From: a virus
Lineage: Duplodnaviria; Caudoviricetes
IMG/VR virus record: IMGVR_UViG_3300027491_000200
Location: 1 to 24,513 of that record
Reading direction: 5' to 3' (one strand)
DNA length: 24,513 nt
Below the pieces are notes generated by a model, which had not been told where the DNA came from, did no database searches, and saw only the letters and a list, made by a program, of their open reading frames with translations. Positions 1 to 24,513 of this stretch are shown here, in pieces (positions within the stretch are counted from its first letter, which is position 1; each line of letters begins with the position of its first letter). Position numbers and translations under genes: made by a program.

Positions 1-133
1 AGCGATCCCGTCTTTGAAGGAACGACTTCTGTGTAGCAGAAGTTCTGAAGTTGTACTTTAGAGCATCGTATGATTCGGACTCAAAGTGCAGCTTCAATGC
101 AGTATATATCTGATATGCCTCCCAGGGCTGCAT
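1..133 (-). CDS. 59: T4-like helicase loader gp59, 5' part (runs off window)
   Basis: Manual translation from ATG at 133: MQPWEAYQIYTALKLHFESESYDALKYNFRTSATQKSFLQRRDR. It matches the gp59 N-terminal pattern (Y..Y.ALK.HF...YD..KY..........F..R.D) and lies two small ORFs downstream of gp33, the same order as in T4. The start overlaps the TGA of the previous ORF. Confidence 0.9.
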   Translation of the reverse strand, partial: MQPWEAYQIYTALKLHFESESYDALKYNFRTSATQKSFLQRRDR

Positions 134-390
134 CAGTCGTCATTCCGATTCAGTCGGTGTGCTGTCCAGATCAAGTTTGTGTAGCCATCCTCTTCTTTCT
201 TGAATCCTATGAGCGACCTTAGTCGATCAATGAATCCATCAGAGGTATGACAAAGCACTCCGTAGTTCTGCAGCTCATCGTACTGTTCTTGAGTGATTAC
301 TCCATTTGCGTGGGCAGAATTCAAGAATGCAGTAACTGCACACTGACCGTTTTTCTGTATGTCATTCTGGCCTAGGCTGTAGATCTTCAT
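133..390 (-). CDS. hypothetical protein (85 aa)
   Basis: ORF packed between neighbours, with a TGATG overlap with gp59. Confidence 0.7.
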   Translation of the reverse strand: MKIYSLGQNDIQKNGQCAVTAFLNSAHANGVITQEQYDELQNYGVLCHTSDGFIDRLRSLIGFKKEEDGYTNLIWTAHRLNRNDD

Positions 391-391
391 C

Positions 392-634
392 TTAGCGGAA
401 GCGACGAATCAGTGCGCTGCGACGATACTTGATGCCATTATGCTTACGACCATTACCAAACGCGCCTTTCGTCACAGCAGGATGACGGCCAAGCTTGATG
501 CGGCGAATCCCAGTAGTTGCAGGCGTATAAGCGGTTAACGTGCCATCCGGATTAGCGGTGATAGAACCGGGCATCGGATCTACGGGTTGCGAATAGCCAG
601 AGGTAGGTACTTCAGTGTTGGTATTATTGCTCAT
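392..634 (-). CDS. hypothetical protein with basic C-terminus (80 aa)
   Basis: ORF with ATGA overlap with the gp33 stop; Arg/Lys-rich C-terminal half. Confidence 0.65.
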   Translation of the reverse strand: MSNNTNTEVPTSGYSQPVDPMPGSITANPDGTLTAYTPATTGIRRIKLGRHPAVTKGAFGNGRKHNGIKYRRSALIRRFR

Positions 635-861
635 AAAAAGTTGTTCAGCGAATTAGACTTAGGAAGAAGATTAGATGCCATACCCTCAGCTTCAATCTTA
701 GCTTTAATCGACGGCACGATCAGCTTACCAATATCAGCAGGATCGATCTGATGCTCATTGCAGATATGCAGCACCGCCTCGATATAAGTCATCTTCTCAA
801 CTTTAACAAGTTCTTCTACTCGTTGAGTTAATGTAGTTTTAGTTAAGATGTTATCTAACAT
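631..861 (-). CDS. 33: late promoter transcription coactivator gp33
   Basis: VEELVKVEKMTYIEAVLHICNEHQIDPADIGKLIVPSIKAKIEAEGMASNLL is the gp33 signature. ATG at 861 is preferred over TTG at 876. Confidence 0.9.
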   Translation of the reverse strand: MLDNILTKTTLTQRVEELVKVEKMTYIEAVLHICNEHQIDPADIGKLIVPSIKAKIEAEGMASNLLPKSNSLNNFL

Positions 862-882
862 TAGTTGTGATTCCAAGATGAT

Positions 883-911
883 ATAATACAGCTTTGATTA
901 AATCTTGTAAA
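883..911 (-). promoter_or_regulatory. sigma70-type promoter upstream of gp33
   Basis: TTTACA (911-906), 17-nt spacer, TATTAT (888-883). Confidence 0.7.
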
Positions 912-929
912 GGATAAAGCTATTAGCTA

Positions 930-2120
930 TTAATCTTTCTTATCAAATACTCGCAATAGCACTACGTCCTCATTGATTCGTACCTTGGGTTTGCCTTCCT
1001 TAGTAGTCAGCTTATCCCAGGCCTTTTCAATCTGCTTAGCGGTATTATTCAGCACAACCTCCAGGAATTCGTTGGGTTTGCGCAGACGAGTACAACGACT
1101 ATTGGTTTCATCGACGTTCTTAAGAGAGGTACCCTTGATCGAGAAACCTTCTGCCGACTGAGCAACATAGTCAAGCAGCATACGCTTCTTGGTATTGAAT
1201 GCTAGCAAACGATATGCACCAACAACTCGTGTCGGATTAATCGATGCAATCTTATACTCGGTATCTTCCTTACGATACTTGAGCTTAGTAATCTGCTTGT
1301 CTGCTGACTTGGTGCGCTTCTTGCGAGGTGCACGAGTCGCTTTTGCAGCATGGCAGTAACGGTTCAAATCAGCGAGCATCTGCTCTGTTGCATCGATTCG
1401 ATCACGCAGCTCAGGACCTGTCAGATAGCGATAGCCTTCAACCAGATCAGGATCGGTCTTGTCACGCGCAGCAACCATTTCATCGCGCTGACGAGTCAGC
1501 CAGCGTTCAACCAGCGGGCAAGCTAGGGAGGATAGATCGTGTCCGTTCATCGTCTCATATAGATCAATGCGTCGCACCTTCTGACCCTTGGTTCGTATCC
1601 AGTCATCAAGCAAAACATCAAGATCCATGATGACTGTGCGCTTGGCTTTAGCCTGTAGCAAAACCATCGGCGAAACAGCTGGCGCAGTGTCTATTGCCAC
1701 AGTATCTGGCTGCTTTGCACGCTTACCTTCTGCAATGGCCTTGACCAGTGCATCAGAGACAAACGCTGCATCAGAAGGCTGATCCTTTTCAAGTTCAGGA
1801 TGCAGCTGCGGCATACCTCGGTTCATGCAGATGCACAGCGTGCCGGCAGTAATACCCGGTAGATAGTCGGGCGCAGCTTTTACTGCAGCAATGTCATCCT
1901 TCGGGTAGCCATTGCGCTCCATCCACTCAAAGACAGCACCTTTCGTCTGCACTGCATCGAGATAGTAGTTGTAGAAATTGAATGCACGAGAACGTTCTTT
2001 CTTGAACTTCTCCAGATCCCAACGCTCCCAACCATCCCAGACAGGCTCATCGCCCGTATACCGAGTATCGATAGCGCGGATCTTGTAGCTTGTGTTCGGA
2101 ACTTTTGCTTTGCGCGCCAT
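930..2120 (-). CDS. conserved hypothetical protein of T4-like myoviruses (396 aa)
   Basis: Long ORF with the pattern GDEP.W...FN(F/W)YNY ...EGY... SINP..(I/V)VGA..L..FNTK.R.L ...KGT(S/T)L ... LRKP ... RINE..(I/V)LLRV that I recall from aquatic T4-like phages; function unknown. Confidence 0.75.
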   Translation of the reverse strand: MARKAKVPNTSYKIRAIDTRYTGDEPVWDGWERWDLEKFKKERSRAFNFYNYYLDAVQTKGAVFEWMERNGYPKDDIAAVKAAPDYLPGITAGTLCICMNRGMPQLHPELEKDQPSDAAFVSDALVKAIAEGKRAKQPDTVAIDTAPAVSPMVLLQAKAKRTVIMDLDVLLDDWIRTKGQKVRRIDLYETMNGHDLSSLACPLVERWLTRQRDEMVAARDKTDPDLVEGYRYLTGPELRDRIDATEQMLADLNRYCHAAKATRAPRKKRTKSADKQITKLKYRKEDTEYKIASINPTRVVGAYRLLAFNTKKRMLLDYVAQSAEGFSIKGTSLKNVDETNSRCTRLRKPNEFLEVVLNNTAKQIEKAWDKLTTKEGKPKVRINEDVVLLRVFDKKD

Positions 2121-2121
2121 A

Positions 2122-2412
2122 TTAGATCAGGTTCAGATTTACCTCAAGCGGCGCGGGTGTGTAACCTGTGACTGAATCGACGCGAAACGAGCGCCAGCCA
2201 TCTGAATCAAGATCGTAGACGCGAATGACATCCAGATTCTCCTTGAGTTGCTTTGTGCCCTTGGGATGCTTGTCCTCTGGTACGAGAATGTCGTTGAGCG
2301 TGCAGCGCATATCTCGCTTGGTTCCATCAACCTTAGTGAATGTCACAACAACCGGATCTCCGGCGCGAAGAACTTCGAGCAGCTGCTCGCGAGTGTATTT
2401 AGTCTTAGTCAT
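2122..2412 (-). CDS. SH3/WYL_2-like (DUF2693-like) small protein
   Basis: V.VTFTK.DGT.R.M.CTL ... VYDLD..GWRSFR.D motif typical of this T4-like phage family. Confidence 0.75.
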   Translation of the reverse strand: MTKTKYTREQLLEVLRAGDPVVVTFTKVDGTKRDMRCTLNDILVPEDKHPKGTKQLKENLDVIRVYDLDSDGWRSFRVDSVTGYTPAPLEVNLNLI

Positions 2413-2419
2413 AGTGTAG

Positions 2420-2448
2420 ATCCTGCCATAAACGGCACGGAATGTAAA
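2420..2448 (-). promoter_or_regulatory. sigma70-type promoter, leaderless
   Basis: TTTACA-17 nt-CAGGAT; predicted +1 near 2413, adjacent to the ATG at 2412. Confidence 0.55.
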
Positions 2449-2450
2449 TC

Positions 2451-2593
2451 AAAAAGTTCTGTCAAATGAGCCTACCTCAATCTGAGTTGAAGTATCTTTT
2501 TTATGTTAACTAGGCCAACAGTGTCATCTTGTGAACGAAGGCCGAAACGTATATCTTGATCTACTTACTAGAAGTAGGCTCATTTCACAGAAC
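2451..2593 (-). ncRNA. candidate late small RNA (~140 nt) with 20-bp closing stem
   Basis: Arms 2456-2475 and 2574-2593 are complementary (19/20) and followed by T5 on the minus strand. AATAAATA (2606-2599) lies 5 nt upstream. No convincing ORF. Confidence 0.5.
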
Positions 2594-2617
2594 AAAGGTA
2601 TTTATTCTAGCGAGTTT

Positions 2618-3046
2618 TTAGAGGGCTTTAGCGACCTTGTTCCAGTACGCCTCGAGGTTGCGCTGTTTCGCATCACCGAGAGGGGCGCTAGCTCGCTTCC
2701 ATGCGCCCGCTCCGCCGTTCCAGATGAACGCCAACTCCTTGTTGGTCGCATCACGGCCGGTCGTTTTGCTAATGTGTTTAGAGTAATGACTTAGCACAAT
2801 CTCAGCAACAGCGCGTGCCTTAGTAGGGTCGAACATCTCACGATGCGTAAAGTGCTTACCAGACAGGCGGTTAGCCTCGGCGACAGTAATCGCATGGATT
2901 TGCAGGATACCAAACGCCTTGCCAGAGTCGCCCACTGCATTCGCTTTGCCATTCGACTCGACGCGGATCAATGCATCAATCAGACGCGACTGGTCGGCAG
3001 CAGCCGCGGCGGACGTCAGAGCAAGAAGCGCAAGTATCATTTTCAT
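2618..3046 (-). CDS. secreted lysozyme-fold muramidase / lytic transglycosylase
   Basis: Signal peptide (MKMILALLALTSAAAAA), catalytic motif ALIRVESNG, G(I)LQI and WNGG motifs of the SLT/GH23/destabilase-like family. Confidence 0.8.
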   Translation of the reverse strand: MKMILALLALTSAAAAADQSRLIDALIRVESNGKANAVGDSGKAFGILQIHAITVAEANRLSGKHFTHREMFDPTKARAVAEIVLSHYSKHISKTTGRDATNKELAFIWNGGAGAWKRASAPLGDAKQRNLEAYWNKVAKAL

Positions 3047-3052
3047 AAGACT

Positions 3053-3120
3053 ATACTACACACCCTGAGCTAAAAGTAAAGCTATTTGAATTGCGTAACC
3101 CGTTGATAGCCAACGGGCAC
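3053..3120 (-). promoter_or_regulatory. leaderless promoter with upstream palindromic box
   Basis: CTTTAC (3081-3076)-17-TAGTAT (3058-3053) with TGTG extension; predicted +1 = A of ATG 3046. Box TAACCCGTTG-ATAGC-CAACGGGCAC at 3096-3120. Confidence 0.7.
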
Positions 3121-3150
3121 GCTAGATTGTTCTAACCCGTTGGTTAGCAA

Positions 3151-3441
3151 TTAGTTGCACCAGTAGGCCTCATCGCCCACCGAGCAGCCGTACGGAGTAG
3201 CAACGTCTTCCTTGACGAGAGCGCCGTTCATTGCGCTACGCACGTAGTGGTAATCACTTGCGTTCTTGCCAGCCTTGAGACGGTCACGAAGACGCTTGGA
3301 GAGGTCGGAAATCTTGACAGTGACCTTCTTGTCGTCATTCTTCGCACGACGCGGCACGAGTACAAGCTCCACGCCATTGTTTCGCGTGATCCGATAGCGG
3401 ACACCGTTGTACTTGACAGTCTTCAGTTCGTTTTTCATCAT
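3151..3441 (-). CDS. hypothetical early protein (96 aa)
   Basis: ORF with its own promoter; C-terminal TPYGCSVGDEAYWCN. Confidence 0.75.
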   Translation of the reverse strand: MMKNELKTVKYNGVRYRITRNNGVELVLVPRRAKNDDKKVTVKISDLSKRLRDRLKAGKNASDYHYVRSAMNGALVKEDVATPYGCSVGDEAYWCN

Positions 3442-3478
3442 GGCAATATCCTACACAAATGGCTCAAAAAGTACAGGA
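3434..3478. repeat. 45-bp exact direct repeat, copy 1 (start codon plus promoter)
   Basis: ttcatcatggcaatatcctacacaaatggctcaaaaagtacagga, identical to 3749-3793. On the minus strand it reads CTGTAC-17-TAGGAT-6 nt-ATG. Confidence 0.9.
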
Positions 3479-3504
3479 CAGAAAAGTTTGTAACCCGTTG
3501 ATGC

Positions 3505-3756
3505 TCAGTACGACATCTCCCAGCGGTTAAAACTGCCACAAGTAACACAAGATTCATAGAGTTCCGACCATGTTTTCTCAGTGGTCGGCAGAATCGTAGA
3601 AGCAATGGTGTGACCAATGCGGTTTTGAGTCGTGGCAATCACTTGCCGTTCGCGCGGCAAAAACCTGAGCGCAGTACGCTCATCACCAGCCCATGACTTA
3701 GAAACGAACATAGTGACGACATTGGTACGAGCGGCGAGTTGCTTAGCATTCATCAT
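3505..3756 (-). CDS. hypothetical early protein (83 aa)
   Basis: ORF between two promoter repeats; the stop codon lies inside the palindromic box. Confidence 0.7.
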   Translation of the reverse strand: MMNAKQLAARTNVVTMFVSKSWAGDERTALRFLPRERQVIATTQNRIGHTIASTILPTTEKTWSELYESCVTCGSFNRWEMSY

Positions 3757-3793
3757 GGCAATATCCTACACAAATGGCTCAAAAAGTACAGGA
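3749..3793. repeat. 45-bp exact direct repeat, copy 2 (start codon plus promoter)
   Basis: Identical to 3434-3478. Confidence 0.9.
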
Positions 3794-3819
3794 AAGAAAG
3801 TTACGTAAGTAACTGACTA

Positions 3820-4074
3820 TCAGTCATTCACTATAGTAATGCGAGTGCCATCGAAAAGATTGTCGGTATAGCACTTGAATTCGCCGTCCCACCCGTCTTC
3901 GTACCCAGGCGCGTTGGTATCGATCTCGTAGAAACGAGTTTGCCCAGTACGAATGGAAGTAATGGCAAACCGGCTGATGTTCTCATGGCGATTGCTGAGC
4001 AAATCGCTGATATCGGCGACGCCATGCGTGCCTTTCCAGGTGAATTGATCCGAGGTAAAGTAGTGCAGTTTCAT
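3820..4074 (-). CDS. hypothetical early protein (84 aa)
   Basis: ATG at 4074 is within 1 nt of the predicted +1 of the promoter CTGTAC (4110-4105)-17-TAGTGT (4087-4082); stop inside the box at 3820-3822. Confidence 0.7.
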   Translation of the reverse strand: MKLHYFTSDQFTWKGTHGVADISDLLSNRHENISRFAITSIRTGQTRFYEIDTNAPGYEDGWDGEFKCYTDNLFDGTRITIVND

Positions 4075-4137
4075 TATCACTACACTACATACCTTGAGCT
4101 AAAAGTACAGGACAGAAAGTTACGTAAGTCGTTGGTA

Positions 4138-6180
4138 TTACTTAGATGTCGCTCTATAGACGCCATCCCACTGTTCGCCTGGGTCATTGTCGCGCAGATA
4201 CTCGATTCGCTCGGTCATCATCTCGTAGTATCCAGCTATGAAATTCATGTTAGATGCGAGCATCTTGGCCTGCGCGGTGGCTTTCTTCCACTCGCGTGCT
4301 CGGTAAAGTGATAGAAAAAGCTCGTGCTCGGCAAGCATAAGATTAGTACCCTTGTCAAAGACTGTGTAGATCTTCACACCTTCTTTCTTGCCTTTGACCG
4401 CAATGCAATCAAGCTCGAGTGTAGGAAAGACATCTTTCACACGCTCGCGCGTGAGAGGTCCTAGCACGATTTTGACACCGTACGGTTTTGACTGACCCTC
4501 GAGGCGTGATGCAAGATTGACATGGTCGCCCAGACAGGTGTAGTCGAACCGCTGCTCAGATCCCATATTGCCCACGACTACAGTACCGGTATTGATACCT
4601 AATCCCATGCCGAAAGCAGGGACACCTTCCTTCGCAATTTCCTCATTGAATGCCTTTAGACTACCCATCATCTCAAGTCCTGTCTCGACAGCATGGATGG
4701 CATGAGAACTGTCATCGAGCGGAGCATTCCAGAATGCCATCTGAGCATCTCCAATGTACTTGTCAAGCGTGCCTTTCTTTTCGATAATCGAGCGCGTCAT
4801 TGCAGTCATGTAGCGATTCATAATCTGCGTCAGACCCTGCACGTTCTTTCCGTAATGCTCAGAGATCGCTGTGAATCCGCGAACGTCAGTAAACATAATC
4901 GATAACTCGCGTTCCTCACCACCCAGCTTAAGTGCATCGGGATTCTTTTGTAGCTGTGCGACTTGATCGGGTGAAAGGTATGTCTCGAACTGCTTTTTGA
5001 TCTGCTGTTTTAACTTGAATTCCATCACGAAGCGCATGAATAGCGCAGATCCCCAGCTTGCGATCAGCGCGCCCACCGCCCAGGTATAGTCAGCGAGCAT
5101 GCCCAGATGAAATAGATAGAATCCTGTACCGATTGGTAGCGCAGCAAGCACGACAAAAATCAGACCTGCGATACCATATCCCAGGTAACAGATCGTCACC
5201 ACTGCAATTGCTGCAACCAGCAGACCAGCGCCCAGCTCATACAGATCAAATTCCGCAGGACGCTCGAGACGTGCTTCATCGATCAGCATTTGCAACGCCT
5301 GCAGATTAACTTCATATCCATAACTTGTTCCAAGAGGAGTAGCAACAGTATTAGCTAACCCTTCTGCTGTCGGCGCGATAACGACAATCTTTCCTTTTAT
5401 CGCTGACCAATCTTTTGCAGTGTATGCTACTGATGGAAAGGTATACTTGAAATTGAGCCAGACTCGTGCATTCGCATCGGTTTTGATTGGCGGAATACCA
5501 GCAACTCGAATTGCTGAAATACCAGCCTCAGATACTTTAGCTTGATTACTTGCCTCACCGCCAAAGACACGCAAAACCTCAAGTGGTAGAGTAGGATATT
5601 TCTCACCTTTGACCTGAATGATCAGCGGCAAGCGACGTACTACACCATCAAGCTCAGGTGCTGTTAGCAGCATGCCCACACCTGCAGCTGATTTACCAAT
5701 GTCACTGACTGGTCCTATTGCCGCTGGATAATCGAACAGCCAATCTTCAGCACCACCACCGATTGTTGCAAGGCCGCGGGGCACTGGCTCACCTTTGCCT
5801 TTTTGTGCTGCAGATTGTGCGATGATGACTGGTGCCTTGCCGAGTTGTTCAACAAATGCAGCATCTCCGCCCAGACGATCTGGCTCTGCAAAAATGATTG
5901 GCAGCACAACAGCTGACGCGCCTTCGTCAAATGCACGCTGCATACCTGCGGCAAGAACATCGCGCTTCCAGGGCCATTGACCATTTGTTTCTAGCGCGTC
6001 TTCGTCGATCTCAATAACTGCGATGTTTTCTGCCGTGCGTTTTTCCTGTACTCGCTGGTAGTAATCTAAACCTTTTAAGCGTAATACCTCGATAGGATAT
6101 GGGTCCCAGATACGCAGCACAATTGCTGCAACGAGCACACTAAAGCCAACTACAAGTGTTTTGAGAGTATGTTTCTTCAT
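4138..6180 (-). CDS. CHASE2-domain class III adenylate cyclase (membrane-bound)
   Basis: N-terminal TM; CHASE2 motifs (IDE..L...GQWPW.R, DGVVRR.PL); three TMs; intact cyclase motifs FTDVRGFT, DKYIGDA, GINTG.VVVGNMGS..RFDYT.LGD.VNLASRLE. The K/T pair indicates ATP specificity. Confidence 0.95.
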   Translation of the reverse strand: MKKHTLKTLVVGFSVLVAAIVLRIWDPYPIEVLRLKGLDYYQRVQEKRTAENIAVIEIDEDALETNGQWPWKRDVLAAGMQRAFDEGASAVVLPIIFAEPDRLGGDAAFVEQLGKAPVIIAQSAAQKGKGEPVPRGLATIGGGAEDWLFDYPAAIGPVSDIGKSAAGVGMLLTAPELDGVVRRLPLIIQVKGEKYPTLPLEVLRVFGGEASNQAKVSEAGISAIRVAGIPPIKTDANARVWLNFKYTFPSVAYTAKDWSAIKGKIVVIAPTAEGLANTVATPLGTSYGYEVNLQALQMLIDEARLERPAEFDLYELGAGLLVAAIAVVTICYLGYGIAGLIFVVLAALPIGTGFYLFHLGMLADYTWAVGALIASWGSALFMRFVMEFKLKQQIKKQFETYLSPDQVAQLQKNPDALKLGGEERELSIMFTDVRGFTAISEHYGKNVQGLTQIMNRYMTAMTRSIIEKKGTLDKYIGDAQMAFWNAPLDDSSHAIHAVETGLEMMGSLKAFNEEIAKEGVPAFGMGLGINTGTVVVGNMGSEQRFDYTCLGDHVNLASRLEGQSKPYGVKIVLGPLTRERVKDVFPTLELDCIAVKGKKEGVKIYTVFDKGTNLMLAEHELFLSLYRAREWKKATAQAKMLASNMNFIAGYYEMMTERIEYLRDNDPGEQWDGVYRATSK

Positions 6181-7331
6181 TTCTTTTGTATTACCTTCAC
6201 AGATGATTTATCACCAAAGTTTAGCGGGTATGTCTTTGTACCTGCTGCTGTCGTGACCTCAACAGTCAAACTAGCATTTGCTTTCGTGGTGTAGTACAGG
6301 ATCTGCCCACTATTATCAAGTGACAGCACTGCATTCACTCCGTCGGTGGACCATCCAGGATTTGTGGTCATACTTACTAGAACAGGAACAACCGGCGGCG
6401 CGGGTGTAGCTGGCGCCACAACCTTTTCGATTGCCTGCGCAGCTGCTTGTAGCACCGCTGGTTGTATAGCAGCTAGGTCTAGCTTAACCTCAACAGGAGG
6501 TGTTTCTTCTGTCTTAGCCACTGTTTCAGCAGCTGGTGGCGTATCGACCTGAGAAACCGCAGTCTTATTACTTTCAGACTTTGTATTTGTGCCTTTTTTT
6601 GGCTTGTTGTCTTCTTCATTGCTCGATTGAGTTTGCTTTTCTTTCTTTTGCTCTTTAACGGCCTGCGTCACCTGACGCGGCGTCTCGACGATGAGCATAT
6701 TATTGATTTTAGATTCGTCCTGAAAGTCTAATACTACTGGTGTAGTAGGTGCTATGCTAGAGGATGCCACGAACGTTGCTTGGTATGCCTGATTTAGTAA
6801 TACCGTGCCTGATAAATTTGACACAGATATCTCTCCTACTATAGGAGGCAATCCCGACTTGAGCGGTACTGACGGTAACAGCACAATCAAGCTTTTTCCG
6901 TCCTCTGATACTGTCATTGAAAAGTCGGTACCACGCACTGATACCTTTGCAGTGGGTGTCTGCACCTTGACATTCTCGCGGCTATTCTTTGCAATAGCTC
7001 CGGATGCATATCTGACAGTGCCAAATGCTGCCTTGACCGACAGAGATCCCTTTCCGCTCTTTGGATCGTAGACGAACTCATCGATCTTGAGCTTTGAGAA
7101 TTCTGTCACCTGCATCTTGGTATTATCCTCAAAGGTAATCGACACTCTGGCCTTGAGTGTTTCCACGGAGTCATTCATCTCGACTCCAACCTGCGCCTTG
7201 CCCTCGATCTTTTCTTTACCCCGAACAATCTGCGTGGGTCCAGTTACTTCCATCATCTTGCCCACGAAAGCATTCGCAGACGAAACAGCCGCTAAAGCCA
7301 GAGCGATAGCGGCTGTCCGTGCGAACTCCAT
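6177..7331 (-). CDS. secreted FecR-domain protein with Pro/Ala/Lys-rich linker and C-terminal beta domain
   Basis: Signal peptide; FecR motifs D.VET......I.F.D.T, G.VRYASG.IAK, V.TPTA.V.VRGTDF. Confidence 0.9.
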   Translation of the reverse strand: MEFARTAAIALALAAVSSANAFVGKMMEVTGPTQIVRGKEKIEGKAQVGVEMNDSVETLKARVSITFEDNTKMQVTEFSKLKIDEFVYDPKSGKGSLSVKAAFGTVRYASGAIAKNSRENVKVQTPTAKVSVRGTDFSMTVSEDGKSLIVLLPSVPLKSGLPPIVGEISVSNLSGTVLLNQAYQATFVASSSIAPTTPVVLDFQDESKINNMLIVETPRQVTQAVKEQKKEKQTQSSNEEDNKPKKGTNTKSESNKTAVSQVDTPPAAETVAKTEETPPVEVKLDLAAIQPAVLQAAAQAIEKVVAPATPAPPVVPVLVSMTTNPGWSTDGVNAVLSLDNSGQILYYTTKANASLTVEVTTAAGTKTYPLNFGDKSSVKVIQKK

Positions 7332-7347
7332 GATGTATTAGACTAAC

Positions 7348-8157
7348 TCAATTTCCTGGCGGAGTAATCGAATTTGTCGTCTGCGATGGTCCGGTAGGAC
7401 CGTTCGTTCCAGTCGTTGTCATCACTGGAGCATAACCAGCAGTTGTCTGCACGATCTGAACGTTATTTGTAGAACCTGTCAGAGTATAGTTCAATGTCTG
7501 CTTTTCAAGTCCTGCTTGGTAGATCGTCAGGTTATTTGAAGATCCGGTAAGCACAACGGTTTGTTCGTGACCAGTTTTTGCAGCAGCGCCACCTGGGTTT
7601 CCGATTTGAGTGGACTTGATATTATTGGAGTCACCAGTGATCGAGTAGTCCAAGTAGTTGTATTTACCTGAACTAATTCCAAAGCGAAGGTCGTTGGAAT
7701 TACCTTGAACGTTGAAGATAAGGTCCGAATTGGTGAAGGTAGCCTTAGTGGTATCACTATTCGATGTGTGATCCACCGAGGTATCTCCATTGAGTAAGAA
7801 CTTGTTTGAGTTTCCATTCAGCAGTATGTTTGCGTTATTGCTGGCGCCGCTGAAGTAATACTGTTGAGTATTGCTGTTGCCAGTAGCAACTGTCAGTAAT
7901 TTCAGATTATTGGCGCTAGCAATGGAGAACTTCGTGTCGTTGCTATTGCCGATCTGGCGCATCTCGAACACGATGTTATCTCCTGTGATGTCACTTTGGG
8001 CCGCAGCCGAAGTGCCGATTTTGTTCAGGCTTCCGACCTGAACGAGAGTGGTGTTGCCACCCGTGGTTATCTGATTTATGTATATCTGATTCTGAGCCAG
8101 CGCAGTTGTCGCAGCTGAAAGCAGAAGCAGTGTGAGTGCTACGACTGAGGTCTTCAT
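7348..8157 (-). CDS. curlin-like secreted repeat protein (CsgA/CsgB-like)
   Basis: Signal peptide; ~22-24-aa repeats with Q/T-x-G-x-x-N (QVGSLN, QIGNSN, TGNSN, NGNSN, QGNSN, TGDSN, TGSSN, TGSTN); N/T/G/S-rich; directly downstream of csgG. Confidence 0.7.
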   Translation of the reverse strand: MKTSVVALTLLLLSAATTALAQNQIYINQITTGGNTTLVQVGSLNKIGTSAAAQSDITGDNIVFEMRQIGNSNDTKFSIASANNLKLLTVATGNSNTQQYYFSGASNNANILLNGNSNKFLLNGDTSVDHTSNSDTTKATFTNSDLIFNVQGNSNDLRFGISSGKYNYLDYSITGDSNNIKSTQIGNPGGAAAKTGHEQTVVLTGSSNNLTIYQAGLEKQTLNYTLTGSTNNVQIVQTTAGYAPVMTTTGTNGPTGPSQTTNSITPPGN

Positions 8158-8969
8158 TTTTCTGTTGTGGGTTGGTTGTTAGCTGTGACGAATTTCCATA
8201 ATCCAGTTTTAGCTCCCTGATGTATGATTTCAATCACAGCCTGGTCGATAGCGCTTCGAACCGCAATTGTGTTGGGTTCGTTCGCCGTCAGGCCAATTTC
8301 CGATTCTGCGGGAGTTACTCCATGCTCATAAAACTTAAAAAGGTTTCCGGAGGTCGCTACACTCGTGATTGTCTTTGTGACAGCCACAGATAGCAGAACC
8401 TCACCTGTCTGAACTGAAATGAATCTAAGAGAAACAGTGACAACATCCTTGCGGTATTGGGTGCTACCCGAGATTCCTAGAAGGCTAGCACCCGCGCCGC
8501 CAGTCAGAACGTTAGTGTCGTATCCGATGATACCGCCTTCTGCAATGATTCCAGCAAATAGAAGCGGTGATAGTTTTTCGGCCTCTTTGCCGAAGAAAGA
8601 TTCACGAGTCTGTGCGATCAGCTGGCGTTCCTTGATGAGGTTATCAAGCGATGCGCGCTCAAGCACCTGAAACCATTTACCCTGTCCAGAAATGCGCAGC
8701 GCGTCGATCAGCCAGGATTCTGCACCTTGCGTCACAGCTGATGAAAAAGACGCATACTGATCCACTGTCTTCCTTTGGCCTGTCTTATCGGCAAATGAAT
8801 ATACCGCAATAGTTATTCGACCACCATCGATAATTGGCAAAGCCAATAACTGTTTTTGCAACGGTGATTCTTGCTGCAGAGGAGCTTCAATAATCCGCGG
8901 TGACTTTGGCAGCGAGCCACAGCCAACTAAAGACAGCCCCAGCGCAATTGCTATCAGTACTCGCATCAT
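8154..8969 (-). CDS. csgG: curli secretion channel lipoprotein CsgG
   Basis: Lipobox LVGC; IAVYSF.DKTGQRK, FSSAVTQG, WF.VLER..L.NL.KERQ.I, EGGIIGYD.N, G.STQYR.D.VTV.LR..SV.TGEVL.SV motifs. Confidence 0.95.
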   Translation of the reverse strand: MMRVLIAIALGLSLVGCGSLPKSPRIIEAPLQQESPLQKQLLALPIIDGGRITIAVYSFADKTGQRKTVDQYASFSSAVTQGAESWLIDALRISGQGKWFQVLERASLDNLIKERQLIAQTRESFFGKEAEKLSPLLFAGIIAEGGIIGYDTNVLTGGAGASLLGISGSTQYRKDVVTVSLRFISVQTGEVLLSVAVTKTITSVATSGNLFKFYEHGVTPAESEIGLTANEPNTIAVRSAIDQAVIEIIHQGAKTGLWKFVTANNQPTTEK

Positions 8970-9466
8970 CCGTTTGGAGGAGTGCCCAGCGATCCTACTG
9001 GCACCTGAATCGAAGTCGTGTTTCCTGTGGAAGGATCGACGATATACAGAGTTACAAAATCGCCTGCTCTATTCCATGTTACTGTTGCTCCACCTTGCAA
9101 ATTGATAACGCCAAAGGTAGCACCAGATGCATTAAAAATTTCGTCAGTAACCTGAGATGCAAGCTGCGAGTAAATGCGAGCCTGCAGATTTACGATGAAG
9201 TTATTCAGTGGAGTATTCTGTCCTGCAAGTTTGAGATTTTCTGCCTCCGCCTTTGCAACATCCTTGATGGTTTGCTTGCGAGTACGTGCCAGATTCTCCT
9301 GAGTAAAAACGTGAGAAGAATATCCGATACCGTTGAATGCTGGAGACTTAAACGAATGCACCATGTCCGATCCGCGGACACAAGATGGCATTATGCTAAG
9401 AAATAGGATTATTGCTAGAGTTAGAAGCATCCACGTGTCTGATGACTGGTTGCGGTTTTGTTTCAT
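8966..9466 (-). CDS. csgF: curli assembly component CsgF-like
   Basis: Signal peptide then MVHSFKSPAFNG, F..NLQARIYSQLASQ, and C-terminal G.TT.I.VP; directly upstream of csgG. Alternative start at ATG 9430. Confidence 0.85.
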   Translation of the reverse strand: MKQNRNQSSDTWMLLTLAIILFLSIMPSCVRGSDMVHSFKSPAFNGIGYSSHVFTQENLARTRKQTIKDVAKAEAENLKLAGQNTPLNNFIVNLQARIYSQLASQVTDEIFNASGATFGVINLQGGATVTWNRAGDFVTLYIVDPSTGNTTSIQVPVGSLGTPPNG

Positions 9467-9752
9467 CCGGTTTTGGTATTGGAGGGTTTGTGCGACTTAT
9501 TGGATTTTCGCCGCGTTGTACCTCGATAGCAGTATTGATCTTTTGCTCAAGACGAATCAGATCGTTATCGAGCATACGGATTCTATCGATCAGAGCAATC
9601 ATCGTTTTCTTTGCTTCTGATAGCTTCGAGTTGATATTTTCAGTCACAAATTTCCAGACGAAGTAAATGAAGTATCCCATGCCGCCCGCAGCCATGATGG
9701 GCAGGCCGTATTGGTTTACTGCATTTTTAAAAGTATTAATCTCTTCTTGCAT
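9396..9752 (-). CDS. single-TM coiled-coil membrane protein (paralog of 9736-10020)
   Basis: YGLPIMAAGGMGYFIYFVW TM, then IDRIRMLDNDLIRLE. Confidence 0.75.
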   Translation of the reverse strand: MQEEINTFKNAVNQYGLPIMAAGGMGYFIYFVWKFVTENINSKLSEAKKTMIALIDRIRMLDNDLIRLEQKINTAIEVQRGENPISRTNPPIPKPDETKPQPVIRHVDASNSSNNPIS

Positions 9753-10020
9753 CGGTCTTTCCGTCAGTACGTGCCAATCTTTCCAGATCGACTCTCAGAC
9801 CAAAGCGCGAGGATACAAGAGCGTCAATCCGAATCAGATCGTTATTCATGGTACGAATACGATTGTTCAACATCGTAGCCAGACCGTTGAGCGATTCCAC
9901 ATCTGAAACAACTCCGGCCAAGATGTACTTCAGCAAGATCACTATGAAGACTCCGCCGACAGCCACTGCGGCTACCGAGAAGCCCAGATCCATTATTGAC
10001 TTGAAGGTCTCGAAGTTCAT
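9736..10020 (-). CDS. single-TM coiled-coil membrane protein (paralog of 9396-9752)
   Basis: LGFSVAAVAVGGVFIVILL TM, then NNRIRTMNNDLIRID. Confidence 0.75.
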   Translation of the reverse strand: MNFETFKSIMDLGFSVAAVAVGGVFIVILLKYILAGVVSDVESLNGLATMLNNRIRTMNNDLIRIDALVSSRFGLRVDLERLARTDGKTDARRD

Positions 10021-10277
10021 TCAGTGATGATCTTGGCGATGAATGTCTCAAACTCCTCTACCTTCTTGACGCGATTAGGCCACTTAATGTATTCCTTTTC
10101 GGGATTCTTCTTTAAGTTCTGCAATAGCGGAAGGATCGCATTGTAGAGACGATTGAGCTTGTCCTCGTGTTCTGCAACACGCTGGTATGCCACATCCACT
10201 TGCTTTGTGACCTCTAGTTCATTCTCGTCAACTGCAGTGAATCCAAAATCAAAAATAGGATCTTCGTTTGCGCTCAT
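10017..10277 (-). CDS. conserved T4-like hypothetical protein
   Basis: DFGFTAVDE.EL ... LYNAILPLL.NLK.NPEKEYI.WPNR motif; ATG at 10277 preferred. Confidence 0.75.
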   Translation of the reverse strand: MSANEDPIFDFGFTAVDENELEVTKQVDVAYQRVAEHEDKLNRLYNAILPLLQNLKKNPEKEYIKWPNRVKKVEEFETFIAKIITE

Positions 10278-10278
10278 A

Positions 10279-10464
10279 TTAGGTAAGTAATGCTGAAACC
10301 ATAAAACCCAAAGTAAATCCCATTGCTGCGCCAATCACGATAGCATAGATAGCATCTACCACTCGGTCGCCCTGATAGGCAATCGACTGAATTGCTATTT
10401 TCTGCGCTCTTTCTTCGGCTGGAGATTTAGGATCCATAAAAGGTGACGCTGGGTGTAGCGTCAT
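10279..10464 (-). CDS. small membrane protein
   Basis: C-terminal hydrophobic helix; immediately follows the late promoter. Start at 10464 or 10437. Confidence 0.6.
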   Translation of the reverse strand: MTLHPASPFMDPKSPAEERAQKIAIQSIAYQGDRVVDAIYAIVIGAAMGFTLGFMVSALLT

Positions 10465-10467
10465 CCA

Positions 10468-10475
10468 TATTTATA
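10468..10475 (-). promoter_or_regulatory. T4-type late promoter TATAAATA
   Basis: Exact gp55 consensus in the intergenic gap heading the csg/fecR/cyclase gene run. Confidence 0.8.
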
Positions 10476-10492
10476 GATTCTTGAGCTATTAC

Positions 10493-11242
10493 CTAGGCTA
10501 TTACCTGATGGAGCGTTTTGCTTATTGCTTTACGCTTATCTTGCGCGTGTTTTATTCCAGGGTCAAAATTTCCCCACTTATTGTCCACATTTGTTTTAGA
10601 TAGACGAGCACGAGTGGCGTCATAACGCGCTGCAATTCTTTCGATCGGCCCGATGTGGTGATAATGCAATAAGTATGTTGGTGGCTCAATCTCTGGTGAT
10701 GGACACTGCCGATCATTTCCATCAATGTCGATCCAAGTGCAGGTATGAGCACCTGCAGAAAAATCTATGCTGCGTAGTCGTCTGGGCGAGAACAGTACTG
10801 GCTTTCCATACCACTTATCATCGCGACCACCCATCTTGATCTCATCGTAAATCTGACCAGATGTAGTGGGCATCGTTTCGCTGAACATCTCAAATCCATA
10901 TGGCTTGATTACACCTAGCTTTTGCGTATCATACTGCTCAAGTGTATACTCCGCGCCCTTTGGAAAGTAGATCAGCTCGTCTGCATCTACGCAGATCACC
11001 CAGTCTGACTTGTGATTATTGATCCAACCAGTATTCTTGATGTGCTTTGCCACAGCATCATTCAGGCCGTCTGTCTTCCAATCCTGAACTATCGCGCCGT
11101 ATTCTCGACAGATATTTCTGCTGTTATCTGTCGAGAATGCATCGTAAACTAATATCTTATCTGCGAACGTGCTGTAGTGTCGCAGCGTGTAAGGTAATAT
11201 AGTTTCCTCGTTAAAGGAGAGGATCAGTACCTGGATGTTCAC
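10493..11242 (-). CDS. GT2-like glycosyltransferase
   Basis: FNEE..LPY.L.HY, VYD..STD.S, DWVICVDADE (DxD motif), LLHYH. Confidence 0.85.
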   Translation of the reverse strand: MNIQVLILSFNEETILPYTLRHYSTFADKILVYDAFSTDNSRNICREYGAIVQDWKTDGLNDAVAKHIKNTGWINNHKSDWVICVDADELIYFPKGAEYTLEQYDTQKLGVIKPYGFEMFSETMPTTSGQIYDEIKMGGRDDKWYGKPVLFSPRRLRSIDFSAGAHTCTWIDIDGNDRQCPSPEIEPPTYLLHYHHIGPIERIAARYDATRARLSKTNVDNKWGNFDPGIKHAQDKRKAISKTLHQVIA

Positions 11243-11833
11243 TTACTTTGTCTTGATGAATGTATTTGCGTCTACCGGCTTTGCGACATTCTTGAATCCG
11301 CGCGTCTGAGCAGCACGGAAAACAAAGTATGGCCACCAGATAAACTTAGGAACACGAACAATCTTTACGTTTGATGCAGTAACAGCAACAGCATCTGCAT
11401 CCCATAGACGTACCACCACTGGCTTACCGCTTGTGGAAGTCACGTTATTGATGATGACATTCCGAGTAGGAGCCCGGCCAATCCACCAGTAATTATCAAA
11501 CTGTCCAATATCGATATCACAGTCTTTGCCATTCCCATCAAATACCAGATTTTCTAGCAACGCGCCATCAATCGATCCTTTGAGCGTGATACCATTATGG
11601 TAAGGTAGCAAAGTGCTATTGCGAATTACGTAGTTCGATCCGCGTACTGCATCGATGCAATCTTCCTTTCCACCATGGATCGTGCAGTTATCGACAGTGC
11701 AGTTTGTGCAATTAGAGAACTTCAGAATATCTGAGTACTCAAGAGAATTGTTACCGTTATCAGGAATGATGCGGTGAGAAATTACTGTACCATTCTCGCC
11801 AGCGTGGGATTCGTAATTCTTGTCGGCAGCCAT
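11243..11833 (-). CDS. right-handed beta-helix (pectin lyase-like) protein
   Basis: Repeats such as NCTNCTVDNCTIHGGKEDCIDAVRGSNYVIRNSTL; ATG at 11833 preferred over the longer ORF. Confidence 0.75.
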   Translation of the reverse strand: MAADKNYESHAGENGTVISHRIIPDNGNNSLEYSDILKFSNCTNCTVDNCTIHGGKEDCIDAVRGSNYVIRNSTLLPYHNGITLKGSIDGALLENLVFDGNGKDCDIDIGQFDNYWWIGRAPTRNVIINNVTSTSGKPVVVRLWDADAVAVTASNVKIVRVPKFIWWPYFVFRAAQTRGFKNVAKPVDANTFIKTK

Positions 11834-11834
11834 A

Positions 11835-12089
11835 TTAGAAAGAAACCGGCGCCATTTTAACAGTGGCAGATGCTGAGATGCTTTCGGCAGGAAGTTTACG
11901 AACAAACGCTTCAGTGTAAGTCTTTAGCGTAAAGCTACCAGTGGTAACATCCGACGCATTTTTAATTGTGACTAGAACATCACTTGCAGTGCTGTTATAA
12001 ACACGAATGAGCTGATGACCGTTTAGTGTGGATCCAGCGGTTCCAACAGAAGTTTCTGCTGCGAGTACTTTAAGAATTGTAGCGACCAT
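11835..12089 (-). CDS. small beta-rich protein, possibly virion-associated
   Basis: IRVYN...VTI....G.FTL pattern; AATAAATA late-promoter variant just upstream (about 12097-12104). Confidence 0.65.
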   Translation of the reverse strand: MVATILKVLAAETSVGTAGSTLNGHQLIRVYNSTASDVLVTIKNASDVTTGSFTLKTYTEAFVRKLPAESISASATVKMAPVSF

Positions 12090-12095
12090 AGTGAT

Positions 12096-12671
12096 TTATT
12101 TATTGAGTTTGCGAATCGCGTATTGCGATCCTTTTCCTAGAAATTCGATATGATCTGCGTAGCACGTAGCAAATACATCAATTGCTATACGTGGACAGTC
12201 GATGTCTCTTGGCATCACTCGCCAGCTGTAGTCATCAAATACTATCACGCCACCAGGCCTTAGTATTTCAAACGAAAGTACAGCATCTCGCAGCACGTTC
12301 ATCGCATCGTGAGCCGCATCGACGTAAACAAAATCCAGCTGCAAATTGCTACCCCAGAGCAGCTGGTTAGAATACTCGGTGTGAATCACTACATTAGAAT
12401 ATTGCTTGAGCTTTTCGCGAGTGATTGCTTCATTGTTCGTACAGTCGATTCCTGCTATAGAATGCTCGATTGATCCTGTGAACGGATCGACGCAGATATA
12501 TTTGCTAGTAGGATCAGTAAAGATGTTGTCAAGAAACCATTGTGCAGAATCACCCTGAAAGGTGCCAAGTTCCATGCCAACAATGTTGGGCTTACCCTTA
12601 AGATGTCCTATCCATTTGAGCCAATTAGGCCCATGGACTCTGCCGCATTCACTTTTAGCAATATTCTCCAT
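12096..12671 (-). CDS. class I SAM-dependent methyltransferase (Methyltransf_24-like)
   Basis: ELGTFQGDS, CVDPF.G, DFVYVDAAH, L.PGGVIVFDDY.W. Confidence 0.9.
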   Translation of the reverse strand: MENIAKSECGRVHGPNWLKWIGHLKGKPNIVGMELGTFQGDSAQWFLDNIFTDPTSKYICVDPFTGSIEHSIAGIDCTNNEAITREKLKQYSNVVIHTEYSNQLLWGSNLQLDFVYVDAAHDAMNVLRDAVLSFEILRPGGVIVFDDYSWRVMPRDIDCPRIAIDVFATCYADHIEFLGKGSQYAIRKLNK

Positions 12672-12677
12672 GTGAGT

Positions 12678-12691
12678 CTATTTATAAATAG
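12678..12691. promoter_or_regulatory. bidirectional overlapping T4 late promoters
   Basis: Perfect palindrome CTATTTATAAATAG contains TATAAATA on both strands (12683-12690 plus, 12686-12679 minus), each 7 nt from a divergent ATG. Confidence 0.85.
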
Positions 12692-12697
12692 CTCGGA

Positions 12698-13699
12698 ATG
12701 ATGCGATTACTTGCAGTATTACCTTTACTATTTTTGCTCACTGGTTGCCAAATGCTGATGGGCTTAGGAAGTAAGATAGGGTCGCTAGGTGATCGACTCA
12801 ATAAGAATAATGGCGACACCTCGGGTACTGTCGCAGGCGCAACGGCAACAGCAGGCGCAGTGGATCGTATGACGGAAATTGCTCGGCGCGAAGCTGAAGC
12901 ACGTAGAGCACTCGAGGCACAATACGAAAAGTTTCGCCAGGAGTTAGCAGCGGCTTATGCAGCACGCGAAAAGGTAGACAACGAAAATTTCGACAAGATT
13001 TCAGAGATCAACTACGGCATCATTTCTGCTACAGAAGAGGTAGTAGGTCTCGACAAGCGAGTGCTGATTGCAAATCTCAAGGCCAAGGAAAACGCGGAAA
13101 TGCTAATGCCTGTACCTGATCCTAAGAAGAAAGCAATCGATGCAGAAATACTGGAAGATGTTAAGAAGGAACTCGCCGATATTACAAAGAAGTACGAAGC
13201 AAAAACCAAAGAGGCGCAAGCTGCTGCTAAACGCTATGAGGAAGCCGATGCGCTTGTCAAGAAGAAGGAAGCAGAAAAGGTAAAGCTTCGTATGGATCAA
13301 GCGACTGCGCTAAAAAAGATTCAGGAAGAACAAGCTGCAGAACGTGAACGAATGCTTAAAGAAGCTAAGGATGCTGTCGAGATTGCAAAAGAAAAGCAGC
13401 GTCTTGAGATGGTCGGATGGATTGTTAAGGCACTGCTGGGCGTGGGTATTCTACTGCTGCTGATCGGATTCCTGATGAAATCACCGACGTTTATTGTCTC
13501 TGGTATTGCAATGCTTGGTCTGTCATATGTCGCTGCCACAATTCCGTTCTGGGTTGTTGCCACAGTGATGGGATTGGGCGTGCTTGCAATGGTGCTATTA
13601 GATCCGAAGGGCAAACCACACTTTGCAAAGAAAAAGGCGGAAGCACCAACAACGGTACCTCCGCCTTCACCTCCACCATCTGCGCCTACCTCACAGTAG
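12698..13699 (+). CDS. lipoprotein with long coiled coil and C-terminal TM helices
   Basis: Lipobox LLTGC; ~180 aa E/K/A-rich heptad region; 2-3 hydrophobic segments; Pro-rich tail. Confidence 0.8.
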   Translation: MMRLLAVLPLLFLLTGCQMLMGLGSKIGSLGDRLNKNNGDTSGTVAGATATAGAVDRMTEIARREAEARRALEAQYEKFRQELAAAYAAREKVDNENFDKISEINYGIISATEEVVGLDKRVLIANLKAKENAEMLMPVPDPKKKAIDAEILEDVKKELADITKKYEAKTKEAQAAAKRYEEADALVKKKEAEKVKLRMDQATALKKIQEEQAAERERMLKEAKDAVEIAKEKQRLEMVGWIVKALLGVGILLLLIGFLMKSPTFIVSGIAMLGLSYVAATIPFWVVATVMGLGVLAMVLLDPKGKPHFAKKKAEAPTTVPPPSPPPSAPTSQ

Positions 13700-13710
13700 G
13701 GCGCAAAGTA

Positions 13711-13941
13711 TTATTCGGTATCTTCGCCTTCGCCTTCACCCTCTACGAAAGCGTAGAGCTTCTTGGCGATCTTGAGAGCCTCACGGACGCGCTTGTCCTC
13801 TGGGATCTCGTATCCCTTGCCATCACCAGCGAGGTGACGGGCAAGATCAAGTTGAGTGAAGTACGCGCTGTCAGCCTGTGCGACAGCGAGCTGAAGAACC
13901 TCGAGACGAATCTCGTAAGCATTTTTACCAGTATTAGCCAT
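13711..13941 (-). CDS. conserved T4-like small hypothetical protein
   Basis: KNAYEIRLEVL..A ... A.KLY.FV motif. Confidence 0.75.
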   Translation of the reverse strand: MANTGKNAYEIRLEVLQLAVAQADSAYFTQLDLARHLAGDGKGYEIPEDKRVREALKIAKKLYAFVEGEGEGEDTE

Positions 13942-14098
13942 TGTTTTTCCTTTTCTTTTTGGGTTGTGTCTGTGTGTCTGTGTGTTGGGTAGAAGGTACA
14001 GACTTATCCTTCACCCCAAAAATTGCATCCCAGTTAGCAGCAAAGGTATCTTGCGAAACGCTAAATGGCCGCGGTTTAGATCCTTTGCCATTACTCAT
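13934..14098 (-). CDS. small conserved phage protein
   Basis: GKGSKPRPFSVS...F..NWD.IFG motif; ATG at 14098 overlaps the TGA of the upstream ORF. Confidence 0.7.
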   Translation of the reverse strand: MSNGKGSKPRPFSVSQDTFAANWDAIFGVKDKSVPSTQHTDTQTQPKKKRKNNG

Positions 14099-14304
14099 TT
14101 CCGATCCTCGATGATCTCGACTGTCCAATCTGATCCGTTGTAGATATGGTCCCACAAGATCTCTTTTCCAGCATCATCTGTTACTCCAGCGCGCTGCGCG
14201 ATACGATCTACCAGAATATCGGTATACTTATTGTGGTGGTCAATCATTGCGCGGACAAACTCGATGTCCGCCAAGTGTTTCTTTTCGATCTTAAGCTTCT
14301 TCAT
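14095..14304 (-). CDS. hypothetical protein
   Basis: ORF from ATG 14304 (MKKLKIEKKH...) packed between neighbours. Confidence 0.65.
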   Translation of the reverse strand: MKKLKIEKKHLADIEFVRAMIDHHNKYTDILVDRIAQRAGVTDDAGKEILWDHIYNGSDWTVEIIEDRK

Positions 14305-14881
14305 ATTTACTTTTACTTGGAATGTATGGCTTGTAGTCAGCATATGCTTCTGTCTTTGCAACCTCGGTATTCAATGCCTTAAACCAGCCATTGCGGACAT
14401 GAAGCTGGCCAGGAGCACCAGTAACTTCACAAGTTCTCGCAGATGCAATCTCTGCAAAGTGAACTATACCATCTATATAATCTCTATACCGCTTGTTCAC
14501 CTCTTTAAGATCAGGATACTTTTCTTCTAGACGAGCATTTTCTTTATCAAATTCTAGATGATAGTAAAAGCGCAAGCTACCAAACTTTTCTTTAACTTGA
14601 TCTGCAACAACCTGAGGTGCTTCAACTCGATAATAGTAACTCTGCTTACCCATAAGATGATTGTATGGAGTAATACCAAATAGCTTGCCATCTTCTTCAT
14701 CAACCTCGACAGAGGTATTGTAGGTGTATGTCAATGCCTCGCAAAGAGTATCCAGCAGATCATACCAACCATCGCCAACCTCAAAGCCCCAGGACATACA
14801 GGACTCCTGTGGTGACTTGCTGCGATTGATAAAAATCTTAGGATATTTCTCGCAGAGTTTCTTGTCTAGTTCTGGGCTCAT
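14291..14881 (-). CDS. conserved phage hypothetical protein (QxKEKFGxLRFY family)
   Basis: L.EKYPKIF, CM.WGFE.GDGW, QVKEKFGSLRFYY, S..TCE..G.PG motifs. Confidence 0.8.
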   Translation of the reverse strand: MSPELDKKLCEKYPKIFINRSKSPQESCMSWGFEVGDGWYDLLDTLCEALTYTYNTSVEVDEEDGKLFGITPYNHLMGKQSYYYRVEAPQVVADQVKEKFGSLRFYYHLEFDKENARLEEKYPDLKEVNKRYRDYIDGIVHFAEIASARTCEVTGAPGQLHVRNGWFKALNTEVAKTEAYADYKPYIPSKSKYEEA

Positions 14882-15102
14882 AGATTGCCTCCGTAGTAAT
14901 TATACACCTTCTGCAGCGCAGATAGATCATCCATTTCTTCCACAAGCGCCATTCTGTCGTATGCAGTCAGCTTCTTGCGGCTCGTAATCTTATTAATGCT
15001 GCGCTCGAGTGTGTCAATTGACTCGCGCAAAGAACAGATTACGATGCGATCTGCAGCTTCGTCGTCAAGTGTGAGTTGGTATTTTTTAGTTGTAGTTGCC
15101 AT
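14878..15102 (-). CDS. hypothetical protein (74 aa)
   Basis: Tightly packed ORF with ATGA overlap. Confidence 0.7.
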   Translation of the reverse strand: MATTTKKYQLTLDDEAADRIVICSLRESIDTLERSINKITSRKKLTAYDRMALVEEMDDLSALQKVYNYYGGNL

Positions 15103-15313
15103 AATCGGGCCAATTGAAACTCTCCTCTAGGAAGAGCCTCATGCTGTCATAGAATCTATCATCTTCCTCTGCTGATGCAAACTTAATTCCACGTTTTTCT
15201 AAAACTTCGTAGAAAGCAATATGGGCAGCAATGATGTCCTCCATGAGAACTTCACGCCCGACCATCTTAGGTTTGAAAATAGGCTGATCAGTAACTGATG
15301 GTGTCTTATTCAT
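15086..15313 (-). CDS. hypothetical protein (75 aa)
   Basis: Tightly packed ORF. Confidence 0.65.
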   Translation of the reverse strand: MNKTPSVTDQPIFKPKMVGREVLMEDIIAAHIAFYEVLEKRGIKFASAEEDDRFYDSMRLFLEESFNWPDYGNYN

Positions 15314-15653
15314 AATTTTTTGGATCGTATTCCTCGCCTGCTTTGGTGTAAACGTATTCTCTTAATTCATTAGCAGCTTGTAGATATTTTAATCTAAGCT
15401 CGTGAAACTTTAGATCGTTTACATCGCGGTATATAGCGTAGTGCGAGAAAGCATAATCTAATCCTTCCGTACGAATGATAGAAACTATACTTTCAGCATG
15501 CTCCTGAGAGATAATCGGACCGCGATACTCTGGAGGATTGATATCTTCTAATATAACTTCCTGCGAATTCTTCGCAGCAAAGGATGTCACGCCAAAAGTA
15601 ATTAGCGCGGCCGAAAAAAATGCTGCAGTTGCTGCTGCGGTAATCTTATTCAT
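15306..15653 (-). CDS. hypothetical protein with N-terminal signal/anchor
   Basis: From ATG 15653: MNKITAAATAAFFSAALITFGVTSFAA hydrophobic leader. Confidence 0.65.
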   Translation of the reverse strand: MNKITAAATAAFFSAALITFGVTSFAAKNSQEVILEDINPPEYRGPIISQEHAESIVSIIRTEGLDYAFSHYAIYRDVNDLKFHELRLKYLQAANELREYVYTKAGEEYDPKNYE

Positions 15654-16746
15654 AGTTGCGGATTGCGATGACATAGGGAAAGCGCGGAACACCATCGGGC
15701 GTCAGGTTGAAGAACTGTACAGTAGCTTTCTGACCGATGACGCGCTCGCGATCATTCCATAGTTCAGCAAGGAACTCATGGCTACCCTTGATGTTCGAGC
15801 GAAACAGACTACCGTCTTTGTTCTCAAGGATCGCAAATCCAGCCATACCGGTACGGTTGCCTTCGCCCTCGCCGATTTCATTGATCTGATACTCTGCGTC
15901 CTGAAACTCCTTGCGCTTGAGCAGATTCTTCGAGCGCTTCTGCTCGTACGGAGCATCTACGCGAACCATCTGGCCTTCATAGCCATCCTCAATATAACTG
16001 CCGTAGATATGATCGAGCTCTTTCTCGTGCACTACCTCTACAGTCATAACCAGCCGAATTTGCTTATTCCGATCACCGAAAGGTAGATTTGCTTCAAGCC
16101 AGCGGTAGCGTTCTGAGAACGTTATTCCAGTATCTACTATATCGTAGACATGGTATTCGATTGCTCGTGCTGATTCCTTGAGGTCAGCTTCGGTAGGCTT
16201 TTGCTTCTTGACGAGCGAGCAGATCTTGTTGAAGTCATTAGCAAGCTTGTCAGCATACAGCTCACCATCCAGAATAACATCCGGATGCTTGTCAAAGAAT
16301 GACTGCAGCGATGCGTGAATATGTGGAGCAGAAACGATCTTCTTGCCGTTACGGCTGAACATACCTTGAGGAGTGCAGATGCATCGAATACCATCAAGCT
16401 TCGGCTGACTCCAGATAGGAAAGACGATCTCGTCCTTACGATCCTCGTACTTCTGAGCAAGCATCGGCTCAATGAAAGGCGGCTTGTCAATATCAGCGAC
16501 ATCCTCGTAGTAACCGCGCTCAGTGCGCTTCTTCCAGACAGCACGGGCTTCGAACTCTGCTTGCGCAGCACCATCACGCTCGTTAGAACGCCCGACGTTA
16601 GTGGGCTTAGCTATTGTCCACTCTGTTGTCTGCTTCTTGCCATCCGTTTGGCCATAAGTCGTGCGGTACTTGTCACCGTTGATCTCAATGGTCCATTCCT
16701 GCACTGCACCAGTTGAGGTGCGAGAATACAAAGTGGGTAGTTTCAT
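15646..16746 (-). CDS. lig: ATP-dependent DNA ligase (compact type)
   Basis: PMLA, motif I QPKLDGIR, LDGELY, YHVYD, motif IV EGQMVR, motif V LLKRK, OB-fold PRFP. Confidence 0.95.
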   Translation of the reverse strand: MKLPTLYSRTSTGAVQEWTIEINGDKYRTTYGQTDGKKQTTEWTIAKPTNVGRSNERDGAAQAEFEARAVWKKRTERGYYEDVADIDKPPFIEPMLAQKYEDRKDEIVFPIWSQPKLDGIRCICTPQGMFSRNGKKIVSAPHIHASLQSFFDKHPDVILDGELYADKLANDFNKICSLVKKQKPTEADLKESARAIEYHVYDIVDTGITFSERYRWLEANLPFGDRNKQIRLVMTVEVVHEKELDHIYGSYIEDGYEGQMVRVDAPYEQKRSKNLLKRKEFQDAEYQINEIGEGEGNRTGMAGFAILENKDGSLFRSNIKGSHEFLAELWNDRERVIGQKATVQFFNLTPDGVPRFPYVIAIRNYE

Positions 16747-16976
16747 TACTTAGAAGAAAAAGAAAAACGATTGCAAAAGAAAGTAGAAAGCATCATTAGT
16801 TTCCATGCAGTCCACCAGTCAATAGGTGAGATCTTAAACAGATCGGGCATAGTACTATTCCATAGCAACATTACGGGCAACGCAAGAATTAAGCTTACGA
16901 AGAAAACAGCAGCGAGTGCAGTAAGAATAATACCGATCTTATCAAAGATCGAACCTGTGGGCATCTTATCTTCCAT
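16746..16976 (-). CDS. small membrane protein
   Basis: Hydrophobic; PVMLLWN..MP.LF....I.WW.A pattern. Confidence 0.7.
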   Translation of the reverse strand: MEDKMPTGSIFDKIGIILTALAAVFFVSLILALPVMLLWNSTMPDLFKISPIDWWTAWKLMMLSTFFCNRFSFSSK

Positions 16977-17199
16977 ACATTTCCTTAGTTACTTGCGCCT
17001 TTTCATCAGGCGTGAGAGTATTAAAATGAGAAATCTCACTATAGTCAATCTCAAAAGAGTCCTCGAGATAGTCGCCATCAAGAGGTAAAGGCGCTTCCAT
17101 TGTCGCATCAATTGCATCCTCGAGATTCTCTGCTTGCACTCGAACATAACCCGTCATCGTCCAGATAACAGGAATGGAGAACGTTCGCTTGGTAGACAT
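16966..17199 (-). CDS. hypothetical protein (77 aa)
   Basis: IPV.W.M.G.V.V.AE.LE.AI ... LP.DG.YLEDSFEID pattern; packed ORF. Confidence 0.7.
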   Translation of the reverse strand: MSTKRTFSIPVIWTMTGYVRVQAENLEDAIDATMEAPLPLDGDYLEDSFEIDYSEISHFNTLTPDEKAQVTKEMYGR

Positions 17200-17204
17200 G
17201 GCGA

Positions 17205-17660
17205 TTACTTCGCGCTGCGGTTGAAGGTATGAACCACCTCGCCGTTCCGGTAGCAGTAACCGACGCCATCGCGCTCGACATAGACAGTACCGGTGTTGTC
17301 ACCAGAGGTCTTAGGCTCGATAGTGACGAAGTCACCATCAGCGTCAATGATCTTCTTACCTTGCCAAGTACGGTCAGACTTCGTCTTCTTGGTCTTCTTG
17401 ACTTCCTTTTCGATCTTCTTGGCGAGCGAAAGAACAGCAGGCTTGGTGGTCACCTTACCGGTGAGATCAGGACGCAGAGATGCGTAGTTGTAAAGGCCCT
17501 TGCGAACCTTGAACTCGTCAGCGATCAGATCCTTGTACTGAGGAGTACCGTAGCCAAGCTTGGCGGCAACATCATGCAGCGTCTTGCGCTTGAACTCGAA
17601 GTGATTCGGAAACTGAGCTTGCAGTTCATTCCAGACCTTAGTAGCAGTAGCATTCATCAT
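17205..17660 (-). CDS. hypothetical early protein, basic, possibly DNA-binding
   Basis: ORF with leaderless promoter (TAAGAT 17672-17667, predicted +1 = 17660) and box at 17711; Lys-rich linker. Confidence 0.75.
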   Translation of the reverse strand: MMNATATKVWNELQAQFPNHFEFKRKTLHDVAAKLGYGTPQYKDLIADEFKVRKGLYNYASLRPDLTGKVTTKPAVLSLAKKIEKEVKKTKKTKSDRTWQGKKIIDADGDFVTIEPKTSGDNTGTVYVERDGVGYCYRNGEVVHTFNRSAK

Positions 17661-17724
17661 GTAGAAATCTTAACAGGTTTTTAGATAAAAAGATAGGAGA
17701 GAAAATCGCGTAAGTCGTTGGTGC

Positions 17725-17880
17725 TCAGTAGCGCCCGCAGGTAATAATCTCGACATCCTCGCCGTACGCGGCGTAGATATCAGCACGAGCGGCGTCCAGA
17801 CTGATTGCCTTGAAGTCGAGCGAAATCGGACCATTTCCACCACGAATCAAGAACCAGTAGTTGTGGTATTCAAGTTTCAT
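17725..17880 (-). CDS. small hypothetical early protein (51 aa, not in ORF track)
   Basis: MKLEYHNYWFLIRGGNGPISLDFKAISLDAARADIYAAYGEDVEIITCGRY; own promoter (TAGAAT 17895-17890) and stop inside the box at 17725. Confidence 0.7.
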   Translation of the reverse strand: MKLEYHNYWFLIRGGNGPISLDFKAISLDAARADIYAAYGEDVEIITCGRY

Positions 17881-17987
17881 TCTGCAGATATTCTACACTA
17901 TTTCCAGCAATTTGTATAGGCTTTTGATAGCCTTTATCTTGCTGAGCACCAACGGGTTACAACACGGGCTAAGTCACTGACTAGCAA

Positions 17988-18227
17988 TTACTTACGAACC
18001 TCGGGCAAAAGCTTGCTAAGTGCGTCAATGAACCCACGCCACTCCTTGTACTCCGCCTGAGTAAGGTGTAGGTTATTGATCTTCCACTTCATTTGATCCA
18101 ATACCTGAGTAGCTGCGTAGATCTGATCGGGAGAAATCGAGTCTACGCCCATCTTGAGTCGCGTCGCAGCGATTGCACGTTGCTGGGCGTAGTGGTTGTC
18201 GTAGCCGTAAGAGGATGATGATCCCAT
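17988..18227 (-). CDS. hypothetical protein (79 aa)
   Basis: ORF bounded on both sides by palindromic boxes (17970-17994, 18227-18251). Confidence 0.65.
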   Translation of the reverse strand: MGSSSSYGYDNHYAQQRAIAATRLKMGVDSISPDQIYAATQVLDQMKWKINNLHLTQAEYKEWRGFIDALSKLLPEVRK

Positions 18228-18248
18228 AAGATATTGATTAGCAATGAC

Positions 18249-18824
18249 TTACGAATTATCTAAGTCGTTGATCTTCAGCAGGATATCAGCAATCAAATCT
18301 GAGTCAAGATGACGATCCTGCTTAGCGCTAAAAAATTCTGGCACTTTGATGTAGTTGACTTCCACGTCATCCGTCAGTTGCTGCATCCAGCGAACCTTGA
18401 TGCGGTTTTCATGGCGCGGCAGATTATCGATCAGATATAACTTAGCGCTTGTTGGATCGGTAATACCCAAATCTGGCACGAGGCCGCGCTCCAATTTTGC
18501 TCGGGCATAAATGTCGGTATGAGCAAAGCCTAACTCATGAGTTCGATTATTAGCTTGAGCATAGTCTTCAACAGAGGACGTCAAAACCATTACTTTACTG
18601 TTCGGAATAGCGCGCAATGCTGCCAACAGATCGTGCGCGCCTGGGCGTAAGCAAGAACCATAAAACTCATAGTCTAAAATTTCTCCGTCTTGGTAATTGA
18701 TGAGTTTAACTAACTTCTCGCCGTTATTCATAATAGCCCTCATCGCTTTAGTAGGTTTAACTCCTAAGAAGCGCGAATGAAACAATGTCTCGTCAAGATC
18801 TACAAAGATGTACTTAGTTATCAT
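18249..18824 (-). CDS. HAD-superfamily (FCP1/NIF-like) phosphatase
   Basis: FVDLDETLFHS (DxDxT), LRPGA, VLTSS...YA, LIDN; ATG 18824 is adjacent to the predicted +1. Confidence 0.8.
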   Translation of the reverse strand: MITKYIFVDLDETLFHSRFLGVKPTKAMRAIMNNGEKLVKLINYQDGEILDYEFYGSCLRPGAHDLLAALRAIPNSKVMVLTSSVEDYAQANNRTHELGFAHTDIYARAKLERGLVPDLGITDPTSAKLYLIDNLPRHENRIKVRWMQQLTDDVEVNYIKVPEFFSAKQDRHLDSDLIADILLKINDLDNS

Positions 18825-18831
18825 GGAATCC

Positions 18832-18860
18832 ATTCTATGCTGTTGTCTTCAAAAGTAAAC
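18832..18860 (-). promoter_or_regulatory. T4 early-type promoter
   Basis: GTTTAC (18860-18855)-17-TAGAAT (18837-18832). Confidence 0.75.
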
Positions 18861-18886
18861 AAAAAAAGGCGACCGAAGTCGCCTTT
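18861..18886 (-). terminator. rho-independent terminator with UUCG tetraloop
   Basis: AAAGGCGAC-TTCG-GTCGCC-TTTTTTT on the minus strand. Confidence 0.9.
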
Positions 18887-18905
18887 GTTACGAATTATTT
18901 AGCTA

Positions 18906-19013
18906 TTAGCGCTTCAGCAATTTGTCAATCAAATGCTTGAAGAAGTCAGGCTGAGGAAGGAAATTCCATCCTACGACCAGACCGAGCGCGAATGCGATGA
19001 TGAAGGTAAACAT
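18906..19013 (-). CDS. small membrane peptide (35 aa)
   Basis: MFTFIIAFALGLVVGWNFLPQPDFFKHLIDKLLKR from ATG 19013. Confidence 0.65.
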   Translation of the reverse strand: MFTFIIAFALGLVVGWNFLPQPDFFKHLIDKLLKR

Positions 19014-19017
19014 ATGT

Positions 19018-19692
19018 TTAGAATCTGATTGTTGTACCTGCACGCCAGCCAGCCGTCCACTCCTTTTGAATACCATCACGGAGAACATAAATTCCCGCAG
19101 TGGCAATCTTCCAAGTAACGTCAAACGAGCCGCCGTAGTAGGCATTAGTGTACTTAATTTCCTTTAGTGTGCGAGGAAGTGCATCATTGACATCGGTGTA
19201 ACCTGCCGATAGCGCGGTTGTGCTCTTGATTCCCAAGAAGAGAGGTAGAGTCTTTGAGACCTTGCCCTCGATGTTTGTGGTTTGGGCCTCAAGATCTGCG
19301 GTTGCAGTGACAGCCATCCATGAGTTGCCGACGGCAATAAAAGGACGCCAGTGATTCATTCGATCCTTAGGATCGGCTTCGAACTTCGTGACGTACTTCG
19401 TGCCAAGCTCGATGTTTGCAAATGTAGAGAAGAACGAATATCCGCCCACTAGATCGGCCTGATAAAGGCCAGAATCCTTGAGCGAAACATTGTTCTGCAT
19501 TACTGCGGCGGCGCGGAAGCTCTGCCAAGTAAATTCTGCATTTGCCACATATGCACCCTGACGACTTGAAACGCGACCAAAGGTGATATCCTTCTCGCGG
19601 TAACCGACGGTCAGCGTACCGTAATTAGCAGGTGCCAAAGCCGCCTGAGAAATGGCGGCAGTGGCGAGGAATAGCGCGATGAGCTTATTCAT
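19018..19692 (-). CDS. putative outer-membrane beta-barrel protein
   Basis: Signal peptide, amphipathic beta strands, C-terminal aromatic beta-signal (AGWRAGTTIRF). Confidence 0.7.
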   Translation of the reverse strand: MNKLIALFLATAAISQAALAPANYGTLTVGYREKDITFGRVSSRQGAYVANAEFTWQSFRAAAVMQNNVSLKDSGLYQADLVGGYSFFSTFANIELGTKYVTKFEADPKDRMNHWRPFIAVGNSWMAVTATADLEAQTTNIEGKVSKTLPLFLGIKSTTALSAGYTDVNDALPRTLKEIKYTNAYYGGSFDVTWKIATAGIYVLRDGIQKEWTAGWRAGTTIRF

Positions 19693-21203
19693 TATTGAGC
19701 TGGATTAGTGACCGTGCCAGTCGTGGTAACAACTGGAGCAACACTGTTCAGGTTAGTAACGAGACTGAGTTTGCTCAGATCAACGGCACCAGAACCAGCA
19801 TTGATTGTCAGGCCGTTGGCGATATTGCCACCCAGGAAGGTGACAGCGCCAAGGGAATCAAGTGACAGCTTTGTGGCAGTCAAAGCAAACGTGTTAGGAG
19901 TCTGGAAGAAACCTTCCTTCGTCTTGAGGACGAGTTCCTTGACGTTTACACCATTGAGGTTGATGGTGGCATTCTCATAAACGGTTGCATTGCCAGTGGC
20001 TGAAACCGACAGAGGGCCAAAACTATGGTTAGCCTTGGTGATTGCAACATCGCCAGCGGTGGCGGTGAATGCCGCGCGGTCATATACGAACACGCCATCA
20101 ACTGAGTCAACCACACGAGATCCGGTGAAGGATGCGCTGCCGCCTAGACTGACCTTACCCAGAGTCAGAGTTTGAGCAGCAGTGAACGAGTTATTCGCAG
20201 CGTTACCACGAACATTGTCCAGAGTGAGGAATCCAGGAGCAGTCACTGTCATACCGTCGATAGCAGATCCTGAGAAGTTAGCGGTGACAGGACCAGAGTC
20301 AAATGCCACGCTGACATTCTTTCCATTAGCAGTAACAGTTGGGATAGCAACTGCACCTACACTGATGTTACCGCTGACGGTATCGAGATTCAGCGTCTTG
20401 CCGAGAACTCGTGAGCCTGCTGCATTACCGATGTTACCAGAGGTAGACGCAACCGAGATATTTCCGTTGGTTCCAACGATACCAACCGGCACACCTAGAT
20501 TGGTGTTACCTGTAGGATTGGTGATGGAAAGGTTACCAGAAATCCAGGTTGTGAAGGCAGGAGCACCGATGTCTACAGCGCCGTCGGCCTTGAGCGTCAT
20601 ATCTCCACCAGTAAGAACTCCACCGATAGTGATATCCTTGGCGAGGATTGTGATGTTAGATGTTGCGATGATTGCACCATTTTGAGCAACGACATTGCCA
20701 GAAGCAGTGCGCTGGCCGCCTACTTCTGAAGGAATGACGCCATCAGCTGCGTACTTGAACTGTGCGGCGAATGGATTGTCCACTGCGCTGGCCACAAATG
20801 CATTTGTGTCGATGCGAGCTGTGCCGCCGATCACAATGCCATTTGGATTCAGTACGTAAACCTTGCCGTTGGATTCAAGTGTACCATTGATCGTGGTCTG
20901 GTTGAGTCCGCTGACGATATTCAGCACAGAGGCCGAAGATCCTGGCAGGTTGTACTTGATGGTGTCAGCAACTGCGATCTGGTCAGTGCCAGATCCGAAG
21001 TTGTTCCAGTTCAGAATTGCGCGGTCTGGCGCATTGAACGTCAACGTCGATCCCAATTGGTCGAACGTCACTCCAGTGCTTGTCTGGAGGTTAGTAGCAC
21101 CAGTGCTTGGAAGCGCTGCTGCTGAAGCTGCAAAAAAGAAGAAAAGAATGCTGATAAGCAATCCGTTCTTCAGGTTGTTTTGGTTATGTGTGTTATTACG
21201 CAT
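19692..21203 (-). CDS. filamentous haemagglutinin N-terminal (TPS) domain beta-helix protein
   Basis: Signal peptide ending AAA-LP; AILNWNNF, VLNIVSG...T.INGTLESNGKVYVLNPNGIVIG (NPNG motif); Gly/Thr/Asn beta-helix repeats; ATG 21203. Confidence 0.9.
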   Translation of the reverse strand: MRNNTHNQNNLKNGLLISILFFFFAASAAALPSTGATNLQTSTGVTFDQLGSTLTFNAPDRAILNWNNFGSGTDQIAVADTIKYNLPGSSASVLNIVSGLNQTTINGTLESNGKVYVLNPNGIVIGGTARIDTNAFVASAVDNPFAAQFKYAADGVIPSEVGGQRTASGNVVAQNGAIIATSNITILAKDITIGGVLTGGDMTLKADGAVDIGAPAFTTWISGNLSITNPTGNTNLGVPVGIVGTNGNISVASTSGNIGNAAGSRVLGKTLNLDTVSGNISVGAVAIPTVTANGKNVSVAFDSGPVTANFSGSAIDGMTVTAPGFLTLDNVRGNAANNSFTAAQTLTLGKVSLGGSASFTGSRVVDSVDGVFVYDRAAFTATAGDVAITKANHSFGPLSVSATGNATVYENATINLNGVNVKELVLKTKEGFFQTPNTFALTATKLSLDSLGAVTFLGGNIANGLTINAGSGAVDLSKLSLVTNLNSVAPVVTTTGTVTNPAQ

Positions 21204-21211
21204 AGGGAAAC

Positions 21212-21219
21212 TATTTATT
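21212..21219 (-). promoter_or_regulatory. late promoter variant AATAAATA
   Basis: One mismatch from TATAAATA, 8 nt before ATG 21203. Confidence 0.55.
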
Positions 21220-21231
21220 GTCGTAAAGTAA

Positions 21232-21364
21232 GGTCTTTGTGAACTTTCATAGCCTCGTATATCTAGCAACCGCGGTTGCTTGCACCGCCAGCAGGTTTGC
21301 GACTGGCGCGAGGTTCAGACCATCAGAAAGCTTCCCATAGTTAACTATAGGCGCAGTATCTGCT
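21232..21364 (-). ncRNA. candidate structured RNA D (pseudoknotted)
   Basis: Pairings 21242-21248/21326-21332, 21253-21257/21309-21313 and crossing 21232-21236/21317-21321; hairpins at 21265-21280 and 21286-21308. Strand inferred from the flanking tRNAs. Confidence 0.5.
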
Positions 21365-21366
21365 AC

Positions 21367-21594
21367 TTTTCTTAGACCACTGCTCATCGATGTTGTCCTG
21401 GGCTCTGCTAGGCATTACTGCCACCGGATGAGACCATTCTAGATAACAGCGGGTCTTAACATCCGGGCTTCGACATACCATCCGTCGCAATTAGCCACTC
21501 GGTGTCATAGCTGTCCTGCTATTCTGACATTGCTGGCTTCGATGAATACGACCACTAACGGCGCGTTCGCCGATTGGATTGTGGTCTAAGAAAA
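21367..21594 (-). ncRNA. candidate structured RNA C (~228 nt)
   Basis: Perfect 14-bp terminal inverted repeat ttttcttagaccac/gtggtctaagaaaa; nested stems catcga/tcgatg, ccggatg/catccgg, agacc/ggtct, agcca/tggct, tgtca/tgaca, atagc/gctat. Confidence 0.65.
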
Positions 21595-21595
21595 T

Positions 21596-21670
21596 TGGGT
21601 GCAGAGAAGGGAATCGAACCCCTGACCTCTTGGTTATGAGCCAAGCGAGCTGCCACTGCTCCACACTGCA
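21596..21670 (-). tRNA. tRNA-Met(CAT), initiator-like
   Basis: TGCAGTGTGGAGCAGTGGCAGCTCGCTTGGCTCATAACCAAGAGGTCAGGGGTTCGATTCCCTTCTCTGCACCCA; fMet-like D arm; encoded CCA. Confidence 0.9.
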
Positions 21671-21692
21671 ATAAATTGAAAAGAACAAAAAA

Positions 21693-22074
21693 GAGGCGCC
21701 ACGCTGGCGGATATCTTTAACCGCAACGAGATTTATTTATCTATCAGCAAGATATGTGCTGAAAGATCTTTGTCCTCGTGTTTATTCACACAGCGCGTTT
21801 GCTTTAATCCGGGATCCGGCGGAACTGTGGCGTGGCAAGTCGCAGATGCACTTTGCGCTACGCACTGATGCATCTGCCGCACTAGGCCTATACTTCTGTT
21901 TAGACTCGCCTAGTCGAGTATGATGAAAGAGTACCCTCTCGCAGTAGCGTTGTCGTGTAGTGCCAGCCGATGTCTATTTCATCATTACCAGCATTTATTC
22001 CCTACCGAACATCCGTGCAGACAATAGATTAGTGAATGCTGCTAAGGGAGAGGGTTTCAAGGAGATCAAGCCTC
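21693..22074 (-). ncRNA. candidate large structured RNA B (~380 nt, pseudoknotted)
   Basis: Closing gaggc/gcctc followed by a T-tract; stems 21698-704/21830-836, 21842-850/21869-877, 21881-887/21908-914, 21920-928/21977-985, 21989-995/22035-041; 8-bp crossing pair 21933-940/22048-055. Confidence 0.7.
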
Positions 22075-22086
22075 GAAAGTAAAAAT

Positions 22087-22332
22087 TGGGAGGACTAATG
22101 ATTACCTCCATCCGGGGAACTTGCCTTCAGTTATTCAGTCAGATGGTGCCGTCGCACCGTAACGAGTCGCCATATCATTATGGTTCATGCTTACAACCCG
22201 TACCTCTGGTAGCTTCGGTTGGCCAACCTAGGCCTCAGCGTAGTACCTTACTTACTTACAAGTCCCGGAACTAACTGCAGTTCTTCACTGCGGTTATACG
22301 TTAACCCTAAGGAAAAGGTTTATTCCGTCACA
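22087..22332 (-). ncRNA. candidate structured RNA A ending in CCA
   Basis: Long-range stem tccggg..acttg (22111-22123) with caagt-cccgga (22259-22269); several hairpins; 3' hairpin GGAGG..CCTCC then CA; immediately downstream of the promoter at 22363-22391. Confidence 0.55.
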
Positions 22333-22362
22333 AAAGTGTAAAATGTCAATCGAACAGCATAG

Positions 22363-22391
22363 ATCATACATTGATTCTTGCGTCTGTAAAC
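22363..22391 (-). promoter_or_regulatory. T4 early-type promoter driving the ncRNA/tRNA-Met block
   Basis: GTTTAC (22391-22386)-17-TATGAT (22368-22363) with TG extension and a T-rich upstream element. Confidence 0.8.
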
Positions 22392-22424
22392 AAAAAAATG
22401 GAATTTTTTGGATAAATAGCTCAA

Positions 22425-22583
22425 ATGCTATTCAGCGGCTACATCATCCGACTTGCGAGCGATGGCTCAATCTTCTTCGACGACGAAATTAGCCCAGAGT
22501 TGTTGCGCGTTGAAAACGGCGACAAGTTTGAAGTAATTCTTGTTGAAGGAGTGGTTTGCCTTCACAAGCTACCAAAACAATAA
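22425..22583 (+). CDS. AbrB/MazE-like small protein (52 aa, not in ORF track)
   Basis: MLFSGYIIRLASDGSIFFDDEISPELLRVENGDKFEVILVEGVVCLHKLPKQ; swapped-hairpin pattern (DG.I......L.V.NGD.F.V....G.V.L.K); GATAAATA (22411-22418) 6 nt upstream. Confidence 0.65.
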   Translation: MLFSGYIIRLASDGSIFFDDEISPELLRVENGDKFEVILVEGVVCLHKLPKQ

Positions 22584-22585
22584 AG

Positions 22586-22962
22586 TGGTGGACCTGACGG
22601 GAGTCGAACCCGTGTGTTCAGTGCTTTTCCGATCGTTTTCTACAAGCTTAGATAGCTTTAATCATGTCACGCGCTGTCGCTATCAACTCGCCTGACGTAA
22701 TGGCTAGAGTATACTGATTCTTCTACCGAGCCACAATTCTTGAAGATCAGTCTCGCTTGATGACGACCGTCGACTCAGCGAGAATCGGATGACGTATCGG
22801 TCACAGTTTCTTAGGCTGCGAGCTGAAGCTCTTCAGTACGAGTACCGAAGATAGCCTCGATGACATTTGAGATGCCGTTTGTGTTTTTGCTGATGTTGAA
22901 TGGTCCAGCAACCATGCTTGCTTACAATAAGTCTGTCACTGAATAGAATCCAGAACAGGCCC
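22586..22962 (-). ncRNA. ssrA: tmRNA (transfer-messenger RNA)
   Basis: 5' GGGCCTG pairs with 3' CAGGTCC-A-CCA including the G3.U wobble; T-arm ACGGGTTCGACTCCCGT; internal tag frame 22876-22811 GISNVIEAIFGTRTEELQLAA-stop. Confidence 0.95.
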
Positions 22963-22969
22963 AGTAAAA

Positions 22970-23045
22970 TGGTAGGAGGGGCGAGATTTGAACTCGCATA
23001 AAAGAGCTTATGAAACTCCTGTCTTACCAATCGATCCACCCTCCT
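22970..23045 (-). tRNA. tRNA with CAT anticodon, atypical D arm (Met or Ile2 unclear)
   Basis: AGGAGGG/CCCTCCT-A-CCA acceptor, GGAGT-TTCATAA-GCTCT anticodon arm, GCGAG-TTCAAAT-CTCGC T arm. Confidence 0.85.
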
Positions 23046-23051
23046 GTAAAA

Positions 23052-23128
23052 TGGCGCCCTCGGCGAGACTCGAACTCGCGACCAACGGTTTAGAAAACCG
23101 TTGCTCTATCCAGCTGAGCTACGAGGAC
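23052..23128 (-). tRNA. tRNA-Arg(TCT)
   Basis: GTCCTCGTAGCTCAGCTGGATAGAGCAACGGTTTTCTAAACCGTTGGTCGCGAGTTCGAGTCTCGCCGAGGGCGCCA. Confidence 0.95.
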
Positions 23129-23622
23129 CGATGAATTTCAAACTTGCACTTCTTGCCAAGTTCTGAGTTAAAAATCTTATCCCAGTTAACTCTCCACCGT
23201 TTCCAATTGTCATCCCAATGGATTCCTTCTGGAATCTTCGTATGACTGTCTGATGCAATTGATTCGGTGTAAAGTGAGTCGAAACCCCACATATGGATTT
23301 CGGTATAGCCTTTTTTGAGCAGGTACTGCACGCCATGATGACCAGTAGACTCGCCGTTTTGAATCTCGGCAGAGATTGTATCAAGTACTTCTGGCCTGGG
23401 ATTGCAACGACGAGCAATACTTGCCAACGATTGAGAAATAATGATTGGAAAATTGAGTCGCAGATTATTGTTCTGCATATGAACCAGAACCACCTTGTCC
23501 ATGATGAACGTCGCTGTCAGATTGCGATCAGCATCTGCAAGATTGCACCCGTAGATATCACCCACGGGAAATCCTCGAAAATTTACTTTTGATGGACCGT
23601 TACCAAGAATATGAGCAATCAT
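23119..23622 (-). CDS. MptE/Maf_flag10/sialyltransferase-like Rossmann-fold protein
   Basis: From ATG 23622: AHILGNGPS, IYGCN, STG...V.Y....GY.EIHMWGFDS; the stop codon lies inside tRNA-Arg. Confidence 0.75.
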   Translation of the reverse strand: MIAHILGNGPSKVNFRGFPVGDIYGCNLADADRNLTATFIMDKVVLVHMQNNNLRLNFPIIISQSLASIARRCNPRPEVLDTISAEIQNGESTGHHGVQYLLKKGYTEIHMWGFDSLYTESIASDSHTKIPEGIHWDDNWKRWRVNWDKIFNSELGKKCKFEIHRSS

Positions 23623-23628
23623 AGAAAT

Positions 23629-23704
23629 TGGAGCGGCAGACAGGATTCGAACCTGCGACAACCAGCTTGGAAGGATGGCGCTCTACCAACTGAGCTACTA
23701 CCGC
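23629..23704 (-). tRNA. tRNA-Gly(TCC)
   Basis: GCGGTAGTAGCTCAGTTGGTAGAGCGCCATCCTTCCAAGCTGGTTGTCGCAGGTTCGAATCCTGTCTGCCGCTCCA. Confidence 0.95.
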
Positions 23705-23776
23705 TTACTGAATAATTTATCTATGCAGATTTCAATTTTTACAATTTTTTTACAATGGTCTAAGTATAGATAATTT

Positions 23777-24145
23777 ATGATGAAAAAAATATTTTTACTT
23801 GGCTTAGTATTAGTAGGCTTGAGTGCATTAGTGCTTTCTCAAACTACGTCAAATACAGAACCTGTAGTAACTGAACGAACAGTTACTCTAAATTCAAGAG
23901 TTGTCCTTACTGCCAGTGCAGAAGGTACAACACCAATGACGTTCAATTGGTATAAGAATAATGTCTGGGTTGGAATCTCTGATAACCTAACATTTGATCG
24001 AATTCAAGCTTCAGATGCTGGAACTTATAAAGTTGTAGCAAATAATTCGGCAGGCACGGCAGAAAGCTCGCCTCTTACAATTACTGTATTTGTTCCAGTT
24101 GCGCCAAATAAGGTAAGAATTACTATTACTGTTGTGCCAAGTTAA
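23777..24145 (+). CDS. secreted single immunoglobulin (I-set-like) domain protein
   Basis: Signal peptide; V.LTASA.GT.P.TF.WYKN ... LT...IQ.SDAGTY.V.A.NSAG...S motif. Confidence 0.85.
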   Translation: MMKKIFLLGLVLVGLSALVLSQTTSNTEPVVTERTVTLNSRVVLTASAEGTTPMTFNWYKNNVWVGISDNLTFDRIQASDAGTYKVVANNSAGTAESSPLTITVFVPVAPNKVRITITVVPS

Positions 24146-24221
24146 TGGTGGTCCCGGAGGGACTTGAACCCACAACCAAAGGATTATGAGTCCTCTGCTC
24201 TAACCGTTGAGCTACGAGACC
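24146..24221 (-). tRNA. tRNA-Ile2(CAT)-like
   Basis: GGTCTCGTAGCTCAACGGTTAGAGCAGAGGACTCATAATCCTTTGGTTGTGGGTTCAAGTCCCTCCGGGACCACCA; resembles the bacterial lysidine-modified ileX type. Confidence 0.9.
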
Positions 24222-24364
24222 AATCTGTGGAATAGAACTAAAAATCCTACTCCAATACCTGCTGTCAGTGTAACAGCTACAATCAAAAATAGTGAGATTG
24301 CAGTTGGAATTAGCACAGACAAAAACAAAAACTGTACAAGTTTAGTTATTATCTGACCGGCCAT
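24212..24364 (-). CDS. small hydrophobic membrane protein (50 aa, not in ORF track)
   Basis: MAGQIITKLVQFLFLSVLIPTAISLFLIVAVTLTAGIGVGFLVLFHRLVS; stop TAG is nt 8-10 of tRNA-Ile2. Confidence 0.55.
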   Translation of the reverse strand: MAGQIITKLVQFLFLSVLIPTAISLFLIVAVTLTAGIGVGFLVLFHRLVS

Positions 24365-24513
24365 ACATGAAGTGTTCCGCGGTGATCGATGTAGCCGATA
24401 TAGTCTTTGCTACGATACGGAATTACTTCGCGATGAAACGAAGGCCAGGGCACACACAGCTCGTAGTATTTAACCCGTGGAATATGATGCCTCGGTGCAT
24501 GAACACAACCACT
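24349..24513 (-). CDS. 3' part of a hypothetical protein (enters from outside the window)
   Basis: Open frame ...SGCVHAPRHHIPRVKYYELCVPWPSFHREVIPYRSKDYIGYIDHRGTLHVWPVR-stop. Confidence 0.5.
   Translation of the reverse strand, partial: SGCVHAPRHHIPRVKYYELCVPWPSFHREVIPYRSKDYIGYIDHRGTLHVWPVR

Follow-up and report, generated by a model that had tools for sequence, protein, structure and literature searches.

A promoter-led array of structured RNA modules in the tRNA cluster of a T4-like phage, with a pistol ribozyme fixed to a predicted dimer-forming RNA

Introduction

What is made from 1.1 kb of phage DNA that lies beside tRNA genes, holds no credible open reading frame, and is densely folded: one large RNA, or several small ones with separate fates? 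The question is raised by IMG/VR record IMGVR_UViG_3300027491_000200, a 24.5-kb fragment (24,513 nucleotides) that is an entire assembly in itself and is called the window here. Its genes for a late-transcription coactivator, a DNA ligase, a Hoc-like protein, csgF/csgG, and a CHASE2 cyclase mark it as a T4-like phage. An earlier note on this DNA had proposed either a single multi-domain RNA with an embedded tRNA or a polycistron of RNAs released by tRNA processing.

Results and Discussion

Layout of the RNA operon

Five tRNAs and a tmRNA form a minus-strand cluster, and the array lies at its 3' end. It is a promoter-led operon of six modules (A, B1, pistol, B3, C, and D) plus tRNA-Met, in the order A-B1-pistol-B3-tRNA-C-D:

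22363..22391, minus strand: promoter-like GTTTAC-17-TATGAT (pattern scan)
22086..22333, minus strand: module A, a manA-like RNA of ~250 nt (sub-threshold Rfam match and alignment)
21933..22077, minus strand: module B1, in no Rfam family (alignment)
21837..21919, minus strand: pistol ribozyme (Rfam, above threshold; model match at 21919-21860)
21698..21836, minus strand: module B3, a multibranch RNA fused to the pistol, in no Rfam family (alignment)
21680..21686, minus strand: boxA-like GTTCTTT in the U-rich linker ahead of tRNA-Met (motif count)
21596..21670, minus strand: tRNA-Met (CAT) (tRNA call)
21368..21593, minus strand: module C, a multibranch RNA, in no Rfam family (fold and alignment)
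21232..21364, minus strand: module D, in no Rfam family (fold and alignment)

As the earlier note had claimed, this ~1.1 kb is free of substantial reading frames (the longest ATG-to-stop run in six frames is 58 codons) in an otherwise gene-dense genome, the largest gap among 41 picked open reading frames outside the array being 205 nt. The tRNA-Met is called at 21670-21596, between domains B and C of that note. Of its four densely paired domains, the dense pairing stands, with folding z-scores of -2.15 for A, -3.59 for B, -3.97 for C, and -1.42 for D (the last not significant by itself) under a fold model that omits pseudoknots; B is not a single domain and resolves into B1, the pistol, and B3. 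The crossing helices reported for B and D hold in relatives, and A and C each have one too.

Two observations concern the surroundings. The tRNA-Met has an initiator-like D arm, yet it carries a U1-A72 pair and a pyrimidine discriminator, as it does in relatives. The stretch between the tmRNA and the promoter (22400-22585), which carries a 52-codon plus-strand ORF, is kept in relative L002 (E 5e-17). Elsewhere, a cassette at window positions 4138-9466 combines csgF and csgG with FecR, a CHASE2 adenylate/guanylate cyclase, and, judged by eye, a curlin-like repeat protein.

The earlier note could place the array in no known family. Comparison with Rfam changes that for the pistol, the only strong family match, and in part for the manA-like module A, which comes near; for B1, B3, C, and D the statement holds. 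Between 21100 and 22600, there was no match at E<=10 to GOLLD, ROOL, RNase P, or group I/II introns, and families other than pistol and manA gave nothing of note at that cutoff. Among the Rfam models run, those of HDV-like families had no match either. Reading B as a permuted group I intron, or D as a TPP- or RNase P-like fold, started from a resemblance in motifs, had no Rfam support, and was rejected.

Compensatory changes in related phages

Relatives were found via two neighbouring proteins and motif scans, and many of the loci come from the same contigs; a metagenome scan took in 121 of ~240 stretches. All modules show compensatory base changes in these related uncultured phages. Two-sided changes, counted without tree correction on related sequences after removal of near-duplicate loci by hand, affect 19/37 pairs in A (26 sequences), 28/42 in B1 (7 sequences), 10/25 in pistol-B3 (16 sequences), 16/45 in C (8 sequences), and 6/16 in D (11 sequences), above slid controls in every case. 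Since the structures were drawn from the same alignments, the counts lean towards them, and the alignments of B1, C, and D have 7-11 sequences.

B1 folds into a 5' hairpin and a two-arm junction with a 6-bp loop-loop helix (22028-22023 / 21978-21973), which is 100% paired and covaries at 3/6 pairs; its first loop bears an invariant GAUC, uninformative on self-pairing either way. Module C has a probable 5-bp pseudoknot (21552-21548 / 21488-21484), and D combines a pseudoknotted core (21332-21232) with variable 5' hairpins; in each pseudoknot, one pair shows a two-sided change.

A B1 covariance model found 9 matches in 53 sources, all within this clade, and a scan with module C found 29, of which the full module appeared only in five phage contigs already in the locus set. 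When the whole region was compared by blastn with 50,697 phage records, the best 40 of 174 matches were to tRNAs only; A+B, C+D, and a distant class of A (described below) had no match in those records, so that the non-tRNA parts of the array are without a counterpart in any cultured phage record compared. A genome scan for module A yielded one short MAG contig, which is itself phage-like and therefore gives no host call.

A pistol ribozyme fixed to module B3

The window pistol scores 38.0 bits against RF02679 (threshold, 34.5). Its counterparts in relatives score 54.5, 52.1, 48.1, 43.8, 36.9, and 35.0 bits, with one more under the threshold at 33.6. P1, P2, P3, and the 6-bp pseudoknot are all present in the window copy, in which the equivalents of G40-C41-G42 lie at 21880-21878; P2 has only 3 bp but covaries, switching among AAG/CUU, GAU/AUC, GAG/CUC, and GGU/ACC. 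The pseudoknot, purine-32/G33, and GCG are kept in 16/16 aligned pistol-B3 units, P1 and the pseudoknot having been fixed by the search pattern for many rows, and 15/16 have a clean 2-nt P3-P2 junction with a fully paired 3-bp P2 (the parse of L235 is ambiguous). A32, G40, and G42 are needed in pistol ribozymes (PMC6154101). The predicted cut falls between 21841 and 21840.

These pistols differ from most stand-alone ones in junction and linker. B3-type copies have an R-A junction, mostly G-A or A-A, in 15/20 cases and a 6-nt linker in 15/20, whereas stand-alone pistols have a G-U junction in 49/82 and a 5-nt linker in 65/82, according to an automatic parse that left 9/111 copies unparsed and misread a few rows. 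By these sequence traits, the B3-type pistols form a subtype. They are also bound to their partner: a B3-anchored scan gave 14 matches, and all 4 true ones have a pistol directly upstream; among the loci compared, B3 was never seen without one, and pistol-B3 is the only pair of modules never separated. In loci of the L016 type, no module stands between the promoter and the pistol, so separating upstream RNAs is not what the pistol does there.

Is the ribozyme active? The window junction is G-A, not G-U, and for this reason an inactive or slow pistol that serves as the 5' structural domain of a ~220-nt pistol+B3 RNA, still dimerising, stays a rival. The R-A junction, 6-nt linker, and 3-bp P2, unlike those of most stand-alone pistols, would suit such a domain, as would a P2 that abuts the B3 closing helix and a partnership that evolution has left unbroken among the loci compared. 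However, the catalytic positions and the junction length are kept, L036 has the canonical G-U, and P3 varies freely in length, as with active pistols. Moreover, junction bases are only modestly conserved among pistols, while junction length is strict, and cleavage leaves a 5'-OH (PMC4604425). We therefore regard the purely structural pistol as unlikely, if the most serious competitor, and self-cleavage, predicted from the conserved core, as reasonably probable.

Pistols also occur upstream of tRNAs in L152, L160, and L186 (from ~1500), where non-B3 sequence follows; palindrome-like loops can be seen by eye in some of the three.

Module A and its likeness to manA

Module A scores 28.6 bits (E 4.4e-5) against the manA model (RF01745), and its counterparts score 32.5-34.8 bits in three relatives, all below the threshold of 55.2. 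A comparison by eye with the manA RNA of cyanophage S-CREM1 (PMC9964418) nevertheless finds the manA traits in A: a closing P1, a GAAUAA internal loop, and a terminal hairpin with an 11-nt loop. The terminal loop of A forms a pseudoknot with an upstream loop (93.5% paired; 2/5 pairs covary); in S-CREM1 manA, the corresponding pair was seen only by eye. Two guessed helices fared poorly, at 67% and 52% paired. A four-base self-complementary loop at 22224-22221 switches much as the B3 loop described below does, with an inner pair that is GC in 17, UA in 5, AU in 1, and other in 3 sequences (n=26). Because A is larger (~250 nt versus 192 model positions) and below threshold, we treat it as working like manA and do not file it as a member. 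Since manA RNAs assemble into 8-, 10-, and 60-mers by kissing loops (bioRxiv 10.64898/2026.07.01.735769), A could by analogy self-assemble in the same fashion, for which we see an even chance.

A distant, longer class of A (280-297 nt) occurs in other tRNA-rich phages (L035, L040, L041, L046, and L052, at ~1760-2280, or 800-1095 in L041), with a group I intron nearby in three.

The manA family was originally put forward as a cis-regulatory or riboswitch candidate (PMC2864571), and D or the whole array might likewise be a riboswitch-like leader of the adhesin-like gene that starts at 21203. In the window, ~30 nt separate the end of D from that gene, and D directly precedes a homologue of it in L002, L011, L012, L023, L139, and L161. 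However, D lies away from such a gene in L003, L015, L126, and L156, and in L148 the gene follows B3 with no D. Furthermore, the bona fide manA of S-CREM1 (L262 716-930) stands directly between tRNA-Leu and tRNA-Asn and not in a 5' UTR. A leader function is thus improbable. In this clade, the RNA array is followed by the TPS-domain adhesin-like gene and a 224-aa protein (window 19018-21203); a homologue search with the latter returned unnamed homologues only.

One RNA or several?

The closest relatives share the order A-(B1)-pistol-B3-(tRNA)-C-D, and tRNAs can occur inside GOLLD (PMC12990946), as would suit a giant multi-domain RNA with an embedded tRNA. Other relatives, however, drop A, B1, tRNA-Met, or C/D, or reorder what they keep. 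L002 has no A, L023 neither B1 nor tRNA, and L156 no tRNA; in L003 and L015, B1 stands ahead of A, and the pistol, B3, and C are missing; L016 has pistol-B3-tRNA alone. A stands alone in many loci, and D, which follows C wherever the contig is long enough, is also found alone. Each module has its own closing helix, flanked by U-rich linkers. Over ten module pairs, inter-module helices of at least 5 bp included two with two-sided change, not above label-shuffled controls. Independent loss and reordering, together with the lack of an inter-module covarying helix above control, indicate separate RNAs, and thus favour the polycistron over the single RNA of the earlier note; a giant GOLLD-like RNA, given also that neither GOLLD nor ROOL is matched, has very little left to commend it.

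Further folded-looking modules occupy the same slots in some relatives, namely, L002 (8320-8505) and L005 (7060-7365 and 7878-8020), which have one of them in common, L139 and L161 (between A and the pistol), and L240 (after B3).

A palindromic loop in B3

One loop of B3 carries a hexamer (21817-21812) that is a perfect palindrome in 14/16 aligned units while taking six different sequences: GUGCAC in 6, CUGCAG in 3, GAGCUC in 2, and GGAUCC, UGAUCA, and UGGCCA in 1 each. The loops of L126 and L158 are not palindromic. Palindromes were counted at fixed alignment columns, an automatic pick having taken stem palindromes in three rows, and the P5 and P7 helices of B3 were counted by script. All three self-pairs of the hexamer covary (the innermost is GC in 12, AU in 3, and other in 1), and for the inner two, pairing inside a single strand is impossible. 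Shuffled controls averaged 3.2/16 palindromes, with a maximum of 9 in 5000, and two other B3 hairpins are palindromic in 0/16 and 1/16. The palindrome lies off-centre in its loop in 9/14 units; in the 5/14 where it is centred on the hairpin, the outer pair could be ordinary stem.

Palindrome switching of this kind supported the intermolecular bridges seen by cryo-EM in OLE and GOLLD (Kretsch 2025, PMC12286853), and the same logic leads us to a kissing-loop reading here: B3 is predicted to form homodimers through its palindromic loop, which we consider likely. That the palindromes instead act in DNA, as protein or restriction sites, or merely stabilise hairpins of a monomeric B3 is suggested by their resemblance to restriction sites and by the five centred cases, and is highly improbable, as six alternative sequences at a single position are not what a DNA-binding site would show, most copies are off-centre, and the other B3 hairpins have no such feature.

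Promoter, linkers, and RNA libraries

The GTTTAC-17-TATGAT pattern, which we take to be of T4 early-promoter type, is present at 22391-22363 on the minus strand, as the earlier note had it. By itself it does not exceed chance: a generic scan found 3 promoter-type sites where 5.7 were expected. The pattern stands upstream of the first module, with a varying spacer, in 8/12 loci checked (window included), three near-identical loci being among the 8. GTTCTTT occurs 18 times in sense and 3 times in antisense in five related clusters, compared with 7 and 4 outside them, and copies in the clusters mostly sit just before an RNA; the motif may be a boxA, in which case it would point to Nus-type antitermination.

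The stretch is present in 24 runs, all river metatranscriptomes and possibly from one campaign, and contigs identical to the window cover parts of the region in the 8 runs examined. These data are contigs without strand, ends, level, or DNA control, from runs picked for containing the stretch. In four runs mapped on 21150-22500 in 30 bins, 21840-21885 alone is uncovered in all four. Contigs on the B3 side stop at 21820 or 21829 in four of eight runs, three of which show adapter tails, and no contig piece among those listed bridges the predicted pistol cut. The gap is compatible with cleavage and was not counted as evidence for it, because these are contigs with no DNA control and a reverse transcription stop at the strong P3 hairpin looks alike. 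Contig depth is ~1300-4100 on C/D (four runs), versus 4-39 on coding-gene contigs where listed, and ~300 on a contig spanning C into the adhesin-like gene (two runs); we rejected these depths as an expression ranking, also given how the runs were chosen. Runs X2 and X8 hold a divergent copy of module C (window 21382-21557) with an overhang matching the L139 type, which indicates a second phage of the clade in those libraries.

A model for the operon

Release of tRNAs by RNase P and trimming of linkers are general features of tRNA operons. Here, one precursor RNA would span the array, and host nucleases would cut it at the U-rich linkers and at tRNA-Met (RNase P), trimming the products to their closing helices; release of the modules from a single precursor in this way is very probable. 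The pistol would cut at 21841/21840 and so make the 5' end of B3, B3 would dimerise via its palindromic kissing loop, and A may well self-assemble. A 5'-OH shields RNA from 5'-end-dependent RNase E attack. Because the pistol cut would leave such an end on B3 (pistol chemistry, PMC4604425), the product would be shielded in this way. We hold the model as a whole, an operon of separate RNAs in which the pistol releases a B3 homodimer, to be somewhat better than an even proposition.

Its purpose can be put forward only tentatively. Made alongside the phage tRNAs and tmRNA, the RNAs might serve as a scaffold or decoy, abundant and stable, that protects phage translation, for instance by sequestering RNA-binding proteins or the RNA-cutting defences of the host. 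A broader and similarly speculative proposal is that self-assembling RNAs make up a mix-and-match kit in this clade, in which the pistol subtype matures the B3 dimer, A is an enlarged manA-type cage former, the B1 loop-loop helix is intermolecular and builds rings, and the protein-free assemblies store or shield phage tRNAs and tmRNA.

In the literature searched, no paper links a pistol with a specific RNA product from a phage tRNA cluster, and none describes this RNA cassette; PMC10690425 may list the modules among its automatic candidates. What appears new is a known ribozyme in a new predicted role among phage tRNA-cluster RNAs, together with four unassigned folds (B1, B3, C, and D). Pistols are chemically well studied, and a fixed B3 partner with an exact predicted cut makes a product testable; if the pistol frees B3, this ribozyme class gains a concrete job. 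Palindrome switching in B3 predicts a dimer and also which natural variants should not mix. Now that short natural RNAs are known to form cages, the manA variant and the four uncatalogued folds of this locus offer new candidates for RNA-only assemblies.

Comparison with known systems

Among RNAs of T4-type phages, species 1 and 2 (rnaC and rnaD) are likewise stable small RNAs co-transcribed with tRNAs; neither the module profiles nor the B1 covariance model showed any similarity to them. Theta ribozymes (PMC10879173) are also small self-cleaving ribozymes tied to phage tRNA genes, but they have an HDV-like fold and lie at the tRNA 3' end, whereas the pistol here sits upstream of a non-tRNA RNA and would generate its 5' end. 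The RNA-only multimers GOLLD, ROOL, OLE, and ARRPOF have kissing loops, as predicted for this array, and like it have been assigned no function (PMC12286853; PMC12990946); GOLLD and ROOL also lie near phage tRNA islands, and OLE and GOLLD show palindrome switching, as B3 does. Unlike GOLLD and ROOL, the array is not one conserved unit of several hundred nucleotides but a set of independently shuffled modules of 100-250 nt, and a ribozyme is predicted to release one of them. Module A matches manA (RF01745) in its closing P1, its GAAUAA internal loop with hairpin, its 11-nt terminal loop, and its position among tRNAs of T4-like phages; it differs in that it lacks a conserved 5' hairpin and has both a self-complementary GNNC hairpin and a second GAAUAA element in reverse orientation. 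Finally, the ribozyme agrees with pistol RF02679 in P1, the 6-bp pseudoknot, P2, P3, purine-32/G33, G40-C41-G42, the 2-nt junction, a score above gathering, and a phage context, whereas most copies here have an R-A junction, a 6-nt linker, and a 3-bp P2, and the ribozyme is set within a tRNA cluster in a fixed fusion to a downstream structured RNA.
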